From: a virus | Lineage: Duplodnaviria > Heunggongvirae > Uroviricota > Caudoviricetes | DNA: 12,529 nucleotides | IMG/VR virus record: IMGVR_UViG_2671180699_000002 | Reading direction: 5' to 3' (one strand) | Shown here: one piece after another, positions 1 to 12,529 of the stretch | Numbering within the stretch: position 1 is the stretch's first letter | Layout: every line of letters starts with the position of its first letter | Program-made: the position numbers and the translations under genes | Notes under the pieces: model-generated | The model's database searches: none | The model's input: only the letters and a program-made list of their open reading frames with translations | Told to the model about the DNA's origin: nothing

Positions 1-105
1 ATGTTTAAAGCTGTTCTGTTGGGCAATACCCTGCAGTTTCGGGTGATCGCTGAGATATTTCAGGGAAGCTTTGTAGTCTTCCAGCAACAGTTCAGCAAAG
101 TCCAT
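1..105 (-). CDS. 5' end of an unidentified gene running off the left edge (partial)
   Basis: Minus-strand ATG at 105..103 opens a frame ([35 protein letters not shown]...) with no stop over 35 codons to position 1. Same strand and direction as ydfU/rem/hok. The frame is also open upstream into the N run, so the true start is uncertain; no clear SD seen. Confidence 0.35.
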
Positions 106-125
106 TTCGAAGCCGCGACGACACA

Positions 126-135
126 NNNNNNNNNN
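126..135. other. Run of 10 N (assembly gap or masked bases)
   Basis: Literal n characters in the sequence, lying between the ydfU-like stop (136-138) and the next minus-strand gene. Confidence 0.99.
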
Positions 136-1185
136 TTAGGCCAGCACACCAATTGCCAGCGCGTGATCGATAAATCGAAAAATCAGCTCCAGTTGGGAGC
201 CATACTTCTCTTCAAATGCCACGGTATCCGTATGCAGTTCGTCGTGATGCTTTCTGCATAAAGGCAACACAAAAAGATCATGTGCTTTGGTTCCCATTCC
301 GCCCTGCCCGTGACCAATCAGATGATGCGGATCGTCGGCTGGCATACCGCAGCAAGCACACGGCTGTGTCTTCACCCAGCGAGTGTATTTCTCCTTAACC
401 CAGCGGCGACGTTTAGGTAGCTTCATGAAAGATTCCGGAGACTCAGGATCAACGGTGATGCTTACCACCGTCCTTTCCTGTAGTGGGTGTTGTTCCTGGT
501 GGGCGTGAGGCAACAGTGCAAGATTTTTTGTGCGCTGTTTCAATATGCTGGTGGCGGTCTGCTCTCCCGGTACGATGTCGCTTTCGCGGTACATTGAGCG
601 GATTTTTTCCGCTGGTAATCCCAGCGAGCGACGTAATACCGCTTCAGGTAGCGCATCCGCCACCTGATTTCGGACCGCCCACCAGGATAATTCAGCCAGA
701 GATAATTCACGCTCCTGCGTACCGCTTATTGCGTGACCGATGACGTCAATCATCCATGCTGACAGGTTTTGATGAGCAAGTTGCTCGAGTGATTCGGATG
801 TCTGGTCACGCAGCTGGTTGTCGCAGTGCCAGCACAACACCATTGCGCCGGTACCATAACGGTGAATGACGGTTTCACTGTGGTGATAATCGCCGTGTGG
901 CCACTGGCAGGATTTAATATGGCGCAACAGCCAGTCAGACAATGCACCAGCACCACCAGCAGCACGAATCACCCGTGCGTTACTGAAAAACGGCAGCAAT
1001 GTTTTGTCTTCCACCAGCGGCTGGCGAACGGCAGGAACGACCCCGGACGGCAGATTACGCATGCTTTTCGGTTCCGGCTCCACCAGTACCCGGGTATTGT
1101 GGAATACCGGCATGGATTCACGGCCCGGCTTAACGATCACCACCCCGAGTTCCGGTACCAGAACAGGTCGAAGTAATACCCGCAC
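136..1185 (-). CDS. ydfU: YdfU-like prophage protein, 349 aa, with Cys/His-rich C-terminal region (DUF968-type, possible HNH-like nuclease)
   Basis: Long minus-strand ORF with GTG start at 1185..1183 preceded by GGAGG (SD) 4 nt upstream; stop TAA at 138..136. C-terminal CACCG...HH...CRKHH cluster suggests metal binding. The 349-aa length and position beside rem/hok match my recollection of K-12 Qin ydfU (not verified by alignment). Confidence 0.8.
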   Translation of the reverse strand: MRVLLRPVLVPELGVVIVKPGRESMPVFHNTRVLVEPEPKSMRNLPSGVVPAVRQPLVEDKTLLPFFSNARVIRAAGGAGALSDWLLRHIKSCQWPHGDYHHSETVIHRYGTGAMVLCWHCDNQLRDQTSESLEQLAHQNLSAWMIDVIGHAISGTQERELSLAELSWWAVRNQVADALPEAVLRRSLGLPAEKIRSMYRESDIVPGEQTATSILKQRTKNLALLPHAHQEQHPLQERTVVSITVDPESPESFMKLPKRRRWVKEKYTRWVKTQPCACCGMPADDPHHLIGHGQGGMGTKAHDLFVLPLCRKHHDELHTDTVAFEEKYGSQLELIFRFIDHALAIGVLA

Positions 1186-1186
1186 G

Positions 1187-1465
1187 TTACCTCCAGATCC
1201 GTTGCTGGTATGTGCGGGATGAACGCGGTGGGCGTTCGGAGTAAGGGAGTCTGACTGAGATTATCCAGTGACGGTAGTCGAGGCTAAGAGCTTTCTTAAC
1301 CTCGTATCCGCGCCTGCGGTAACACTGAATTATCCATTCCGCCTGCTCTTCAGTGCATGGAGGATGCTGGAACCAGTCTGATTTGAATGCGTGAAAACGC
1401 CGTCCGCACCTACTGGCAAAGACGGCAGAATCATTAGAATTGTGTAATTTGGTATCGTGCGCCAT
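1187..1465 (-). CDS. rem: Rem-like small prophage protein (92 aa from the first ATG downstream of the hok terminator)
   Basis: ATG at 1465..1463; stop TAA at 1189..1187, 1 nt before the ydfU GTG (coupled). The longer six-frame ORF (to 1594) is rejected because an intrinsic terminator lies inside it. Symbol assigned by synteny with Qin (hokD-rem-ydfU); recalled K-12 Rem is 83 aa, so the start or identity is uncertain. SD is weak. Confidence 0.55.
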   Translation of the reverse strand: MAHDTKLHNSNDSAVFASRCGRRFHAFKSDWFQHPPCTEEQAEWIIQCYRRRGYEVKKALSLDYRHWIISVRLPYSERPPRSSRTYQQRIWR

Positions 1466-1536
1466 CGGTTGTCTCTGCTGGCGCAGCAGGTGCCAGTTGT
1501 TCAGGCTGGCGTGCGAATTGTAAACCAGAATGCCAG

Positions 1537-1564
1537 GAAAAAACAAAACCCGCCGAAGCGGGTT
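1537..1564 (-). terminator. Rho-independent terminator of the hok transcript
   Basis: On the minus strand AACCCGC-TTCG-GCGGGTT (7-bp stem, tetraloop) is followed directly by TTTTGTTTTTT. It lies about 70 nt downstream of the hok stop. Confidence 0.8.
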
Positions 1565-1632
1565 ACGTGCGGGTGCGTTGAGGATGCCTGACACATCAGA
1601 GGTGGCGAGGGATTTCTCCCCCGCCAGGTCTC

Positions 1633-1788
1633 TTACTCCTCAGGTTCGTAAGCTGTGAAGACAGCGACCTCCGTCTGGCCGGTTCGGATTCGTACCTCGC
1701 AGAGGTCTTTCCTCGTTACCAGTGCCGTCACTATGACGGTTAAACAGATGACGATCAGGGCGATTAACATCGCCTTTTGCTGCTTCAT
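1633..1788 (-). CDS. hokD: Hok-family type I toxin (small membrane-depolarising peptide), 51 aa
   Basis: Hand translation of the minus strand gives MKQQKAMLIALIVICLTVIVTALVTRKDLCEVRIRTGQTEVAVFTAYEPEE, which matches my recollection of E. coli HokD/RelF. ATG at 1788..1786, TAA at 1635..1633, SD AAGGAG about 10 nt upstream. The ORF is under 60 aa and so absent from the supplied track. Confidence 0.93.
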   Translation of the reverse strand: MKQQKAMLIALIVICLTVIVTALVTRKDLCEVRIRTGQTEVAVFTAYEPEE

Positions 1789-2046
1789 AGCCTGCTTCTC
1801 CTTGACCTTTCGGTCCGTAAGAGGCTAATCTCTATGTGTCGCATAGATATGGCCTCAGATTAATGTTAAGCGTCTTGCAGGACGCGTAATGTTAACTGGG
1901 GCTTTTCTCTATCTGCCTTTTGGTGTTCATGCCTGAGACAGATAGCCTCAAGCACCCGCAGTCATTCTACTTAACTAAGATTTCCCCGCAAACCGTTTTT
2001 GTCCGGCACAGTAAATATCCAACTAAACCAATGGCGTTCGCTGTAT
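1789..2046 (-). promoter_or_regulatory. hok mRNA leader region (about 260 nt) with a coupled upstream ORF and a long hairpin
   Basis: Non-coding stretch between the stop of the 59-aa membrane gene and the hok ATG. Contains a 19-codon uORF (1844..1785) whose TGA overlaps the hok ATG (ATGA), and an imperfect hairpin at 1821-1856 that covers the uORF start codon. Confidence 0.5.
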
Positions 2047-2226
2047 TTACCGCCAGTATTCAATGCACATGACCGCCATGAACACCCCTAAAAAAAGGGC
2101 ATTTATATATCCAAATATTAATATCAAAACATCAACTTTTTCCATATACCTTGCTGTGAAGATGATGGGCATACATGATACGAACAACCAGAACGCAACA
2201 AACAAAAACTGCAATGCGTTTTTCAT
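2047..2226 (-). CDS. Small hydrophobic membrane protein, 59 aa, two predicted TM helices
   Basis: ATG at 2226..2224 with AGGAGG 5 nt upstream; MKNALQFLFVAFWLFVSCMPIIFTARYMEKVDVLILIFGYINALFLGVFMAVMCIEYWR; stop TAA at 2049..2047. The longer 72-aa track ORF has no SD at its first start. Confidence 0.6.
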   Translation of the reverse strand: MKNALQFLFVAFWLFVSCMPIIFTARYMEKVDVLILIFGYINALFLGVFMAVMCIEYWR

Positions 2227-2455
2227 TATTCCTCCTACAATCAATGTGCAATTACATTTAAACACACCTCAATTTGGCCGGACATATAAATATCTAAACC
2301 AGAAAAAATCACTTACATAGCGTTACAAACTCTTTAGTCTAAATATTCATCGTAAAACATTCCCCATACTTATCAGCCCGTTCTGCGCCAGGTAGCTCAT
2401 TGCCTTATCTGGGAATCTGTAATCAGGTTTCCGGATGCTGGTGGATTTTCGCGTT

Positions 2456-2713
2456 TTAGTTGTTCATAAAAGTGCACAGCTTTAACCAGTTCTTCTGATG
2501 TAACCGGGACTGGCGGGGCAGTGAATAAGGCCTGAATTTCATAGTTCGGCCTGTCGTTACAATCCTCTTTTTTCGGTACATATTTCCAGTCACCAGACCA
2601 CTACTTCCCCTGAAAGTCCGTAACGCCTTTTTTTTCACGTAGCGATATCGCCATGCCACTGTTTTTGCTTGCCCCGCCGTTTCATGCCCTTCCTGATAAT
2701 TAACCTCGCTCAT
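2456..2713 (-). CDS. Possible small, very basic protein, 85 aa
   Basis: ATG at 2713..2711 overlaps the TGA of the upstream 58-aa ORF (ATGA). K/R-rich product. Contains several rare AGG/CGA codons and an A8 run, so it may not be a real gene. Confidence 0.25.
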   Translation of the reverse strand: MSEVNYQEGHETAGQAKTVAWRYRYVKKKALRTFRGSSGLVTGNMYRKKRIVTTGRTMKFRPYSLPRQSRLHQKNWLKLCTFMNN

Positions 2714-2886
2714 TCATCGCCCCACTCATCACAATATGCTTCGACCGGAGTTTTTCCTGCTTCATAATCATCACGCCATGCTTCAGCATCAGCAGCACTG
2801 CCACCACGTAACTCTGCATAGTCCATTAACAGTTCATGCCATTCTTCAAAACTGACGTTGTATTTAGTTGAACCAAAATCAGCCAT
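2710..2886 (-). CDS. Small acidic protein, 58 aa (MADFGSTKYNVSFEEWHELLMDYAELRGGSAADAEAWRDDYEAGKTPVEAYCDEWGDE)
   Basis: Hand-translated. ATG at 2886..2884 with GAGGAAG SD 7-8 nt upstream; overlaps the stop of the 60-aa ORF by 8 nt; E. coli-like codon usage. Below the track's 60-aa cutoff. Confidence 0.5.
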   Translation of the reverse strand: MADFGSTKYNVSFEEWHELLMDYAELRGGSAADAEAWRDDYEAGKTPVEAYCDEWGDE

Positions 2887-3061
2887 TTTGTTCTTCCTCT
2901 TCGTCTTTTATTTCGTGATATGAGTAATTGCAGTAGTTAAAGAAAATATCTTTTGCTTCGTCATGTATTTCATCAGGCGTCGCATCATCATCCACTTCGA
3001 ATTCATCCTCGAAATCTCCACCGGCTATTCCCGTTTCAATAATTATTTTAAACTTTCGCAT
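2879..3061 (-). CDS. Small, strongly acidic protein, 60 aa (about one third D/E)
   Basis: ATG at 3061..3059; stop TGA at 2881..2879. Upstream on the mRNA: AGGAGG, then a 6-bp GC hairpin, then 8 nt, then ATG. Confidence 0.6.
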   Translation of the reverse strand: MRKFKIIIETGIAGGDFEDEFEVDDDATPDEIHDEAKDIFFNYCNYSYHEIKDEEEEQNG

Positions 3062-3068
3062 TTAACTA

Positions 3069-3084
3069 CCGCCCTTTCGGGCGG
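3069..3084 (-). other. GC-rich stem-loop (CCGCCC-TTTC-GGGCGG) between an SD-like AGGAGG and the start codon of the 60-aa gene
   Basis: Perfect 6-bp inverted repeat with a 4-nt loop. Not followed by a T-tract on either strand, so it is not a canonical intrinsic terminator. Confidence 0.6.
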
Positions 3085-3154
3085 CCTCCTGATGTTCTGA
3101 GGGTGCAGAAATCCCTCCGGTTAAGGATTAAATTTTTAACAGAGCTAAATTTAA

Positions 3155-3511
3155 TTATTCAGTTCTGGATTTTGTCGCCCTGCGTATCCGCGCTTTCGCG
3201 TTACGCTCAATCTGAATTAGCTTTTCTATATTTTTTCGCCTTTCCCGCTCCTCCTGACGCAAGAGCCTTACATCATCTGCCAGTCTGGTTTCTCTTTTCG
3301 CCACAGAGAGCATCCAGTCAAATGGCTCCACAACTGCACCGCAGATTTTACAGCGGACCTGACGCTCTTTTTCGTCAACCCGGACAGAGGCGTGATGACA
3401 ATATGGTCTTTCCGATGGCTCATAAAGAAAATTAACCTGATTACGAGGGTCATCCTCTTTTACCGGAAATAAAACGATATTGCTTAACTCATCCTCTGGT
3501 TTTATTTCCAT
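3155..3511 (-). CDS. Hypothetical protein, 118 aa, with Zn-ribbon-like Cys/His motif and basic coiled-coil C-terminus
   Basis: ATG at 3511..3509 preceded by AAGGAGAGGAG. An alternative GTG start at 3568 (137 aa) also has an AGGAGG about 11 nt upstream. Motif YCHH...CKICG; C-terminal R/E/K-rich helix. Confidence 0.65.
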   Translation of the reverse strand: MEIKPEDELSNIVLFPVKEDDPRNQVNFLYEPSERPYCHHASVRVDEKERQVRCKICGAVVEPFDWMLSVAKRETRLADDVRLLRQEERERRKNIEKLIQIERNAKARIRRATKSRTE

Positions 3512-3568
3512 GCTCCTCTCCTTTGATGCGAATGCCAGCGGTAATTGAAGCCTGATAGCTAATTTCAC

Positions 3569-3991
3569 TCACAGTACCGCCTCCTGAAAATTACCCTGAT
3601 AGAAAGCCAGTACACGCTGCATAGCTTCACTCTTCCGGCACTCGCGACAGATTATGTTTAGGCGACTGTCGTAGCGACGTATTTCTCCGTCAGGTGATGA
3701 CCAGATAAGGTCCGGATCAACCACAGCAGGTTTCTTCACCTTTGCCCTCGAGAGTTTTTTGCGGGCGTTTTGCCAGTCCTTACGCGCCTGTTCAGAGGGG
3801 AATAACCCGTAGCCGGAGTTGTATACATCGCCGCTGGCAACCAGCTCTCTTGCGAGAACGCTCATCAGATATCTTGTCGCACCTGTCTTGACTTCCAGTT
3901 GCCGTAACGTCTCACGCCCACTCTGGCGTACGAGTTCAACAACCTGCCCTTTAATTTTTTCTCGCTCTTCTTGTGTAAAAACTTTTGCCAC
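3569..3991 (-). CDS. Hypothetical protein, 140 aa, with probable N-terminal winged-helix/HTH DNA-binding region
   Basis: GTG start at 3991..3989 with AGGAGGG 4-5 nt upstream; stop TGA at 3571..3569. Sits immediately downstream of the O-like gene, where a helicase loader is normally found, but is too short and has no Walker motif. Confidence 0.7.
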   Translation of the reverse strand: MAKVFTQEEREKIKGQVVELVRQSGRETLRQLEVKTGATRYLMSVLARELVASGDVYNSGYGLFPSEQARKDWQNARKKLSRAKVKKPAVVDPDLIWSSPDGEIRRYDSRLNIICRECRKSEAMQRVLAFYQGNFQEAVL

Positions 3992-4031
3992 AAGCCCTCC
4001 TGAAAATTACCTCATGACCAGAAATCAACAC

Positions 4032-5102
4032 TTACCCCCTGAAGCCCGGTGGAATTTCGGTATCCGGTTCAGAAATATGATTCACACAACGCTGGTTGTT
4101 CGTGCCGCTTACCGGGAGCAACCAGGGGTTCTCAAAATTCCGGTCCGGTCCAAAAAACGTCGTCGCTCGCTGAACAAATTCCGTTCCCGTTTTCCCGGTA
4201 GCCGCCAAGTATCTTGCGTAACGCCTCACGCCATCCAGCATGGCCTCTGGTGGCACCCCCTCGCGTAATCTGGCCTTCCAGGCACTGAAAGCGGATTTCT
4301 TCGGGTTTGCTCCGGCACGCAACGGGTACTCCCGCCAGACCTGTTCGAACACATCCGGATAATCCACTCGTCCCACAGACAGCCCGGTGTTTTCCGGGAC
4401 TACCCGATCGGCTTCCCGCTGAATGGCGGAATCGGCTTCAGGCTGCTGCAGTTGGTGTGATTGCTCCGGCCTTGGGGTCATCACCTGCTGCACAGCGCCC
4501 GAATCGGCTTTCAGCGCATACGCTGAATCGGCTTCCGGTGTCGTGCCTGCTGGCTGACCAGGATTGACGGTCTGAACATCCCCTGCCTGGTTCGTGGCGT
4601 TTTTTACGCCATGGACCATAGTGTTTTGATCTTCTTGATCTGTATCTTTATCTGTATCTTTATCTGTCGTGACTCGTCGTGACATGTGCGTGACATTTCG
4701 TGACGCGCCGTGACAATCGCCATTTTGTTCCCGCTTTCTTTCCCTCTCTCGCTGCGCCCTCTTGCGCTCTGCCGGAGATTTTGCGGTTTGCGAAATATTG
4801 CCGTTGTCCTCTTTCAGCACCTGGCGTTTTTCCCATCCAGTGATTAAATCACCATCAAGTACCCGCCCCTGCATCGTCTGCAAAATTGAATCAATTACCT
4901 CTTCTGTCACGTCGAGCGCACTTGCCAAATCTTCTGTCGTGACATCAATGTGACCTCGCGTGACATTTCGTGACGCGCTCACCAGGAGGTGGATATACAC
5001 TGCCATCACTGTTGCAATTGGCTGCCCTGACACCCTGGCAATTGTTCGCCACTTAGGGTCATTTGGCATGTCATGCCATAATCTGAGCCAGGCGTTAGCC
5101 AT
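4032..5102 (-). CDS. Phage replication initiation protein (lambda O-like replisome organiser) containing the probable origin
   Basis: ATG at 5102..5100 with GAGGTGAGT SD (the track ORF starts 2 codons earlier at a GTG). Position after cro/cII; iteron-like CGTGAC repeats and an AT-rich tandem repeat lie inside the coding sequence; acidic, repetitive mid-protein linker (DKDTDKDTD). Confidence 0.85.
   Translation of the reverse strand: MANAWLRLWHDMPNDPKWRTIARVSGQPIATVMAVYIHLLVSASRNVTRGHIDVTTEDLASALDVTEEVIDSILQTMQGRVLDGDLITGWEKRQVLKEDNGNISQTAKSPAERKRAQRERERKREQNGDCHGASRNVTHMSRRVTTDKDTDKDTDQEDQNTMVHGVKNATNQAGDVQTVNPGQPAGTTPEADSAYALKADSGAVQQVMTPRPEQSHQLQQPEADSAIQREADRVVPENTGLSVGRVDYPDVFEQVWREYPLRAGANPKKSAFSAWKARLREGVPPEAMLDGVRRYARYLAATGKTGTEFVQRATTFFGPDRNFENPWLLPVSGTNNQRCVNHISEPDTEIPPGFRG
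4637..4672. repeat. AT-rich tandem repeat, 12-bp unit ATCTGTATCTTT (2 full copies plus a partial third) inside the O-like gene
   Basis: Direct inspection of 4637-4672; encodes the DKDTDKDTD linker; immediately adjacent to iteron cluster A. Confidence 0.85.
4668..4714. repeat. Iteron cluster A: five direct CGTGAC repeats spaced 10-11 bp (candidate ori)
   Basis: CGTGAC begins at 4668, 4678, 4689, 4699 and 4709. One-helical-turn phasing inside the initiator gene, as in lambda ori. Confidence 0.75.
4938..4978. repeat. Iteron cluster B: four (C/T)GTGAC repeats spaced 10-11 bp, including a 21-bp exact copy of part of cluster A
   Basis: Repeats begin at 4938, 4949, 4959 and 4969. GCGTGACATTTCGTGACGCGC is identical at 4688-4708 and 4958-4978. 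Confidence 0.7.
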
Positions 5103-5173
5103 ACTCACCTCTTCTGATACCGAATCTTTTTACTCACGAGTTGCCGGAAGCGATTCGATATGGCTATTGTCAG

Positions 5174-5599
5174 TCAATGTACTGCCACAGCATTTCCTGC
5201 CGGGCCACCACGGTTCATCTGATTGAAACCGGCGATTGCCACTGCGACAAAATCATCAGCGTCTCTCACCAGTCGCTCCCGCGTCTCCACCAGCTCCCGA
5301 AAATAAGCTGAACTGTGGCTGCGCATTCTGGCCACCAGCAAAGGTGGCATTGCCTTTTCGATCGCTGGTAACAACGCCTGAATTTTTTCAACTGCATCAG
5401 GGGTGTCTTTCTCTACCCAGCGGAAAATTTTCTGGGTATTGCGAGCCAGGGCTTCCGGATGGCTGTCGTCATACAGTTCCGGGAACGTCATTCCCAGCTC
5501 GAAATACGCTTTGGTAATTTTCGCAGCCGGTACTTTTTCGCCGTCCGGATGCGCCCAGGCATTCATCGCCATGCGGATGTGTTCATGCTTGATTTTCAT
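5174..5599 (-). CDS. CII-like / YdaT-family regulatory protein, 141 aa
   Basis: ATG at 5599..5597 overlaps the TGA of the cro-like gene (ATGA). N-terminus MKIKHEHI resembles my recollection of Rac YdaT, recalled as a functional CII analogue. Position cro - cII-like - O-like. Confidence 0.75.
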   Translation of the reverse strand: MKIKHEHIRMAMNAWAHPDGEKVPAAKITKAYFELGMTFPELYDDSHPEALARNTQKIFRWVEKDTPDAVEKIQALLPAIEKAMPPLLVARMRSHSSAYFRELVETRERLVRDADDFVAVAIAGFNQMNRGGPAGNAVAVH

Positions 5600-5826
5600 G
5601 AATCCCCCCCTTGGTTAGAAGGCGGATTATGATCAGAACCGGGAATGACAACCGTCGGTATGTGTAACTCATATTTGAGCGCCCCGGCAGTGACTGCCTG
5701 AATTAGCAACGCCCATTTCCACGGAACCTCTTCCCCCCACATGCTGACTGTGGTTTTTGACGTTCCTAGAGCTGCGGCTGTTTTAACAACTCCGCCAAAA
5801 TAGCCTAATACTTCTGATTTTTTCAT
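5596..5826 (-). CDS. Cro-like HTH repressor (DicC/YdaS family), 76 aa from ATG 5826
   Basis: Divergent from the CI-like gene. GGAG precedes ATG 5826; an alternative ATG at 5838 would add MERL. The pattern resembles DicC as I recall it, but is not identical. Confidence 0.8.
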   Translation of the reverse strand: MKKSEVLGYFGGVVKTAAALGTSKTTVSMWGEEVPWKWALLIQAVTAGALKYELHIPTVVIPGSDHNPPSNQGGDS

Positions 5827-5838
5827 GAGTCGCTCCAT

Positions 5839-5917
5839 AAAACTGAACGTCAAAAGTTTAATAATCAAAACCAAAGAAAGTCAAGAAACAAAACCATCTG
5901 TGTTTTAAAATCAAAAC
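5839..5917. promoter_or_regulatory. Divergent immunity switch (PR-like and PRM-like promoters with candidate operators)
   Basis: Two 16-bp near-identical sites, GTTTAATAATCAAAAC (5856-5871) and GTTTTAAAATCAAAAC (5902-5917), each with inverted GTTT(T)/AAAAC half-sites. A minus-strand TTGACT (5884..5879) and TATTAA (5863..5858) pair is a candidate PR. A plus-strand TAAAAT (5906-5911) sits 6 nt before the cI ATG, which has no SD. Confidence 0.55.
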
Positions 5918-6556
5918 ATGAGCAAGCAAACTATATCTGAACGCATAACCCAACGTATGCATGCGCTAAACCTGAAAGGCAAAGACCTTGTCAATGGCAC
6001 TGGCGCATCAAAAGGCTCCGTAAGTCAATGGATGAACGGTGGAGGAGCGCCGTCCTCGCGTTACATAAGTTCACTGGCAAAAATATTGAAAGTAAACGAA
6101 AATTGGCTTCTTAATGGAGGAGAGTTAAATACAGGTGATTCGCTTGATCTATCTTTACCGCCGATAAAAACGGTTCCGCTACTATCACTTCAGCAGGCAG
6201 CAAGCTGGAGTGATTATATGAAAAATTCCTCAATAACCTCTTGTGTGCAGCTTGTCGGAGAAATCCCGGTCAATACCTTTGCAGTTGTTCTAGAGAGTGA
6301 CAGTATGTCAACATCTGGTGGGGGAGTTTCCATCCCAAATGGTTCAACAGTTTTTGTTGATCCCGATCGAACCGTACAACCAGGAAATATTGTCCTTGCC
6401 TTACCCAAAGGGACCACAACACCTGTCATTCGTAAACTGGAGATAGAAGGGCCGGATATTCTTTTAGTCCCCACGAATCCTCGCTACCCTTCAATTATGC
6501 TGGATGATCTATCTTGCATATTGGGCGTATGCTTTAAAATTCAACAAGATATTTAA
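5918..6556 (+). CDS. CI-like prophage repressor: N-terminal HTH plus C-terminal S24 (LexA-like) autopeptidase domain, 212 aa
   Basis: N-terminal HTH region (KGKDLVNGTGASKGSVSQWMNG); C-terminal ESDSMS serine motif and downstream RKLE lysine, typical of LexA/CI/UmuD self-cleaving proteins. Divergent from the cro-like gene. Confidence 0.9.
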   Translation: MSKQTISERITQRMHALNLKGKDLVNGTGASKGSVSQWMNGGGAPSSRYISSLAKILKVNENWLLNGGELNTGDSLDLSLPPIKTVPLLSLQQAASWSDYMKNSSITSCVQLVGEIPVNTFAVVLESDSMSTSGGGVSIPNGSTVFVDPDRTVQPGNIVLALPKGTTTPVIRKLEIEGPDILLVPTNPRYPSIMLDDLSCILGVCFKIQQDI

Positions 6557-6620
6557 CCAACCTCATCTATTTGATTAACTGTATGCCATCGTGGTGATGG
6601 CTTAACAGCTGCCTGCTTAA

Positions 6621-6669
6621 AATGTTTTGATAAAAAAACATTGACCTGGAAAGTTCGTCTTTCTAAACT
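6621..6669 (+). promoter_or_regulatory. Candidate pL/PdicB-like promoter with overlapping palindromic operator
   Basis: Inverted repeat AATGTTTT-gataaa-AAAACATT (6621-6642) overlaps a TTGACC -35 (6641-6646); 17-bp spacer; TAAACT -10 (6664-6669). Located between the cI stop and ydfA. Confidence 0.45.
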
Positions 6670-6848
6670 TCATTCATTCCCTCACCCCATCCTACAGAAT
6701 GCAGGGCAATACTTCGAGTTACCAGGCAGTGGTCAGGGGTTAAGTAGCCAGCCCGAGGCGTAAGAACATGACGGCAGGGTTCAACTTTAATAACTATGCA
6801 GCAGGTTTTTGTTCCGCTACCCCGGCGTTAAGGGGAAATGAGGTCAGC

Positions 6849-7004
6849 ATGGATACTATCGATCTTGGCAACAACGAATCTCTGGTGTACGGCGTGTTTC
6901 CAAACCAGGACGGCACCTTCACCGCAATGACGTATACCAAAAGCAAAACGTTTAAAACCGAAAATGGTGCCCGTCGCTGGCTGGAAAGAAACTCAGGTGA
7001 GTGA
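6849..7004 (+). CDS. ydfA: YdfA-like small protein, 51 aa
   Basis: ATG at 6849 with GAGG 5 nt upstream: MDTIDLGNNESLVYGVFPNQDGTFTAMTYTKSKTFKTENGARRWLERNSGE. The 51-aa length and position match Qin ydfA as I recall it. The track ORF starts in frame at 6768 (78 aa), a possible alternative start. Confidence 0.65.
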   Translation: MDTIDLGNNESLVYGVFPNQDGTFTAMTYTKSKTFKTENGARRWLERNSGE

Positions 7005-7005
7005 T

Positions 7006-7134
7006 ATGGATTTTGACACAATCATGGAAAAGGCTTACGAAGAATACTTCGAAGGCCTTGCCGAAGGCGAAGAAGCTCACAGCTTCAACGAATTTAAACA
7101 GGCGCTTTCCAGTTCGGCAAAATCTAACGGCTGA
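7006..7134 (+). CDS. ydfB: YdfB-like small acidic protein, 42 aa
   Basis: Hand-translated: MDFDTIMEKAYEEYFEGLAEGEEAHSFNEFKQALSSSAKSNG. AGGTGA SD 5 nt upstream; starts 2 nt after the ydfA stop. The 42-aa length and position match Qin ydfB as recalled. Below the track cutoff. Confidence 0.6.
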   Translation: MDFDTIMEKAYEEYFEGLAEGEEAHSFNEFKQALSSSAKSNG

Positions 7135-7163
7135 TAAGCGAAACAGCACCGCGAGGAATCAGT

Positions 7164-7382
7164 ATGCAGAAACGAGAACCCGTCATCATCGCGCCAGACT
7201 ATACCGATGATGAACTTTATGAGTGGATGCGCCAGAAAATTAATGCAGCGCAGGATCTGAAATGGGCCAATGAAGCCAGGGCTAAGCAGGCTGAAAATCT
7301 GTCCGCTCTGGAGCAGGATATCACCAATCTGGAAAAAGCAGCGGCATTAAGCATTGCCAGAATGATTACATACCCGCGTTAA
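7164..7382 (+). CDS. ydfC: YdfC-like protein, 72 aa
   Basis: ATG at 7164 with GAGGAA 5 nt upstream; length and position match Qin ydfC as recalled. Confidence 0.8.
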   Translation: MQKREPVIIAPDYTDDELYEWMRQKINAAQDLKWANEARAKQAENLSALEQDITNLEKAAALSIARMITYPR

Positions 7383-7722
7383 TAGCTAACCAACGAAGCT
7401 AAGGTTGGTAATTAAGGAGTTCTCCACGGGTGAGGTGGAGTGCGTGCGCCGGACACGGGTGAGCATCCGGCACTGACAGTTTACTGAAAGGATATTTCCC
7501 TGAAAAGTCAGACCATAACGCGAAAGCGCACGGCGAGGTAGCTGGTTCATAGATAGCCTGTCGTTAAATTTTCGTCGACCGTGCGCTTCCGGTTGTGGCA
7601 ACCCGCGAAATGGTGCGGCGGTAAGTATGGCGGGGTTATTTCTTCCCCGTTGAGGACACCGGGTTGTCAGGTTGACCATACGCTTAAGTGACAACCCCGC
7701 TGCAACGCCCTCTGTTATCAAT

Positions 7723-7775
7723 TTTCTGGTGACGTTTGGCGGTATCAGTTTTACTCCGTGACTGCTCTGCCGCCC
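7723..7775 (+). ncRNA. dicF: DicF small regulatory RNA (cell-division inhibitor; base-pairs with ftsZ mRNA)
   Basis: The sequence TTTCTGGTGACGTTTGGCGGTATCAGTTTTACTCCGTGACTGCTCTGCCGCCC matches my recollection of the 53-nt DicF RNA. It ends in a GGCGG...CCGCC hairpin followed by TTTTT, and sits between ydfC and dicB as in Qin. Confidence 0.88.
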
Positions 7776-7780
7776 TTTTT
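7738..7780 (+). terminator. DicF 3' stem-loop and U-tract (intrinsic terminator)
   Basis: GGCGG (7738-7742) pairs with CCGCC (7770-7774), with inner CAGT/ACTG pairing; followed by TTTTT at 7776-7780. Confidence 0.75.
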
Positions 7781-7949
7781 AAAGTGAATTTTGTGATGTG
7801 GTGAATGCGGCTGAGCGCACGCGGAACAGTTAAAACCAAAAACAGTGTTATGGGTGGATTCTCTGTATCCGGCGTTAATTGTTAACTGGTTAACGTCACC
7901 TGGAGGCACCAGGCACTGCATCACAAAATTCATTGTTGAGGACGCGATA

Positions 7950-8138
7950 ATGAAAACGTTATTACCAAACGTTAATACGTCTGAAGGTTGTTTTGAAATT
8001 GGTGTCACTATCAGTAACCCAGTATTTACTGAAGATGCCATTAACAAGAGAAAACAAGAACGGGAGCTATTAAATAAAATATGCATTGTTTCAATGCTGG
8101 CTCGTTTACGTCTGATGCCAAAAGGATGTGCACAATGA
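7950..8138 (+). CDS. dicB: DicB cell-division inhibitor (acts through MinC), 62 aa
   Basis: MKTLLPNVNTSEGCFEIGVTISNPVFTEDAINKRKQERELLNKICIVSMLARLRLMPKGCAQ matches my recollection of DicB. GAGGA SD 7 nt upstream. The track ORF 7845-8138 is a spurious N-terminal extension. Confidence 0.92.
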   Translation: MKTLLPNVNTSEGCFEIGVTISNPVFTEDAINKRKQERELLNKICIVSMLARLRLMPKGCAQ

Positions 8139-8326
8139 ATTCAGCATTTGTGCTTGTTCTGACAGTTTTTCTTGTTTCCGGAGAGCCAGTTGATATTGCA
8201 GTCAGTGTTCACAGGACAATGCAGGAGTGTATGACTGCAGCAACCGAACAGAAAATTCCCGGTAACTGTTACCCGGTCGATAAAGTTATTCACCAGGATA
8301 ATATCGAAATCCCGGCAGGTCTTTAA
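8135..8326 (+). CDS. ydfD: YdfD-like small protein with N-terminal TM helix, 63 aa (lysis-inducing in K-12 as I recall)
   Basis: ATG at 8135 overlaps the dicB TGA (ATGA): MNSAFVLVLTVFLVSGEPVDIAVS... Length and position match Qin ydfD as recalled. Confidence 0.8.
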   Translation: MNSAFVLVLTVFLVSGEPVDIAVSVHRTMQECMTAATEQKIPGNCYPVDKVIHQDNIEIPAGL

Positions 8327-8418
8327 AACAGTTCCGTAATAAATATCCGGTTTCATTCTTATATGCCAGCAATGGCAGGGATTTGTTCATCCTTAAATCT
8401 GTCATGAGGTTAAAACAA

Positions 8419-10890
8419 ATGAGTAAAGTCTTTATTTGCGCCGCTATTCCTGACGAACTGGCAACAAGGGAAGAAGGCGCTGTGGCTGTAGCCACAGCCA
8501 TTGAAGCTGGCGACGAACGCCGTGCTCGAGCAAAATTTCACTGGCAATTCCTGGAACATTATCCGGCTGCTCAGGACTGCGCTTATAAATTTATTGTCTG
8601 CGAGGATAAACCTGGCATACCCCGCCCTGCCCTCGATTCATGGGATGCTGAATATATGCAGGAAAACCGCTGGGATGAGGAGTCTGCTTCTTTTGTCCCG
8701 GTTGAGACTGAATCCGATCCGATGAACGTCACTTTTGACAAGCTGGCCCCTGAAGTACAGAACGCTGTCATGGTTAAGTTCGACACATGTGAAAACATCA
8801 CCGTTGATATGGTTATTAGCGCACAGGAATTGTTGCAGGAAGACATGGCAACATTCGACGGACATATCGTTGAAGCGTTGATGAAAATGCCAGAAGTTAA
8901 CGCCATGTATCCGGAGCTTAAGTTGCACGCCATTGGGTGGGTTAAGCATAAATGTATTCCTGGTGCTAAATGGCCCGAAATTCAGGCAGAGATGCGCATC
9001 TGGAAAAAACGTCGCGAAGGTGAACGCAAGGAAACCGGAAAATACACGTCTGTTGTTGATCTCGCCCGCGCCAGAGCCAATCAACAGTACACTGAAAATT
9101 CAACAGGAAAAATCAGCCCGGTCATTGCTGCCATTCATCGCGAATACAAGCAGACATGGAAAACACTGGATGACGAACTGGCCTACGCTCTCTGGCCTGG
9201 TGATGTGGATGCCGGAAACATTGACGGCAGCATCCATCGCTGGGCAAAAAATGAAGTTATCGACAACGACCGCGAAGACTGGAAGCGTATCTCGGCATCA
9301 ATGCGCAAACAGCCTGATGCCCTTCGCTACGACCGCCAAACTATTTTTGGCCTTGTCCGTGAGCGTCCGATCGACATTCACAAAGATCCCGTAGCACTGA
9401 ACAAATATATCTGCGAATACCTGACGACAAAGGGCGTGTTTGAGAATGAAGAAACAGACCTGGGCACTGTTGATGTTCTCCAGTCATCAGAAACACAAAC
9501 TGATGCAGTGGAAACTGAGGTATCTGATATCCCAAAAAATGAAACCGCGCCGGAAGCTGAACCATCTGTAGAGCGTGAGGGGCCGTTCTATTTCCTCTTC
9601 GCAGATAAGGACGGAGAAAAATACGGTCGCGCAAACAAACTTTCTGGTCTGGATAAGGCACTGGCTGCTGGCGCCACTGAAATCACAAAAGAAGAATATT
9701 TTGCCCGAAAAAATGGCACATACACGGGCTTACCGCAAAATGTAGATACCGCTGAAGATTCAGAACAACCAGAGCCGATAAAAGTTACCGCTGACGAAGT
9801 AAACAAAATTATGCAGGCAGCCAATATCATCCAGCCTGACGCCGATAAGTTGCTTGCTGCATCACGTGGTGAATTTGTTGAAGGGATTAGTGACCCGAAT
9901 GATCCGAAATGGGTTAAGGGGATCCAGACCCGCGATTCTGTGAACCAGAACCAGCATGAATCGGAACGGAACTACCAAAAAGCGGAACAAAACAGCCCAA
10001 ATGCGTTACAAAACGAGCCAGAAACGAAACAGCCTGAATCAGTGGCGCAACAGGAAGTGGAAAAAGTCTGCACCGCCTGCGGTCAGACCGGCGGCGGCAA
10101 CTGCCCTGATTGTGGCGCGGTAATGGGCGACGCAACATACCAGGAAACATTCGATGAAGAGTATCAGATTGAAGTTCAGGAAGATGATCCGGAGGAAATG
10201 GAAGGCGCTGAACATCCACACAAGGAGAACACTGGCGGCAATCAGCATCACGATAGCGATAATGAAACTGGCGAGACGGCAGATCACTCAATTAAGGTGA
10301 ACGGTCATCAAGAAATCACATCCACCAGCAGGACGTGTGACCATCTAATGATCGACCTTGAAACCATGGGAAAAAATCCTGATGCCCCGATCATCTCAAT
10401 AGGTGCAATATTTTTCGATCCGCAAACCGGAGATATGGGACCGGAATTTAGTAAGACTATCGATCTGGAAACTGCTGGCGGAGTCATTGATCGGGACACC
10501 ATTAAATGGTGGCTTAAGCAATCACGCGAAGCGCAATCTGCCATTATGACCGATGAAATCCCGTTAGATGATGCACTGTTACAATTGTGGGAATTTATCG
10601 ACGAAAACTCCGGTGAATTTTTTGTTCAGGTCTGGGGAAATGGAGCCAACTTCGACAACACGATTTTGCGCCGTTCATACGAACGGCAGGGGATCCCCTG
10701 CCCGTGGCGTTACTACAACGATCGCGATGTACGCACAATCGTTGAGCTGGGGAAAGCCATAGACTTCGATGCCAGAACGGCTATTCCATTCGAAGGTGAG
10801 CGCCATAATGCACTTGATGACGCCCGTTACCAGGCAAAATACGTTTCAGTTATCTGGCAAAAACTGATCCCGAGTCAGGCTGATTCTTAA
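8419..10890 (+). CDS. Large multi-domain protein, 823 aa: uncharacterised N-terminal region, acidic linker, CxxC...CxxC zinc-ribbon-like motif, C-terminal DEDDh (DnaQ-like) 3'-5' exonuclease domain
   Basis: ATG at 8419 with GAGG 9 nt upstream (the track ORF begins at an upstream TTG, 8383). C-terminal motifs: Exo I IDLETMG, Exo II GNGANFDNT, Exo III ERHNALDDARYQ. Zinc-ribbon-like CTACGQTGGGNCPDCG. Occupies the exo/recE position next to xis-int. Confidence 0.88.
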   Translation: MSKVFICAAIPDELATREEGAVAVATAIEAGDERRARAKFHWQFLEHYPAAQDCAYKFIVCEDKPGIPRPALDSWDAEYMQENRWDEESASFVPVETESDPMNVTFDKLAPEVQNAVMVKFDTCENITVDMVISAQELLQEDMATFDGHIVEALMKMPEVNAMYPELKLHAIGWVKHKCIPGAKWPEIQAEMRIWKKRREGERKETGKYTSVVDLARARANQQYTENSTGKISPVIAAIHREYKQTWKTLDDELAYALWPGDVDAGNIDGSIHRWAKNEVIDNDREDWKRISASMRKQPDALRYDRQTIFGLVRERPIDIHKDPVALNKYICEYLTTKGVFENEETDLGTVDVLQSSETQTDAVETEVSDIPKNETAPEAEPSVEREGPFYFLFADKDGEKYGRANKLSGLDKALAAGATEITKEEYFARKNGTYTGLPQNVDTAEDSEQPEPIKVTADEVNKIMQAANIIQPDADKLLAASRGEFVEGISDPNDPKWVKGIQTRDSVNQNQHESERNYQKAEQNSPNALQNEPETKQPESVAQQEVEKVCTACGQTGGGNCPDCGAVMGDATYQETFDEEYQIEVQEDDPEEMEGAEHPHKENTGGNQHHDSDNETGETADHSIKVNGHQEITSTSRTCDHLMIDLETMGKNPDAPIISIGAIFFDPQTGDMGPEFSKTIDLETAGGVIDRDTIKWWLKQSREAQSAIMTDEIPLDDALLQLWEFIDENSGEFFVQVWGNGANFDNTILRRSYERQGIPCPWRYYNDRDVRTIVELGKAIDFDARTAIPFEGERHNALDDARYQAKYVSVIWQKLIPSQADS

Positions 10891-10901
10891 TGTTCAACTG
10901 T

Positions 10902-10933
10902 CGCCGGTTGTGACTGGTATTCTGCAACCGGCG
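10902..10933 (+). other. Stem-loop between the exonuclease gene and xis (9-bp stem, 14-nt loop)
   Basis: CGCCGGTTG (10902-10910) pairs with CAACCGGCG (10925-10933); no following T-tract. Confidence 0.5.
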
Positions 10934-10962
10934 CTCGTCTGATGTAAGAGATAAAGAAATCG

Positions 10963-11214
10963 ATGAGCGAAGTAATCATGATTGTCTCTCCCGGCAAATG
11001 GGTATCCGAAGAGCAGTTAATTGCGCTGAAAGGAATAAAAAAAGGTACGTTAAAAAAGGCCCGGGAAAAATCGTTTATGGAAGGAAGGGAATATAAGCAT
11101 GTCGCTCATGACGGTATGCCATGGGATAACAGTCCATGCTTTTACAACCTGGAAGAAATTGATCGCTGGATTGAGCGCCAGGCATCAGCAAGACCAAGAC
11201 GTCATCTTACTTGA
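10963..11214 (+). CDS. xis: Excisionase (Xis-like), 83 aa
   Basis: Small protein immediately upstream of int, containing a GREY motif (MEGREYKHV) like the DGREY of lambda Xis-type excisionases. SD is weak; an alternative internal start is possible. Confidence 0.75.
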   Translation: MSEVIMIVSPGKWVSEEQLIALKGIKKGTLKKAREKSFMEGREYKHVAHDGMPWDNSPCFYNLEEIDRWIERQASARPRRHLT

Positions 11215-11248
11215 CTAAAAGCCACACTAACTAATGAGAGAAATTGAA

Positions 11249-12529
11249 ATGAAATATCCGACAGGCGTGGAAAACCATGGAGGGAAATTACGTATCTGGT
11301 TTGTTTATAAAGGCGTAAGAGTCAGGGAAAACCTGGGGGTTCCTGACACAGCAAAAAACAGGCGCGTTGCAGGTGAGCTACGCGCCTCTGTTTGTTACGC
11401 AATAAAAACTGGTGTTTTCGACTATGCAAAACAGTTTCCCTCCTCACGCAATCTGGAAAAATTTGGTGAGACCCGACAAGATTTAACCATAAAAGAACTG
11501 GCTGAAAAATTTCTGGCACTGAAAGAAACTGAAGTCGCAAAAACATCACTCAACACATACCGTGCCGTCATCAAAAATATCCTGAGCATAATCGGTGAAA
11601 AAAATCTTGCCTCATCGATTAATAAAGAAAAATTACTGGAGGTTCGTAAAGAGCTACTGACTGGATACCAGATCCCCAAAAGTAACTATATTGTTACACA
11701 ACCAGGGAGATCGGCTGTAACTGTAAATAATTACATGACAAATCTTAACGCCGTGTTCCAGTTTGGTGTTGATAACGGTTACCTGGCAGATAACCCGTTT
11801 AAGGGGATCTCGCCATTAAAGGAATCAAGAACCATTCCGGATCCTCTTTCGCGGGAGGAATTCATCCGTCTTATCGATGCGTGCAGAAATCAGCAAGCCA
11901 AAAATTTATGGTGTGTTTCTGTTTATACTGGCGTTCGCCCTGGTGAGCTGTGTGCACTTGGATGGGAGGACATAGATCTGAAAAATGGAACAATGATGAT
12001 CAGGAGAAATTTAGCAAAAGACCGTTTCACGGTACCAAAAACACAGGCGGGAACCAATCGGGTCATTCATCTTATTAAGCCAGCAATCGACGCTCTCCGG
12101 AGTCAGATGACATTAACGAGACTGAGCAAAGAGCATATCATTGATGTTCACCTCAGAGAGTATGGCAGAACAGAAAAACATAAATGCACCTTTGTTTTTC
12201 AACCTGAAGTGTCAGCGAGAGTAAAAAATTATGGTGACCATTTTACCGTTGACTCAATAAGGCAGATGTGGGACGCAGCGATAAAACGTGCCGGACTCCG
12301 CCATCGAAAATCATATCAGTCGAGACATACTTATGCCTGCTGGTCGCTGACAGCTGGTGCTAACCCGGCATTTATAGCAAACCAGATGGGCCATGCAGAT
12401 GCGCAAATGGTATTTCAGGTATACGGAAAATGGATGTCTGAAAACAATAATGCACAGGTAGCTTTGTTAAATACACAGTTAAGCGAGTTTGCCCCAACCA
12501 TGCCCCATAACGAAGCAATGAAAAATTAA
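11249..12529 (+). CDS. int: Tyrosine site-specific integrase (lambda Int family), 426 aa
   Basis: Catalytic-domain signatures: TGVRPGEL...W (Arg box), H-x-x-R (SRHTYAC), and LGH...VYGKW containing the presumptive catalytic Tyr. N-terminal arm-type region GKLRIWFVYKG. The track ORF starts 5 codons earlier at ATG 11234 with no SD. The stop is at the window end, so the att site lies beyond it. Confidence 0.93.
   Translation: MKYPTGVENHGGKLRIWFVYKGVRVRENLGVPDTAKNRRVAGELRASVCYAIKTGVFDYAKQFPSSRNLEKFGETRQDLTIKELAEKFLALKETEVAKTSLNTYRAVIKNILSIIGEKNLASSINKEKLLEVRKELLTGYQIPKSNYIVTQPGRSAVTVNNYMTNLNAVFQFGVDNGYLADNPFKGISPLKESRTIPDPLSREEFIRLIDACRNQQAKNLWCVSVYTGVRPGELCALGWEDIDLKNGTMMIRRNLAKDRFTVPKTQAGTNRVIHLIKPAIDALRSQMTLTRLSKEHIIDVHLREYGRTEKHKCTFVFQPEVSARVKNYGDHFTVDSIRQMWDAAIKRAGLRHRKSYQSRHTYACWSLTAGANPAFIANQMGHADAQMVFQVYGKWMSENNNAQVALLNTQLSEFAPTMPHNEAMKN

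What the first reader, a model, noticed from the sequence alone, without database searches (positions are those of the whole stretch)
1537..2046. Intact stand-alone hok toxin with a long leader, a translationally coupled upstream ORF and a start-codon-occluding hairpin, but no relBE
The toxin sequence matches HokD/RelF as I recall it. In K-12 (from memory) hokD is the third gene of relB-relE-hokD and is thought to have lost its own regulatory elements. Here the gene has a roughly 260-nt leader instead. A 19-codon uORF (MRHIEISLLRTERSRRSRL, 1844..1785) ends in a TGA overlapping the hok ATG, resembling mok-hok coupling. A long imperfect hairpin at 1821-1856 covers the uORF start. A plus-strand TTGACC(1802-1807)-17bp-CTAATC(1825-1830) pair could drive an antisense Sok-like RNA across that start region. 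A clean intrinsic terminator follows. This may be an ancestral, functional version of the locus.
Basis: partly seen in the sequence, partly recalled or inferred. Interest (0 to 1): 0.55.

Follow-up and report, generated by a model that had tools for sequence, protein, structure and literature searches.

The report
Complete prophage hok/mok/sok toxin–antitoxin locus
This is an intact, ordinary copy of the well-known hok/sok toxin–antisense RNA killer module sitting in a lambda-like prophage; about four in five E. coli genomes carry such a copy, and a near-twin (hokW-sokW) has already been studied experimentally.

Summary
The features are real. The minus strand carries a 51-aa Hok toxin identical to K-12 HokD (1788..1633). 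A 19-codon mok ORF (1844..1785) ends in a UGA that overlaps the hok AUG. A conserved hairpin lies over the mok start (1856..1821), and an intrinsic terminator follows (1564..1547). There is no relBE.

By homology the whole locus is a complete hok/mok/sok type I toxin-antitoxin module:
- The hok mRNA starts at G1957, so the leader is 169 nt, not ~260.
- Its 5' end (tac) pairs with a 3' fbi box (1583..1571).
- An antisense Sok RNA is predicted at 1838-1912(+), from TTGACC-18-TAATCT.

The fold is conserved with compensatory changes across 105 distinct loci.

K-12 hokD shares only the last ~17 nt before the AUG, but it keeps an orphan fbi.

The locus is not new:
- The full leader occurs in 4297 of 5426 complete E. 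coli genomes; the relE-hokD junction occurs in 1167.
- Rfam RF01794 scores the leader at 106.7 bits.
- Phage records annotate mok/hok.

Verdict: already known, low interest.

The parts
1964..1969 (-). hok promoter -10 box TAGAAT. A weak -35 (TTGCGG/TTTGCG) lies around 1986-1992.
   Evidence: Read from the sequence. It sits 6 nt upstream of the homology-defined +1. A TAGAAT/TATAAT/TATATT box is kept at the same place across alignment A3. It was not called by the consensus scan.
1541..1957 (-). Full-length hok mRNA of about 417 nt. The +1 is G1957 and the 3' end lies after the terminator U-run.
   Evidence: The Rfam RF01794 match starts at 1957. The 5' end aligns with the R1-type hok mRNA 5' end. 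The fold has an MFE of -175.2 kcal/mol, z = -9.6.
1946..1957 (-). tac element, GGGUGCUUGAGG, at the 5' end of the mRNA.
   Evidence: It pairs with fbi in the full-length MFE. Across 105 loci the helix is 95.2% paired, with compensatory changes at 4 of 12 pairs.
1929..1955 (-). Alternative 5' hairpin formed by tac when fbi is absent (metastable or active-form hairpin).
   Evidence: It forms in the fold of the 3'-truncated RNA. It is 98.4% paired across 105 loci. Alignment column 48 covaries with both of its alternative partners.
1898..1902 (-). Anti-SD (ucb) GCCCC, which pairs with the mok Shine-Dalgarno in the closed form.
   Evidence: These are the outer pairs of helix 4 in the full-length MFE. 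They are conserved, with AU<->GC changes. The model is as described in PMC9841398.
1821..1856 (-). Sok-target hairpin holding the mok SD (GAGG, 1856..1853) and the mok AUG.
   Evidence: -12.9 kcal/mol, z = -3.9. The base helix is pairable in 105 of 105 loci. It corresponds to a hairpin in the Rfam consensus structure.
1785..1844 (-). mok ORF of 19 codons, with a UGA stop overlapping the hok AUG (AUGA).
   Evidence: Translation. The mok ATG is conserved at -56, -57 or -58 in nearly all loci.
1798..1802 (-). hok Shine-Dalgarno AGGAG, sequestered by CUCUU just downstream of the target hairpin.
   Evidence: Helix 6 of the MFE, 97.6% paired.
1633..1788 (-). hok CDS, 51 aa, identical to HokD.
1650..1665 (-). 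Downstream box that pairs with the hok start region (1793..1779).
   Evidence: Helix 8: 96% paired, with 3 compensatory pairs. G-U pairs valid only on the sense strand outnumber those valid only on the antisense strand, 102 to 5.
1604..1625 (-). 3' stem-loop GGCGGGGGAGAAAUCCCUCGCC. It is expected to protect the processed mRNA from 3' exonucleases.
   Evidence: Helices 16-17 are 82-98% paired with compensatory changes. The role is inferred from R1 data in PMC9841398.
1571..1583 (-). fbi element, CCUCAACGCACCC.
   Evidence: It pairs with tac. It lies within the exact match to the published hokW primer YO-350 at 1575-1599. It is also retained in K-12.
1537..1564 (-). Intrinsic terminator of the hok mRNA.
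   Evidence: 7-bp stem, 5 of them G-C, GCTTCGGC-type loop, then TTGTTTTTT.
1802..1831 (+). Sok promoter: -35 TTGACC (1802-1807), 18-bp spacer, -10 TAATCT (1826-1831).
   Evidence: A homologous arrangement is kept in 104 of 105 loci. It aligns with the sequence just upstream of the annotated K-12 sokC and sokB and with the R1-type Sok strand.
1838..1912 (+). Predicted Sok antisense RNA, about 75 nt. It has a single-stranded 5' tail over the mok AUG, a long hairpin (1851-1903) and a UUUUCUCU tail.
   Evidence: The ends are set by alignment to the annotated K-12 sokC. The fold is -31.9 kcal/mol, z = -5.7. In this helix, G-U pairs valid only on the antisense strand outnumber sense-only ones, 23 to 7.

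Best explanation
The region 1537-1992 is a complete hok/mok/sok type I toxin-antitoxin locus of the hokD/hokW subtype. It lies in the rightward early (nin) region of a lambdoid prophage, between the replication genes and DUF968-RusA-Q.

Mechanism, inferred by homology to plasmid R1 hok/sok:
1. A weak promoter makes a stable ~417-nt hok mRNA.
2. Its 5' tac box pairs with the 3' fbi box. The mok SD is held by an upstream GCCCC box, and the hok SD and AUG are held by local and downstream boxes. The full-length RNA is therefore neither translated nor bound by Sok.
3. Slow 3' trimming removes fbi. The 5' end then refolds and exposes the mok SD and start in a hairpin.
4. While the ~75-nt antisense Sok RNA (1838-1912, +) is being made, it pairs with that hairpin and the duplex is cut by RNase III.
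5. When Sok transcription stops, ribosomes translate the 19-codon mok. They run through the hok SD, stop on the UGA that overlaps the hok AUG, and thereby open and load the hok start.
6. The 51-aa Hok inserts into the inner membrane and depolarises the cell.

Shown here: the sequence elements, their homology, and conservation and covariation of the fold. Inferred: the transcripts, the processing, RNase III cleavage and killing.

The most likely biological role follows the Sp5 hokW-sokW precedent: a membrane-damaging helper switched on when the prophage is induced. Killing of cells that lose the prophage, or abortive infection, are alternatives.
For: - Pfam HOK_GEF at 82.9 bits.
- Rfam RF01794 covers 1957..1786 end to end (model positions 1-157 of 157) at 106.7 bits, gathering score 59. 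That is comparable with K-12 hokC (118.3), K-12 hokB (109.7), the Stx2-phage hokW-type locus (113.5) and R1-type hok (88.9).
- The R1-type locus aligns from the mRNA 5' end to the terminator.
- The full-length fold closes 5' on 3'.
- On 105 distinct loci the MFE structure is 91.0% paired, against 37-42% for slid controls. 49 pairs change on both sides, and 0 of 500 shuffles reach any of the five measures.
- The alternative 5' hairpin is 98.4% paired. Column 48 changes together with both of its alternative partners: T/A/A in 89 loci, C/G/G in 11.
- The antisense promoter is kept in 104 of 105 loci.
- The Sok ends map onto the annotated sokC. The Sok hairpin folds at z = -5.7.
- The R1 literature states that mok translation is needed only as far as the hok SD and start (PMC9841398). 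The 19-codon mok meets that requirement.
- HokW-sokW has a 90.7% identical leader and a toxin identical at 47 of 51 residues, and its published primers match the window. It was shown to be toxic, to be neutralised by sokW from its own promoter with partial RNase III and Hfq dependence, and to be activated on mitomycin C induction (PMC8621323).
- HokD peptide is listed as toxic in bioRxiv 10.1101/2025.08.07.668861.
Against: - There is no transcript, processing or toxicity evidence for this particular copy.
- Both promoters fall below the consensus-scan threshold.
- Conservation of the Sok promoter is confounded. Its -35 overlaps the complement of the hok SD region, and its -10 overlaps the target hairpin.
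- The MFE of the truncated RNA reproduces the 5' hairpin but not every detail of the published R1 'open' form.
- Covariation counts come from related sequences and reflect few independent events. The C/G/G triple occurs in Photorhabdus and one Pantoea locus only.
- Chromosomal hokA, hokB and hokC loci were reported unable to mediate post-segregational killing (summarised in the bioRxiv preprint).
Confidence: 0.88

Rival explanations
1. The locus is an intact-looking but silent relic. It keeps all sequence elements but never delivers Hok at physiologically relevant levels, as has been argued for chromosomal hokA, hokB and hokC.
For: - Chromosomal hok loci failed post-segregational killing and rifampicin activation tests (summarised in bioRxiv 10.1101/2025.08.07.668861).
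- The hok promoter has a weak -35, and neither promoter was called by the scan.
Against: - All elements are intact, and the fold is under visible constraint across 105 loci.
- The hok CDS is nearly invariant (pi about 0-0.03) among 66 prophage copies, while the Sok recognition site diversifies. That pattern is hard to get without selection.
- The sibling hokW-sokW is active in its native prophage (PMC8621323).
- R1 hok is toxic from a single chromosomal copy when Sok is removed (PMC9841398).
Confidence: 0.1
2. Same molecular mechanism, different role. The module mainly stabilises the prophage by killing cells that lose it, or acts as an abortive-infection defence against other phages, rather than helping lysis.
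For: - R1 hok/sok mediates post-segregational killing and phage exclusion (cited in PMC8621323 and in the bioRxiv preprint).
- hok is enriched in prophages and in large low-copy plasmids.
- hokD-type loci also sit on ~95-100 kb non-mobilizable plasmids.
Against: - The only direct experiment on a prophage copy found a role in lysis and phage release, and no growth effect of deleting the locus in uninduced cells.
- No enrichment near defence systems was found.
- Nothing in this window distinguishes the roles.
Confidence: 0.35
3. The leader is a decayed relBE remnant, and hok is expressed as the tail of an upstream operon, as in K-12.
For: Only the K-12 precedent (relB-relE-hokD).
Against: - There is no relB or relE similarity in the window.
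- The leader aligns with R1-type hok/sok and with the Rfam model, not with relE.
- 78 of 80 IMG/VR loci with identical HokD carry this leader.
Confidence: 0.01

Closest known systems
hokW-sokW of Sakai prophage 5 / Stx2 phages (Takada et al. 2021, PMC8621323)
   Same: - It is a stand-alone hok/sok locus in a lambdoid prophage with no relBE.
- The leader is 169 nt and 90.7% identical.
- The tac and fbi boxes are the same.
- The toxin is identical at 47 of 51 residues.
- The published primers match the window.
   Different: - HokW has a different C-terminal tail (VDYESEK against TAYEPEE).
- Its mok is in frame with hok, giving a 70-aa ORF, whereas here mok has 19 codons and stops on the hok AUG.
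- The loop around the mok start differs.
- In Stx2 phage I it sits next to ea-type genes rather than in the nin region.
hok/mok/sok of plasmid R1 and IncF plasmids
   Same: The architecture matches element by element: tac, the 5' hairpin, the anti-SD box, the target hairpin with mok SD and AUG, 19 mok codons before the hok AUG, hok, the 3' stem-loop, fbi, the terminator, and the position of the antisense promoter.
   Different: - Only about 74% of aligned columns are identical.
- In R1, mok continues out of frame through hok for 70 codons.
- The Sok hairpin here is about 20 nt longer.
- The host replicon is a prophage, not a plasmid.
K-12 relB-relE-hokD (Qin prophage)
   Same: The hokD CDS is identical, the 3' UTR is nearly identical, and the position in the prophage is equivalent, upstream of DUF968 (ydfU) and Q.
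   Different: In K-12, everything upstream of about -17 is replaced by relE. There is no tac, mok, target hairpin or Sok, and fbi is left without a partner.
K-12 chromosomal hokC/mokC/sokC and hokB/mokB/sokB
   Same: They belong to the same Rfam family on the same strand, and their annotated Sok RNAs align with the predicted Sok here.
   Different: - mokC is in frame with hokC, and mokB overlaps hokB out of frame.
- The hokC locus is flanked by IS186 in K-12.
- The toxins are roughly 80% identical to HokD (hokC-type loci).

Membership tests
[quoted passage not shown] | Small hydrophobic Hok/Gef-family toxin ORF | tested here: met
   PF01848 at 82.9 bits against a cut-off of 22. The protein is identical to K-12 HokD.
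[quoted passage not shown] | Conserved hok mRNA leader (sequence and structure profile) | tested here: met
   RF01794 matched full length at 106.7 bits against a gathering score of 59. The model lies on the hok-sense strand, as it does at K-12 hokC and hokB.
[quoted passage not shown] | Long-range 5' tac / 3' fbi pairing that closes the full-length mRNA | tested here: met
   It is present in the MFE. It is 95.2% paired across 105 loci with 4 compensatory pairs.
[quoted passage not shown] | Alternative pairing of tac once fbi is removed (refolding switch) | tested here: met
   The truncated RNA forms the 5' hairpin. That hairpin is 98.4% paired, and there is three-way covariation.
[quoted passage not shown] | mok ORF with its own SD, translated at least up to the hok SD and start | tested here: met
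   A 19-codon ORF follows a GAGG SD and ends on the hok AUG. The requirement is as stated in PMC9841398. The frame differs from R1.
[quoted passage not shown] | cis-antisense Sok gene: promoter inside mok, 5' tail over the mok start, terminator hairpin | tested here: met
   Met at the sequence and homology level only. No transcript data are available.
[quoted passage not shown] | 3' processing of hok mRNA, RNase III cleavage of the Sok-hok duplex, unstable Sok against stable hok mRNA | not testable with these tools
   Needs northern blots, RNA half-life measurements and an rnc mutant. It has been shown for R1 and in part for hokW-sokW (PMC9841398, PMC8621323).
[quoted passage not shown] | Toxicity of Hok and its neutralisation by Sok | not testable with these tools
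   The HokD peptide is reported toxic (bioRxiv 10.1101/2025.08.07.668861). The sibling HokW is neutralised by sokW (PMC8621323).
relBE-hokD operon (K-12 type) | relB and relE immediately upstream, with hokD as third gene and no hok leader | tested here: not met
   There is no relBE in the window. A full leader is present instead.

The most novel reading that the evidence does not exclude
Two details might carry some new biology.

1. The window's allele has a 'minimal' mok: 19 codons, with a UGA overlapping the hok AUG. It is one of three frame arrangements that interchange among near-identical loci. It could set a different coupling efficiency, through termination-reinitiation, than the in-frame Mok-Hok fusion or the R1-type overlap.

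2. The patch around the mok SD and start, which is the Sok recognition site, is by far the most variable part of loci that encode identical toxins. Co-resident copies usually differ there. This would fit diversifying selection that insulates the several hok/sok copies in one genome from each other's Sok.
Probability: 0.25. Interest if true: 0.35.

Novelty: already known. Interest (0 to 1): 0.12.

Why it matters
It matters mainly as a correction of perspective. The textbook K-12 hokD, a toxin gene tacked onto relBE with no regulation of its own, is the minority, derived form. The common E. coli form is a complete, self-regulated hok/mok/sok module carried by lambdoid prophages and phage-like plasmids.

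RefSeq annotates only the hokD CDS at these loci, so mok and Sok go unrecorded in thousands of genomes. For this window nothing new needs explaining: the locus can be annotated by homology with high confidence.

Tried and rejected
- **relE-remnant idea.** Rejected. The K-12 alignment shows unrelated sequence upstream of about -17, and tblastn finds no RelB or RelE in the window.
- **Consensus promoter/terminator scan.** It found the hok terminator but neither promoter nor the Sok terminator. The promoters therefore rest on homology and conservation, not on consensus strength.
Replaced by TAATCT with an 18-bp spacer, on alignment to the sokC, sokB and R1-type Sok strands.
- **Recollection that phage 933W carries hokW.** The AF125520 stretch 10000-24000 has no hok annotation, so I do not use that claim. 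The hokW literature refers to Sp5 (PMC8621323).
- **Reading the Rfam 'sok' hit as evidence for the antisense RNA.** Rejected. At K-12 hokC and hokB the model hits the strand opposite to the annotated sokC and sokB, so it models the hok leader.
- **First genome-contig scan.** It failed and was repeated successfully.
- **A paper search for 'sokD'.** It returned nothing relevant.
- **The MFE of the truncated RNA.** Not taken as a faithful picture of the active form.

Full report
**1. What is in the sequence**

On the minus strand, 1788..1633 encodes a 51-aa peptide identical to K-12 HokD. It matches Pfam Hok/Gef at 82.9 bits against a cut-off of 22.

Upstream, 1844..1785 is a 19-codon ORF, MRHIEISLLRTERSRRSRL. 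Its UGA overlaps the hok AUG as AUGA.

TTGACC (1802-1807) and CTAATC (1825-1830) are on the plus strand as stated. A canonical intrinsic terminator lies at 1564..1547. No RelB or RelE coding potential exists anywhere in the window.

**2. Context**

The window is the early region of a lambdoid prophage.
- On the minus strand, upstream to downstream: Cro, a YdaT-family protein, a replication-organiser-like protein, DUF977, small nin-type ORFs, the hok locus and DUF968.
- On the plus strand: an S24-peptidase cI-type repressor, DicF sRNA (7724-7775), an exonuclease, an excisionase and an integrase.

hok therefore lies in, and in the same direction as, the rightward early operon. This is the equivalent of the hokD position in K-12 Qin, upstream of ydfU and Q.

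The window is 98% identical to a prophage of strain FDAARGOS_536 over 143-8411. It diverges in the exonuclease and integrase modules.

**3. Comparison with K-12**

Aligning 1500-2060 with K-12 relE-hokD shows identity only from about 17 nt before the hokD AUG, through the CDS and 3' UTR, to the terminator. Upstream of that point K-12 has relE, and the window has unrelated sequence.

K-12 still carries the box CCUCAACGCACCC downstream of hokD. In the window that box pairs with the mRNA 5' end. In K-12 it has no partner.

**4. Comparison with R1 hok/sok and Rfam**

My recalled R1 hok mRNA sequence matched IncF plasmids at 100%. One such locus (p1658/97) aligns with the window from the mRNA 5' end (R1-type GGCGCUUGAGGC against GGGUGCUUGAGGC at 1957) to the terminator.

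Rfam RF01794 covers 1957..1786 over its whole length at 106.7 bits. That is similar to its scores on K-12 hokC, K-12 hokB, a Stx2-phage hokW-type locus and the R1-type locus.

One caution applies. Although named 'sok', this model sits on the hok-sense strand. At K-12 hokC and hokB it hits the strand opposite to the annotated sokC and sokB. It therefore identifies the hok leader and fixes its 5' end, but it is not evidence for the antisense RNA.

With +1 at G1957, 7 nt after a TAGAAT box at 1969..1964, the leader is 169 nt to the hok AUG, not ~260.

**5. The fold**

- The full-length RNA (1957..1541) has an MFE of -175.2 kcal/mol, z = -9.6. Its first 12 nt pair with 1583..1571; this is the tac/fbi pairing.
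- In the same structure the mok SD (GAGG, 1856..1853) pairs with GCCCC (1902..1898). The hok SD pairs with CUCUU. The hok start region (1793..1779) pairs with 1665..1650.
- Removing the 3' end up to fbi makes the 5' end fold back on itself as a hairpin at 1955..1929.
- This matches the published R1 model: a closed full-length form and an open 3'-processed form (PMC9841398).

**6. Conservation**

I collected 80 IMG/VR loci encoding identical HokD and 53 loci from other species' genomes: Escherichia, Shigella, Kluyvera, Pseudocitrobacter, Citrobacter, Photorhabdus, Pantoea and Erwinia. I then aligned 105 distinct sequences.

- The window's full-length MFE structure is 91.0% paired across them, against 37-42% when partners are slid. 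49 pairs change on both sides, and no shuffle out of 500 reaches any of the five measures.
- The tac/fbi helix is 95.2% paired, with compensatory changes at 4 of 12 pairs.
- The alternative 5' hairpin is 98.4% paired.
- One tac position changes together with both of its alternative partners: T/A/A in 89 loci and C/G/G in 11. From my own knowledge, this is the signature of mutually exclusive pairings described for the hok family (Gultyaev, Franch and Gerdes 1997). The C/G/G state is confined to Photorhabdus and one Pantoea locus, so it represents few independent events.

**7. The antisense gene**

At the position homologous to the R1 Sok promoter, 104 of 105 loci keep TTG(A/C)C(C/T), a 17- or 18-bp spacer, and a hexamer with A at position 2 and T at position 6. 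The window has TTGACC-18-TAATCT, among the best matches.

Alignment with the annotated K-12 sokC (59 nt) places the predicted Sok at 1838-1912 (+), 75 nt. It has a single-stranded 5' tail complementary to the mok AUG. A long hairpin follows (-31.9 kcal/mol, z = -5.7), extended by about 20 nt relative to sokC, and then UUUUCUCU.

In the helix that corresponds to this hairpin, wobble pairs valid only on the antisense strand outnumber sense-only ones, 23 to 7. In two mRNA-only helices the ratios are 19 to 102 and 5 to 102. This is modest support for constraint on the Sok strand.

The promoter conservation is confounded by overlapping constraints from the hok SD and the target hairpin.

**8. mok**

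The mok AUG is conserved, but its frame relative to hok is not.
- Most loci have it at -57, in frame with hok. This gives a 70-aa Mok-Hok ORF, as annotated for K-12 mokC/hokC and ORF-33c of Stx2 phage I.
- R1-type and some other loci have it at -58, overlapping out of frame. K-12 mokB likewise overlaps hokB out of frame.
- The window's type has it at -56, which gives 19 codons and a stop on the hok AUG.

R1 genetics show that mok must be translated up to the hok SD and start, and that translation beyond the start is dispensable (PMC9841398). The short mok should therefore be fully competent for coupling.

This allele is not a private mutation. A 74-nt query spanning it is covered at 80% or more in 1216 of 5426 complete E. 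coli genomes.

**9. How common, and how well known**

| Query | Complete E. coli genomes covered at ≥80% (of 5426) |
|---|---|
| 201 nt: leader plus hok start | 4297 (median 2 matching places per genome, up to 9) |
| 201 nt: K-12 relE-hokD junction | 1167 |

- Of 80 viral contigs with identical HokD, 78 have the leader and 2 have relE.
- The locus is present in sequenced phages such as mEp460, Evi, Tritos and Stx phages. Some records annotate it as 'MokW', 'host killer protein' or 'mok'/'hok'.
- It is also present on ~95-100 kb non-mobilizable plasmids of several genera.
- A preprint catalogues Hok enrichment in prophages (bioRxiv 10.1101/2025.08.07.668861).
- Most directly, Takada et al. (PMC8621323) characterised hokW-sokW of Sakai prophage Sp5. 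HokW is toxic. sokW expressed from its own promoter neutralises it, with partial dependence on RNase III and Hfq. Mitomycin C induction depletes sokW and raises HokW in a RecA-dependent way. Deleting the locus delays lysis and halves phage yield.
- Their primers match the window exactly at 1575-1599 and with two mismatches at 1928-1952.
- The hokW-type locus of Stx2 phage I has a leader of the same length that is 90.7% identical, and a toxin identical at 47 of 51 residues.

**10. Verdict**

The locus is, however, a routine member of a thoroughly studied family, and its closest relative has been tested experimentally.

What remains unshown for this copy is expression, processing and killing. 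The biological role (lysis helper, prophage stabiliser or abortive infection) cannot be decided from sequence.

Two minor points may deserve a specialist's glance. One is the three interchangeable mok frames. The other is the sharply localised hypervariability at the Sok recognition site: nucleotide diversity is 0.19-0.32 at 1852-1829, against about 0 in the hok CDS, among 66 loci encoding the same toxin. Co-resident copies usually differ there.

Noticed in passing
window 7724-7775 (+): DicF sRNA matched full length (Rfam RF00039, 76.7 bits). By similarity to the FDAARGOS_536 prophage it lies among ydfA/B/C- and dicB/ydfD-type genes. The prophage therefore carries a Qin-type dic region together with an apparently intact cI-type repressor, Cro, excisionase and integrase.
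   Followed up: partly
window 1786-1957 (-); L139 402-554; L140 567-718: Rfam family RF01794, named 'sok antitoxin', actually models the hok-sense leader. At K-12 hokC and hokB it hits the strand opposite to the annotated sokC and sokB. A hit to it should not be read as detection of the antisense RNA.
   Followed up: yes
window 1785-1844 (-) and the homologous stretch of L004-L135: The mok start lies at -56, -57 or -58 relative to the hok AUG in otherwise very similar loci. This gives a 19-codon ORF that stops on the hok AUG, an in-frame 70-aa Mok-Hok fusion, or an R1-type out-of-frame overlap. The peptide itself seems unconstrained.
   Followed up: partly
window 1829-1852 (-), alignment A3 columns 151-180: The mok SD/start loop, which is the Sok recognition site, is sharply hypervariable. 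Nucleotide diversity is 0.19-0.32 there, against about 0-0.03 in the hok CDS, among 66 loci encoding identical HokD. In genomes with several copies the copies mostly carry different loop variants (3 of 3 differ in E. coli ECMA0423 and in S. flexneri SFBU1023). This is suggestive of insulation against cross-talk.
   Followed up: partly
window 1640-1656 (-), hok codon Tyr47: TACGAA is invariant in all 105 loci, and the Tyr codon is always TAC. It is flanked by a 3-bp stem that covaries: CAG/CUG, CGG/CCG, UGG/CCA. The result is a tRNA-Arg anticodon-arm-like hairpin presenting UACG. This fits the reported TadA A-to-I editing (Tyr to Cys) of hok mRNAs, mentioned in bioRxiv 10.1101/2025.08.07.668861.
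   Followed up: partly
L108 (Kluyvera sp. CHPC 1.2972), L124, L035, L039, L087: The relE-hok junction sequence of K-12 also occurs in a Kluyvera genome, in front of a Hok only 70% identical to HokD. The relBE-hok fusion is therefore not peculiar to E. coli K-12 and may recombine with different hok alleles.
   Followed up: no
window 2050-2226 (-): A 59-aa strongly hydrophobic ORF (MKNALQFLFVAFWLFVSC...) ends about 50 nt upstream of the hok promoter. It is unannotated in the near-identical RefSeq genome, has no Pfam match, and was found in only 3 phage records (labelled 'hornerin' or hypothetical).
   Followed up: partly
plasmid hits H28-H47: Full-length hokD-type loci, about 90% identical, sit on ~90-120 kb plasmids of E. 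coli, Salmonella, Klebsiella and Cronobacter. Across all 594 matching plasmid records, 473 are typed non-mobilizable. They may be phage-plasmids.
   Followed up: no
L098 (Acinetobacter idrijaensis, 275-bp contig), L103 (Xanthomonas pisi, 431-bp contig), H85 (Actinobacillus phage vB_Apl-pPE4): Near-identical E. coli-type hokD sequence turns up in records of unrelated taxa, on very short contigs or in a phage labelled as infecting Actinobacillus. It looks like contamination or mislabelling.
   Followed up: no
H4, H5 (NZ_CM136163.1, NZ_CM136161.1): In two E. coli genomes the 901-bp region around hokD is split by an IS200C insertion. This recalls the IS elements next to hokA, hokC and hokE in K-12.
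   Followed up: no

Follow-up and report, generated by a model that had tools for sequence, protein, structure and literature searches.

Corrected gene content of an early accessory slot in an E. coli lambdoid prophage, and a tentative anti-defence role for its two small acidic proteins

What do the tightly packed small ORFs between the replication genes and hok of an E. coli prophage encode, and might their products act against host defences? The question arises from a 12,529-nucleotide stretch of viral DNA (IMG/VR record IMGVR_UViG_2671180699_000002; hereafter the window), a Rac/Qin-type lambdoid prophage of E. coli, present in about 770 of the 5,426 complete genomes of this species. A first-pass annotation had placed a module of five or six small proteins at positions 2047-3568, in an early accessory slot. 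The slot is borne out by existing annotation and by an Rfam match to sok/hok, and the minus-strand ORFs lie at the coordinates originally given; the interval is very probably a variable accessory (nin-like, 'moron') slot of the early-right operon. Replication genes (O, DUF977) lie upstream, and hok/sok downstream, followed by DUF968, rusA and Q. The upstream boundary is the DUF977 gene, also called LygF or 'Ren-like' (3569-3991, minus strand; PF06163, E 4.2e-28; phrog_142; RefSeq), which is preceded by a replisome-organiser gene (4032-5108; RefSeq annotation). The downstream boundary is formed by the sok/hok regulatory RNA region (1786-1957, minus strand; Rfam RF01794, 106.7 bits) and the hokD toxin gene (1633-1788, minus strand; Pfam HOK_GEF, E 1.2e-23).

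The gene count has to be revised. The slot holds three solid, intact genes, for proteins of 118, 60 and 58 aa, together with one pseudogene that had been misread as a gene and one unsupported membrane ORF, an anatomy of which we are highly confident; as things stand, this corrected annotation is the main outcome. The three ORFs can be taken as real genes because they match family HMMs (phrog_1621, Pfam DUF7167 and phrog_519, respectively). That the two acidic products serve as anti-defence or host-takeover decoys is our best guess, and a tentative one. For the explanation as a whole, slot anatomy and decoy function combined, we estimate a probability of roughly 0.38.

The 118-aa protein (3155..3511, minus strand; RefSeq CDS WP_000403785.1; phrog_1621, E 3e-56) had been described as a Zn-ribbon-like protein of 137 aa. 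The gene is real and the knuckle pair is present, but the reading to GTG 3568 was over-extended; the supported start is ATG 3511, with GGAGAGGAG upstream. A short acidic N terminus is followed by a zinc-ribbon-like C-x-H...C-x-x-C knuckle pair (C37-x-H39 ... C54-x-x-C57) and a basic coiled-coil C terminus. The profile match to Zn_Ribbon_TF, at 21.2 bits, is below the 29-bit cut-off, and a homologue from phage 606R7, only 28% identical, retains the Cys/His ligands. Alleles of the gene differ by 38 synonymous versus 13 non-synonymous changes. The family ranges over Enterobacterales phages only, and gp17 of phage ArgO145 is 99% identical. A search of the slot proteins against the PADLOC-DB defence models (E<=0.1) returned nothing beyond a chance match of this protein at 11 bits.

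The 'very basic' 85-aa ORF (2456-2713, minus strand) is not a protein-coding gene. As read, its product would indeed be strongly basic (net +16, pI 11.1), but the frame is not maintained in relatives and RefSeq annotates a pseudogene: the ORF joins the first 28 codons of that pseudogene to an out-of-frame read. The pseudogene (2350..2713, minus strand; 'frameshifted; internal stop' in RefSeq) is a decayed member of an uncharacterised family of 119-171-aa proteins. Its A-run at 2628-2635 has eight A residues where a DNA alignment gives six in intact relatives, a +2 slip; TAG stands at 2601-2603 where they have CCG; and about 150 nt are deleted internally relative to the intact 171-aa WP_001289993.1. 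Consistent with this, tblastn matches change frame at ~2630 and ~2430, and only residues 1-28 of the ORF match relatives, the remainder matching in another frame. In half of the alleles the 85-aa frame contains indels, and it shows one synonymous versus six non-synonymous differences. The intact homologue of the pseudogene is mildly acidic (pI 5.2).

The two-helix membrane ORF (2047..2226, minus strand) is doubtful as a gene. It is intact in all 66 copies, which fall into six alleles, and has a strong SD (AGGAGG, 5 nt before the ATG); its start is probably ATG 2226, giving 59 aa and not the 72 aa read from GTG 2265. Among the six alleles there are 13 non-synonymous differences and no synonymous ones, so that no coding constraint is seen. 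PGAP calls the ORF in none of the RefSeq genomes inspected; the original CFT073 annotation lists it as c1418, and pipelines other than PGAP also call it. Searches of Pfam, PHROG, NCBIfam and PADLOC gave no match, and no homologues were found outside E. coli prophages. A scan of 1600-4100 returned no minus-strand promoter or terminator, and there is therefore no sign that the ORF is a self-contained moron.

The two acidic genes remain, and their products had been called uncharacterised members of no nameable family. The first half of this statement stands, as the function of every family matched by slot proteins is unknown, but the second fails for the 60-aa protein (2879..3061, minus strand), which is a Pfam DUF7167 protein and is so named in RefSeq. 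The PF23768 model covers residues 1-60 of 60 (E 7.9e-15; 55.1 bits against a gathering cut-off of 24.4), and the protein also matches phrog_1997 (E 9e-31). Its composition is as first reported, with 20 Asp or Glu among 60 residues, a net charge of -15 and a pI of 4.05. The AlphaFold model (pLDDT 90.2) predicts strands at 2-8 and 17-23 and a helix at 29-43, followed by an acidic tail. Allelic differences are mostly synonymous (16 versus 5). A search at E<=1e-3 gave 99 cluster representatives. DUF7167 occurs in temperate phages of E. coli and Klebsiella, Klebsiella Guernseyvirinae, Enterococcus Herelleviridae, Pseudomonas phages and large E. coli phages, and the fold recurs in phages of Lactococcus and Streptomyces; IMG/VR queries for diverse contexts yielded almost only E. 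coli prophage copies. The conserved positions form a hydrophobic and aromatic core and a T-x-x-E helix cap, with no catalytic-looking motif among them.

Strong SDs had been noted throughout the cluster. The 60-aa gene does have AGGAGG, but 23 nt from the ATG, with a hairpin between them. This unit (3068..3090, minus strand) consists of the SD and a 7-bp GAAA-tetraloop hairpin (GCCGCCC-GAAA-GGGCGGU) that is present in the centroid fold, after which 6 nt lead to the ATG. Folding of the hairpin would give the SD normal spacing, which suggests a role in translation. In variants of the unit the pairing is mostly kept through G-U, and an identical copy precedes the 60-aa gene in the different context of ArgO145.

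The 58-aa protein (2710..2886, minus strand) aligns with the C-terminal part of phrog_519 (E 4.5e-23), and a profile search found 156 homologues. As reported earlier, it has a net charge of -12 and several aromatic residues (three Trp, four Tyr), and 28% of its residues are Asp or Glu. AlphaFold predicts a three-helix bundle (pLDDT 88.1; helices 13-27, 34-42 and 47-55). In an alignment of 65 family sequences W37 is invariant and F13, W16, L20, A24, A31, D40, Y41, G44 and W55 are nearly so; the conserved positions of both acidic families are structural and not catalytic. Constraint on this gene is only modest (15 synonymous versus 16 non-synonymous differences). The family is found in 202 phage records, among them Ackermannviridae, Mu-like and lambdoid phages, and on 554 plasmids, with 516 conjugative plasmids carrying it.

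The acidity of the two proteins is a conserved trait of both families. Net charge ranges from -7 to -18 among 60 DUF7167 members, most of them 33-50% identical and four of them close relatives at up to 85%, and from -3 to -15 among 65 members of the 58-aa family. Homologues at 33-60% identity in virulent phages of distant hosts keep length, predicted fold, core and charge.

In the window, the 60-aa and 58-aa genes share the 8-nt stop/start overlap that had been noted (ATGGCTGA), and the ATGA at the 58-aa and 85-aa ORFs is likewise present. The coherent five- or six-gene module that had been proposed is not supported: one member is a pseudogene artefact, another is doubtful, and the acidic families are independent outside E. 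coli prophages. Even an obligate pair of acidic genes was rejected. The two adjoin in all 80 loci from E. coli prophages, but these are near-identical copies; in the distant cases examined one family occurs without the other, and the families are unrelated. Outside E. coli the two families travel separately, and the three intact genes of the slot move independently. The 118-60-58 block also occurs in the early-left ea/ead region of the Stx phage ArgO145 and therefore behaves as a portable cassette.

How might these proteins act? We suggest that the 118-, 60- and 58-aa genes would be read from the delayed-early rightward transcript, with the ATGGCTGA overlap probably coupling translation of the acidic pair. 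Compact and conserved in charge, the 60-aa and 58-aa proteins may act without catalysis, as stoichiometric binders or decoys whose surfaces resemble nucleic acid; at an early stage of infection or induction they would target a DNA- or RNA-binding protein of the host, and the two need not cooperate. The spread of both families over temperate and virulent phages, and of the 58-aa family over conjugative plasmids, agrees with a general function in host interaction or anti-defence that serves mobile elements. The association of the 58-aa family with anti-defence genes is anecdotal, amounting to one or two of 17 diverse contexts. A distant homologue lies ~280 nt from a gene for Sequestin (PF21825), a known or suspected anti-defence sponge (bioRxiv 10.1101/2025.07.12.664507), and a second adjoins a gene with a weak Acb2_Tad1_hairpin match; neighbours are mostly recombination, replication or regulatory genes. 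Neither acidic protein has homology or fold similarity to characterised anti-defence proteins or DNA mimics. A literature search for the slot genes, DUF7167, the RefSeq accessions, DUF1187, LygF and the CFT073 locus tags returned no experimental record, and none of the peptide strings appears in the supplements to the Sequestin paper or to two accessory-gene screens.

A more specific form of the decoy proposal, which we consider unlikely, is that DUF7167 and/or the 58-aa family are new, structurally unprecedented small acidic decoy-inhibitors, directed at a conserved DNA-binding protein of host defence or repair. Candidate targets might include a restriction enzyme, RecBCD or a nucleoid-associated silencer. 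Such inhibitors would occur in temperate phages, in virulent phages that infect Gram-negative or Gram-positive bacteria and, in the case of the 58-aa family, on IncI2 conjugative plasmids. Should either family prove to inhibit a protein of host defence or DNA handling, a very small anti-defence fold of wide distribution would be gained, and a role could be assigned to a Pfam DUF as well as to a gene found on hundreds of IncI2 (mcr-1-type) plasmids and in Stx phages. Both families are reasonable, unproven candidates for a functional screen.

The alternative that survives best, somewhat unlikely in our view, is that both acidic proteins serve the phage's DNA replication or recombination machinery as accessory factors and are not aimed at host immunity. 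Genomic context speaks for it: the DUF7167 gene of Klebsiella Guernseyvirinae overlaps the start of a gene for a 454-aa DUF2800/PD-(D/E)XK exonuclease and lies between a helicase-primase gene and genes for a Gp2.5-like SSB and DNA polymerase; a metagenomic temperate phage has GamL-RecT-Gp157 and then DUF7167; the neighbours of 58-aa homologues include RecT, ERF, SSB, YqaJ, DUF2800 and DNA pol A; and in the window the slot genes directly follow the replication genes. The acidic tail at the end of DUF7167 also agrees with this role. A nuclease, annealase or SSB might be modulated through an acidic surface or tail. Such adjacency is nevertheless weak evidence, because phage early operons mix replication, recombination and accessory genes. 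Moreover, the 58-aa family also occurs by capsid genes in Ackermannviridae and by SPFH/NfeD genes on IncI2 plasmids, and the acidic genes of the window prophage have no adjacent nuclease. A supposed link between DUF7167 and an exonuclease in Enterococcus phages was rejected, as the neighbour is a DUF3850/ASCH protein.

It is improbable that the genes have no function and are carried along in a decaying cryptic prophage, kept only by recent common descent and by hitch-hiking with hok/sok. In favour of this reading, the neighbouring gene is a pseudogene, cro is frameshifted according to RefSeq, both acidic genes exist in many truncated or broken copies, and the 80 IMG/VR copies are all identical at the protein level. 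The frequent breakage in cryptic prophages (KL53 has an internal stop, phage 606R7 a frameshift) and the modest constraint on the 58-aa gene also speak against the decoy proposal. Against this stand the preservation of length, predicted fold, core and charge in virulent phages, the predominance of synonymous changes in the 60-aa and 118-aa genes, and the presence of the block in functional Stx phages such as ArgO145.

The two proteins had been likened in composition to the DNA mimics Ocr and ArdA. Their acidity is confirmed and family-wide, at an Ocr/ArdA-like density of Asp and Glu (33% and 28%), but acidity by itself predicts DNA mimicry weakly. By analogy, T7 Ocr (gp0.3) and the ArdA of plasmids and transposons are likewise strongly acidic, non-enzymatic, early, and borne by phages and conjugative plasmids. 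Ocr is an elongated all-helical dimer of ~116 aa that imitates bent B-DNA, and ArdA has three domains in ~165 aa; the slot proteins are half that size or less and show no sequence, profile or fold similarity to either. The profile and structure checks first proposed gave families (DUF7167, phrog_519, phrog_1621) and confident 60-aa and 58-aa models, but no DNA-mimic or Ocr-type fold. That the pair are Ocr/ArdA-type mimics blocking type I restriction-modification enzymes is very improbable: strongly negative net charge (-15 and -12) together with aromatic residues, acidity conserved across both families and the ArdA-like frequency of the 58-aa family on conjugative plasmids speak for it, but there is no Pfam match to Ocr or to ArdA (PF07275, E<=1), no PDB sequence or profile match to Ocr (all PDB chains searched by phmmer and by profile, E<=10), and a resident prophage already tolerates the restriction-modification systems of its host.

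For the decoy proposal, parallels can also be found among smaller proteins. T7 gp5.9, a RecBCD inhibitor of 52 aa encoded directly before exonuclease gene 6, and phi29 p56, a UDG inhibitor of 56 aa, are, like the acidic slot proteins, 50-60 aa long, highly negative in charge and encoded among early genes, and the position of DUF7167 directly before an exonuclease gene in Klebsiella Guernseyvirinae recalls that of gp5.9. Sequestin and similar small sponges resemble the 58-aa protein in being phage-borne and ~60 aa long, and one distant homologue has a Sequestin gene nearby; kinship was rejected (hhalign probability 0.03%, no Pfam match), and the 58-aa protein is unlikely to bind anionic nucleotide signals because of its net charge of -12. 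In its layout the slot resembles the lambda nin and exo-xis regions, which hold small uncharacterised ORFs such as orf60a, orf63 and the zinc-binding Ea8.5: both are variable delayed-early slots of tight, overlapping small genes with one Zn-binding member, putative here. The protein families differ, and a DNA search listed no lambda record. In Stx phages, the 118-60-58 cassette sits in the ead/Ea22 region, a parallel to lambda exo-xis.

The small-ORF cluster at 2047–3568 is a variable accessory slot in the early-right operon of a Rac/Qin-type lambdoid prophage, an assignment drawn from the RefSeq gene order and from the Rfam placement of sok/hok (1786–1957) and the DicF antisense sRNA (7724–7775, plus strand; 76.7 bits), whose presence marks the prophage as Qin/Rac-like. 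On the minus strand of the identical RefSeq locus, a Cro/CI-type regulator is followed by a YdaT-family protein, a replisome organiser, DUF977, hypothetical proteins of 118 aa, DUF7167 and 58 aa, a pseudogene ('frameshifted; internal stop'), hokD, a 92-aa hypothetical protein, DUF968, RusA and an antiterminator. Positions 1600–4100 are identical or near-identical to a prophage of E. coli FDAARGOS_536, CFT073 and many further strains; at least 80% of this segment is covered at one place in 769 of 5,426 complete genomes, and two E. coli phage records match it at 98% identity. The Cro/CI-family regulator at about 5583–5826 (minus strand; 6484–6727 in fetched locus L001) is frameshifted according to RefSeq, which together with the pseudogene at 2350–2713 (minus strand) suggests a partly decayed prophage. 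Hundreds of genomes carry exactly the same proteins as this slot, already filed under DUF or PHROG families, and small uncharacterized ORFs in such a setting would not surprise a specialist. Two confidently folded mini-proteins without structural relatives stand out from this background by their conserved charge and by their spread across different elements; small acidic accessory proteins of mobile elements are already a known kind.

The slot holds three intact small genes that have stop/start overlaps and form a portable cassette within the early operon, all on the minus strand: the 118-aa gene (3155–3511), the 60-aa gene (2879–3061) and the 58-aa gene (2710–2886). ORF calling, sequence inspection and computed compositions bore out the ORFs, overlaps and compositions of the first-pass annotation: the 60-aa product contains 20 Asp and Glu residues (net charge −15), the 58-aa product (3 Trp, 4 Tyr) has a net charge of −12, the 85-aa ORF that follows has a net charge of +16, and the junctions are ATGGCTGA (60/58) and ATGA (58/85). 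Its early-expressed accessory cluster likewise agrees with the RefSeq order, but the 85-aa member is an artefact and the acidic pair is not obligate. The 118-60-58 block recurs in Stx phage ArgO145, within its early-left ead/Ea22 region, with 95–100% protein identity, and thus moves as a cassette. In ArgO145 (4101–4313, minus strand) and some prophages, a third small acidic protein (gp16, 70 aa) lies between the 118-aa and 60-aa genes; it aligns weakly (21%) with the 58-aa family.

The 60-aa protein, which had been said to match no family, is a member of Pfam DUF7167, which it matches at 55 bits (cut-off 24.4), and also of phrog_1997. Searched exhaustively with HMMER, 1.8 billion cluster representatives gave 99 relatives, the full-length ones mostly of 50–60 aa and 33–50% identity. 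DUF7167 occurs in temperate phages of E. coli and Klebsiella, Klebsiella Guernseyvirinae, Enterococcus Herelleviridae, one Pseudomonas phage and large E. coli phages. The family alignment yields the pattern M-[RK]-K-x-x-V-x-x-E-T-G...F-E-V-x-D-D-A-T-x-E-E-I-E-E...F-N...Y-G, with an acidic tail after it. AlphaFold2, given this alignment, predicts a β-hairpin (residues 2–8 and 17–23), a helix (29–43) and a less ordered acidic tail (pLDDT 90.2), and a Foldseek search of BFVD finds further uncharacterized look-alikes in Lactococcus and Streptomyces phages. Because the nearly invariant Thr28 sits at a T-x-x-E helix-capping position, we infer that the conserved positions are structural rather than catalytic. 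An AGGAGG lies 23 nt from the ATG, with a 7-bp GAAA-tetraloop hairpin between them (3068–3090, minus strand) whose folding would bring the Shine-Dalgarno to normal spacing. The whole unit is identical in ArgO145, where the upstream context differs, and hairpin variants mostly retain pairing through G-U.

The 58-aa protein aligns with the C-terminal part of phrog_519 and has 156 relatives by profile search. Across 65 aligned sequences W37 is invariant, and F13, W16, L20, A24, A31, D40, Y41, G44 and W55 are each kept in at least 90%; the model is a three-helix bundle (pLDDT 88.1). Net charges run from −3 to −15 (median −9) in these 65 members and from −7 to −18 (median −11) in 60 aligned DUF7167 members, so that acidity is a family trait in both. 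The family occurs in 202 phage records, chiefly Ackermannviridae of Salmonella, Klebsiella and Escherichia, and on 554 plasmids, of which 516 are conjugative; those listed are mostly about 60 kb, the size of IncI2, and one is confirmed IncI2. On that plasmid, p14EC047a (6348–8980), the order is a CaiF/GrlA-type regulator, DUF1187, the 58-aa gene with the same 8-nt overlap, SPFH and NfeD. The 58-aa gene begins with ATGGCTGA (Met-Ala-Asp) at 2879–2886 (minus strand) in the window, at 7001–7008 in p14EC047a and at 5001–5008 in fetched locus L099; the TGA inside it ends the preceding gene, be it DUF7167 (window), DUF1187 (IncI2 plasmids) or an ORF of 140 aa (Klebsiella plasmids). The element acts as a portable stop/start junction.

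In all 80 IMG/VR loci with the identical 60-aa gene, every one a close E. coli copy, the 58-aa gene directly follows it. The distant homologues examined carry one family only, never both, and profile comparison detected no relationship between the two families. An obligate two-component system was therefore rejected, and the pair is a local linkage.

Two of the three slot genes thus encode compact proteins of conserved negative charge, both from families spread over unrelated mobile elements and neither with a catalytic signature. We propose that the 118-, 60- and 58-aa proteins are made early, after induction or infection, that the 60/58 pair would be translationally coupled, and that the acidic proteins may work as ligands of a host protein whose usual partner is nucleic acid. 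We give this reading, an anti-defence or host-takeover decoy, a probability of roughly 0.3–0.4; a genuinely new anti-defence decoy in either family, or in both, is unlikely. A gene for Sequestin (PF21825; fetched locus L105, 4001–4632), a family that sponges 3'cADPR and blocks type I Thoeris (bioRxiv 10.1101/2025.07.12.664507), lies about 280 nt downstream of one divergent 58-aa homologue, and another homologue abuts a gene with a weak Acb2_Tad1_hairpin match (L102, 4001–4359). These links are few, suggestive but anecdotal.

Somewhat less probable than the decoy reading is that the acidic proteins are accessory to replication or recombination of the phage itself. The genes around divergent homologues are overall typical of early operons, including GamL, RecT, Gp157, Ead_Ea22, nrdD, radical-SAM genes, helicase-primase, DUF2800/PD-(D/E)XK exonuclease, Gp2.5-like SSB and DNA polymerase, and 17 diverse 58-aa loci (144 neighbour ORFs) add S24 repressors, N peptide, RecT, ERF, SSB, YqaJ, MT-A70 and ParB-HTH; the plasmid copy beside SPFH and NfeD sits in other company. 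That the genes are functionless passengers is improbable: a crude count of synonymous to non-synonymous allele differences (16:5 for the 60-aa gene, 38:13 for the 118-aa gene) is consistent with constraint on these two, the 58-aa gene standing at 15:16.

The first-pass annotation had called the acidic composition typical of DNA-mimic anti-restriction or anti-defence proteins of the Ocr/ArdA type. An Ocr/ArdA-like role against type I restriction is very improbable: neither protein matches the Pfam Ocr or ArdA models or any PADLOC model, and searches of PDB chains (E≤10) with both proteins and their family profiles gave only compositional matches to designed repeat proteins. DNA mimics are not known to share a single fold; the negatives therefore exclude membership of known families and not a mode of action. 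No paper on DUF7167, DUF1187 or the RefSeq accessions came up in full-text searches, and strings from neither protein occur in the supplementary files of the Sequestin study or of two large screens of phage accessory genes.

The 118-aa protein (phrog_1621), seen solely in Enterobacterales phages, is a real gene that had been over-extended to 137 aa; RefSeq also starts it at ATG 3511, preceded by GGAGAGGAG. Its C-x-H...C-x-x-C motif is kept in a 28%-identical homologue, its tail is a basic coiled-coil, and its Pfam zinc-ribbon match is under threshold.

The 'very basic' 85-aa protein (2456–2713, minus strand) was rejected as a wrong-frame reading of the pseudogene. Relatives match only its first 28 residues, after which the homologous reading shifts frame at about 2630 and passes to the third frame at about 2430; indels interrupt the frame in half of the alleles in the fetched loci. 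DNA alignment with two intact relatives (the 171-aa WP_001289993.1, from the same slot in a different E. coli strain, and a protein of 119 aa from phage vB_EcoM-606R7) locates, on the minus strand, an A8 run in place of A6 (2628–2635), TAG in place of CCG (2601–2603) and the internal loss of about 150 nt. The intact homologue is mildly acidic (pI 5.2), so the basic character stems from the wrong frame. The pseudogene 3' end (2330–2431, minus strand) resembles the C termini of ArgO145 gp10 (67% over 27 aa) and of the 171-aa relative, and proteins of this position are mosaics with a common C-terminal module.

The two-helix membrane ORF (2047–2226, minus strand) is intact, unbroken in 66 of 66 copies, and probably takes a 59-aa form from ATG 2226, with AGGAGG 5 nt upstream; its status as a gene is not secured. 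It is called by some pipelines, as c1418 in the first annotation of CFT073, but PGAP annotates nothing here in any RefSeq genome inspected, six alleles show 0 synonymous against 13 non-synonymous changes, no HMM library searched gave a match, and tblastn finds only three near-identical E. coli phages. Elsewhere in the window, a run of 10 N (126–135, masked or unknown bases) in the DUF968 gene region yields XXXX in ORF translations, and the early-left region (8383–10890, plus strand) contains an ORF of 835 aa whose long middle section is acidic and of low complexity.

What the first reader, a model, noticed from the sequence alone, without database searches (positions are those of the whole stretch)
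3062..3120. SD - GC hairpin - start codon arrangement upstream of the 60-aa acidic gene
On the mRNA, AGGAGG is followed immediately by the hairpin CCGCCC-GAAA-GGGCGG and then 8 nt to the ATG. The linear SD-ATG distance is about 24 nt, which is too long; folding the hairpin would bring the SD to a functional spacing, as in known structured initiation regions such as T4 gene 38. A second 5-bp hairpin (GAGGG...CCCTC, 3099-3117) lies just upstream. This could make translation depend on RNA folding or processing.
Basis: partly seen in the sequence, partly recalled or inferred. Interest (0 to 1): 0.4.

Follow-up and report, generated by a model that had tools for sequence, protein, structure and literature searches.

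The report
Hairpin-bridged ribosome site in prophage linker
The strong ribosome-binding sequence, tight GC hairpin and start codon are really there, and they belong to a roughly 65-base unannotated spacer, present in 44% of complete E. coli genomes, that sits in front of several unrelated small prophage genes and most likely gives them a ribosome-binding site that works only when the hairpin is folded, as shown experimentally for phage T4 genes 38 and 25.

Summary
AGGAGG lies at 3090-3085. The hairpin CCGCCC-GAAA-GGGCGG lies at 3084-3069, with a predicted energy of -12.4 kcal/mol, or -15.5 with the G3085-U3068 pair. The window is a Qin/Rac-like lambdoid prophage, and the gene is DUF7167 in the early-right operon.

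The arrangement is not specific to this gene. The same unit occurs 3167 times in 2377 of 5426 complete E. coli genomes and is never annotated. It precedes at least five unrelated gene families. In four of them the 6-9 nt spacer contains no Shine-Dalgarno sequence (SD). Copies of DUF7167, DUF4014 and the xELTK family that lack the unit carry an ordinary SD 4-9 nt before the start. The unit therefore supplies the ribosome-binding site.

The best explanation is a split, hairpin-bridged initiation region of the T4 gene 38/25 type, reducing 23 nt to about 7 (confidence about 0.55). The unit also marks a recombination joint. Covariation support for the hairpin is inconclusive.

Rivals are a masked SD-like sequence in the 3' arm, or a stabiliser or linker role only. 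It is not a terminator. The upstream 5-bp hairpin contains an orphan SD.

This is a new member of a known kind, of moderate interest.

The parts
3085..3090 (-). Shine-Dalgarno sequence AGGAGG, directly abutting the hairpin. Its last G (3085) can pair with U3068.
   Evidence: One search gives the sequence. The duplex with the 16S 3' end scores -10.3 kcal/mol. It is the best anti-SD match upstream of the gene, but lies 22-23 nt from the AUG. Among 36 distinct alleles the variants are GGGAGG, CGGAGG, AGGAGA, AGGAGT and AGGAAG.
3069..3084 (-). Hairpin CCGCCC-GAAA-GGGCGG: 6 G-C pairs, a GNRA tetraloop, and a seventh G3085-U3068 pair.
   Evidence: -12.4 kcal/mol, or -15.5 with the seventh pair, and an unpaired probability of 0.00 for stem bases. 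93.7% of pair cells are standard pairs across 36 alleles, with one G-C to A-U compensatory change. No U-tract follows it, and the terminator scan of 2400-3800 does not list it.
3062..3068 (-). 7-nt A/U-rich spacer UAGUUAA between the hairpin base and the start codon. It ends with an in-frame UAA.
   Evidence: It has no anti-SD complementarity (+0.8 kcal/mol). Spacers before other cassettes are 6-9 nt and also lack an SD.
2879..3061 (-). DUF7167 gene, 60 aa and acidic. It is the first gene of an overlapping three-gene block with 2710-2886 and 2456-2713.
   Evidence: Pfam PF23768, E = 7.9e-15. RefSeq annotates the same start.
3099..3117 (-). Upstream hairpin GAGGG-AUUUCUGCA-CCCUC. Its 5' arm is part of GGAGG (3118-3114), an orphan SD.
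   Evidence: -7.2 kcal/mol. In other phages the same leader GGAGG sits at ordinary SD-to-AUG spacing (about 5-8 nt) before other genes. It is absent where a 70-aa gene precedes the core. It shows no covariation and some disruptive variants.
3067..3129 (-). The whole conserved intercistronic unit: leader AAUCCUUAACC, the first hairpin, the linker AGAACAUC, AGGAGG, the second hairpin, and UA.
   Evidence: A 74-nt query (3135-3062) gives 3167 places in 2377 of 5426 complete E. coli genomes, up to 7 per genome, always with no annotated feature. Matches before other cassettes end at query position 69, which is window 3067. Upstream and downstream genes reassort freely around it.
3155..3511 (-). Upstream gene, a 118-aa zinc-ribbon-like protein. 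Its stop codon UAA is at 3157-3155, 93 nt before the DUF7167 AUG.
   Evidence: Its own ordinary SD, AAGGAGA, lies 5 nt from the ATG at 3511. Its stop is too far upstream for a terminating ribosome to reach the hairpin.

Best explanation
The DUF7167 gene is translated from a split ribosome-binding site.

**Proposed mechanism (inferred)**
1. The 30S subunit pairs its anti-SD with AGGAGG (3090-3085).
2. The very stable GAAA-capped hairpin next to it (3084-3069) stays folded and loops out.
3. The AUG at 3061 then lies only the 7-nt spacer, plus the width of the helix base, from the Shine-Dalgarno (SD) duplex. That is a normal working distance.
4. Unfolded, the distance would be 23 nt, which is too long.

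**Wider setting**
This SD-hairpin core is the 3' part of a roughly 65-nt conserved intercistronic unit in the early operons of Rac/Qin/Stx-type lambdoid prophages. The unit acts as a ready-made initiation region for whichever accessory gene follows it. Because it is longer than the roughly 30 bp reported as the minimum for Red-beta recombination, it probably also serves as the homology at which gene cassettes are exchanged.

**What is shown**
- The sequence anatomy.
- The predicted stability of the hairpin.
- The conservation and portability of the unit.
- The absence of any other SD in the spacer.
- The presence of ordinary SDs in copies of the same genes that lack the unit.

**What is inferred**
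- That the ribosome uses the upstream AGGAGG with the hairpin folded.
- That recombination actually takes place within the unit.
For: 1. **Geometry.** The distance is 23 nt in the linear sequence and 7 nt with the hairpin folded. Proven T4 cases go from 22 to 5 nt (gene 38) and from 27 to 11 nt (gene 25), and stem-destabilising mutations reduce initiation there (PMC3014915).
2. **Stability.** The hairpin scores -12.4 to -15.5 kcal/mol and is always paired in the ensemble. The SD duplex scores -10.3.
3. **Natural control within the family.** DUF7167 homologues at 61-75% identity have no hairpin. Those in L083-L092 carry GGAGG or GGAG exactly 7 nt before the AUG; L093 has only a weak SD-like stretch.
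4. **Portability.** The exact 22-mer precedes DUF7167, DUF4014, xELTK, MQxIKEN and a Q-like gene. In the first four the spacer is 6-9 nt and has no SD. The Q-like gene has an 11-nt spacer with its own GGAG.
5. **Natural control across families.** DUF4014 and xELTK genes without the unit have an ordinary SD (GGGAG, AAGGAG or UAAGGA) within about 4-8 nt of the AUG.
6. **Mosaic joint.** Where the upstream module differs, homology begins exactly at UCAGGAGG, so the SD and hairpin travel with the start region.
7. **Specificity.** A generic scan of all fetched prophage loci for an SD, an adjacent hairpin, a short spacer and a start codon found essentially only this unit.
8. **Variation.** All 36 alleles still fold (-4.4 to -15.8 kcal/mol). 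The closing pair occurs as G-U, A-U and G-C, and one G-C to A-U double change exists.
Against: - No experiment has been done.
- Covariation is not better than shuffled controls: about 200-240 of 500 shuffles reach the observed values. Disruptive variants exist, including A.C in 7 alleles, G.G and C.A.
- The loop and 3' arm spell AAGGGCGGU, an SD-like sequence. It scores -8.3 kcal/mol against the anti-SD and sits at the ordinary distance. The 6-9 nt spacing therefore fits a masked-SD model equally well.
- The minimum-energy fold pairs AGGA (3090-3087) with UCCU (3127-3124), so the SD is predicted to be only 13-33% unpaired.
- The unit is kept before a gene that has its own SD, so it may have a further or different role.
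- Much of the conservation could reflect recent spread by recombination rather than selection. Part of the sample was ascertained by exact match to the 22-mer or to the leader.
Confidence: 0.55

Rival explanations
1. Masked Shine-Dalgarno (SD) model. The working SD is the SD-like AAGGGCGGU in the loop and 3' arm, which sits at the ordinary 6-7 nt from the AUG. The hairpin is then a translational attenuator that hides it. The upstream AGGAGG would be a standby landing site, or the hairpin would be opened by a ribosome finishing an upstream reading frame.
For: AAGGGCGGU pairs with the 16S 3' end at -8.3 kcal/mol. The 6-9 nt spacers fit this model as well as the split model. In ArgO145-type phages the upstream stop codon lies 4 nt before AGGAGG. 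A 9-codon reading frame, AUG UCA GGA GGC CGC CCG AAA GGG CGG UAG, could carry ribosomes through the hairpin there. The 3' arm varies less than the 5' arm.
Against: Opening the hairpin costs 12-15 kcal/mol for a gain of 8.3. In this window the upstream stop is 93 nt away, the small reading frame has ACA instead of AUG, and no reading frame of 20 aa or more lies on the mRNA strand. No helper ribosome is therefore available. The lower variation of the 3' arm is also expected from G-U tolerance of C-to-U changes in the 5' arm.
Confidence: 0.17
2. Linker or stabiliser only. The unit is kept because it is the homology at which lambdoid prophages exchange cassettes, or because the hairpin protects mRNA ends from exonucleases. 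Its position between the SD and the AUG is incidental, and the downstream genes are translated poorly or by another route.
For: There are 141 distinct contexts, with more than 25 upstream gene ends combined with at least 6 downstream families, and up to 7 copies per genome. One contig has a tandem module duplication bounded by copies of the unit. The unit is retained before a gene that has its own SD. About 30 bp is cited as the minimum for Red-beta recombination (PMC3945230). T4-type phages use conserved regulatory cassettes for modular shuffling (PMC2839356). Structural covariation is not significant.
Against: Four conserved gene families behind the unit have no other SD, while the same families carry an ordinary SD when the unit is absent. 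The unit must therefore supply initiation. A linker role does not exclude the split-site role, and the best explanation includes it. A stabiliser role does not explain why AGGAGG always abuts the stem or why the start codon always lies 6-9 nt after it.
Confidence: 0.18
3. Transcription signal. The hairpin is an intrinsic terminator, a pause site, or a boxB-like antitermination site within the early operon. It could instead be a DNA inverted repeat bound by a regulator.
For: It is a GC-rich stem with a GNRA loop. GCCC-GAAA-GGGC superficially resembles lambda boxB (from memory). The region lies between the replication genes and Q, where lambda has terminators.
Against: No U-tract follows on either strand: UAGUUAAAUG on the mRNA strand and CCUCCUGAUG on the other. 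The terminator scan of 2400-3800 does not list it. The operon's genuine terminator after hok has a full U-tract. No boxA-like sequence is visible upstream, and the site is not promoter-proximal. There is no Rfam match. One-sided C-to-U changes would break DNA symmetry but keep RNA pairing.
Confidence: 0.05

Closest known systems
Split translation initiation regions of phage T4 genes 38 and 25 (Nivinskas et al. 1999; Malys and Nivinskas 2009; reviewed in PMC3014915)
   Same: A Shine-Dalgarno sequence (SD) lies 22-27 nt upstream of the AUG in the linear sequence. A stable stem-loop lies wholly between them, and folding gives 5-11 nt. Here the figures are 23 nt and about 7 nt. As with T4 gene 25, close relatives keep the arrangement and more distant relatives have an ordinary initiation region. 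Both are phage intercistronic junctions.
   Different: There is no sequence relationship. The phage here is temperate and lambdoid, not T4-like. The hairpin is capped by GAAA. The SD abuts the stem with no gap and shares its last G with the closing pair. The element is not tied to one gene, since it serves several unrelated cassettes. The function has not been tested here.
PeSL mobile regulatory cassettes of T4-type phages (PMC2839356, PMC4122927)
   Same: Both are short conserved intergenic motifs that contain a stem-loop. Both flank variable genes of unknown function, recur several times per genome, and coincide with points of modular shuffling.
   Different: PeSLs combine an early promoter with a terminator-like stem-loop and act on transcription. 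This unit has no promoter-like site and no U-tract, and it appears to act on translation.
Mosaic boundaries formed by relaxed homologous recombination between lambdoid phages and defective prophages (PMC3945230, PMC2327257)
   Same: The unit is a short conserved stretch at the joint between independently assorting modules. It is longer than the roughly 30 bp cited for Red-beta. The host prophage carries a RecE-like exonuclease.
   Different: Those studies describe flanking homology in general, not a specific recurring element with its own predicted RNA structure and ribosome-binding role.
Intrinsic terminators and intercistronic stabiliser hairpins
   Same: All are GC-rich tetraloop hairpins in a polycistronic phage mRNA.
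   Different: This one has no U-tract. It sits between an SD and a start codon rather than after a stop codon. The hok terminator in the same window (1565-1538, minus strand) shows the canonical form.

Membership tests
Split (hairpin-bridged) translation initiation region, T4 gene 38/25 type | A strong Shine-Dalgarno sequence (SD) lies too far from the start codon in the linear sequence (more than about 15 nt). | tested here: met
   AGGAGG scores -10.3 kcal/mol against the anti-SD. Its last G is 23 nt from the A of AUG.
Split (hairpin-bridged) translation initiation region, T4 gene 38/25 type | A stable stem-loop lies wholly between the SD and the AUG, and its folding restores a spacing of about 5-11 nt. 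| tested here: met
   This is a prediction only. The hairpin scores -12.4 to -15.5 kcal/mol, is paired throughout the ensemble, and leaves a 7-nt residual spacer.
Split (hairpin-bridged) translation initiation region, T4 gene 38/25 type | No other accessible SD lies at the ordinary distance. | tested here: inconclusive
   The spacers have no SD. However, the loop and 3' arm form the SD-like AAGGGCGGU (-8.3 kcal/mol), which is locked in the stem.
Split (hairpin-bridged) translation initiation region, T4 gene 38/25 type | The arrangement is kept among close relatives, while distant relatives have an ordinary initiation region. | tested here: met
   Homologues without the hairpin have GGAGG or GGAG at 7 nt. 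DUF4014 and xELTK copies without the unit have an ordinary SD.
Split (hairpin-bridged) translation initiation region, T4 gene 38/25 type | Compensatory base changes maintain the stem. | tested here: inconclusive
   There is one G-C to A-U double change and many G-U-preserving changes, but the result is not better than shuffles. Disruptive variants also exist.
Split (hairpin-bridged) translation initiation region, T4 gene 38/25 type | Stem-disrupting mutations lower translation and compensatory mutations restore it; the structure is confirmed by probing. | not testable with these tools
   This needs reporter fusions, toeprinting, and DMS or SHAPE probing.
Intrinsic (Rho-independent) terminator | A GC-rich hairpin is followed immediately by a U-tract. 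| tested here: not met
   The tail is UAGUUAAAUG. The scan of 2400-3800 does not list it. The hok terminator at 1565-1538 has the U-tract.
Lambda-type nut site (boxA plus boxB) | boxA lies a few nucleotides upstream of a boxB hairpin, in a promoter-proximal position. | tested here: not met
   Read directly from the sequence. The upstream sequence is CCCUCAGAACAUCAGGAGG with no boxA-like motif. The site lies several genes downstream of the operon start. The boxB consensus was recalled from memory.
PeSL-type mobile regulatory cassette | A conserved intergenic motif recurs at the boundaries of variable genes. | tested here: met
PeSL-type mobile regulatory cassette | It contains an early promoter together with a terminator-like stem-loop. 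| tested here: not met
   There is no promoter-like site on the mRNA strand and no terminator.
Any curated RNA family (Rfam 15) | A match at or near the gathering score. | tested here: not met
   The only chance-level hit overlapping the element is SscA, at 18.5 bits against a gathering score of 60; two other sub-threshold hits (13.6 and 10.7 bits) lie inside the coding region.

The most novel reading that the evidence does not exclude
The unit is a self-contained, mobile 'translation plug'. It would be a roughly 65-nt cassette-boundary element that both provides a hairpin-bridged ribosome-binding site to any promoterless, SD-less accessory gene placed behind it and serves as the recombination target by which lambdoid prophages swap such genes. 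Its function would be analogous to an integron attachment site fused to a ribosome-binding site. The orphan Shine-Dalgarno sequence (SD) in the first hairpin would be kept masked until a new cassette is inserted between the two SDs, as seen with the 70-aa gene.
Probability: 0.25. Interest if true: 0.6.

Novelty: new member of a known kind. Interest (0 to 1): 0.42.

Why it matters
If the split site is confirmed, it would take this mechanism beyond the two T4 genes where it was shown. It would then apply to a temperate-phage element present in nearly half of complete E. coli genomes, including O157:H7 prophages.

- **Annotation.** Gene finders and ribosome-binding-site calculators that score linear Shine-Dalgarno-to-AUG spacing would misjudge every gene behind this unit. 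Some database entries already carry wrong N-terminal extensions.
- **Phage evolution.** The unit is a concrete, recurring sequence at which accessory cassettes reassort. This gives a testable handle on how mosaic joints arise.
- **Engineering.** It offers a compact natural part with an insulated ribosome-binding site whose strength should depend little on the gene that follows.

It does not open a new class of mechanism.

Tried and rejected
- **Rfam.** Gathering-threshold and permissive searches found no family at the site.
- **Promoter and terminator scan of 2400-3800.** Nothing was found at the site.
- **Small upstream reading frame through the hairpin.** None of 20 aa or more lies on the mRNA strand. 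The 9-codon frame seen in ArgO145-type phages has ACA instead of AUG here.
- **Species-representative genome scan.** It returned only 2 loci. The element is essentially confined to E. coli and Shigella, so distant covariation is not available.
- **Covariation test on 36 alleles.** The result did not differ from shuffles.
- **Excess of C-to-U over G-to-A changes in the stem.** This fits RNA pairing, but it is confounded by transition bias and possible strand-specific deamination. I do not count it as evidence.
- **Per-column conservation of the unit.** It is biased, because many loci were fetched by exact match to the 22-mer or to the leader. I do not use it as evidence of selection.
- **Fuzzy whole-unit regular-expression search.** It timed out and was replaced by anchored searches.
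- **Literature search for the hairpin sequence.** No papers were found.
- **K-12 Rac prophage.** It lacks the unit. Qin and DLP12 of K-12 were not checked.
- **L133.** The same 22-mer lies inside a P2-like terminase small-subunit reading frame. I did not follow this up.
- **L006.** An insertion sequence removes AGGAGG and part of the 5' arm. This is a secondary disruption and says nothing about function.

Full report
**1. What is in the sequence**

All elements are read on the minus strand.

| Element | Sequence | Window coordinates |
|---|---|---|
| Stop of the upstream gene | UAA | 3157-3155 |
| Intergenic stretch | 93 nt | 3154-3062 |
| Leader | AAUCCUUAACC | 3129-3119 |
| First hairpin, 5' arm | GAGGG | 3117-3113 |
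| First hairpin, loop | AUUUCUGCA | 3112-3104 |
| First hairpin, 3' arm | CCCUC | 3103-3099 |
| Linker | AGAACAUC | 3098-3091 |
| Shine-Dalgarno sequence (SD) | AGGAGG | 3090-3085 |
| Second hairpin | CCCGCC... CCGCCC-GAAA-GGGCGG | 3084-3069 |
| Spacer | UAGUUAA | 3068-3062 |
| Start codon | AUG | 3061-3059 |

The second hairpin reads CCGCCC (3084-3079), GAAA (3078-3075), GGGCGG (3074-3069). The spacer is 7 nt, not 8. The distance from the SD to the AUG is 23 nt, not about 24.

ViennaRNA places both hairpins in the minimum-energy and centroid folds.
- The GC hairpin scores -12.4 kcal/mol.
- It scores -15.5 when G3085 pairs with U3068.
- Its stem bases are never unpaired in the ensemble.

The 22-mer formed by AGGAGG and the hairpin is unique in the window, and none is expected by chance. 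Perfect GC-rich 6-bp hairpins are about six times more frequent in the window than in shuffles.

Of 20 genes in this prophage segment, only two have their best anti-SD match more than 12 nt from the start. One is DUF7167. The other is Q, whose best match lies 36 nt upstream; I judge that a chance match because it has no intervening hairpin.

**2. Genomic setting**

The window is a Qin/Rac-like lambdoid prophage of E. coli. The 1.1-kb stretch tested (window 2600-3700) is identical to several sequenced chromosomes.

The minus strand, from about 5874 down to 136, is the early-right operon. In order it carries:
- a Cro-like gene, YdaT, a replisome organiser and DUF977;
- a 118-aa zinc-ribbon-like protein;
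- the intergenic unit;
- DUF7167 (60 aa) and two small genes that overlap it;
- hok/sok, DUF968 and the start of the RusA gene (RefSeq annotates RusA and Q just downstream).

The plus strand from 5918 carries the repressor, ydfA/B/C, DicF, dicB and an exonuclease.

**3. The arrangement belongs to a portable unit, not to this gene**

Eighty-two viral contigs that encode an identical or near-identical DUF7167 protein keep the SD, the hairpin, the 7-nt spacer and the AUG. In seven of them the upstream module is different. There, homology begins exactly at UCAGGAGG.

The exact 22-mer occurs in more than 120 viral contigs. It precedes at least five unrelated gene families.

| Downstream family | Spacer length | SD in the spacer? 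|
|---|---|---|
| DUF7167 | 7 nt | no |
| DUF4014 (72 aa) | 6 nt | no |
| xELTK (135-277 aa; some GTG starts) | 8-9 nt | no |
| MQxIKEN | 9 nt | no |
| Q-antiterminator-like | 11 nt | yes, its own GGAG |

A 74-nt query covering the unit finds 3167 places in 2377 of 5426 complete E. coli genomes. There are up to seven per genome, and no feature is ever annotated on it. In the phage collection it is restricted to Rac-like, mEp460-like and Stx phages. It occurs in both early-left and early-right operons.

Cross-tabulating 141 distinct contexts shows more than 25 kinds of upstream gene end combined with at least six downstream families. The unit is therefore a mosaic joint.

**4. The unit supplies the ribosome-binding site**

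Natural controls are available for three families.
- DUF7167 homologues at 61-75% identity have no hairpin. Most have GGAGG or GGAG exactly 7 nt before the AUG.
- DUF4014 genes that are not behind the unit have GGGAG or AAGGAG within about 4-6 nt of the AUG.
- xELTK genes that are not behind the unit use UAAGGA about 8 nt upstream.

Behind the unit, the same families have A/U-rich spacers with no anti-SD complementarity. A generic scan of all fetched prophage DNA for an SD, an adjacent hairpin, a short spacer and a start codon returned essentially only this unit.

**5. Most likely mechanism**

The simplest reading is a split initiation region. The 30S subunit binds AGGAGG (-10.3 kcal/mol). The hairpin stays folded. 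The AUG is then effectively about 7 nt away.

This is the mechanism shown experimentally for T4 genes 38 (22 to 5 nt) and 25 (27 to 11 nt), where destabilising the stem reduces initiation. For gene 25, close relatives keep the split arrangement and distant ones do not (PMC3014915).

The energy balance favours this reading. The alternative requires melting a 12-15 kcal/mol hairpin.

**6. Caveats and rivals**

- **Masked SD.** The loop and 3' arm spell AAGGGCGGU, which can pair with the anti-SD at -8.3 kcal/mol and sits at the ordinary distance. The 6-9 nt spacing rule cannot separate a split site from a masked SD.
  - In this window no upstream ribosome can open the hairpin, because the upstream stop is 93 nt away and no small reading frame exists.
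  - In ArgO145-type phages a stop codon 4 nt before AGGAGG, and a possible 9-codon frame through the hairpin, make coupling conceivable.
- **Covariation.** Among 36 distinct alleles, 93.7% of pair cells are standard pairs. There is one G-C to A-U double change, with A.C intermediates. The closing pair occurs as G-U, A-U and G-C. The totals are no better than shuffled controls, and disruptive variants exist.
- **Partial masking of the SD.** The minimum-energy fold pairs AGGA with the leader's UCCU, which partly masks the SD.
- **A role beyond initiation.** The unit persists before a gene that has its own SD, so it may do more than start translation. A role as recombination homology is plausible. 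About 30 bp is cited as the minimum for Red-beta (PMC3945230). T4-type phages use conserved stem-loop cassettes for shuffling (PMC2839356).
- **Terminator.** A terminator role is excluded by the lack of a U-tract. The operon's real terminator after hok, AACCCGC-UUCG-GCGGGUUUUGUUUUUU, shows the contrast.

**7. The upstream 5-bp hairpin**

Its 5' arm is part of GGAGG. In other phages this same leader GGAGG is an ordinary SD at about 5-8 nt from the start of other genes. One example is a 70-aa gene inserted between the leader and the SD-hairpin core.

In the window it is an orphan SD sequestered by CCCUC. It does not travel with the core and shows no covariation. I treat it as a by-product of cassette loss or absence. 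It may serve to mask a useless ribosome landing site.

**8. Verdict**

The element is a shared mosaic linker, not a feature of one gene. It is a new member of a known kind, with moderate interest (0.42).

Noticed in passing
window 3113-3129 (minus strand); L176 835-860; L245; L246: The conserved leader AAUCCUUAACCGGAGG is itself a reusable initiation region. In other phages its GGAGG lies about 5-8 nt before the AUG of other genes, including a 70-aa gene and two others. In the window it is an orphan Shine-Dalgarno sequence with no start codon after it, paired into the first hairpin.
   Followed up: partly
L133 11455-11476: The identical 22-mer (AGGAGG plus the hairpin) lies inside the reading frame of a P2-like terminase small-subunit homologue, encoding QEAARKGG. 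It sits 10 nt before an internal in-frame AUG. This may be an internal start or a transferred fragment.
   Followed up: partly
window 1538-1565 (minus strand): A classical intrinsic terminator follows hokD: AACCCGC-UUCG-GCGGGUUUUGUUUUUU, with a UUCG tetraloop. It lies inside the early-right operon, upstream of DUF968, RusA and Q. Read-through or a separate promoter would be needed for those genes.
   Followed up: partly
window 7724-7775 (plus strand) and 1786-1957 (minus strand): Rfam matches above the gathering score to the DicF small RNA (76.7 bits) and the sok antitoxin RNA (106.7 bits). These confirm a Qin-type prophage with a hok/sok module.
   Followed up: no
L176 600-2950 (minus strand): One viral contig has a tandem, diverged duplication of the module made of the 118-aa gene, the 70-aa gene and the SD-hairpin core. 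The two copies of the core lie 1.7 kb apart and flank DUF7167, a 58-aa gene and a 239-aa gene. This fits unequal recombination at the unit.
   Followed up: partly
L006 1940-2003: In three contigs, insertion-sequence DNA ends inside the unit. It removes AGGAGG and part of the 5' arm and leaves only GCCC-GAAA-GGGC before an intact DUF7167 gene.
   Followed up: partly
proteins P0003, P0004, P0066, P0035; L224 1524-1706: Several database entries for DUF7167 carry N-terminal extensions such as ...SEHQEAARKGGSE-MRKFK. These are translations of the unit itself. They arise where the in-frame UAA before the AUG is GAA, or where the AUG is mutated, and are probably start-site annotation artefacts or pseudogenes.
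   Followed up: partly
window 3155-3568 (minus strand): The mechanical reading frame is 137 aa from a GTG. RefSeq starts the gene at the ATG at 3511 (118 aa), which has a strong AAGGAGA 5 nt upstream. The shorter form is more likely. The protein has a zinc-ribbon-like motif, with a weak Pfam hit below threshold.
   Followed up: partly
window 2456-2713 (minus strand); L001 3875-4118: In a chromosome that is identical over the 1.1-kb stretch tested, RefSeq marks the third small gene of the block and the Cro-like gene as frameshifted pseudogenes. That prophage may be defective. The same state was not checked in the window.
   Followed up: no

Follow-up and report, generated by a model that had tools for sequence, protein, structure and literature searches.

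Among 314 lambdoid phages, 34 carry an initiator gene only, with no helicase or loader gene, and their replication was described as "not yet understood" (Genome Res 2025, PMC12315714). According to papers of 2024 and 2026, it is also unknown how DnaT, or the preprimosome, contacts DnaB-DnaC in replication restart. These two open questions, one concerning initiator-only lambdoid phages (about a tenth) and the other the contact of DnaT with DnaB/DnaC, meet in the locus described here. It lies in a stretch of 12,529 nucleotides (the window, which means the whole stretch analyzed) from a lambdoid Escherichia coli prophage, and the window holds the early-right operon (Table 1).

YdaU of the K-12 Rac prophage ends in the same DnaT-type tail (...QVNTVSLPDSAIPPGFRG) as the initiator in the window; it also has the same operon position and the same neighboring genes, cro (YdaS-type) and cII (YdaT-type). 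YdaU differs in having a DUF1376 N-terminal domain and another C-terminal domain, and YdaV, about 50% identical to host DnaC, starts 7 nt later. The host itself offers a parallel, as the tail is encoded at the end of dnaT, with dnaC starting 2 nt later. With host DnaT, the initiator in the window shares the tail; it lacks the N-terminal oligomerization domain, the acidic PriB-binding linker and the three-helix single-stranded DNA (ssDNA)-binding domain (PF17948), and, unlike DnaT, it would have a sequence-specific winged-helix domain instead.

The resemblance to lambda O-P-Ren lies in the position after cro and cII, in candidate iterons and an A+T-rich tract within the initiator gene, and in a Ren homologue downstream. 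The difference is that the initiator has no homology to O and that a P homologue is absent; relatives paired with P-like loaders end in ...LDCxxW..DD. The loaderless phage LLS, for which E. coli K-12 served as the host, has a true O-type initiator (HTH_36 and Phg_2220_C) ending in ...DTKIPEGFRG, but its O gene is followed by a methyltransferase gene and not by DUF977, and both the DUF977 and the Zn-ribbon proteins are absent. DopC-DopE and the O157-prophage initiators with a "DnaT-like ssDNA-binding domain" also borrow part of DnaT, and the N-terminal domain of the O157 type is 85% identical to that in the window. They have the DnaT three-helix domain without the tail, together with a P-like loader, whereas the initiator in the window has the tail without the domain and no loader. 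Comparison with the Rep proteins of iteron plasmids (pSC101 RepA, R6K pi, and RK2 TrfA), SPP1 G38P and Bacillus subtilis DnaD gave no significant match in sequence or fold; SPP1, unlike the window, encodes its own loader and helicase.

Table 1. Coordinates of the features of the replication module and its surroundings in the window
Feature	Position	Strand	Remarks
cro-like gene	5596-5874	-	P22_Cro, E = 2e-15; heads the rightward operon
cII/YdaT-like gene	5174-5599	-	YdaT_toxin, E = 7e-10; PHROG 163, CII-like
Replication initiator, 358 aa	4032-5108	-	Start GTG 5108; 356 aa from ATG 5102
N-terminal helical, winged-helix-like domain, residues ~3-82	4863-5102	-	Presumed origin-binding
Disordered low-complexity linker, residues 83-246	4371-4862	-	Candidate origin lies in its DNA
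C-terminal helical "domain X," residues 248-330	4119-4367	-	YPxxFExxWxxYPxRxG...TFFGPDxxF
DnaT-type tail, residues 337-358	4035-4100	-	Proposed docking peptide for host DnaC/DnaB
Second iteron cluster, in the N-domain coding region	4906-4974	-	GTCACG at 4906 (+), 4938, 4959, and 4969 (-)
Candidate origin iterons, five GTCACG	4668-4714	-	Spacing 10, 11, 10, and 10 bp
A+T-rich tandem repeat, 3 x 12 bp (family D3)	4633-4668	-	Adjoins the iterons; presumed candidate unwinding element
Spacer, 40 nt, with Shine-Dalgarno sequence for the DUF977 gene	3992-4031	-	Reaches to the initiator stop codon
DUF977 protein, 140 aa	3569-3991	-	GTG start, AGGAGG 6 nt upstream
Zn-ribbon and basic helical protein	3155-3568	-	137 aa from GTG 3568; 118 aa from ATG 3511

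The initiator and its candidate origin

The initiator, named "phage replisome organizer" by PGAP, lies directly after the cro and cII/YdaT genes and aligns along its whole length with PHROG 3729 ("replication initiation protein"; E = 2e-256); 1,545 homologues were found. The first-pass annotation had called it O-like. This label suits its position and probable role, with iterons inside the gene, but it does not extend to homology. The best BLASTP match to lambda O had an E value of 0.1 and covered the low-complexity linker only, and HTH_36 (PF13730) and Phg_2220_C (PF09524) were both absent; the same scan matched both families in LLS O. Judged by its sequence, the 358-aa initiator is analogous and not homologous to lambda O.

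In the AF2 model, the N-terminal domain has pLDDT values of 70 to 86 and helices at residues 4 to 13, 18 to 27, 31 to 48, 58 to 65, and 69 to 79. It matched TIGR01714 (phage_rep_org_N) weakly (15.4 bits, E = 0.016; cut-off, 49.8), and PHROGs 10469, 4880, and 5968, which are DnaD-like and replisome-organizer families, with E values of 7e-10 to 2e-4. The full-length AF2 model gave generic HTH/wHTH matches only in a Foldseek search against the PDB, all with E values above 1. This model was uninformative because of the long disordered linker, which has pLDDT values below 50 over residues 130 to 246 and differs in length among homologues. PF17948 is not matched by the initiator, and two relatives with the same N-terminal domain (P0057 and P0099) have it. 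Domain X is a widespread C-terminal domain of initiators that has no Pfam family and no solved relative, and gave weak DnaD-like fold matches. The 80 matches listed in the first viral scan with domain X were near-identical E. coli prophages, and diversity came from scanning genome contigs.

The GTCACG hexamer occurs 13 times in the window (4.85 expected; at least 13 in 1 of 200 shuffles), with 9 of the 13 sites at positions 4668 to 4974. The second cluster of iterons shares a 39-nt direct repeat with positions 4676 to 4714, and relatives with a different N-terminal domain lack the peptide segment that the iterons encode. By analogy with the lambda ori inside gene O, the iterons may constitute the origin. 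A DnaA-box cluster was not present at the candidate origin (no near-matches at positions 4630 to 4720), and the whole window contained 37 near-matches versus 27 ± 5 expected.

Absence of a helicase loader

The first-pass annotation had stated that the replication module lacks a recognizable helicase loader, and this was borne out. In a six-frame scan of the window (stop-to-stop frames of at least 50 aa), no [GA]xxxxGK[ST] Walker A motif was detected. A phmmer search of all window frames at E values up to 10 gave no matches to E. coli DnaC, YdaV, or two other phage DnaC-like proteins, and none to lambda P, two P-like proteins, or E. coli DnaB. The DnaC/IstB-type AAA+ loader found directly downstream of the initiator in YdaU-YdaV modules is absent from the window. 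Phage Tritos is 97.7% identical to the window across cII-initiator-DUF977, and its complete genome (46 kb) was likewise negative in the Walker A and phmmer loader/helicase scans; the 99.4%-identical annotated prophage of strain FDAARGOS_536 has no loader or helicase either. The helicase-loader gene is truly missing from this prophage.

The module occurs at a coverage of at least 80% in 697 of 5,426 complete E. coli genomes. Tritos, which carries the same module, was plaque-purified and taken to confluent lysis on MG1655 hsdR-; phages with this loaderless module are viable, as Tritos forms plaques. Alternatively, deletion of a DnaC-DUF1627 block could have left a defective derivative, which does not replicate alone or needs the YdaV-like loader of another resident prophage. 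Otherwise identical initiators do have this block between initiator and DUF977, and most E. coli strains, MG1655 included, carry a Rac-like ydaV. Such a derivative is nevertheless very unlikely: Rac ydaV is normally repressed, Tritos lyses its host confluently, LLS grows on K-12, and the loaderless form is the majority, both in the census described below and as the 697 genomes attest, with its tail under purifying selection.

The small proteins downstream of the initiator

The initiator gene is followed by the genes for the 140-aa DUF977 protein and the 118/137-aa Zn-ribbon protein. In relatives, a DnaC-like gene begins at the position of the spacer, 6 nt past the initiator stop codon. The 140-aa protein matched Pfam DUF977 (PF06163) over residues 1 to 136 of 140 (E = 4e-28, 98.5 bits; cut-off, 22.1) and PHROG 142 ("Ren-like exclusion protein"; E = 2e-47). 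BLASTP aligned it with lambda Ren (E = 4e-7), the ECRxSxAMxRVLAxY motif falling on Ren residues 73 to 92. It was correctly described at first as winged-helix-like and devoid of an ATPase motif; the winged helix is N-terminal, the motif shared with Ren is C-terminal, and there is no Walker A motif. The 120 homologues listed were all from E. coli and 88 to 96% identical, and hence useless for a deep alignment. On this sequence evidence, the DUF977 protein is homologous to lambda Ren.

The second protein had been described as a 118-aa Zn-ribbon/coiled-coil protein. The Zn ribbon holds up weakly (Zn_Ribbon_TF, E = 2e-4), alongside a match to PHROG 1621 (E = 3e-56). The length of 118 aa applies to the ATG start and is the one annotated by PGAP in the 99.4%-identical prophage.

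It had also been suggested that one of these two proteins is a noncanonical helicase loader or adaptor. Both occupy the usual position of P or DnaC, and the N terminus of DUF977 is winged-helix. The distribution of the two proteins largely refutes the suggestion. DUF977 was present in 37 of 46 relatives with a phage DnaC-like loader versus 37 of 44 without one, and the Zn-ribbon protein in 12 of 46 versus 11 of 44, so that both occur downstream of phage DnaC-like genes as often as in loaderless modules. In addition, lambda carries Ren, the homologue of DUF977, in addition to P, Tritos lacks the Zn-ribbon gene, and LLS lacks both proteins. A loader or adaptor role for either protein is thus extremely improbable, and the Zn-ribbon protein is regarded as the product of an accessory gene, not as a loader substitute.

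Identity and distribution of the DnaT-type tail

The C-terminal tail of the initiator shares 60% identity with E. coli DnaT over the last 25 residues of the latter (pairwise E = 1e-7), with 14 of 19 residues identical up to the extreme C terminus. In both BLASTP and phmmer, the alignment of the initiator with DnaT was confined to the last 22 to 25 residues. The tail aligned to positions 156 to 179 of the 179 positions of the NCBIfam DnaT profile (NF002770), with 18 bits versus a cut-off of 201, and it matched the DnaT chains 6aep, 2ru8, and 9zbt in the PDB. It is predicted to be disordered. Among 68 unique tails, upstream positions outside the search pattern also matched DnaT (R, 60%; D, 50%; N, 50%; I/V, 66%; D, 74%). 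The tail is under purifying selection in loaderless loci, where its codons differ synonymously, indicating that selection acts on the peptide. No description of a DnaT-type tail on phage initiators was found in the literature searched.

The tail was detected on at least six unrelated initiator architectures, YdaU of K-12 Rac included, and always at the extreme C terminus. Among 238 tail-bearing viral open reading frames (ORFs), which stem from highly redundant E. coli prophages so that the counts are not independent events, 66 had a DnaC-like ORF directly downstream and 171 had no DnaC-, P-, or DnaB-like ORF within about 10.6 kb of DNA. One had a P-like ORF elsewhere, outside the loader slot; a P-like or DnaB-like gene in that slot was found in none of the 238. 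At every junction read, the DnaC-like ORF started 6 nt past the initiator stop codon. The reverse test agreed: the tail was present on all 77 initiators upstream of YdaV-like DnaC and on none of 80 upstream of P-like loaders, 79 of which end in FEA[LM]DC[PT]DW.DD. The same initiator with its tail was found both with and without the DnaC-DUF1627 block, which, where present, sits between the initiator and DUF977.

The DnaC-like proteins encoded next to the tail are of full length and share about 49% identity with residues 1 to 241 of host DnaC. Those beside initiators with other tails are 25 to 35% identical to host DnaC (30 to 34% in enterobacterial DnaC+DnaB modules), have no N-terminal match, and are accompanied by a phage DnaB. 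The tail and loader genes are adjacent (overlapping in the case of P-like loaders), and the final tail codons (AGGGGG) double as the Shine-Dalgarno sequence of the loader; their co-inheritance is therefore partly due to linkage.

Residue A84 of DnaC, the restart-blocking site of dnaC1331, is conserved in the tail-adjacent phage DnaC-like proteins. This was set aside as evidence because much of the DnaC protein is conserved too.

Possible functions of the tail

The 2026 cryo-EM study showed that the C-terminal domain of DnaT docks on the HD2/CTD of PriA by a conserved hydrophobic interface. The tail, which contains I, P, P, and F, could accordingly be a mimic of DnaT by which the initiator docks on PriA or joins the PriA-PriB-DnaT restart primosome in another way, so that the helicase would be loaded at the origin, or at recombination or R-loop intermediates, by the host restart pathway and not by direct contact with DnaC/DnaB. 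The better growth of loaderless LLS with RecBCD/Chi points in the same direction, as it suggests recombination-dependent replication, which uses PriA in E. coli. Docking on PriA would, however, leave unexplained why the tail is tied to YdaV-type DnaC in 77 of 77 cases and never to P-type or DnaB-type modules. Furthermore, the DnaT site on PriA is exposed only when PriA is fork-bound, and the 2026 text names no DnaT interface residues. This role of the tail is considered improbable.

DNA binding is another function that the tail could serve. The affinity of DnaT 84-153 for dT30 is about two- to threefold below that of DnaT 84-179, and its binding is less cooperative; as the loss of residues 154 to 179 lowers ssDNA affinity two- to threefold, the tail could act in DNA binding or oligomerization. 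It would then aid ssDNA binding or cooperative oligomerization at the melted origin, and host DnaB-DnaC would arrive otherwise, e.g., through DnaA or domain X, as with the Rep proteins of iteron plasmids. Such plasmids replicate with an initiator and host DnaA, DnaB, and DnaC only, and the DnaD-like fold matches of domain X, though weak, are in line with this route. The candidate origin, however, has no DnaA-box cluster, and if the tail were a general DNA-binding element, its absence from every P-linked initiator, with another conserved tail in its place, would be unexpected. DNA binding as the function of the tail is therefore unlikely, although it deserves marginally more weight than a role for PriA.

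Most likely, the tail recruits DnaC-type loader-DnaB complexes, which here would be those of host DnaC. Direct recruitment of host DnaB/DnaC by the initiator had been one of two options raised at the outset. The evidence favors this option, with the DnaT-type tail as the candidate element, and recruitment itself stays at the level of a deduction. We infer both the binding partner of the tail and the dependence on host DnaC; the direct partner could be either DnaB or DnaC.

The replication module consists of one initiator gene, and four parts follow one another in its product: a winged-helix domain at the N terminus, a disordered linker, a small C-terminal domain made of helices, and a flexible tail some 20 residues long. 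The N-terminal domain probably binds the GTCACG iterons inside its own gene, beside the A+T-rich repeat. According to the proposed mechanism, the tail would serve as a short docking motif for complexes of a DnaC-family loader and DnaB. In relatives with a YdaV-type DnaC homologue encoded just downstream, it would engage that loader; where the DnaC-DUF1627 block is absent, as here, it would direct host DnaB6-DnaC6 to the unwound origin, which would make a phage loader unnecessary. The balance of judgment tips modestly toward this account as a whole, i.e., a single-initiator module with a DnaT-type tail that docks DnaC-family loader/DnaB, here host DnaB6-DnaC6, and with small downstream proteins that are not loaders.

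Implications

A short peptide found both in DnaT and in six or more families of phage initiators goes together with DnaC-type and loaderless modules and never with P-type or DnaB-type modules. Annotation could draw on this: a prophage initiator with a C-terminal ...IP[PDE]GFRG would be expected to depend on DnaC, and one with the tail LDCxxW..DD or SGFSEQDYGxxDCNW to have a P-type or DnaC+DnaB-type partner. A broader proposal is put forward tentatively, with confidence somewhat short of even: the DnaT tail (about 20 residues, ending in IPPGFRG) may be the element that hands the preprimosome to DnaB6-DnaC6, and many lambdoid phages may have captured it on unrelated initiators, loading host DnaB at their origins with host DnaC alone. 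If true, this would account for initiator-only lambdoid phages as a class and would suggest that the dnaT-dnaC operon of the host has a common origin with the ydaU-ydaV-type modules of phages.

Early region and its prevalence

The window covers the early region of a lambdoid prophage of E. coli. Annotated E. coli prophages match its 2.9-kb replication segment at 99.4% identity; of 5426 complete E. coli genomes, 697 contain ≥80% of the segment, and the sequenced phages Tritos, Evi and vB_EcoS-640R1 share it. The sequence of the segment itself is common and already annotated.

Features of the window and their coordinates
Feature	Position	Strand	Remark
DUF968 HNH protein	136-1185	-	
hok	1633-1788	-	
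DUF7167, then small ORFs		-	after Zn-ribbon ORF in operon order
Zn-ribbon ORF	3155-3568	-	
16-nt repeat	3580-3595	-	ahead of Zn-ribbon start codon
140-aa ORF (DUF977)	3569-3991	-	
16-nt repeat	3996-4011	-	ahead of DUF977 start codon
Replication protein (initiator), 358 aa	4032-5108	-	
A+T-rich repeat, 3 x 12 bp	4633-4668	-	adjoins the iterons at 4668-4714
GTCACG x5, spacing 10, 11, 10, 10 bp	4668-4714	-	within linker DNA
Second GTCACG cluster	4906-4974	-	
cII/YdaT-like	5174-5599	-	rightward operon
cro-like	5596-5874	-	rightward operon
CI repressor, S24-type	5918-6556	+	
DUF1391 gene		+	
Exonuclease, 835 aa, Rv2179c-like domain	8383-10890	+	
Excisionase		+	
Integrase	11234 to window end	+	

A run of ten Ns at 126-135 adjoins the 3' end of the DUF968 ORF and may hide the true stop codon of that gene; an ORF listed at 1-261 is an artefact. 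In the 'exodeoxyribonuclease VIII'-like protein, the C-terminal domain is an Rv2179c-like 3'-5' exonuclease (E 1e-66), the RecE equivalog match is confined to the middle region, and no gene for a RecT or Bet partner is apparent next to it. Tritos-type phages have been classed as 'nuclease only, no anti-RecBCD' (2025 Chi paper). The nin-equivalent region contains the Hok/Gef toxin gene (E 1e-23); the Tritos homologue, hokD, was the top-expressed prophage gene, 3792-fold over background (PMC9928086).

Absence of a helicase loader

The first-pass annotation described a replication module without a recognisable helicase loader, and the searches bear this out. Across all stop-to-stop frames of ≥50 aa in the window, no Walker A motif was found, and searches with DnaC, YdaV, lambda P, P-like and DnaB seeds gave no match even at E ≤ 10. 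In the same scan of the whole 46-kb Tritos genome, none of these seeds matched and the sole meaningful Walker A motif was that of the terminase; the annotations of Tritos and of a near-identical prophage contain no helicase or loader. These results confirm that the loader is absent and that its absence is not a window-edge artefact. Of the two small ORFs, the 140-aa one following the initiator is real (GTG start, AGGAGG 6 nt upstream, 40-nt spacer from the initiator stop), and the next protein is 118 aa from its ATG, as in the PGAP annotation, with a weak Zn-ribbon match.

That the module is a defective deletion derivative conflicts with the prevalence of the loaderless form and with plaque formation by both Tritos and LLS, another phage lacking a loader gene. 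Tritos was plaque-purified on MG1655 hsdR- and grown to confluent lysis, and electron micrographs of it were taken; the replication module of LLS is a single gene (2025 Genome Research paper, PMC12315714). The loaderless module is thus a functional arrangement and a recognised puzzle.

A DnaT tail on the initiator

The C-terminal end of the initiator is 60% identical to the E. coli DnaT tail over 25 residues (pairwise E 1e-7). It corresponds to positions 156-179 of 179 in the NCBIfam DnaT model and matches the PDB DnaT chains 6aep, 2ru8 and 9zbt. The rest of the initiator shows no resemblance to DnaT, both the PF17948 three-helix domain and the DnaT N-terminal domain being absent. In the host, dnaT ends in the tail and dnaC starts 2 nt later, an arrangement like that of the phage tail-loader modules; in the K-12 Rac prophage, the initiator YdaU (DUF1376) ends in ...RQVNTVSLPDSAIPPGFRG and the DnaC homologue YdaV starts 7 nt later. 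Phage initiators with the DnaT three-helix domain have been noted before (DopC 2017); in a limited literature search, we came across no account that treats the tail as a motif in its own right on phage initiators or ties it to loaderless modules.

IMG/VR was scanned for ORFs ending in IPPGFRG-stop or IP[DE]GFRG-stop. Among the matches listed, the tail is borne by at least 238 ORFs, which represent six or more initiator architectures: O-like HTH with a Phg_2220_C-like C-domain, the family with the helical C-domain of the window initiator (domain X), the YdaU family, an N-domain with the full DnaT C-terminal domain, the LLS type, and others. Upstream of the seven pattern-fixed residues, the DnaT 10-residue sequence is still followed. 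The LLS initiator is a true O-type protein (HTH_36 + Phg_2220_C) ending in ...DTKIPEGFRG. The complete DnaT C-terminal domain (three-helix plus tail) on a phage N-domain was seen at six IMG/VR loci, L162 and L171 among them, all six without a downstream loader.

The census loci are redundant and their counts are of non-independent events: 66 of the 238 listed ORFs are immediately followed by a DnaC-like ORF, and 171 have no DnaC-, P- or DnaB-like ORF across a median of 10.6 kb of DNA. The gap between initiator stop and DnaC-like ORF was 6 nt in every junction read. A P-like ORF accompanies one of the 238, elsewhere than in the loader position, and that position never holds a P-like or DnaB-like gene. 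In the reverse test, the tail was found on all 77 initiators upstream of YdaV-like loaders and on none of the 80 upstream of P-like loaders. The loaders adjoining the tail are full-length, with ~49% identity to residues 1-241 of host DnaC; DnaC-like proteins beside other tails show 25-35% identity (30-34% for those of enterobacterial DnaC+DnaB modules) without the N-terminal match.

The association of tail and loader is owed partly to linkage, because the tail codons border on the loader gene or run into it and contain the loader's Shine-Dalgarno sequence. Linkage alone is disfavoured, since the tail is kept, with synonymous changes, when no loader follows, and recurs on unrelated initiators.

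Mosaic relatives and alternative tails

The tail goes with the kind of loader and not with the folded domains of the initiator, as shown by mosaic relatives, natural experiments in which the same domains are combined with differing tails and loaders. Domain X with a DnaT-type tail precedes a DnaC-like ATPase in the relatives P0042 and P0079, and no loader in the window, a Salmonella relative and P0034, which has a different N-domain. In Serratia, domain X with a ...LDCEEW...DDE tail is followed by a P-like gene; in other Enterobacteriaceae, its tail is of a third kind, ...SGFSEQDYGxxDCNW, and the genes that follow encode a distant DnaC-like protein and a DnaB-like helicase. The window-type N-domain with the DnaT three-helix domain and a tail resembling that of Serratia (...FEALDCPDWCDD) precedes an overlapping lambda-P-like gene.

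Across the scanned loci, the tail ...FEALDC[PT]DW.DD / LDCEEW...DDE goes with overlapping lambda-P-like loaders (L003-L006, L315-L394), and ...LPVSGFSEQDYGxxDCNW with the distant DnaC-like protein and DnaB-like helicase (L094-L103, L111). Either may be a docking motif for its own partner, by analogy with the DnaT tail. The domain X protein of L101 (Pantoea plasmid pAPP145_1) has an internal DnaT-like ISPPDKSIPDGFTG with ~60 residues beyond it, which may reflect a frameshift or read-through that has left the tail buried.

The DUF977 and Zn-ribbon proteins

The 140-aa protein matches DUF977 over its full length (E 4e-28) and falls in PHROG 142, 'Ren-like exclusion protein' (E 2e-47); at its C-terminal end, ECRKSEAMQRVLAFY can be aligned with ECRQSAAMKRVLAVY of lambda Ren (E 4e-7). 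Lambda has both P and Ren. The earlier suggestion that this or the 118-aa protein is a non-canonical loader or adaptor was not upheld, both being as frequent with a phage DnaC as without one. For tail-bearing loci with ≥2.5 kb of sequence downstream, a DUF977/Ren-like gene was present in 37 of the 46 with phage DnaC and 37 of the 44 without, and the Zn-ribbon gene in 12 of 46 and 11 of 44, respectively. Tritos has no Zn-ribbon gene, and LLS neither protein. The two proteins are not loaders. The gene orders most often seen are DnaC>DUF1627>DUF977(>ZnR) and DUF977(>ZnR); together with the equal frequencies, these indicate that the window module differs from its loader-bearing siblings by a missing DnaC-DUF1627 block and has gained no substitute.

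An identical 16-nt sequence, GGTAATTTTCAGGAGG, precedes both start codons, and the Zn-ribbon GTG directly follows the DUF977 stop codon (TGAGTG). Part of the 16-nt sequence, the core TTTTCAGGAGG, also lies ahead of the Zn-ribbon gene in two relatives. The repeats could be module-junction or translational-coupling sequences. At L406, L412, L422 and similar loci, many IPEGFRG-tailed loaderless initiators are followed, in the slot of the window's DUF977/Ren gene, by an N6-adenine methyltransferase or a 136-164-aa protein; the latter has a winged-helix N terminus and a PerC-like C terminus (PF06069, E 7e-7).

Initiator domains and candidate origin

The initiator had been called O-like, but it is not homologous to lambda O. 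AF2 models and alignment divide the protein into four parts. Residues ~3-82 form an N-domain that is helical and winged-helix-like (pLDDT 70-86), residues 83-246 a disordered linker whose length varies, and residues 248-330 the small helical domain X (YPxxFExxWxxYPxRxG...TFFGPDxxF, pLDDT ~75-88); the fourth part is the flexible C-terminal tail. Nine of the 13 GTCACG sites in the window lie in the roughly 300 bp that hold the two clusters. Lambda likewise has iterons and an unwinding element inside its initiator gene, and the window layout is of that classic kind; the GTCACG clusters and the A+T-rich repeat are a candidate origin. In the alignment, the iteron-encoded peptide is missing from relatives whose N-domain is different, as expected if the N-domain reads the GTCACG repeats.

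Proposed recruitment of the helicase

In the mechanism we propose, the N-domain would bind the GTCACG iterons, the A+T-rich tract would then open, and the flexible DnaT-type tail would recruit a DnaC-family loader bound to host DnaB, the direct partner of the tail being DnaC or DnaB. The loader would be phage YdaV where encoded and host DnaC in the window phage. For DnaT itself, the N-terminal domain has been proposed as a possible recruiter (2026 preprimosome paper). Alternatively, PriA might be the docking site for the tail, as it is for the DnaT C-terminal domain, with the tail feeding a restart-type or recombination-dependent pathway; RecBCD/Chi aids LLS growth (PMC12315714). The tail might also help ssDNA binding or cooperativity while the helicase is brought in otherwise. 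A cluster of DnaA boxes that would point to a DnaA-dependent route was not found.

The dnaC1331 mutation alters DnaC at A84 (A84Y) and blocks PriA/PriB/DnaT-dependent loading. Among 42 phage DnaC-like proteins, A84 and its neighbours Q81, L85, S86 and A88 are ≥70-95% conserved in YdaV-type loaders following tail-bearing initiators, suggesting a shared surface; conservation does not tell the models apart.

The window module represents initiator-only lambdoid replication, and a captured host-primosome peptide is probably its key.

Follow-up and report, generated by a model that had tools for sequence, protein, structure and literature searches.

The 16-nt sequence GGTAATTTTCAGGAGG occurs twice on the minus strand of the window (the whole stretch of 12,529 nucleotides that was analysed), at 4011..3996 (copy 1) and at 3595..3580 (copy 2), with a match of 16/16. 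It is probable that the two copies are separate, ordinary translation-initiation regions at mosaic gene boundaries, the second of which couples lygF to the frame that follows it. Copy 1 would act as the leader of lygF, providing a stop-like TAA, a U-run and an AGGAGG, followed 4 nt further on by GTG 3991. At copy 2, the Gln-Glu codons of lygF would double as a Shine–Dalgarno (SD) sequence 7 nt before GTG 3572, and ribosomes ending lygF, or recruited by the SD of copy 2, would start the next frame at this GTG. The coupled frame appears to be a 27-codon Ea22-like remnant ending inside the phrog_1621 gene, which has its own SD and an ATG at 3511. The 16/16 identity would then be a by-product of the commonest leader allele lying beside the commonest tail allele, and has no demonstrable function of its own. 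Ribosome initiation at both copies, and coupling at copy 2, are inferred here from comparison of related sequences. The positions of both copies given in the initial annotation are confirmed.

Both copies lie in the early-right operon of a Rac-like (Rac/Qin-like) E. coli prophage. Its genes, encoded by the minus strand, are a P22-Cro-like gene (5874..5596), a cII/YdaT-like gene (5599..5174), an O-like/YdaU-like replication initiation gene of 358 aa (5108..4032; phrog_3729, E=2e-256), the 140-aa lygF with a GTG start (3569..3991; DUF977, PF06163, E=4e-28; phrog_142, E=2e-47) and a zinc-ribbon gene of 118 aa (3155..3511; phrog_1621) starting at ATG 3511. A cI-like repressor gene lies on the strand opposite to this run of genes from cro to lygF. 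Near-identical loci carry the same annotation in several E. coli phages, where the replication gene is annotated as 'DNA replication protein O' or 'primosomal protein I' and the product of the 140-aa gene is named LygF; the family label of the latter is 'Ren-like' (phrog_142) and it is winged-helix-like. A search of the literature on LygF and DUF977 returned no functional data, just the prediction of a winged-helix DNA-binding fold (PMC2686095). A scan of the minus (coding) strand between 3100 and 4200 returned no promoter-like or terminator-like sites, which fits a single, putative polycistronic mRNA. Elsewhere in the window, Rfam matches to the antitoxin RNA sok (1786-1957, minus strand, 106.7 bits) and the sRNA DicF (7724-7775, plus strand, 76.7 bits) mark it as a Qin/Rac-type prophage with a hok/sok module. 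The replication gene contains repeats of its own. An exact 21-nt direct repeat, GCGTGACATTTCGTGACGCGC, is found at 4688-4708 and 4958-4978, 270 nt apart. Both copies encode ASRNVT, and 45 related loci keep the repeat with a spacing of 270 or 271. It may represent a repeat at the protein level or, by analogy with lambda O, an iteron-like origin sequence within the initiator gene. The same gene also contains an imperfect direct repeat of 36 nt (75% identity), at 4407-4442 and 4503-4538, where the peptide PEADSA is repeated.

The lygF sequence is widespread, being matched in ~3,400 of 5,426 complete E. coli genomes. This figure is the sole use made of a search of these genomes with artificial deletion and duplication junctions, in which the normal halves, 416 bp apart, were merged into one place and hybrids were inseparable from normal loci. 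In a scan of genome contigs, lygF loci were found in Escherichia and Shigella only, apart from contigs of metagenome-assembled genomes (MAGs) assigned to Collinsella, Bacillota and Veillonella (L132, L133, L135, L136), which carry lygF at 90-95% identity to the gene of the window and are most likely mis-binned Escherichia prophage contigs. A protein word-index search listed 120 homologues, all at 88% identity or above; the diversity discussed below was taken instead from representative and alignment-driven locus searches.

Copy 1 (3996..4011, minus strand) is located within the 40 nt that separate the replication gene (stop codon at 4034..4032) from lygF. It consists of a TAA (4009..4007), a U-run and AGGAGG (4001..3996), and is followed by GCTT and then by GTG 3991, giving an AGGAGG-to-GTG spacing of 4 nt. 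The sequence offers at least 5 nt of complementarity to the 3' end of 16S rRNA, and the start codon 4 nt on matches the N-termini of homologues: in relatives ATG and GTG replace one another at this same position, ahead of a conserved MAKVF... N-terminus. A leader of the form RGTRATTT(T)CAGGAGGNCTT, followed by ATG or GTG, precedes lygF behind at least five different upstream genes in relatives. Together these comparisons indicate that the AGGAGG of copy 1 is the SD used for GTG 3991; copy 1 had been described as lying just before the GTG of the 140-aa gene, and this description stands, with a spacing of 4 nt and a conserved start. Against the proposed explanation, a distance of 4 nt between SD and start is short.

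The remainder of the leader is variable in its relation to the upstream gene. In two other contexts the TRA of the leader is the true stop codon of that gene (AAG TGA TTGCCGGAGG... and AAG TAA TTTCAGGAGG...), and the U-run ranges in length from 3 to 6 across contexts. In the window, a mini-ORF, ATG AGG TAA (4007..4015, minus strand), ends at the TAA of copy 1, which occupies the position of the upstream-gene stop in other prophages (ydaW-type AAG TGA, or AAG TAA). In related phages DnaC-like and DUF1627 genes are found between the replication gene and lygF, and the present locus, in which the replication gene adjoins lygF, may therefore be a deletion derivative.

Copy 2 (3580..3595, minus strand) is of a different nature, forming lygF codons G-N-F-Q-E. 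It is read GGT AAT TTT CAG GAG GCG, followed by GTA CTG TGA, in agreement with the earlier statement that it lies inside the 3' end of the 140-aa gene and encodes GNFQEA. Its AGGAGG (3585..3580) stands 7 nt before GTG 3572, which overlaps the stop codon of lygF in a GTGA (3569..3572, minus strand): the TGA occupies 3571..3569 and the GTG 3572..3570. The tail FY(Q/R)GNFQE(V/A)xx* belongs to the DUF977 family and is kept to ~40% identity. An FY(Q/R)G.F.QE C-terminus is retained in DUF977 homologues at 43-67% identity (P0154, P0138, P0126), and more distant members (29-39% identity) keep only remnants of the FY(R/G) type.

The nucleotide sequence of the tail points to constraint on the embedded SD. 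All 27 distinct tails of this type (class A), from loci selected independently of the 16-mer, keep AGGAGG-N7-GTGA, in which the GTGA is invariant. The wobble base of CAG is kept in 27/27 and that of GAG in 25/27 of these distinct tails, whilst the Gly wobble (position 3 of the 16-mer) is T in 12, G in 10, A in three and C in two, and the Asn wobble (position 6) is also variable. With the CAG and GAG wobbles fixed and the Gly and Asn wobbles free, only the SD half of copy 2 appears to be constrained at the nucleotide level. A second class of LygF tail, FYQG(D/N)VRYLLK* (class B; L002, L141, L086 and others), has the same length as class A (FYQGNFQEVxx*) and is collinear with it at the nucleotide level, and is without the SD. 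The DNA 3' of class B tails is non-coding or holds a gene on the opposite strand, and no coupled gene follows. The presence of the SD is thus tied to that of a coupled ORF (Fisher p=6e-7), in a set of loci which are phylogenetically non-independent and so closely related that the conservation statistics overstate their independence. From these comparisons, the lygF tail would seem a clean example of an SD kept in coding sequence only where a coupled gene follows.

In relatives, real genes begin at the GTG overlapping the stop codon of lygF. They belong to at least four unrelated families, of 77-192 aa: a rac19-like protein of ~100 aa (VRVRVYIAGPMTG...), a methyltransferase (VSAPATILDMCCG...), an 84-aa protein and a 192-aa Ea22-like protein, which is full-length at the GTGA in one locus (L037). 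Starts at this overlapping GTG are already annotated for the rac19-like gene, the methyltransferase and a 'kinase' fragment in Rac-SA53, PhiR42_1 and 683R6. An SD with GTGA also starts an Ea22-like gene in ArgO145, where it lies behind an unrelated upstream gene devoid of the 16-mer; coupling in this gene region is thus predicted to be independent of the 16-mer.

In the window, GTG 3572 opens an ORF of 27 codons, VSEISYQASITAGIRIKGEEHGNKTRG* (3489..3572, minus strand), overlapping lygF by 4 nt and the phrog_1621 gene by the first 20-23 nt of the latter. Its first ~11 codons match the N-termini of Ea22-like proteins, VSKINYQAL... in L037 and VSKIDYQEL... in ArgO145 gp18, and the final 16 correspond to the C-terminal end of ArgO145 gp18 (...NWLAGIRIKGEEHGNKTRG*), which overlaps the ATG of the phrog_1621 gene exactly as in the window. 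These matches at both ends suggest that the ORF is the in-frame remnant of an Ea22-like gene which has undergone an internal deletion. It is found in ~30 distinct related loci, and may be no more than what a deletion left behind, or may work as a translational relay.

The initial annotation had instead placed copy 2 just before GTG 3568 (3566..3568, minus strand), as an alternative start of the next gene, and had described an identical SD context before two consecutive GTG codons. AGGAGG is indeed present at both, but the spacing is 4 nt at GTG 3991 and 11 nt at GTG 3568, and GTG 3572, at 7 nt, is better placed to use copy 2. The phrog_1621 gene itself appears to start further downstream. In the 137-aa ORF, position 1 of the phrog_1621 profile falls on residue 20, the ATG at 3511; the phrog_1621 homologue ArgO145 gp17 starts at the same ATG behind different upstream DNA; and homology to the copies in Stx phages begins at ~3540. 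Together these place the gene start at ATG 3511, which is preceded by an SD of its own (GGAGAGGAG, 3521..3513). The extension of 19 codons from GTG 3568 has no counterpart in phrog_1621 or in ArgO145 gp17, and the codon at this position in relatives is mostly GTG, ATG in some and GTA or GCG in others. A codon-level comparison of substitution patterns between GTG 3568 and GTG 3572 drew on little diversity among relatives. Although GTG 3568 may be used occasionally, it is unsupported as a start beyond this type of junction, and is unlikely to be the main start of the phrog_1621 gene or the one that copy 2 serves. Annotations in which the zinc-ribbon gene begins at the GTG that immediately follows the stop codon of lygF, as in the deposited record ON470612.1 (L001; 2433-2846, equivalent to window 3155-3568), are probably 19 codons (57 nt) too long.

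If each copy can be accounted for by its own initiation region, it remains to consider the identity between them. The repeat is exactly 16 nt long and does not extend into the flanks. No third copy was found in the window with up to two mismatches allowed, and two matches to GGTAATTTTCAGGAGG were obtained in 0/200 shuffles. For an exact 16-nt direct repeat within 600 nt, the random expectation is ~0.002 per window, which upholds the earlier view that chance alone is unlikely; however, exact direct repeats of 16 nt or longer, with both copies inside 600 nt, form 15 further families in ~0.53 Mb of non-redundant related prophage sequence. Such repeats are non-random, yet they are not rare in real prophage DNA. 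The identity nevertheless weighs against the proposed explanation, since 10 further bases (GGTAATTTTC) are identical beyond what an SD needs, with an unaided chance of ~1e-6 per pair. These ten bases may reflect either an old duplication or coincidence under similar constraints. With a stop codon (TAA), a U-rich spacer and an SD all needed in the leader, and G-N-F-Q-E encoded together with an SD in the tail, the chance of a match should be well above 4^-10. The functional reading is the same whether duplication or coincidence is responsible.

Such a historical duplication, though on balance doubtful, is the alternative with most in its favour. The leader of lygF would descend from a lygF-type 3' tail, for example through a tandem lygF whose upstream copy was later replaced, and the 16-mer would be residual homology. 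As a proposal about origin only, it can hold alongside the functional explanation. The identity of the copies over 16/16 positions is what it would predict, and behind several upstream genes the leader retains a GTRATTT(T)CAGGAGG core, whilst GCTT after the SD is common to some leader and tail variants. There is also weak extra similarity to the left of the copies (TTTCT..TCA..G; anchored alignment p=0.02-0.11). However, local alignment gives no significant similarity between the flanks (p 0.84 and 0.91), the SD-to-start spacing is 4 nt at one copy and 7 nt at the other, and neither a tandem lygF nor a tail–leader hybrid was found in IMG/VR. Moreover, since the TRA of the leader is elsewhere the stop codon of the upstream gene and the U-run varies from 3 to 6, the likeness at the level of the family shrinks to a stop, a U-run and an SD.

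The distribution of the 16-mer bears on the more active roles that might be proposed for it. In a scan of IMG/VR, at least 141 exact occurrences were found in at least 120 loci. Among the matches listed, 138/141 fall into two lygF contexts only, the other three being unrelated sequences. The first context (...TCATGA, the 16-mer, then (G/A)CTTGTGGCAAAAG) is the leader between the replication gene and lygF, and the second (...TT(C/T)TATC(A/G)G, the 16-mer, then N7-GTGA) is the 3' end of lygF. The 16-mer is absent from any other gene start in the window. A search for it at gene boundaries of related prophages had been proposed, and there it is present, but among the matches listed only in the two contexts of lygF; its confinement to the two ends of lygF indicates that it is no portable cassette. 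Exact leaders are found paired with SD-less class B tails, and Rac-type leaders (AGTGATTGCCGGAGGCGCTT) with the exact tail. In a sample chosen independently of the motif, exact leader was paired with exact tail nine times against ~6 expected (p=0.13). Leader and tail alleles assort independently, and the copies are unlinked. The earlier suggestion of a shared translation-initiation or regulatory cassette thus survives in so far as there is an SD at both copies, the use of which is indicated by comparison; the sharing itself is contradicted by the lygF-only distribution and the lack of linkage.

A second alternative, that the 16-mer is a boundary (linker) sequence which helps lambdoid or Rac-like phages to exchange the lygF module by homology, or lets lygF be excised and inserted through recombination of one copy with the other, appears improbable. 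In Megablast comparison with other phages, homology is interrupted at window positions 4000, 3595/3594, 3581 and 3580, which are the outer edges of the copies, and the DNA outside each copy (left of copy 1, right of copy 2) varies with the neighbouring gene, as would be expected of a linker. These breakpoints are also gene boundaries, however, where selection alone concentrates surviving junctions, and many leader contexts are too diverged to support homologous exchange. In addition, 16 nt is shorter than the homology usually needed for recombination. Recombination between the copies should leave hybrids in which sequence from the left of one copy is joined to sequence from the right of the other, and there were none among the 138 listed occurrences inspected. 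Likewise, the deletion product TCATGAGGTAATTTTCAGGAGG-N7-GTGA (an 'empty site' with one repeat copy) and the tandem-duplication hybrid pattern each gave 0 matches in 2.9 million viral contigs.

Short conserved boundary sequences have been proposed to account for module exchange in lambdoid phages, the literature holding both views of mosaic junctions, boundary sequence and selection (PMC3029335). The lygF repeat resembles the lambdoid boundary sequences outlined there (refs 21-22 in PMC3029335) in being a short sequence at the edges of mosaic modules, with breakpoints at those edges. It differs from them in that the 16-mer is not common to different junctions, the exact motif being found among the IMG/VR matches listed at lygF junctions only, in that no recombinant between the copies was found, and in that one copy is coding. 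As for the scar of a modular recombination junction that had been suggested, mosaic breakpoints do lie at the outer edges of the copies, but copy 2 is ancestral lygF coding sequence and hybrids number 0 in the 2.9 million viral contigs.

The arrangement also invites comparison with target-site duplications and with the repeats that flank morons, for here too identical short direct repeats bracket most of a small accessory gene. By contrast with those systems, copy 2 lies within the conserved C-terminal codons of lygF, no empty site with a single copy was found, and lygF is without a transposase or integrase or the promoter/terminator pair typical of morons. An insertion scar or target-site duplication is ruled out by copy 2, which encodes the conserved DUF977 C-terminus and is collinear with the class B tail.

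A broader combination of these ideas, in which the repeats bracket a lygF cassette and short-homology recombination (for example of the prophage RecET/Red type) gains or loses lygF whilst leaving an SD for the next gene, or in which LygF or an RNA binds both copies, is considered very unlikely. Least credible of all is a regulatory site at which one factor (LygF, with its predicted winged-helix DNA-binding fold (PMC2686095), or an sRNA) binds both 16-mers and co-regulates translation of lygF and the next gene: the identical sequence at two initiation regions would suit it, but positions 3 and 6 vary freely in the tail copy, the leader and tail alleles are independent, with many genomes pairing an exact copy with a very different partner, and at the 16-mer there is no complementary sequence, no Rfam match at either copy and no RNA structure signal (z-scores 0.07 and -0.53).

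The reading of the two copies as separate initiation regions, by comparison, requires nothing that is not familiar from other operons. Coupling by an overlapping ATGA or GTGA, with the SD inside the upstream gene, is found in many phage and bacterial operons. The lygF junction conforms to this pattern, with AGGAGG in the last codons, 7 nt before a GTG overlapping the TGA, an arrangement that is kept whatever gene follows and in which the synonymous sites of the SD are conserved. It departs from the pattern in that the putative coupled frame is only a 27-codon remnant relaying into the start region of the next gene.

Taken together, the junctions of this widespread prophage locus appear to be an ordinary case of initiation led by an SD, with coupling through stop/start overlap. 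A cassette or regulatory role for the repeat, if true, would add only slightly to models of lambdoid mosaicism, and the evidence argues against it. What the analysis does provide is a set of likely start sites for an E. coli prophage locus that is very common, a result with little import beyond annotation.

Follow-up and report, generated by a model that had tools for sequence, protein, structure and literature searches.

Why should a single prophage gene hold two separate arrays of the hexamer CGTGAC, each in phase with the DNA helix, together with an AT-rich tandem repeat beside one of them? We have addressed this question in the window, the whole 12,529-nucleotide stretch of DNA that was analysed, for which a preliminary description had predicted a replication origin of the iteron and AT-rich type inside an initiator gene. 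Selection on the repeat core, the choice of AT-rich codons and a conserved layout support that prediction. We consider it very probable that the region is the replication origin of the prophage's replication module, situated within the initiator gene and built from iterons and an unwinding element. No description of this origin was found in the literature searched. Papers on oriJ touch upon Rac in passing only, and the Rac module of K-12 is of a different type. The features are collected in Table 1; the inverted site, the hairpin and the minus-strand orientation of the gene go beyond the preliminary description.

Table 1. Positions of the initiator gene, the proposed origin elements and associated features in the window
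Feature	Position	Strand	Remarks
Replication initiator gene	4032..5102	-	ORF and translation; 356 aa from ATG at 5102
Exchangeable N-terminal module	4645..5108	-	DNA-binding domain, both clusters and A-rich tract
Exchangeable C-terminal module	4032..4627	-	
Inverted repeat/hairpin	4588..4618	.	13-bp stem, 5-nt loop; ~15 nt beyond the AT-rich repeat
AT-rich tract, proposed DNA-unwinding element	4600..4667	.	A-rich on coding strand; encodes DKDTDKDTDQEDQ
Cluster A, 5 direct iterons (coding-strand GTCACG)	4668..4714	-	gene nt 389, 399, 409, 420, 430
Fifth cluster B site, inverted	4906..4911	+	coding-strand GTGAC, gene nt 193, codons D64-V65-T66
Cluster B, 4 direct iterons (coding-strand core GTCAC[G])	4938..4974	-	gene nt 129, 139, 149, 160
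Integrase	11234-12529		elements integrate through it

Judged by its sequence, the gene that carries the repeats is the initiator of a lambdoid or Rac-like prophage replication module. Its product matches phrog_3729 ('replication initiation protein') over residues 1-356 of 356 (E=1.7e-256), and the E. coli protein is named 'phage replisome organizer' by NCBI annotators. The earlier label 'O-like' holds for this role as initiator, but not for a Pfam match to lambda O: a Pfam scan gave no family at E<=0.01, and Phage_rep_O was absent from the matches up to E=1. NCBIfam and Pfam scans together yielded nothing significant, only a weak match to the DnaT tail and a sub-threshold match to PF09681 (E=0.13, 12.7 bits against a cut-off of 23.3), in which residues 5-122 correspond to profile positions 1-118 of 121. 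In the PDB, sequence and profile searches recovered the DnaT tail only, the last 20 codons (4035-4094) resembling the C-terminal end of E. coli DnaT (6aep, 2ru8 and 9zbt; E=0.02-0.07). The role of DnaT's last residues is not settled in a 2026 preprimosome paper. In an AF2 model, a winged-helix-like domain at the N-terminus is followed by a basic helix, a disordered linker and the C-terminal module, with helices at residues 29-45, 56-63, 67-77 and 110-130, a loop at 46-55, a hairpin at 78-87 and disorder at 129-160. A Foldseek search of the N-domain model against the PDB returned nothing significant (E>0.6), and winged-helix (wHTH) regulators dominated the list. Characterised origin-binding domains thus gave no significant match to the N-domain.

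A CI-like repressor, Cro and a YdaT/CII-like gene lie upstream of the initiator gene. It is followed by DUF977 and then by a zinc-ribbon protein, with no helicase loader or replicative helicase adjoining; in relatives, the gene that comes next encodes a DnaC-like loader, a primase/helicase or a DnaB-like helicase, or is lambda-P-like. No partition genes are found near the initiator among the window's annotated genes. The initiator gene is present at a coverage of at least 80% in 1647 of 5426 complete E. coli genomes (~30%). Seven isolated Escherichia phages carry it at 98-99% identity, from which we conclude that the replication module is in use. Prophages and phages of Pseudomonas, Aeromonas, Bordetella, Ralstonia and other bacteria contain the module as well.

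The gene is on the minus strand, so that its coding strand passes first through cluster B (codons 43-55), then through cluster A (codons 130-145) and last through the AT-rich repeat (codons 146-157). The position list confirmed the five CGTGAC copies described for cluster A: GTGAC begins on the plus strand at 4669, 4679, 4690, 4700 and 4710 (spacings of 10, 11, 10 and 10 bp), all five within CGTGAC, and Tandem Repeats Finder reported a 10-bp array at 4666-4715. For cluster B, described as four copies of CGTGAC, the four phased sites stand as GTGAC at 4939, 4950, 4960 and 4970 (spacings of 11, 10 and 10 bp), but positions 4949-4954 read TGTGAC, leaving three exact copies of the hexamer. Each cluster contains at least three direct, helix-phased repeats of one core (five and four sites, 10-11 bp apart). 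The window contains 13 copies of CGTGAC where 5.06 +/- 2.29 would be expected, and a count of 13 was attained in 0 of 200 shuffles. The 21-mer GCGTGACATTTCGTGACGCGC, reported as an exact duplication, is indeed identical at 4688-4708 and 4958-4978 (0 expected) and has no other copy even when 3 mismatches are allowed.

As had also been pointed out, the repeats shape the protein; its translation includes ASRNVTRGHIDVTT, ASRNVTHMSRRVTT and DKDTDKDTD, and ASRNVT is present twice. In the AF2 model, cluster B codes for the end of the helix at residues 29-45 and for the loop NVTRGHIDVT that precedes the helix-turn-helix. Residues 129-160, which correspond to cluster A and the AT-rich repeat, have pLDDT<50 and lie between the folded N-domain and the C-module. 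The model thereby places cluster A and its AT-rich tract in the linker-coding part of the gene, with cluster B inside the N-domain instead.

Other readings of the element were dropped. DnaA boxes were not enriched and none is located in the origin region, and a DnaA-dependent model was set aside on this ground. A promoter and terminator scan gave counts not above those of shuffles, and a promoter-like match at 4690-4717 is made of iterons and was not taken as evidence. Packaging-site and methylation-site readings were abandoned because the element lies in an early replication gene and its core is asymmetric.

Comparison of homologues leads us to conclude that the repeats are maintained by selection at the DNA level and not as peptide repeats. 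In 22 divergent homologues from Gamma- and Betaproteobacteria, third-codon positions within the cluster B cores are 0.98 fixed, compared with 0.54 at 38 other conserved degenerate codons, the same amino acids included (Mann-Whitney p=5.4e-6). The synonymous positions of codons 43, 44, 47, 48, 50, 51, 54 and 55 are 91-100% fixed in these homologues, and the spacer codon R49 is free (0.41 fixed). A set of 207 cores from 26 loci is spread over all three reading frames (35/28/36 by frame for cluster A), with flanks that carry almost no information. GTGAC is found at nt 193/194 in most GTCACG-type loci and is kept also in cases in which the peptide has changed from DVTE to DCDE (GAC TGT GAC); V65 is always encoded by GTG. 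Among alleles of 84-88% identity the spacers vary around unchanging cores, and the register is restored by a compensating +1/-1 indel pair, such that the peptide is altered and the cores are kept in place. Copy number, suggested earlier as a point of comparison among relatives, differs: cluster B has 4 or 6 iterons among E. coli alleles, the difference being an inserted 21 bp with exactly two iterons, and cluster A of related loci, at the corresponding place, has 3-6 copies.

Two separated clusters had been regarded as unusual. They are no oddity of this window, as the layout (defined as at least two copies of one core in both segments) recurs in 38 of the 47 related loci, with a core that co-varies from one cluster to the other. 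Iterons across the loci are spaced by 10 bp in 136 instances, by 11 bp in 35 and by 21 bp in 8. The distance from array to array varies (about 190-320 bp), mostly in 10-bp steps as iterons come and go, and exact units of 17-21 bp are common to both clusters in several lineages. The core types, which switch together in both clusters, are GTCACG in 29 loci (a count inflated by the use of the cluster B peptide as one of the two locus-collecting patterns, which leaves the codon-level result unaffected), GTAACG in 4 and CGAACG in 4; a GCAACG core is present in Ralstonia phage Firinga, at 38% identity. Two close relatives, L028 and L029, differ at six sites of equivalent position, each by C to A. 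Slots in which GTAACG would give rise to a TAA stop keep GTCACG or have an inverted copy; L029, which is of the GTAACG type, has CGTTAC at the position matching the inverted cluster B site. These patterns indicate that both arrays share one specificity and switch in concert. The A-rich tract is present but obvious arrays are lacking in some family members (L032, L034 and L039), and the arrays are therefore not universal in the family.

The AT-rich 12-bp tandem repeat said to adjoin cluster A was recovered by Tandem Repeats Finder as 2.9 copies of TCTTTATCTGTA at 4633-4667 (95% matches). Within the gene, GC content is lowest at 4600-4660 (0.30-0.35), directly adjoining cluster A, which would suit an AT-rich unwinding element beside the array. 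In the 38 loci, A+T averages 66% and purine 72% over the 45 nt that follow cluster A, compared with 45% A+T for the loci overall. In GC-rich hosts, GAT is used in 47 of 53 cases within the tract versus 139 of 350 elsewhere in the gene (Fisher 6e-12), and AAA in 45 of 57 versus 75 of 231 (Fisher 2e-10). We take this codon usage to indicate that the A-rich tract is under selection for AT-richness. A 6-bp deletion (AGATAA) is found in the tract of CFT073. The neighboring hairpin, folded as DNA, has a dG of -10.9 kcal/mol (z=-5.3). Short GC-rich palindromes are located 40-60 nt past the last cluster A iteron in many lineages, and stems of at least 6 were found in 46% versus 22% of control windows (p=0.005). 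The hairpin is possibly a third origin element, or possibly a chance feature.

The gene is also mosaic. The N-module alone (84-88% identity) is found fused to a DnaT-domain C-terminal half that is followed by a lambda-P-like gene, and the C-module alone (92-97% identity) is found behind a different N-terminal half, which has its own two-cluster repeat, AAGGGGCTT, at nt 185 and 196 and at nt 441, 452 and 463. The junction between the N- and C-modules falls at the AT-rich repeat. These exchanges indicate that the N-domain travels as a single module with both arrays and the A-rich tract. Co-inheritance of cluster B with the N-domain is trivial, because cluster B is inside the N-domain sequence, and it does not by itself identify the binding protein.

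We propose the following model of the origin. The N-terminal winged-helix-like domain would bind the 6-bp core GTCACG, and, since there is one core per helical turn, the bound proteins would line up on one face of the DNA. By analogy with the lambda O-some, the nucleoprotein complex on cluster A would strain and open the adjacent A-rich tract. The C-terminal module would then bring in the host helicase, in a module that has no loader gene of its own and has a DnaT-like tail. Cluster B with its inverted site, ~230 bp away in the DNA-binding-domain sequence, would bind the same protein, and would either join the origin complex by looping or limit initiation or transcription.

Two phased-repeat arrays are a typical feature of plasmid control loci and parC-type centromeres. 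It is conceivable, although we judge it unlikely, that the arrays are initiator or regulator sites serving mainly for control and that the true origin is elsewhere. Possible forms are autoregulation, a transcriptional roadblock in the early operon, copy-number control by array pairing as at plasmid P1 incA, and a centromere-like site. Such a role would suit the two phased arrays, the lack of an AT-rich neighbor at cluster B and, from gene order, the position of both arrays in the path of early transcription. However, an AT-selected A-rich tract always lies directly after cluster A, which is the signature of an origin and not of an operator; partition genes are lacking nearby and the elements are integrase-borne; and the N-domain, arrays and A-rich tract are exchanged as a unit, in the manner of lambdoid origin-specificity modules. 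The origin explanation would also accommodate cluster B alone in a control role.

It is very unlikely that the repeats are a signal for recombination at the module junction, or a by-product of slippage or gene conversion, with no binding function. The module junction at the AT-rich repeat, the variable copy number (4 versus 6 iterons, and the 6-bp deletion in CFT073) and the exact units common to both clusters could all be so explained, but slippage leaves unexplained a fixed 6-bp core with free spacers across bacterial classes, the 10-11 bp phasing and the concerted change of core in both clusters, and a junction beside the origin is just what lambda-type initiators show (PMC6022878). Least probable of all, to the point of exclusion, is the purely protein-level repeat that the preliminary description had set against its own proposal, a low-complexity expansion of VT/SR motifs and a DK linker with no DNA function: the repeats do shape the peptide (ASRNVT, DKDTDKDTD) and S44, N46-H51 and V54-T55 are invariant in protein alignments, but the cores occupy three frames in roughly equal numbers, their synonymous sites are fixed although all codons are used for these amino acids in other places, GTGAC at nt 193/194 persists through the change to DCDE, variable spacers with compensating indels alter the peptide around retained cores, and D and K residues take AT-rich codons in GC-rich hosts.

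Within the origin reading, the placement of cluster B suggests a further idea. Codon 51, just past the universally conserved Arg49-Gly50, is in every case overlapped by iteron 3 of cluster B, and the variable bases of the core therefore dictate residue 51: His with GTCACG, Asn with GTAACG and GCAACG, and Arg with CGAACG. Glu or Thr stands at this residue in iteron-less relatives. One subgroup also has an iteron overlapping the putative recognition helix at its first turn, where C versus A in the core gives His versus Asn. The second array might accordingly be written into the codons of the initiator's putative DNA-contacting loop, such that one mutation could change both site and reader, and the arrays might act as one looped origin complex; we put this forward as a long shot. 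If these residues contact the variable base, the system would have a built-in means of shifting origin specificity and of escaping competition or incompatibility between co-resident prophages.

With the proposed origin and its core sequence in hand, the replication specificity and cross-talk of co-resident prophages would become predictable, and phage-derived replicons would gain a handle. The location of the origin would also account for the single fixed point at which these genes are mosaic. Four natural specificity classes exist in the family, with sites matched to proteins, and coding constraints are visible in the sites themselves, as in the avoidance of TAA, making this a compact system for the co-evolution of initiator and origin in overlapping sequence. 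The conserved second array poses a concrete question, that of looping versus control.

Among known systems, oriL of SPP1 has direct repeats together with an AT-rich unwinding element within gene 38, and another gp38-binding region is known as oriR (PMC6316719). The window is similar in having direct repeats as well as an AT-rich, putative unwinding element in the organizer's own gene. The layout is also alike, gp38 binding two separate regions and the window gene having two arrays, at which binding is predicted. Its protein aligns end to end with PF09681, but at 12.7 bits versus a cut-off of 23.3. In contrast to SPP1, where the second region is ~13 kb away, the arrays here are ~230 bp apart in the same gene, and the window is without adjacent loader and helicase genes. 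Iteron plasmids whose control array is set apart (P1 incC/incA) and ori/crr of phage P4 have two separated arrays of the same initiator-binding repeat, one of which is not beside the unwinding element. The window shares this arrangement for its putative initiator sites, whereas the initiator fold and family differ and both arrays are here inside coding sequence.

The origins of lambda and of Stx phages have iterons and an AT-rich tract in the middle of O (PMC7466680), and in lambda O the origin lies in sequence that codes for a disordered linker (PMC6022878). The window protein has no detectable homology to lambda O, making 'O-like' a matter of analogy, and this version of the module lacks a P-like gene. 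Lambda's 18-bp symmetric iterons, each for a dimer, contrast with the 6-bp asymmetric cores found here once per helical turn, and a second conserved array, ~230 bp from the first in the DNA-binding-domain sequence, sets the window apart. The likenesses lie in the architecture. In both, the origin (predicted for the window) is inside the initiator gene, where the sequence codes for a flexible linker that joins an N-terminal DNA-binding domain to a C-terminal recruitment domain; 4-6 initiator sites are directly followed by an AT-rich tract of ~40 bp; iteron number differs among relatives (4 versus 6); and the N-domain and origin form one specificity module in a gene that follows cro and a cII-like gene.

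The arrangement of repeats reported in the preliminary description holds with small corrections only, and the features are collected in the table. Cluster A, the iterons at 4668-4714, consists of five CGTGAC copies, as had been claimed. Cluster B, the iterons at 4938-4974, was credited with four, and four GTGAC motifs are present, one of them lacking the leading C. The 21-bp duplication is exact, with copies starting at 4688 and 4958 and no other near-match in the window. The AT-rich 12-bp tandem repeat also exists, although it had been placed at 4637-4672. The window contains 13 copies of CGTGAC, versus 5.1 +/- 2.3 in shuffled sequences, and 0 of 200 shuffles reached 13. On the coding strand of the initiator gene the order is cluster B, inverted site, cluster A, A-rich repeat and hairpin; GC content falls to a minimum of 0.30-0.35 at 4600-4660.

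Coordinates of the initiator gene, its repeats and neighboring genes in the window
Feature	Position	Strand	Remarks
Initiator ORF	5102-4032	minus	356 aa from ATG
Cluster A, GTGAC	4669, 4679, 4690, 4700, 4710	plus	all five CGTGAC; codons 130-145 on coding strand
Cluster B, GTGAC	4939, 4950, 4960, 4970	plus	copy at 4950 is TGTGAC; codons 43-55 on coding strand
Inverted site, single copy on other strand	4906-4911		codons 64-66
A-rich repeat			codons 146-157 on coding strand
12-bp unit, 2.9 copies	4633-4667		Tandem Repeats Finder
10-bp array	4666-4715		Tandem Repeats Finder
Integrase	11234-12529		
RecE-like exonuclease	8383-10890		
CI-like repressor	5918-6556		
Cro	5874-5596		
YdaT/CII-like gene	5599-5174		

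The repeats are under selection as DNA. Among three close E. coli alleles (N-terminal half 84-88% identical), every GTCACG core, as read on the coding strand, is invariant and the 4-5 bp spacers differ. One of these alleles carries a +1/-1 indel pair that shifts the frame between two cores and leaves the cores unmoved. Cluster B has six copies in the close alleles versus four in the window, the result of a 21-bp insertion that adds exactly two units. Across 26 loci, 207 cores span all three reading frames (52/29/27 in cluster B and 35/28/36 in cluster A), and the flanks of GTCAC(G) are nearly empty of information. Synonymous sites were compared across 22 gammaproteobacterial and betaproteobacterial homologues with a gap-free alignment over the first 100 codons. 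Third positions in the four cluster B cores have a mean fixation of 0.98 (GTC, ACG and GGT each 22/22, CAC 21/21, TCA 21/22) versus an average of 0.54 for 38 conserved degenerate codons outside the cores, among them further codons for Val, Thr, Gly, His, Ser and Ala (Mann-Whitney p = 5.4e-6); in the same set, four different codons are used for Arg49 in the spacer. The inverted site retains GTGAC despite a peptide change from DVTE to DCDE. A purely protein-level repeat, which the preliminary description had named as the finding that would count against an origin, is therefore excluded by the three-frame cores, the fixed synonymous sites, the indel pair and the inverted site.

A one-genome-per-species scan gave 39 loci, which together with phage and E. 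coli loci made 47 homologous genes. In 38 of the 47, the same 6-mer occurs in at least two copies both at nt 100-260 and at nt 330-560 of the gene, and is rare outside these segments. Spacing within arrays is 10 bp (136 times), 11 bp (35) or 21 bp (8). The core varies by lineage, and the change is always found in both arrays together, showing that the two arrays have one common, co-varying specificity. GTCACG is the core in 29 loci, a share inflated by the use of the cluster B-encoded peptide as one of two search patterns, although this pattern leaves codon choice unconstrained. The other classes were retrieved with the unrelated pattern WHDMPND: GTAACG in Enterobacter, Pantoea, Marinobacter and Sphingomonas, CGAACG(C) in 4 genome loci and an uncultured phage, and GCAACG in Ralstonia phage Firinga (38% protein identity; five sites plus four). 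Between an Erwinia locus with GTCACG (L028) and its close Enterobacter relative with GTAACG (L029), C is replaced by A at equivalent sites (160, 181, 224, 412, 422 and 451). In slots where GTAACG would create a TAA stop, either GTCACG is kept (nt 438) or an inverted copy is present. Several lineages have units of 17-21 bp exactly common to both arrays, so the 21-mer of the window is one case of a recurring two-iteron unit.

Two further observations concern the coding sequence. At codon 51 (4950-4952), the residue following a universally conserved Arg-Gly is set by the overlapping core: His with GTCACG, Asn with GTAACG or GCAACG, and Arg with CGAACG, with Glu or Thr at the equivalent position in iteron-less relatives (comparison loci L033, L035-L037, L041, L047 and L049). 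This match may reflect coupling between site and reader, or it may be a mere effect of overlap. Separately, two N-domain homologues without iterons, from a Serratia MAG (L040) and a Pantoea sp. (L042), carry at about residues 105-190 an inserted segment (…YVYYVATTDGDVVRVGISRNPWARCKDLK…) in place of the linker and cluster A; it looks like a GIY-YIG-type nuclease motif.

In all core classes, (GATAAA/GATACA)n-like sequence directly follows the last cluster A iteron. The 45 nt past cluster A average 66% A+T and 72% purine, versus 45% A+T for the loci overall. In hosts of 55-69% GC, Asp in this tract is encoded by GAT in 47/53 cases versus 139/350 in the remainder of these genes (Fisher p = 6e-12), and Lys by AAA in 45/57 versus 75/231 (p = 2e-10). 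Selection at the DNA level therefore keeps the tract AT-rich, as an unwinding element would lead one to expect. In the CFT073 allele, 6 bp are deleted within the A-rich repeat, consistent with a tolerant linker like that of lambda O, which still complements after in-frame deletions of its AT-rich region (PMC6022878). Just past the repeat, a hairpin with a 13-bp stem (4588-4618; DNA fold -10.9 kcal/mol, z = -5.3) scans as terminator-like when read on the plus strand, opposite the coding strand of the initiator gene. GC-rich short palindromes, such as CCCCCC..GGGGGG encoding PP.G, are moderately enriched 40-60 nt past the array in related loci (stems of at least 6 in 46% versus 22% of control windows, p = 0.005). 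We regard these palindromes, with the window hairpin as a local example, as a lead only.

The two halves of the gene are inherited as modules. The N-terminal half (4645-5108), containing both arrays and the A-rich tract, is also found with a different C-terminal half bearing a DnaT DNA-binding domain, and a lambda-P-like gene then follows. The C-terminal half (4032-4627) in turn occurs after an N-terminal half that seems unrelated, and a DnaC-like ATPase gene comes next. One such gene with the window-type C-terminal half, from E. coli 2015C-4944 (NZ_CP027390.1, 1966375-1967490), has an N-terminal half that matched no Pfam family and carries repeats of its own in two clusters: AAGGGGCTT stands twice in the N-domain part, at nt 185 and 196 within 185-205, and three times at 11-bp spacing, at nt 441, 452 and 463 within 441-472, just ahead of a purine-rich (GAACAG)n tract. 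An arrangement in two arrays may thus extend beyond the initiator family of the window. The exchange point lies just past the A-rich tract, and thus the DNA-binding domain and its sites travel together, like lambda-type origin-specificity modules.

The initiator protein matches phrog_3729 ('replication initiation protein') across its full length, and a Pfam search with it matched no family; PF09681 (N-terminal phage replisome organiser) aligned end to end at 12.7 bits, versus a cut-off of 23.3. Residues 1-160 were modelled with AlphaFold2 from a 43-sequence alignment (mean pLDDT 69); the model predicts helices at 29-45, 56-63, 67-77 and 110-130, the last one basic, with a loop at 46-55 between the first two, a hairpin at 78-87 and a disordered stretch spanning 129-160. 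The predicted layout is winged-helix-like, and Foldseek matched the model to winged-helix regulators, none significantly. Loop insertions of 7, 14 or 22 residues in relatives, between helix 29-45 and the helix-turn-helix, are extra iterons.

The gene neighborhood is a lambdoid/Rac-like early region, in which the YdaT/CII-like gene and the initiator are followed by DUF977 and a zinc-ribbon protein. Seven isolated Escherichia phages carry the initiator gene at 98-99% identity, and it occurs in 1647 of 5426 complete E. coli genomes (at least 80% coverage). In phages less closely related, the gene after the homologue encodes a DnaC-like loader (Aeromonas pAEv1818), a primase/helicase (Pseudomonas P7869) or a DnaB-like helicase (Ralstonia Firinga and cyanophage Cy-LDV1); the homologue therefore sits where phage replication modules have their initiator. 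Rfam matches in the window include the DicF antisense sRNA (7724-7775, plus strand; 76.7 bits, E=7e-16), which lies between the genes for the repressor and RecE-like exonuclease, the position it has in Qin/Rac-type prophages and in phage Tritos, and sok antitoxin RNA of the hok/sok type (1786-1957, minus strand; 106.7 bits, E=6e-24), where the related phage Tritos has an annotated HokD toxin.

The replication module of the window contains no helicase-loader gene. The last 20 residues of the initiator, QRCVNHISEPDTEIPPGFRG (4035-4094, minus strand), are very similar to the C-terminus of E. coli DnaT, RDINSVSEPDNHIPPGFRG, with matches to DnaT structures (PDB 6aep, 2ru8 and 9zbt) at E=0.02-0.07. 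The ending ...PD..IP.GFRG recurs in family members even though the rest of their C-terminal domains differs. The tail may be a short DnaT-mimicking motif that engages host restart or helicase-loading proteins, and it may account for how a loader-less module engages the host primosome.

The most economical reading is an origin in which the N-domain would bind the cores once per helical turn, the cluster A complex would open the A-rich tract, the C-module would recruit the host helicase, and the same protein on cluster B would serve looping or control. A literature search found no description of this origin; older papers were sparsely covered, and an earlier account is possible. The initiator is a candidate binder of the cores by analogy with lambda O (PMC7466680, PMC6022878) and SPP1 gp38, whose oriL lies inside gene 38 and whose second bound region is oriR (PMC6316719), and the predicted origin would work like lambda ori and SPP1 oriL. 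However, membership of the lambda O family is not detectable for the protein, and its relationship to PF09681 is only borderline. Unlike lambda ori and SPP1 oriL, the element has an asymmetric 6-bp core and a conserved second array inside the sequence encoding the DNA-binding domain, and the version in the window has no phage loader gene.

What the first reader, a model, noticed from the sequence alone, without database searches (positions are those of the whole stretch)
7723..8326. Back-to-back host-killing functions (DicF, DicB, YdfD) on the same arm as the integrase, plus Hok on the other arm
DicB and YdfD are linked by an ATGA start/stop overlap. Together with DicF and Hok, the prophage carries at least four small products known or reported to block division or lyse the host, and possibly a fifth in the 59-aa membrane protein. 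All would be held silent by the single CI-like repressor. Such a load may act as abortive-infection or addiction machinery for the prophage.
Basis: established knowledge. Interest (0 to 1): 0.4.

Follow-up and report, generated by a model that had tools for sequence, protein, structure and literature searches.

The report
Known Qin-prophage dicF-dicB-ydfD operon
This stretch is the well-studied dicF-dicB-ydfD cell-division-inhibitor operon of the E. coli Qin-type lambdoid prophage, identical to the laboratory K-12 copy, so the finding is correct but ordinary.

Summary
DicF (7724-7775), dicB (7950-8138) and ydfD (8135-8326) lie back to back on the + strand. An ATGA stop/start overlap sits at 8135-8138. 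The exonuclease, xis and int genes follow downstream, and hok (1633-1788, minus strand) lies on the other arm. The 604 bases are 100% identical to E. coli K-12 MG1655 and occur in 4638 of 5426 complete E. coli genomes, and also in isolated phages (Tritos, PhiR42_1, mEp460). DicB, YdfD and HokD proteins are identical to the characterised K-12 alleles.

A repressor-controlled PL-type promoter plausibly silences dicF, dicB and ydfD: the same perfect palindrome sits at the cI/cro region and just upstream of the promoter. Hok, however, is a self-contained type I toxin unit with its own leader/sok region and terminator. Published work shows DicB blocks YdfD lysis and already shows DicB-dependent phage exclusion. 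No defence-system model matches.

Novelty: already known.

Side observation: a conserved, apparently pseudoknotted RNA domain of about 120 nt (7592-7712) precedes DicF-like terminators in lambdoid and P1/P7 phages. No Rfam family matches it.

The parts
5596..5826 (-). Cro-like repressor gene (P22_Cro family), first gene of the rightward arm
   Evidence: Pfam P22_Cro 1.1e-15. GGAG 6 nt before the MKKSEV start.
5901..5918 (.). Candidate operator (OR-type): perfect palindrome TGTTTT-N6-AAAACA in the cI/cro intergenic region
   Evidence: One of only 2 exact matches in the window, with 0 expected in 200 shuffles. Inferred function.
5918..6556 (+). CI-like prophage repressor (HTH plus S24 peptidase domain)
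   Evidence: Pfam Peptidase_S24 4.3e-13 and HTH_3. Best solved relative is lambda CI. Ser (ESDSM) and Lys (IRKL) are kept, but lambda Ala111-Gly112 aligns to Ala-Ala. That motif is conserved in homologues.
6623..6640 (.). Candidate operator (OL-type): the same perfect palindrome, abutting the -35 hexamer
6641..6669 (+). PL-type promoter candidate (TTGACC-17-TAAACT), the analogue of K-12 dicBp
   Evidence: consensus match only. Homology to K-12 starts only at 6811, so the promoter and operator belong to the immunity module.
6849..7004 (+). ydfA (DUF1391)
   Evidence: Pfam DUF1391 1.7e-28. Identical to K-12 YdfA.
7006..7134 (+). ydfB
   Evidence: 42 aa, with 2 substitutions relative to K-12 YdfB.
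7164..7382 (+). ydfC
   Evidence: Identical to K-12 YdfC. phrog_1744.
7592..7712 (+). Conserved structured RNA domain; 5' part of the known 190-nt long DicF species. It has a closing helix, two hairpins and a long helix interleaved with a candidate pseudoknot helix.
   Evidence: Covariance model R1 scores 152 bits here and 91-159 bits in about 135 phage or prophage loci, against at most 16 bits in unrelated DNA. 95.8% of cells are paired, against 33-57% when partners are slid. 9 pairs change on both sides (1/500 shuffles). No Rfam family at E<=1.
7724..7775 (+). DicF sRNA with its terminator hairpin (U-run to 7780)
   Evidence: Rfam RF00039 76.7 bits. 100% identical to K-12.
7773..7982 (+). 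dicF-dicB spacer and dicB leader, with a sub-threshold resemblance to Rfam STnc100
   Evidence: 34.4 bits against a gathering score of 47, E 2.8e-5, full model length. Similar weak hits lie upstream of division-inhibitor-type genes in P1, P7 and phiSTEC1589.
7950..8138 (+). dicB, 62-aa cell-division inhibitor
   Evidence: Pfam DicB 1.9e-40 and NCBIfam 132.8 bits. Identical to K-12 DicB. GAGGA Shine-Dalgarno sequence.
8135..8326 (+). ydfD, 63-aa lysis protein (DUF1482), whose start overlaps the dicB stop (ATGA at 8135-8138)
   Evidence: Pfam DUF1482 3.9e-26. Identical to K-12 YdfD. The overlap is conserved in 85/86 loci. N-terminal hydrophobic segment.
8419..10890 (+). Full-length exonuclease gene (the intact form of K-12 ydfE, which is cut by IS2)
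   Evidence: Pfam Rv2179c-like 1.2e-66 at residues 654-825 of the 835-aa ORF that starts at 8383. EC32 and K-12 annotation.
10963..11214 (+). Excisionase
   Evidence: Pfam DUF1233 putative excisionase 1.6e-31.
11249..12529 (+). Tyrosine integrase (the prophage abuts rspB in related genomes)
   Evidence: Pfam Arm-DNA-bind_2 and Phage_integrase. Context in EC32.
1633..1788 (-). hokD-type Hok toxin gene
   Evidence: Pfam HOK_GEF 1.2e-23. Identical to K-12 HokD.
1786..1957 (-). hok mRNA leader / sok region, including a 19-codon leader ORF (1785-1844) whose stop overlaps the hok ATG
   Evidence: Rfam RF01794 106.7 bits, full length. Absent from K-12 Qin and present in phage Tritos. Leader ORF read.
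1547..1564 (-). Intrinsic terminator ending the hok transcription unit
2047..2226 (-). 59-aa ORF with two hydrophobic segments; function unknown and no evidence of toxicity
   Evidence: GGAGG Shine-Dalgarno sequence. Hydropathy. No Pfam, NCBIfam, PHROG or PADLOC hit. Only close Escherichia/Shigella homologues, several of them frameshifted. The region is in 1585/5426 genomes and none of the 12 records listed carries an annotation.

Best explanation
The interval is the distal half of the early-left (PL-type, 'dicBF') operon of a Qin-family lambdoid prophage. The operon order is: promoter/operator, ydfA, ydfB, ydfC, a long structured untranslated RNA, the DicF sRNA (which ends in its own intrinsic terminator), a leader, dicB, ydfD, exonuclease, xis, int.

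In the lysogen the CI-like repressor is inferred to bind the same palindromic operator at the cI/cro region and at the PL-type promoter, keeping the operon off.

When repression fails, the steps established for the identical K-12 sequence follow. [quoted passage not shown] DicF base-pairs with ftsZ, manX, xylR and pykA mRNAs. Transcripts that pass the DicF terminator express DicB, which with MinC and ZipA dissolves the Z ring and also disables ManYZ. They also express YdfD, which binds IspG and lyses dividing cells.

dicB and ydfD are translationally linked by the conserved ATGA overlap, so YdfD is made together with the protein that holds its lysis in check.

The module is therefore an early lytic 'host-takeover' block, in the same position as lambda kil. 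Its known side benefit is exclusion of ManYZ-dependent phages.

Hok on the other arm is a separate, self-regulated type I toxin-antitoxin unit.

Shown here: identity, layout, conservation of the overlap, presence in isolated phages, and the shared palindrome. Taken from the literature: targets and processing. Inferred: repressor binding, translational coupling and the takeover role.
For: 100% nucleotide identity of 7723-8326 to K-12. DicB, YdfD and HokD proteins identical to K-12. Family assignments.

The same gene order occurs in E. coli EC32 next to rspB, in K-12 Qin and in isolated phage Tritos, where DicF, dicB, ydfD and HokD are annotated. The 604-base interval matches isolated phage genomes in full: PhiR42_1 at 100%, and HannyBb and mEp460_ev081 at 96.5-98.7%.

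The operator palindrome occurs only at the two regulatory regions, with 0 expected by chance, next to a promoter-like site.

The 4-nt overlap is kept in 85/86 loci, including diverged alleles, and an AAAGGA element 8-9 nt upstream is also kept.

Literature: dicBp is PL-like and repressed by DicA; RNase III/E processing; 1146-nt and 1608-nt transcripts (PMC10448788). DicB, MinC and ManYZ-dependent phage exclusion (PMC6832061). YdfD binds IspG, and its lysis is blocked by DicB (PMC8835842). DicF targets (PMC5069750).
Against: There are no expression data for this particular prophage.

Its immunity module differs from K-12: a CI/S24-type repressor instead of DicA, and no rem in the window. K-12 regulation therefore cannot simply be transferred.

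The operator assignment rests on sequence alone, and only one perfect site lies at the PL-type promoter.

The repressor has Ala-Ala where lambda CI has its Ala-Gly cleavage bond, so SOS inducibility is uncertain.

How RNA polymerase passes the DicF terminator to reach dicB and ydfD is unknown.

The 'takeover' role during lytic growth has not been tested for any Qin-type phage, as far as the papers read here show.
Confidence: 0.88

Rival explanations
1. The four or five small toxins form a common, CI-silenced abortive-infection or addiction arsenal. It kills the host when the prophage is lost or when another phage infects.
For: [quoted passage not shown] The dicBF operon is retained in 4638/5426 E. 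coli genomes despite its toxicity.
Against: Hok has its own leader/sok region and terminator and is not under the repressor. No PADLOC defence model matches any of the products. DicB protection works by blocking DNA entry, not by suicide (PMC6832061). DicB prevents YdfD lysis, so the effects are not additive (PMC8835842). Chromosomal hokA, hokB and hokC loci failed to give post-segregational killing in earlier work cited. No antitoxin partner for DicB or YdfD is present. The same module sits in fully functional phages, in the normal early-left position.
Confidence: 0.12
2. Domesticated host regulators. The module is kept mainly because DicF (and DicB) serve the bacterium as regulators of division and sugar metabolism in stationary phase, low oxygen or stress, independently of any phage life cycle.
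For: DicF accumulates in stationary phase in K-12, and dicBp responds to urea and heat (PMC10448788). DicF copies promote low-oxygen virulence gene expression in O157:H7 (discussed in PMC6832061). The sequence is very widely retained, typically in two places per genome (median 2), including in defective prophages.
Against: In this window the prophage arm is intact, with full-length exonuclease, xis and int. The same block occurs in isolated phages. A phage function is therefore sufficient to explain it. DicF is degenerate in some dicB-ydfD loci and undetectable in others.
Confidence: 0.3
3. Neutral mosaic cargo. The genes are simply carried along with the recombination and integration arm and have no selected function in this element.
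For: Lambdoid genomes are mosaics, and the immunity region next to the block has been swapped.
Against: Reading frames, Shine-Dalgarno elements and the 4-nt overlap are preserved across alleles down to 70% identity. The untranslated RNA upstream shows compensatory changes. The proteins have specific host targets (papers cited above).
Confidence: 0.03

Closest known systems
[quoted passage not shown]
   Same: Nucleotide-identical over dicF-dicB-ydfD, and 99.3% identical from ydfA into the exonuclease gene. Same order, same integration neighbourhood (rspB) and same HokD protein.
   Different: Here the arm is intact: a full-length exonuclease, xis and int, with no IS2. The immunity module is a CI/S24-type repressor instead of DicA/DicC with the Rem antirepressor. 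relBE is absent and hok keeps its own leader/sok region.
Isolated temperate phages Tritos, PhiR42_1, HannyBb and mEp460_ev081
   Same: The same dicF-dicB-ydfD block at 96.5-100% identity. In Tritos, whose annotation was read, it lies in the same place between the immunity region and exonuclease-xis-int, with HokD on the other arm.
   Different: Different immunity and replication modules; the window as a whole matches at 60-77% coverage.
Lambda kil and Rac kilR (division inhibitors in the PL operon)
   Same: A small host-division inhibitor expressed from the repressor-controlled early-left operon (established knowledge).
   Different: No sequence relationship was tested or expected. DicB acts through MinC/ZipA. 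The Qin-type block adds an sRNA and a lysis protein.
hok/sok of plasmid R1 (type I toxin-antitoxin)
   Same: A Hok-family toxin, a conserved structured leader, a coupled leader ORF and its own terminator.
   Different: Located in a prophage. The leader ORF is only 19 codons. The Sok promoter and killing activity were not tested. Chromosomal hok loci are reported not to give post-segregational killing.
Phage P1/P7 ban-operon leader with its annotated 'dicF-like region'
   Same: It shares the structured RNA domain found at 7592-7712 (91-96 bits with model R1), directly downstream of a C1-repressor-controlled promoter.
   Different: The sequence after the domain differs from DicF (no Rfam DicF hit). 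It is followed by tRNA genes and tciA/terB-type genes, not by dicB-ydfD.

Membership tests
DicF sRNA (Rfam RF00039) | Covariance-model score at or above the curated gathering score over the full model | tested here: met
   76.7 bits against 48, model positions 1-52/52.
DicF sRNA (Rfam RF00039) | Same sequence as the experimentally characterised K-12 DicF, including the target-pairing 5' part and the terminator hairpin with U-run | tested here: met
   100.0% identity to K-12 over 7723-8326. Hairpin and TTTTT read.
DicF sRNA (Rfam RF00039) | [quoted passage not shown] | not testable with these tools
   Known for the identical K-12 sequence (PMC10448788, PMC5069750).
DicB (Pfam PF05358 / NCBIfam NF049927) | Profile match above the curated cut-off over the full length | tested here: met
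   Pfam 136.8 bits against 27; NCBIfam 132.8 against 100; residues 1-62/62. Identical to K-12 DicB.
DicB (Pfam PF05358 / NCBIfam NF049927) | MinC-dependent inhibition of the Z ring | not testable with these tools
   Literature for the identical protein (PMC6832061).
YdfD / DUF1482 (Pfam PF07358) | Profile match above the cut-off; N-terminal hydrophobic segment | tested here: met
   91.1 bits against 25. Hydropathy above 1.6 for windows starting at residues 1-7. Identical to K-12 YdfD.
YdfD / DUF1482 (Pfam PF07358) | IspG binding and division-dependent lysis | not testable with these tools
   PMC8835842 for the identical protein.
[quoted passage not shown] | Hok/Gef family toxin | tested here: met
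   Pfam HOK_GEF 82.9 bits against 22. Identical to HokD.
[quoted passage not shown] | Conserved structured hok leader / sok region upstream of the toxin | tested here: met
   Rfam RF01794 106.7 bits against 59, full length. K-12 Qin gives no such match.
[quoted passage not shown] | mok-type leader ORF translationally coupled to hok; antisense Sok promoter | tested here: inconclusive
   A 19-codon ORF (1785-1844, minus strand) ends in an ATGA that overlaps the hok start. The consensus scan found no promoter on either strand in 1500-2400.
Lambdoid CI / LexA-type (S24) cleavable repressor | N-terminal HTH plus C-terminal S24 domain with the Ser/Lys dyad | tested here: met
   Pfam HTH_3 and Peptidase_S24. 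ESDSM and IRKL align to lambda CI Ser149 and Lys192.
Lambdoid CI / LexA-type (S24) cleavable repressor | Ala-Gly (or Cys-Gly) scissile bond | tested here: not met
   Lambda QA-G aligns to QA-A (LQQAASW). The same motif is present in all homologues down to 84% identity. The consequence for cleavage is unknown.
Known anti-phage defence / abortive-infection systems (PADLOC-DB) | Match of any component to a defence-system model | tested here: not met
   No hit for DicB, YdfD, Hok, the 59-aa ORF or their neighbours. Only a weak DEDDh domain hit in the exonuclease.
Toxin-antitoxin 'addiction' module formed by dicB/ydfD | A toxin paired with a cognate, less stable antitoxin gene or RNA in the same unit | tested here: not met
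   No antitoxin family was found beside dicB or ydfD. Antisense ORFs have no family match. DicB counteracts YdfD lysis only indirectly, by stopping division (PMC8835842).

The most novel reading that the evidence does not exclude
The most novel reading concerns the ~120-nt RNA domain just upstream of DicF (7592-7712). It has a closing helix, two hairpins and an interleaved, pseudoknot-like pair of helices. On this reading it is a discrete functional RNA module, not a passive precursor segment.

The domain is shared by Qin-type, cdtI-type and Salmonella lambdoid phages and by the P1/P7 ban leader. In every lambdoid sequence type sampled, a variable single-stranded linker and a different intrinsic-terminator hairpin follow it (P1/P7 carry a short hairpin with a U-run). 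This suggests a family of modular prophage sRNAs built as 'conserved 5' domain + variable seed + terminator'.

Alternatively, it could be a processing or antitermination element that decides how much transcription reaches dicB-ydfD.
Probability: 0.3. Interest if true: 0.45.

Novelty: already known. Interest (0 to 1): 0.1.

Why it matters
As stated, the finding adds nothing new. The operon, its repressor control, its toxicity, its spread among E. coli prophages and DicB-dependent phage exclusion are all published.

Its modest value is as a natural, apparently intact version of the Qin early-left arm with a different (CI/S24-type) immunity module and a complete hok leader. In such a version the phage-side role of DicF, DicB and YdfD could be tested during real induction.

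The only lead with some discovery value is the conserved structured RNA upstream of DicF. If functional, it would explain how DicF-type sRNAs are made, or how transcription passes the DicF terminator to reach the toxic genes.

Tried and rejected
Those loci later served as negative controls, scoring at most 16 bits with model R1.

(2) PADLOC gave no defence-system match.

(3) ARAGORN found no tRNA or tmRNA, so the RNA domain is not tRNA-like by that test.

(4) ORFs antisense to dicF, dicB and ydfD (7751-8086, 8141-8356, 7386-7721) and the N-terminally extended DicB and YdfD frames have no independent family support. They were rejected as genes.

(5) The 59-aa ORF has no family in four libraries. 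Homologues are only near-identical Escherichia/Shigella sequences, several with frameshifted C-termini. The 'fifth toxin' idea is left unsupported.

(6) The consensus promoter scan found nothing in the hok region. A weak TTGCGG-16-TAGAAT upstream of the leader start was seen only by eye.

(7) The YdfD search in viral contigs returned only 98-100% identical copies. Diverged alleles had to be reached through the protein database.

(8) I tried to reconcile the published transcript lengths and position numbers with K-12 coordinates in order to place the dicBp start. The numbering did not fit unambiguously, so I dropped it.

Full report
**What is there**

The window is a slice of a Qin-family lambdoid prophage running from a ydfU-like gene to the stop codon of the integrase. 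Its best whole-window match is E. coli EC32 (96% coverage, 97.9% identity). There the integrase abuts rspB, the Qin attachment neighbourhood of K-12.

Inside the reported interval:
- Rfam places DicF at 7724-7775 on the + strand (76.7 bits against a gathering score of 48).
- dicB is at 7950-8138 (Pfam DicB 1.9e-40; NCBIfam 132.8 bits against a cut-off of 100).
- ydfD is at 8135-8326 (Pfam DUF1482 3.9e-26).
- The ATGA overlap is at 8135-8138.

Downstream on the same strand lie a full-length exonuclease gene (8419-10890), an excisionase (10963-11214) and a tyrosine integrase (to 12529). On the minus strand, beyond the cro-, cII- and replication-type genes, lies hok at 1633-1788.

**How ordinary it is**

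The 604 bases are 100.0% identical to E. coli K-12 MG1655 1649382-1649985. They match 4638 of 5426 complete E. coli genomes, 3779 of them over at least 80% of the length, with a median of two places per genome. DicB, YdfD and HokD are identical at the amino-acid level to the K-12 proteins on which the experiments were done.

The block is also present in isolated phage genomes: PhiR42_1 (100%), Tritos (98.8%), HannyBb, mEp460_ev081 and several vB_Eco phages. In Tritos the whole layout is the same and is annotated as such: HokD on one arm; CI, three small ORFs, DicF, dicB, ydfD, exonuclease, xis and int on the other.

Relative to K-12, this copy differs only outside the interval:
- The exonuclease and integrase are intact, with no IS2.
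- The immunity and replication modules are unrelated.
- relBE and rem are absent.

**Regulation by the repressor**

The CI-like protein (5918-6556) has an HTH and an S24 domain. Its closest solved relative is lambda CI.

A perfect palindrome, TGTTTT-N6-AAAACA, occurs exactly twice in 12.5 kb, with none in 200 shuffles. One copy is at 5901-5918 in the cI/cro intergenic region. The other is at 6623-6640, abutting the -35 hexamer of a TTGACC-17-TAAACT promoter-like site upstream of ydfA.

Homology to K-12 begins only at 6811. The promoter and operator therefore travel with the immunity module, as expected for a PL-type promoter. In K-12 the corresponding promoter dicBp is PL-like and repressed by DicA (PMC10448788). 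Repressor control of ydfABC-dicF-dicB-ydfD is thus well supported by analogy and by the shared operator, but it remains an inference for this element.

One caution applies. The repressor keeps the catalytic Ser and Lys but has Ala-Ala where lambda CI has its Ala-Gly scissile bond. This is conserved among its homologues, so direct SOS cleavage is uncertain.

**Hok is not part of that circuit**

Upstream of hok there is a full-length match to the Rfam hok-leader/sok family (106.7 bits). A 19-codon leader ORF has a stop codon that overlaps the hok ATG. An intrinsic terminator follows the gene.

K-12 Qin, where relBE replaces this region, gives no such match. Phage Tritos does. This is a self-contained type I toxin-antitoxin unit controlled at the RNA level.

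**The toxins are not simply additive**

The literature for the identical sequences shows the following:
- DicB acts through MinC on the Z ring and on ManYZ. Brief induction protects against phages that inject through ManYZ (PMC6832061).
- YdfD binds IspG and lyses cells, but the lysis is prevented when DicB or SulA is co-expressed (PMC8835842).

I found that the 4-nt dicB/ydfD overlap is kept in 85 of 86 related loci. These include alleles with DicB at 85-87% and YdfD at 70-75% identity and a different junction context. An AAAGGA element 8-9 nt upstream is also kept. The pair is therefore a conserved, probably translationally coupled unit in which the lysis protein is made together with the factor that restrains it.

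DicF is less tightly linked. In some dicB-ydfD loci it is degenerate (38.7 bits). In others it is undetectable, and a minus-strand DUF1883 gene is called in the stretch upstream of dicB.

**Abortive infection or addiction**

None of the products matches a PADLOC defence model. The known DicB effect is exclusion at DNA entry, not suicide. No antitoxin accompanies dicB or ydfD.

The block sits in the standard early-left position of functional phages, where lambda carries kil. The best reading is an early host-takeover block with a side benefit of superinfection exclusion. A host-domesticated regulatory role for DicF is a compatible second layer.

**The 59-aa ORF (2047-2226, minus strand)**

It has a strong GGAGG ribosome-binding site and two hydrophobic segments. 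Its region occurs in 1585 genomes, and none of the 12 records listed carries an annotation there.

It has no family in Pfam, NCBIfam, PHROGs or PADLOC. All homologues are close Escherichia/Shigella sequences, several with frameshifted ends. It may be a real small membrane protein, but nothing indicates toxicity.

**A side finding: structured RNA upstream of DicF**

The 'long untranslated region' upstream of DicF contains a ~120-nt core (7592-7712). This core is nearly invariant in loci whose neighbouring proteins have diverged. It recurs in phage cdtI, in Salmonella phage F1055 and in the C1-controlled ban leader of P1 and P7, next to P1's annotated 'dicF-like region'.

A covariance model built on 30 variants gives:
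- 152 bits in the window;
- 91-159 bits in about 135 phage or prophage loci;
- at most 16 bits in about 0.5 Mb of unrelated DNA.

On the model-fitted alignment:
- 95.8% of cells form pairs, against 33-57% when partners are slid by 1-3 columns.
- Nine pairs change on both sides (1 of 500 shuffles reaches this).
- The covariation score exceeds all shuffles.

One helix that was not in the model (window 7626-7631 with 7682-7687) interleaves with the long helix. It is 100% paired, with one compensatory change, which suggests a pseudoknot.

The caveats are real. The copies were collected with a sequence pattern that fixed parts of two helices. Many copies are closely related. The alignment was fitted to the nested helices.

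No Rfam family matches at E<=1. In K-12 the model hit starts at the position expected for the 5' end of the RNase III-generated 190-nt DicF species (PMC10448788), so this domain is the 5' part of that known RNA. In all eight lambdoid sequence types sampled, a variable linker and a different GC-rich hairpin with a U-run follow the domain. The P1/P7 type has only a short hairpin with a U-run, and in the Salmonella F1055 type the extracted stretch ends within the T-run. Whether the domain is a processing platform, part of a modular sRNA family or an antitermination element cannot be decided here.

**Verdict**

The finding is a correct recognition of a textbook prophage operon in an intact Qin-type element. 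It is already known and of low interest. One of its regulatory claims (Hok under CI) is not supported, and its functional speculation is largely already addressed in print.

Noticed in passing
window 7592-7712 (+): A conserved structured RNA domain of about 120 nt lies just 5' of DicF. It has a closing helix, two hairpins and a long helix interleaved with a candidate pseudoknot helix. It is shared with cdtI-type and Salmonella lambdoid phages and with the P1/P7 ban leader. In all eight lambdoid sequence types sampled, a variable linker and a different terminator hairpin follow it. No Rfam family matches. It corresponds to the 5' part of the known 190-nt DicF species.
   Followed up: yes
window 7773-7982 (+): The dicF-dicB spacer gives a full-length but sub-threshold match to Rfam STnc100 (34.4 bits against 47). 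Similar weak matches lie upstream of tciA/terB in P1 and P7 and of a small division-inhibitor-type gene in phiSTEC1589. This hints at a shared leader element.
   Followed up: partly
window 1786-1957 (-) and 1785-1844 (-): hok here keeps a complete leader/sok region that K-12 Qin lacks (relBE sits there instead). A 19-codon leader ORF ends in an ATGA that overlaps the hok start codon.
   Followed up: partly
window 1648-1650 (-): Hok codon 47 is TAC in a UACG context. A 2026 preprint reports A-to-I editing (Tyr to Cys) of hokC, hokD and hokE mRNAs at the corresponding cysteine position, linked to toxicity. The motif is present here.
   Followed up: no
window 2047-2226 (-): A 59-aa ORF with two hydrophobic segments and a GGAGG ribosome-binding site. 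Its region is in 1585 of 5426 complete E. coli genomes, and none of the 12 records listed carries an annotation. Homologues occur only in Escherichia/Shigella, and several are frameshifted.
   Followed up: partly
window 5918-6556 (+), residues ~92-96: The CI-like repressor keeps the S24 Ser/Lys dyad but has Ala-Ala (LQQAASW) where lambda CI has its Ala-Gly autocleavage bond. The motif is conserved in homologues down to 84% identity, so it is a family trait rather than a recent defect.
   Followed up: partly
window 5901-5918 and 6623-6640: The perfect palindrome TGTTTT-N6-AAAACA occurs only at the cI/cro intergenic region and next to the PL-type promoter. These are candidate operators of this immunity type.
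   Followed up: partly
L087 and L088 (about 2140-2816); L084 2586-2634: Some dicB-ydfD loci have no detectable DicF: L087 and L088 give no Rfam DicF match, and a minus-strand DUF1883 gene is called in the stretch upstream of dicB. L084 carries a degenerate DicF (38.7 bits). All three keep the upstream RNA domain and the ATGA overlap.
   Followed up: partly
window 8419-10890 (+): An intact 823-aa form of the exonuclease gene that is truncated by IS2 in K-12 (ydfE). Only the C-terminal ~170 residues match a family (Rv2179c-like 3'-5' exoribonuclease). The first ~650 residues have no Pfam match here.
   Followed up: no
window 126-135: A run of ten N (masked bases) lies just beyond the 3' end of the listed ydfU-like (DUF968) ORF (136-1185, minus strand).
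   Followed up: no

Follow-up and report, generated by a model that had tools for sequence, protein, structure and literature searches.

What does a prophage gain from an 823-aa protein that occupies the place of RecE, next to the excisionase and integrase genes, with no annealase beside it? We investigated this question in a 12,529-nt stretch of viral DNA (hereafter the window), a Qin-type lambdoid prophage with the gene order DicF, dicB, ydfD, 823-aa ORF, xis and int (Table 1), which agrees with the original prediction that the ORF holds the recE slot adjoining xis-int. The protein is an exact match to WP_057687886.1, which RefSeq names "exonuclease"; some NCBI records call the protein "3'-5' exoribonuclease". 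We discarded a TTG start at position 8383, because the Shine-Dalgarno sequence suits the ATG at 8419 and the annotated K-12 ydfE begins at the same Met. Literature searches on ydfE in Qin, on RecE with an Rv2179c domain, on the Rv2179c-like domain in phages and on Gp157 with Rad52 returned nothing relevant.

Table 1 Positions of the 823-aa ORF, its domains and its neighbours in the window
Feature	Position	Strand	Remarks
Candidate leftward early (PL/dicBp-like) promoter	6641..6669	+	TTGACC-17-TAAACT; downstream of repressor gene; consensus match only
DicF sRNA	7724..7775	+	Same operon as 823-aa ORF
dicB	7950-8138	+	Upstream of 823-aa ORF
ydfD	8135-8326	+	Immediately 5' of 823-aa ORF
Shine-Dalgarno sequence	8406..8409	+	GAGG, 9 nt 5' of ATG 8419
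823-aa ORF	8419..10890	+	Complete CDS, ATG 8419 to stop at 10890; 92.8 kDa, pI 4.6
N1 domain, aa 1-222	8419..9084	+	YdfE-type N-terminal module; alpha/beta subdomain aa 1-95, helical subdomain aa 105-205
N2 helical domain, aa 246-343	9154..9447	+	Common to RecE (~aa 271-356) and every class of the scaffold family
Acidic linker 1, aa 344-387	9448..9579	+	Predicted disordered; 32% D+E, net charge -12
Mini-domain, aa 388-433	9580..9717	+	GPFYF...GRANK...EEYxARKNG; two hairpin strands and a helix; conserved
RecE-homologous middle segment, aa 474-625	9838..10293	+	
Four-Cys zinc ribbon (C551, C554, C562, C565)	10069..10113	+	CTAC-x7-CPDC; conserved with RecE
Acidic linker 2, aa 571-641	10129..10341	+	30% D+E, net charge -18
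DEDDh 3'-5' exonuclease domain, aa 642-813	10342..10857	+	PF16473 (Rv2179c-like)
Excisionase	10963-11214	+	Immediately 3' of 823-aa ORF
Tyrosine integrase	11234-12529	+	

The profile of PF16473 matches the C-terminal domain over profile positions 2-177 of 177 (E = 1e-66; 224.3 bits against a cut-off of 27). All five predicted catalytic residues are present, namely D646 and E648 in MIDLET, D746 in NFD, and H796 and D801 in HNALDDA, and they form invariant columns in an alignment with T4 DexA, an EcD-like ORF and a standalone homologue. The profile match and the alignment to DexA uphold the earlier assignment of this domain to the DEDDh class rather than to the PD-(D/E)XK fold. When the domain was searched against PDB sequences, T4 DexA was the sole match (8kel/8ken, E = 5e-6), and the RNA exonuclease Rv2179c was not among the matches. 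DexA belongs to the same DEDDh family and has all the catalytic residues in common with the window protein at 23% identity, but in the virulent phage T4 it stands alone as a protein of 227 aa and has additional loops, whereas the window protein carries the domain as a fusion. In the DnaQ-like superfamily, the DEDDh fold predicts 3'-5' polarity, opposite to that of the RecE/Red-type 5'-3' exonucleases. Among ssDNA, dsDNA and RNA, sequence alone indicates no choice of substrate. A 3'-5' activity would also destroy the 3' tails needed by annealases and RecA, which makes a role in promoting recombination less than obvious.

The region preceding the nuclease is related to RecE of the Rac prophage in K-12, whose gene holds the same leftward early operon slot upstream of xis-int and whose noncatalytic region, Zn ribbon included, is homologous to that of the window protein. 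The NCBIfam model for exodeoxyribonuclease VIII (NF007259) matches aa 246-625 (E = 2e-83) over model positions 271-602 only, and the score of 281 bits is below the curated cut-off of 1269. In a BLASTP comparison with K-12 RecE, aa 262-625 align to RecE 278-591; at the DNA level, aa 475-622 are 78% identical to recE codons 455-588, with the ribbon and acidic linker included. Past RecE residues 588-591, no similarity was found by BLASTP or blastn, and PF16473 occupies that region. A recombination-proficient C-terminal fragment of RecE starts at codon 588, where the shared homology stops (PMC3945230). Because RecE homology stops at ~588, the start of the RecE nuclease domain, the window protein is, as judged from these alignments, a clean catalytic-domain swap at the RecE nuclease-domain boundary: RecE has a C-terminal PD-(D/E)XK 5'-3' nuclease (~600-866), and the window protein has DEDDh there instead. 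The two differ also over the first ~245 aa, which are of YdfE type in the window protein and of PF06630 type in RecE. The contrast first drawn with lambda Exo and RecE therefore holds for the catalytic fold but not for aa 246-625, which are homologous to RecE 271-591. Similarly, the acidic linker and the two CxxC pairs described from the sequence are both there, but the ribbon spacer is x7 and not x10.

The N-terminal ~500 aa, in which no motif could at first be assigned, are now covered in relatives by newer Pfam families and have a confident AlphaFold model. PF27430 (YdfE_N) and PF27432 (YdfE_C) come from precomputed annotations of 79-99% identical proteins and relatives, not of the window protein itself; a homologue search with aa 1-394 returned near-identical E. 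coli entries only, from which the Pfam labels were obtained. In the model of N1, pLDDT means of 10-residue blocks are mostly at least 90, with lower values around aa 91-110 and beyond aa 200, and comparison of the model revealed no solved structural relative of the N-terminal region. N1 is the portion that survives in K-12 YdfE, which over aa 1-256 shows 100% identity before an IS2E insertion interrupts it, in agreement with the original prediction that an IS element truncates the K-12 copy. In BL21(DE3), the copy at the Qin locus ends after 498 nt. Since neither K-12 nor BL21 carries an intact copy at the Qin locus, the gene has escaped standard laboratory genetics. The N-terminal region of RecE alters the scope of RecET recombineering (linear-linear recombination), and, to our knowledge, its ~600 residues have had no assigned function for decades; the DEDDh chimera makes that function approachable through domain swaps.

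In relatives, the YdfE-type N-terminal scaffold carries three C-termini other than DEDDh: a RecE nuclease, an annealase domain resembling Rad52 and a domain of uncharacterized type. The mini-domain, too, recurs in YdfE-type relatives of several classes. For the C-terminus of the annealase class, no sequence or profile match to the PDB was found, and structure comparison alone revealed a Rad52/Mgm101 fold. The fusions to the Rad52-like domain (e.g., P0132; PHROG 2489, labeled "exonuclease") resemble the window protein in their YdfE-type N-terminus (YdfE_N/YdfE_C in the precomputed annotations), in N2 and in the mini-domain, and their genes likewise occupy the operon slot before int, but their C-terminus is predicted by modeling to be a Rad52/Mgm101-like annealase fold and not a nuclease, and an overlapping Sipho_Gp157 gene invariably comes next. 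We also considered an annealase hidden within the window protein and rejected it, given that N1 and N2 occur in nuclease-class and annealase-class proteins alike and that a search for Rad52, RecT or Erf signals gave none. The nuclease, for its part, occurs without the RecE/YdfE scaffold in WP_001061343.1, a standalone 190-aa prophage 3'-5' exonuclease of E. coli FDN-24, which is 60% identical to the window C-terminal domain and whose gene is the last of the early genes, followed by an excisionase-like gene (PrtN family). Taken with its sister fusions, which bear a RecE nuclease or a Rad52-like annealase, the natural chimera points to the RecE/YdfE N-terminal region as an independent, selectable module serving effectors of opposite polarity.

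We propose that the window gene encodes an early phage nuclease that processes DNA 3' ends on a RecE scaffold, a reading that we hold with about even confidence. It would be a RecE-scaffold protein of Qin-type lambdoid phages in which the 5'-3' PD-(D/E)XK nuclease has been exchanged for a T4-DexA-like DEDDh domain. Transcription from the repressor-controlled leftward early promoter, whose candidate sequence probably drives the operon holding the ORF, would lead to synthesis of the protein once the prophage is induced or the phage infects a cell. The DEDDh domain would then strip nucleotides off free DNA 3' ends by two-metal hydrolysis, while the N-terminal domains, mini-domain, Zn ribbon and acidic linkers may act as a shared targeting or assembly module that guides any attached effector to one common partner or DNA-end substrate. 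DexA acts in double-strand-break repair of T4, and the window protein might likewise shorten the 3' tails or ends of DNA intermediates formed in phage replication and recombination, without a dedicated annealase and relying on functions of the host or of a co-resident prophage. Of the three functions named in the original prediction, our analysis favors a noncanonical recombination nuclease over a host-targeting effector or an anti-defence nuclease. If 3' ends are trimmed in vivo, the protein could influence recombination of prophages, how efficiently wild strains are recombineered, or susceptibility to T-even phages.

To these options we added a fourth, which is the main rival: an anti-phage nuclease encoded by the prophage and akin to DexA/EcD ("HREX"), which would degrade incoming modified-cytosine DNA of T-even-like phages and spare unmodified host DNA. 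We consider it possible, if unlikely. EcD (HAK9828821.1), a standalone DexA homologue from E. coli, is a PF16473 protein that degrades 5hmC DNA and spares unmodified dsDNA, and a plasmid-borne copy protects against T4 (PMC12153337). The window C-terminal domain is 38% identical to the EcD-like ORF, and WP_001537739.1, the product of a 99.9%-identical gene copy, is listed without comment among the DexA homologues in Table S3 of the same 2025 study (PMC12153337). Moreover, the classical T-even hosts K-12 (with its IS2) and BL21(DE3) (with its 498 nt) lack the DEDDh part at the Qin locus, and thousands of genomes have an intact ORF. However, W152 and D169 of DexA, the residues proposed for 5hmC recognition (PMC12153337), correspond to Tyr and Lys in the window protein (the alignment being uncertain around the D169 loop) but to Trp and Glu in the EcD-like ORF. 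Loss of D90 defines the "dimer-only" state of EcD (PMC12153337); its equivalent is A78 in EcD but a retained Asp in the window protein, in a loop-rich region of uncertain alignment. EcD also differs in its length of 189 aa, in lacking the scaffold and in its location in a P2-like prophage, where a Dam methyltransferase gene adjoins its own, and the anti-phage reading leaves the 640-aa RecE-type scaffold unexplained. The window gene should be silent in a lysogen, as it lies deep in the early operon and a simple consensus scan of the + strand between ydfD and the ORF found no promoter-like site. The EcD-like gene itself lies within a P2-like prophage early operon; both genes thus belong to early operons of prophages. 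In addition, the window gene is found in the sequenced phage genomes Tritos, HannyBb, mEp460, Evi and PhiR42_1, and PADLOC gave no significant match (E = 0.025 on 23 residues).

A broader variant, which we offer as doubtful speculation, is that the RecE/YdfE N-terminus might serve temperate phages as a general adaptor in DNA-end metabolism, with the DEDDh form destroying DNA 3' ends of competitor phages or defence systems instead of serving as a recombination enzyme. The pluggable effectors would then be a 5'-3' nuclease, a 3'-5' nuclease and a Rad52-like annealase, and modified T-even DNA or retron msDNA would be candidate targets. If true, such targeted nucleases would be among the commonest unrecognized exclusion or counter-defence functions in E. 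coli.

The protein could instead do the work of RecE or lambda Exo as one half of a two-component recombinase, with its annealase encoded elsewhere in the phage, in a co-resident prophage or by the host. The operon slot and noncatalytic scaffold are the same as those of RecE, sister proteins join that scaffold to a Rad52-like annealase, and up to 8-10 places per E. coli genome match parts of the gene. We nevertheless regard this as decidedly unlikely. Known exonuclease-annealase pairs are partner-specific and encoded by adjacent genes. The missing partner annealase of the original prediction is confirmed in that no window ORF contains a Pfam domain for an annealase (RecT, Bet, Erf or Rad52) or Gam. 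In contrast to recE, the 823-aa ORF has no recT after it, nor does bet or erf lie between it and xis-int, and in 7/7 contexts examined (the window, a near-identical E. coli chromosomal copy, Tritos, vB_EcoS-640R1, P0135, P0250 and P0228) xis and/or int come after the DEDDh-class gene without RecT. The predicted polarity is also opposite to that of every characterized partner exonuclease. According to work cited in PMC3945230, the RecE/RecT and Red-alpha/Red-beta interactions are pair-specific.

An RNA 3'-5' exonuclease like Rv2179c, acting on phage or host RNAs, for example as a maturation or decay factor for DicF or early transcripts, is very unlikely. The namesake of the Pfam family is an exoribonuclease, the label of some NCBI records quoted above would fit, and DicF is processed from the same transcript 0.6 kb upstream; but the PDB search matched the DNA exonuclease DexA, not Rv2179c, and the scaffold is elsewhere attached to DNA recombination effectors.

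The window gene is widespread in E. coli and annotated only generically. It is present at near full length in 3537 of 5426 complete E. coli genomes (65%) and its DEDDh domain in 76%, which makes it one of the most widespread E. coli prophage genes; given also the near-identical copy listed in PMC12153337, it is neither rare nor unannotated. A related-locus search from a single protein returned Escherichia and Shigella only, plus two metagenome-assembled genomes labeled otherwise. dN/dS is 0.09 for N1, 0.07 for N2, 0.03 for the mini-domain and, against a diverged copy, 0.10 for DEDDh; the folded domains are under purifying selection. A decaying, nonfunctional remnant hitch-hiking in prophages is scarcely credible, for although the K-12 and BL21 copies are disrupted and the E. 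albertii and S. flexneri copies contain in-frame stop codons within the tblastn-delimited segment, the copies examined have an intact 2.5-kb ORF with a CDS annotation, near-full-length copies are that frequent, every folded domain has a low dN/dS and the catalytic residues are intact. In the linkers, dN/dS rises to 0.5-0.7, compared with 0.03-0.10 in the folded domains.

The open frame on the + strand spans 8383-10890, and ATG 8419 is its likely start, since a GAGG is found 9 nt before it and K-12 ydfE is annotated from this codon as well. The resulting 823-aa product (92.8 kDa, pI 4.6) is identical to WP_057687886.1, named "exonuclease" and belonging to a cluster with 23,183 members at 90% identity; the gene is already annotated and catalogued, and its components are already known. 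The original prediction of a DEDDh-domain gene at 8419-10890 was borne out by profile search: Pfam PF16473 (Rv2179c-like 3'-5' exonuclease) matches aa 642-813 (E = 1e-66, 224 bits, gathering score 27), and D646/E648 (MIDLET), D746 (NFD), and H796/D801 (HNALDDA) are invariant throughout an alignment that also includes T4 DexA and two homologues from prophages. The acidic linker that it described is likewise present, as two strongly acidic segments, and so is a four-Cys ribbon, with a spacer of seven residues rather than the proposed ten (C551-x2-C554-x7-C562-x2-C565).

Most of the region preceding the nuclease is homologous to RecE. The NCBIfam exodeoxyribonuclease VIII model, 877 positions long, aligns through its positions 271-602 with aa 246-625 (E = 2e-83, at a score far under the family cut-off), BLASTP aligns aa 262-625 with K-12 RecE 278-591, and nt 1425-1867 of the gene (aa 475-622, including the ribbon and acidic linker) share 78% DNA identity with recE codons 455-588. 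The homology ends at the start of the recombination-proficient RecE fragment, which in PMC3945230 begins at aa 588; a review places the RecE nuclease domain at residues 564-866 (PMC11611040). Beyond this point RecE carries a PD-(D/E)XK nuclease, whereas the 823-aa protein carries the DEDDh domain. Judged by sequence, the protein is therefore a RecE chimera, with the catalytic domain swapped on a conserved scaffold. The earlier reading of the C-terminal domain as DEDDh rather than PD-(D/E)XK stands, but it had missed the RecE homology over aa 246-625, and the N-terminus that it left without an assignable motif carries precomputed Pfam labels in close homologues (PF27430, YdfE_N, and PF27432, YdfE_C, both newer families). 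Among 1.8 billion representatives, searched exhaustively, there were 180 relatives, 25 of which were used for an AlphaFold model of the N-terminal region (mean pLDDT 84), in which disordered acidic linkers separate N1, N2, and a mini-domain. We found no description or test of a RecE-scaffold/DexA-nuclease chimera in the literature.

Features of the leftward early region (nt of the window) and of the 823-aa protein (aa)
Feature	Position	Strand	Remark
S24-type repressor	nt 5918-6556	+	first in gene order
DUF1391/ydfA			after repressor, before DicF
DicF sRNA	nt 7724-7775	+	Rfam, 76.7 bits; same operon as exonuclease gene
dicB, then ydfD			between DicF and exonuclease gene
Excisionase	nt 10963-11214		directly after exonuclease gene
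Integrase	nt 11234-12529		after excisionase
N1	aa 1-205		alpha/beta plus helical (AlphaFold model)
N2	aa 245-340		helical (AlphaFold model)
Acidic segment 1	aa 344-387		32% D+E
Mini-domain	aa 388-432		small beta/alpha (AlphaFold model)
Acidic segment 2	aa 571-641		30% D+E, net -18

When the C-termini of long representatives were sorted by local BLAST, they fell into (a) the DEDDh domain (10 representatives), (b) the RecE nuclease (12), (c) a third domain of ~270 aa with an invariant KKSLTDAxKKALSxLGFSAD motif, whose model matched Rad52/Mgm101 annealases (17), and (d) a C-terminus of another type (2). N2 is common to all classes, and the N1 before it is YdfE-type or RecE-type (PF06630). Class (c) genes stand at the same place in the operon, and in every case the next gene is an overlapping Sipho_Gp157 gene, with xis/int after it; PHROGs labels their products "exonuclease", probably by transfer from the common N-terminus. 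DEDDh-class genes are followed directly by xis/int in three further diverged clusters, and xis/int also follow in the near-identical chromosomal copy and phages Tritos and vB_EcoS-640R1; RecT adjoins none of these. That one scaffold carries DNA-end effectors of both polarities as well as an annealase suggests that its common function is targeting or assembly in the DNA-end metabolism of phages, and no description of this wider pattern was found in the literature. Two related proteins (P0126 and P0220) have a fourth C-terminal type of ~250 aa, with no Pfam match and the label phrog_26058 "unknown function", which may be another effector.

As a whole, the window represents a lambdoid prophage of the Qin type, a near-identical copy of which adjoins rspB in E. 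coli chromosomes. A consensus scan found a promoter-like site past the repressor gene, at 6641-6669; on the strand of the exonuclease gene it found none immediately before that gene. From this we infer expression within the repressor-controlled leftward early operon. The repressor is a 212-aa HTH plus S24-peptidase protein of the LexA/cI-like self-cleaving type, and the prophage may be SOS-inducible; the otherwise near-identical chromosomal copy (L001:6628-7047) and K-12 (DicA) have HTH-only repressors of ~135-140 aa. The immunity region is mosaic.

T4 DexA alternates between dimer and tetramer and requires W152 and D169 for activity on 5hmC-DNA, and a standalone E. coli homologue, EcD, degrades modified DNA only and protects against T4 when plasmid-borne (NAR 2025, PMC12153337). 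With the published EcD primers we recovered an EcD-like 189-aa ORF whose numbering agrees with A78 of that study (L026:5679-6269, -; also L008, L013, L023, L024, and L029). This ORF is part of an early operon in a P2-like prophage, beside a D12-class Dam methyltransferase gene, with Cox-like and HTH repressor-like genes among its neighbours, so that EcD, the "bacterial" anti-T4 exonuclease, is itself a phage gene. The DEDDh domain is 38% identical to this ORF, 23% to DexA, and 60% to a standalone 190-aa prophage exonuclease of E. coli FDN-24 (L005:5991-6563), which comes last among the early genes, ahead of an excisionase-like gene of the PrtN family, in a prophage resembling e14/CPS-53 and with yfdP-yfdQ-yfdR neighbours; the DEDDh module thus holds the xis-proximal slot whether or not the scaffold is attached. 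The product of a 99.9%-identical gene copy (WP_001537739.1) is among the 3196 DexA homologues of PMC12153337, without comment there.

The mechanism that we consider most likely, at about even confidence, is early 3'-end processing with a RecE-type scaffold. The early-left operon would supply the protein on induction or infection. Its DexA-like domain would hydrolyse DNA from free 3' ends, the scaffold would place it on the substrate or partner that RecE and the Rad52-like fusions use as well, and it would trim 3' tails or ends of replication and recombination intermediates without a dedicated annealase. The data establish the domain architecture, the homologies, the catalytic residues, the gene context, the selection on the gene, and the modularity of the family; its activity, polarity, substrate, timing, and biological role are inferred from them. 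A DexA/EcD-like defence nuclease against T-even phages is a possible but distinctly less probable reading: EcD is a precedent and both K-12 and B have lost the DEDDh domain at the Qin locus, but the recognition residues are not conserved (Tyr replaces W152 and Lys replaces D169, in an alignment that is poor around D169). With Asp retained at the D90 position as well, the domain departs from the published sequence pattern of an EcD-type enzyme; moreover, the gene is positioned in a repressed operon and the scaffold is left unexplained. A true RecE equivalent working with a remote annealase is unlikely; in Rac, recT follows recE, whereas here xis is next, and, in agreement with the original prediction, no window ORF has an annealase or Gam domain. 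An RNA exonuclease is less likely still: DexA (8kel/8ken) was the sole solved structure matched by sequence (E = 5e-6), and Rv2179c, the RNA-specific namesake of the family, was unmatched in the same search, which favours DNA as the predicted substrate. A decaying remnant is very improbable, dN/dS against the E. albertii copy being 0.09 in N1, 0.07 in N2, 0.03 in the mini-domain, and 0.5-0.7 in the linkers, and 0.10 in the DEDDh domain against a more distant copy.

Within one pair, dS varies up to ~30-fold along the gene (0.017 in the DEDDh segment and 0.59 in the mini-domain against L036:7001-9466, another copy), indicating intragenic mosaicism, with domain boundaries inside the ORF as sites of recent recombination. 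At least 80% of the gene length is present in 3537 of 5426 complete E. coli genomes and the DEDDh segment in 4116 (76%; median two copies, up to eight); close relatives are restricted to Escherichia and Shigella, and full-length copies occur in the sequenced genomes of HannyBb, PhiR42_1, Tritos, mEp460, Evi, and the PPompW phages. K-12 ydfE (L004:6079-6999) is 100% identical over aa 1-256 and then interrupted by IS2E, in line with the IS truncation given in the original prediction, and BL21(DE3) retains only the first 498 nt (L049:35892-36389), the remainder being deleted; both classical laboratory strains thus lack the DEDDh part at the Qin locus. Elsewhere in the window, a sok antitoxin RNA (1786-1957, -; Rfam, 106.7 bits) overlaps the region upstream of hokD (1633-1788, -), and a DUF968 protein of the late-regulatory region (136-1185, -) gives a weak match of HNHc_6 nuclease-like type (E = 3.5e-5); just past the DUF968 gene, the near-identical chromosomal copy has RusA and antiterminator genes.

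Follow-up and report, generated by a model that had tools for sequence, protein, structure and literature searches.

Stable stem-loops that lack a U-tract shield mRNA 3′ ends against PNPase and RNase II (PMC6061677). Where such protective structures are conserved between cistrons, they have been linked to differential decay within operons, such that the message of an upstream gene outlasts that of its downstream neighbor, and the authors of that work suggest that these structures may also depress translation of the downstream gene (PMC5927463). Next to recombination genes, stem-loops in the 5′ untranslated region of ICEKp1 int reduce the int expression that arises from read-through (PMC13023037). 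The polycistronic dicBF mRNA, in turn, is heavily processed (PMC10448788). The locus presented here brings these themes together at the boundary between an exonuclease gene and xis in a lambdoid prophage, where the comparative sequence evidence points to what is most likely a functional RNA hairpin separating the early phage genes from the excision genes.

The stretch analyzed (hereafter the window; 12,529 nucleotides in all) is the immunity and early-left region of a Qin/dicBF-type lambdoid prophage. An identical stretch is present in E. coli 1EC213, in which the host gene rspB comes next after int; this is the Qin integration site. The minus strand carries a Cro-like gene and a YdaT (CII-like) gene, and an S24-type repressor gene lies at 5918-6556. 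On the plus strand the order is ydfA-like, DicF, dicB, ydfD, exonuclease, xis and int, with the DicF small RNA at 7724-7775 (plus strand; Rfam RF00039, 76.7 bits) upstream of dicB (7845-8138, plus strand). The S24 repressor stands in place of DicA, and the lambdoid prophage appears to be intact, with a dicBF-type early-left operon. A sok antitoxin RNA (1786-1957, minus strand; RF01794, 106.7 bits) points to a hok/sok-type toxin-antitoxin locus in the replication/nin-side region; DicF and sok are the only Rfam families to pass their gathering scores in the window. A run of 10 N at 126-135 is masked or unresolved sequence.

The last gene before the hairpin is the exonuclease gene (8383-10890, plus strand, in the open reading frame list; RefSeq places the start at 8419 in an identical locus, L001). 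Its product ends in a DEDDh/Rv2179c-like 3′-5′ exonuclease domain (Pfam PF16473, E = 1.2e-66). This domain (10330-10887) has tblastn matches in 1231 phage records from many hosts, among them distant ones (about 28% identity) to exonuclease A of the T4 DexA type. Downstream, xis (10963-11214, plus strand) encodes a DUF1233 excisionase (Pfam PF06806, E = 1.6e-31, and so annotated by RefSeq), and int (11234-12529, plus strand) encodes a tyrosine integrase with an arm-binding domain and ends where the window ends. The names exonuclease and xis, which had been given from the sequence alone, thus agree with both Pfam and RefSeq, and int follows.

The spacer and its hairpins

The spacer occupies 10891-10962 of the plus strand, 72 nt between the end of the exonuclease reading frame at 10890 (TAA) and the xis start at 10963. 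Within it, a repeat finder recovers two 9-nt arms that are 100% complementary and 14 nt apart: the 5′ arm of hairpin 1 at 10902-10910 (CGCCGGTTG, as RNA CGCCGGUUG) and the 3′ arm at 10925-10933 (CAACCGGCG), both on the plus strand, with the 14-nt loop UGACUGGUAUUCUG at 10911-10924 between them. As an example of a disrupted 5′ arm, CGGGCCTTG would replace CGCCGGTTG. Directly 3′ of the stem the sequence reads CTCGTCTGATGTAAG, which is no U-tract. The initial annotation had described a 9-bp GC-rich stem with a 14-nt loop, lying in a 72-nt spacer and followed by no U-tract, and the repeat finder and direct reading bear out every detail.

The folding energy of hairpin 1 by itself is -17.5 kcal/mol (z = -3.6 relative to dinucleotide shuffles), and that of its 96-nt context -27.1 kcal/mol (z = -2.35). 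The window has four perfect 9-bp hairpins with loops of 3-20 nt, where shuffles yield 0.9 per 12.5 kb, so that the chance of finding one in this particular 72-nt spacer is about 0.005. Hairpin 1 is not a chance fold. Two further perfect 9-bp inverted repeats in the window are one made up of A and T alone (3127-3155) and, within the ydfB/ydfC-like region, TCATCATCG (7183-7213; 13-nt loop).

The exonuclease stop codon (TAA, 10888-10890) overlaps an ATG as UAAUG and runs into the conserved block UGUUCAAC (10891-10898), the whole feature spanning 10888-10898 of the plus strand; BLAST end-points and alignments agree that the block up to 10898 is the last stretch common to all of the hairpin classes described below. 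From the TAATG a mini-ORF (10888-10913; MFNCRRL, then stop) enters the 5′ arm of the hairpin, and ribosomes reinitiating at UAAUG could transiently melt the stem. A conserved leader peptide starting at this overlap was considered and rejected: the corresponding reading frames are 7, 18, 46, 7, 17 and 30 aa long and are not conserved.

A second, weaker hairpin is predicted at 10933-10968 (plus strand), where GCUCGUC (10933-10939) pairs with GAUGAGC (10962-10968) in both the minimum free energy and the centroid structures. Hairpin 2 is predicted to enclose the xis Shine-Dalgarno region and to pair the xis AUG (10963-10965); G10933 is common to both hairpins. An analogous hairpin containing the xis AUG is predicted in the other classes, and natural variation lends weak support to hairpin 2, two changes keeping pairs and one breaking a pair. 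Its predicted loop holds an AUG-UAA start-stop pair (10942-10947), 16 nt upstream of the xis AUG.

Hairpin classes and selection on pairing

Junctions were collected by scanning IMG/VR for the exonuclease 3′ end together with five xis starts, and from Escherichia and Shigella genomes, giving a sample of about 530 loci. Every one of these junctions carries a stable hairpin, which begins 11-14 nt past the exonuclease stop. Sorted by sequence, the hairpins form at least six classes (A, A′, B, C, D and E), each linked to a different xis/int module, and a U-tract after the hairpin is absent from all six. Stems measure 9-14 bp and loops 8-14 nt across the classes: in B and C an AT-rich spacer of 8 nt separates arms of 12-13 bp, while the spacer is 13 nt in class D and 14 nt in class A. 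Prophages integrated at potC (class A′) carry a hairpin homologous to that of the window, CGCCAGTTG/CAACTGGCG, with a compensatory change from G-C to A-U and an unrelated xis/int pair behind it; those integrated at a tRNA-Ser gene have a different hairpin in the same place, AATTGCCGCTAAC-8 nt-GTTAGCGGCGGTT.

Among 5426 complete E. coli genomes, at least 2561 contain the class A hairpin with the same xis and int, matched over almost the entire 601-nt junction, and 4101 contain the exonuclease 3′ end that precedes all of the classes; between about half and three quarters of these genomes carry the hairpin. Inducible phages such as Tritos, HannyBb, mEp460_ev081 and PhiR42_1 are also among the carriers, and the junction occurs in four deposited phages at 99.5-99.7% identity. 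A scan of genome contigs with a degenerate pattern for the exonuclease 3′ end returned mostly chance matches; the real loci came from Escherichia and Shigella only and belonged to known classes in every case.

Each prophage has a single copy. A covariance model built from classes B-E gives one match per prophage locus, at this junction only (1.4 Mb searched), and a looser survey with a regular-expression motif over 4.6 Mb agrees. A dispersed palindrome of the REP/BIME type does not fit this pattern of one copy per prophage at one junction. The same model scores 17-19 bits for class A′ and finds no match in the window, so that common descent of class A with B-E is not demonstrable, and yet the lower stem UCGCCG/CGGCGR is common to class A and B-E. 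The distal stem varies with the xis/int module, and the lower-stem core and a loop motif are kept in a segment that otherwise diverges rapidly.

The hairpin also sits where prophage modules are exchanged. By BLAST, homology to prophages of classes B-E stops at 10898, just before the stem, and homology to the potC type stops at 10934, just after it, so that the mosaic breakpoints flank the hairpin exactly. The xis genes of classes A, A′, B, C and D always lie behind the exonuclease gene plus hairpin (46 to about 120 loci per class), and travel of the hairpin with xis is therefore not separable from travel with the exonuclease gene. A few loci are chimeric: L055 joins the 5′ arm and loop of class A′ to the 3′ arm of class A, leaving an A·C mismatch from a crossover in the loop, and L043 and L023 combine the lower stem of class D with the loop of class B.

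Related phages outside these classes mark the limits of the association. In epsilon34, abc2 comes after the short homologue of the exonuclease domain, and the 15 nt between them hold no hairpin; mEp460 and ST64B, in which xis does follow, have only a weak hairpin of 4-6 bp. The hairpin accordingly does not accompany this exonuclease domain as a rule. Upstream of lambda xis there is no inverted repeat, and J02459 carries no tL3 annotation. In the Qin prophage of K-12 MG1655 (locus L590, 1650078-1652708), IS2E replaces the 3′ part of the exonuclease gene, the hairpin, xis and the 5′ end of int, and ydfE and intQ are pseudogenes. Since K-12 Qin lacks the junction, K-12 transcriptome maps are uninformative on the hairpin, and its loss from that strain may explain why it has gone unnoticed.

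Substitutions across this collection preserve pairing. Among 21 distinct B-E sequences, 97.8% of stem cells are paired even though 10 of 11 pairs vary, four of them with changes on both sides; sliding the 3′ partner by 1-3 columns as a control lowers pairing to 19-79%. RNAalifold, run unprompted, returns the same 10-bp stem in B-E (covariation term -2.04). Classes A and A′ behave alike: 97.9% of cells are paired across 16 distinct sequences, and one compensatory pair (G-C to A-U) is found in 6 of them. Variants that break pairs are rare and fall at helix ends (L091, L040, L453) or in the in-loop recombinant L055. The initial annotation had named lack of conservation of the stem in homologous prophages as the outcome that would speak against it; in those prophages the stem is conserved, with covariation and with G·U pairs that are specific to the sense strand.

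The kind of change is as telling as its extent. In 29 distinct B-E sequences, representing 279 loci, stem cells comprise 236 Watson-Crick pairs, 51 G·U, 1 A·C and 2 others. G·U is seen at 7 of the 10 stem pairs in classes B-E and A·C at 1 (binomial p = 0.035), a comparison in which the sequences are related and a C-to-T mutation bias of the non-template strand could add to the G·U excess. Of the 14 stem columns that vary, 13 show transitions only and one includes a transversion, whereas among variable loop columns 2 are transition-only and 6 include transversions (stem versus loop, Fisher p = 0.0023). Sense-strand folding energies lie between -17.5 and -20.3 kcal/mol in all classes (z -3.6 to -5.1); the antisense strand in classes B and D reaches only -15.5 and -10.2 kcal/mol (z = -1.4). 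A G·U pair on the plus strand is an A·C mismatch on the minus strand, which accounts for uniform plus-strand folds alongside weaker minus-strand folds in B and D. Plus-strand folding in every class, together with its loss from the minus strand in B and D, makes a strong though not absolute case that the object of selection is a sense-RNA hairpin in read-through early-left (dicBF-exo-xis-int) transcripts.

Candidate functions

Catalogued elements offer no ready identity for hairpin 1. No Rfam family overlaps 10891-10962, even at E <= 10 in a permissive scan of 10500-11400, and a literature search found no description of a hairpin at the exonuclease-xis junction; the element is of an ordinary kind, an intercistronic protective or insulating hairpin, but is undescribed at this spot in Rfam or the searchable literature. 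The HnrS and EcOnc small RNAs lie elsewhere, in late genes. Several more specific assignments were considered and set aside. An intrinsic terminator is rejected on a stem-loop that lacks a U-tract in any class, and a terminator scan of classes A, B and C returned none. A Rho terminator just downstream is likewise rejected, the composition over 10934-11100 being G-rich (C/G 0.5-0.7) and not rut-like. The nut/boxB element has a 5-bp stem and a GNRA-like pentaloop beside boxA near an early promoter; the present stems (9-14 bp) and loops (8-14 nt) lie about 4 kb from the repressor-proximal promoter region. As for an integrase core or arm-type site, the sequence from int to the host gene beside it holds no arm-like match in L001 or L003. 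Matches to the YdaT (CII-like) operator, TTGATT-N6-AATCAA, are at chance level in the window (8 found, 10 expected). A 5′ stabilizer of xis-int of the papBA type was also rejected: with cleavage at an RNase E-like GA|UUU motif upstream, some 17-20 nt would remain unpaired ahead of the stem, and the hairpin would probably not be 5′-terminal.

From a conserved, covarying hairpin that is specific to the sense strand and present once, at the junction, we infer a mechanism and a physiological purpose on structural grounds: a protective or insulating intercistronic stem-loop that may act as a barrier to 3′-to-5′ exonucleases and hold xis-int below the upstream genes. We give this reading a probability of roughly 40%. 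The early-left operon (ydfA, DicF, dicB, ydfD, exonuclease, xis, int) would be transcribed from a repressor-controlled promoter, and the hairpin would form in the sense RNA about 11 nt past the exonuclease stop, at a predicted -18 to -20 kcal/mol or so. Poorly translated xis-int RNA would then be cut, and its decay from the 3′ end would proceed as far as the hairpin, where PNPase and RNase II would stall at the base of the stem. Upstream dicB-exonuclease messages would thereby keep a protected hairpin at their 3′ ends and survive longer than the xis-int portion. The hairpin may also lower translation of xis, in concert with the weaker hairpin 2 and its predicted pairing of the xis AUG. The net effect would be an output of Xis and Int that is low relative to the upstream early genes, favoring stability of the prophage.

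Some features sit uneasily with a barrier. The downstream sequence is not rut-like, so the variant with a Rho terminator just beyond the hairpin is unsupported; reinitiation at UAAUG could let ribosomes melt the stem; and a pure barrier leaves unexplained both the conservation of the 3′ half of the loop and its fixed distance to a conserved TTCAAC. The loop varies in its 5′ half and is conserved in its 3′ half, and this holds for all classes. In class A the 3′ half reads TGnTATTCT (10915-10923; n is G, A or C) and resembles an extended -10 element; in the other classes (L012, L003, L006, L008) it reads TATAGT, TATATT or TATAAT, the last in L008. The motif stands 19-20 nt from TTCAAC throughout.

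These properties sustain the main rival to the barrier, which is that the element works as DNA: the loop TATNNT would be the -10 of an activator-dependent or extended -10 promoter for xis-int, and the arms a palindromic operator for a module-specific regulator. The loop motif carries the A2 and T6 required of a -10 hexamer and is conserved while the other half of the loop varies, its spacing to TTCAAC is fixed, a start about 7 nt downstream would give leaders of 17-33 nt to xis, and hairpin class correlates with the xis/int module. We nonetheless consider it unlikely. A sigma-70 scan predicts no promoter in classes A, B or C; no -35 element is present at 16-18 bp, the best candidate being TTCAAC itself, which matches at 3 of 6 positions, a poor -35, at an unfavorable spacing of 19-20 bp. 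No YdaT-type operator is present and the arms do not resemble the att regions. A DNA palindrome, moreover, does not predict stem transitions that keep G·U on one strand or a uniform stability of the sense fold. Lambda pI supplies Int without Xis for lysogenization; transcription started ahead of xis would instead yield the two proteins together, the opposite logic. A further proposal, that a transcript begun at the loop promoter would occlude the xis ribosome-binding site more than a read-through transcript does, was rejected, no consistent folding difference being found.

Alternatively, the stem could act on the polymerase. A partial transcription attenuator or pause hairpin, cutting RNA polymerase read-through from the early-left operon into xis-int, would suit a stable GC-rich stem on the nascent sense RNA directly upstream of recombination genes, and ICEKp1 supplies a precedent (PMC13023037). 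It is a quite improbable reading of this junction: intrinsic termination in E. coli depends on the U-tract (PMC6061677), and no class has one, nor is the downstream composition rut-like.

Equally doubtful, in our estimate, is a modular cis-regulatory excision switch that co-diversifies with xis/int as an RNA operator or a dual-use element. In one version, the core UCGCCG/CGGCGR and the loop UAUNNU may be recognized by a phage or host protein that gates translation of Xis; in another, a dual-use palindrome may serve as a DNA operator around a -10 promoter embedded in the loop and also as an RNA hairpin on read-through transcripts. An RNA operator taken by itself, bound by Xis, Int, the RNase-like domain of the exonuclease or a host factor and controlling xis translation or processing, would draw on the conserved core and loop motif in a fast-diverging segment, on the adjacent hairpin predicted at the xis AUG in several classes, and on a distal stem that differs by xis/int module. 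We rate it as very doubtful, given that class A is not significantly matched by the B-E covariance model, which makes a common recognition code questionable, and that hairpin 2 is weakly backed by natural variation.

The hairpin might instead have no regulatory role, persisting as a mosaic-junction linker that promotes or marks recombination between exonuclease and xis/int modules. Such a linker would sit well with the homology breaks on either side of the stem, the in-loop crossover of L055 and the chimeras L043 and L023. Pairing kept through many independent substitutions, unrelated distal stems, strand-specific G·U and equalized stability are not expected of a neutral linker, and the prospect is a slim one.

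Least probable of all is the RNase III processing or sib-like retroregulation site proposed in the initial annotation, for although the hairpin is a conserved sense-strand duplex, its 9-14 bp stems fall well short of the roughly 22 bp (about two helical turns) accommodated by E. coli RNase III (PMC6212723), it contains no long interrupted helix, and it lies 5′ of xis and int, where lambda sib acts from downstream of int, 3′ of the gene that it regulates. The broader idea that this spacer modulates xis/int after transcription, relative to the upstream genes, fared better and draws indirect support from the comparative evidence.

Significance and comparison with known systems

In lambdoid prophages of the dicBF type (Qin-like), the hairpin stands at the entry to the excision/integration cassette. 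If it limits the output of Xis and Int, it contributes to prophage stability and would affect how excision is averted when the early-left operon is derepressed in a leaky or stochastic way; derepression of this sort has been documented for dicBp (PMC10448788). Apart from function, the element offers a clean natural case of stepwise compensatory evolution through G·U intermediates, and it marks the exact point at which recombination modules are swapped between prophages.

Known systems resemble the junction to different degrees. Tyrosine-recombinase core sites of the lox/FRT type consist of 13-bp inverted repeats around an 8-bp spacer, and classes B and C, with 12-13 bp arms and an 8-nt AT-rich spacer beside an integrase gene, look superficially similar. 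The resemblance does not extend to the 14-nt spacer of class A or the 13-nt spacer of class D; there is no arm match to att, the substitutions are RNA-like, and the prophage junction lies downstream of int. Lambda sib/tI shares with hairpin 1 the general plan of an RNA structure that post-transcriptionally sets Int and Xis from a pL-type transcript. Sib, however, is a long interrupted helix downstream of int, a substrate of RNase III that integration separates from int, whereas the present hairpin is 9-14 bp long, lies upstream of xis and stays linked to it in the prophage. An intrinsic terminator is likewise a GC-rich stem-loop on the nascent sense RNA, but the hairpin here has no U-tract and is negative in terminator scans.

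The 5′ untranslated region of ICEKp1 int offers a possible functional parallel; its stem-loops also lie just upstream of a recombinase gene, damp read-through and stabilize the integrated element (PMC13023037). It belongs to another type of element with other sequences, and its several stem-loops are proposed to terminate transcription (PMC13023037); at the exonuclease-xis junction there is one strong hairpin and one weak, within a phage operon. The protective stem-loops without a U-tract remain for comparison. The hairpin differs from them in being a single-copy, phage-specific sequence and not a REP element, in conserving part of its loop and in having no rut-like C-rich tract downstream, and it shares with the protective class, as set out in PMC5927463 and PMC6061677, a stable GC-rich stem, an intercistronic position just past a stop codon and conservation among relatives.
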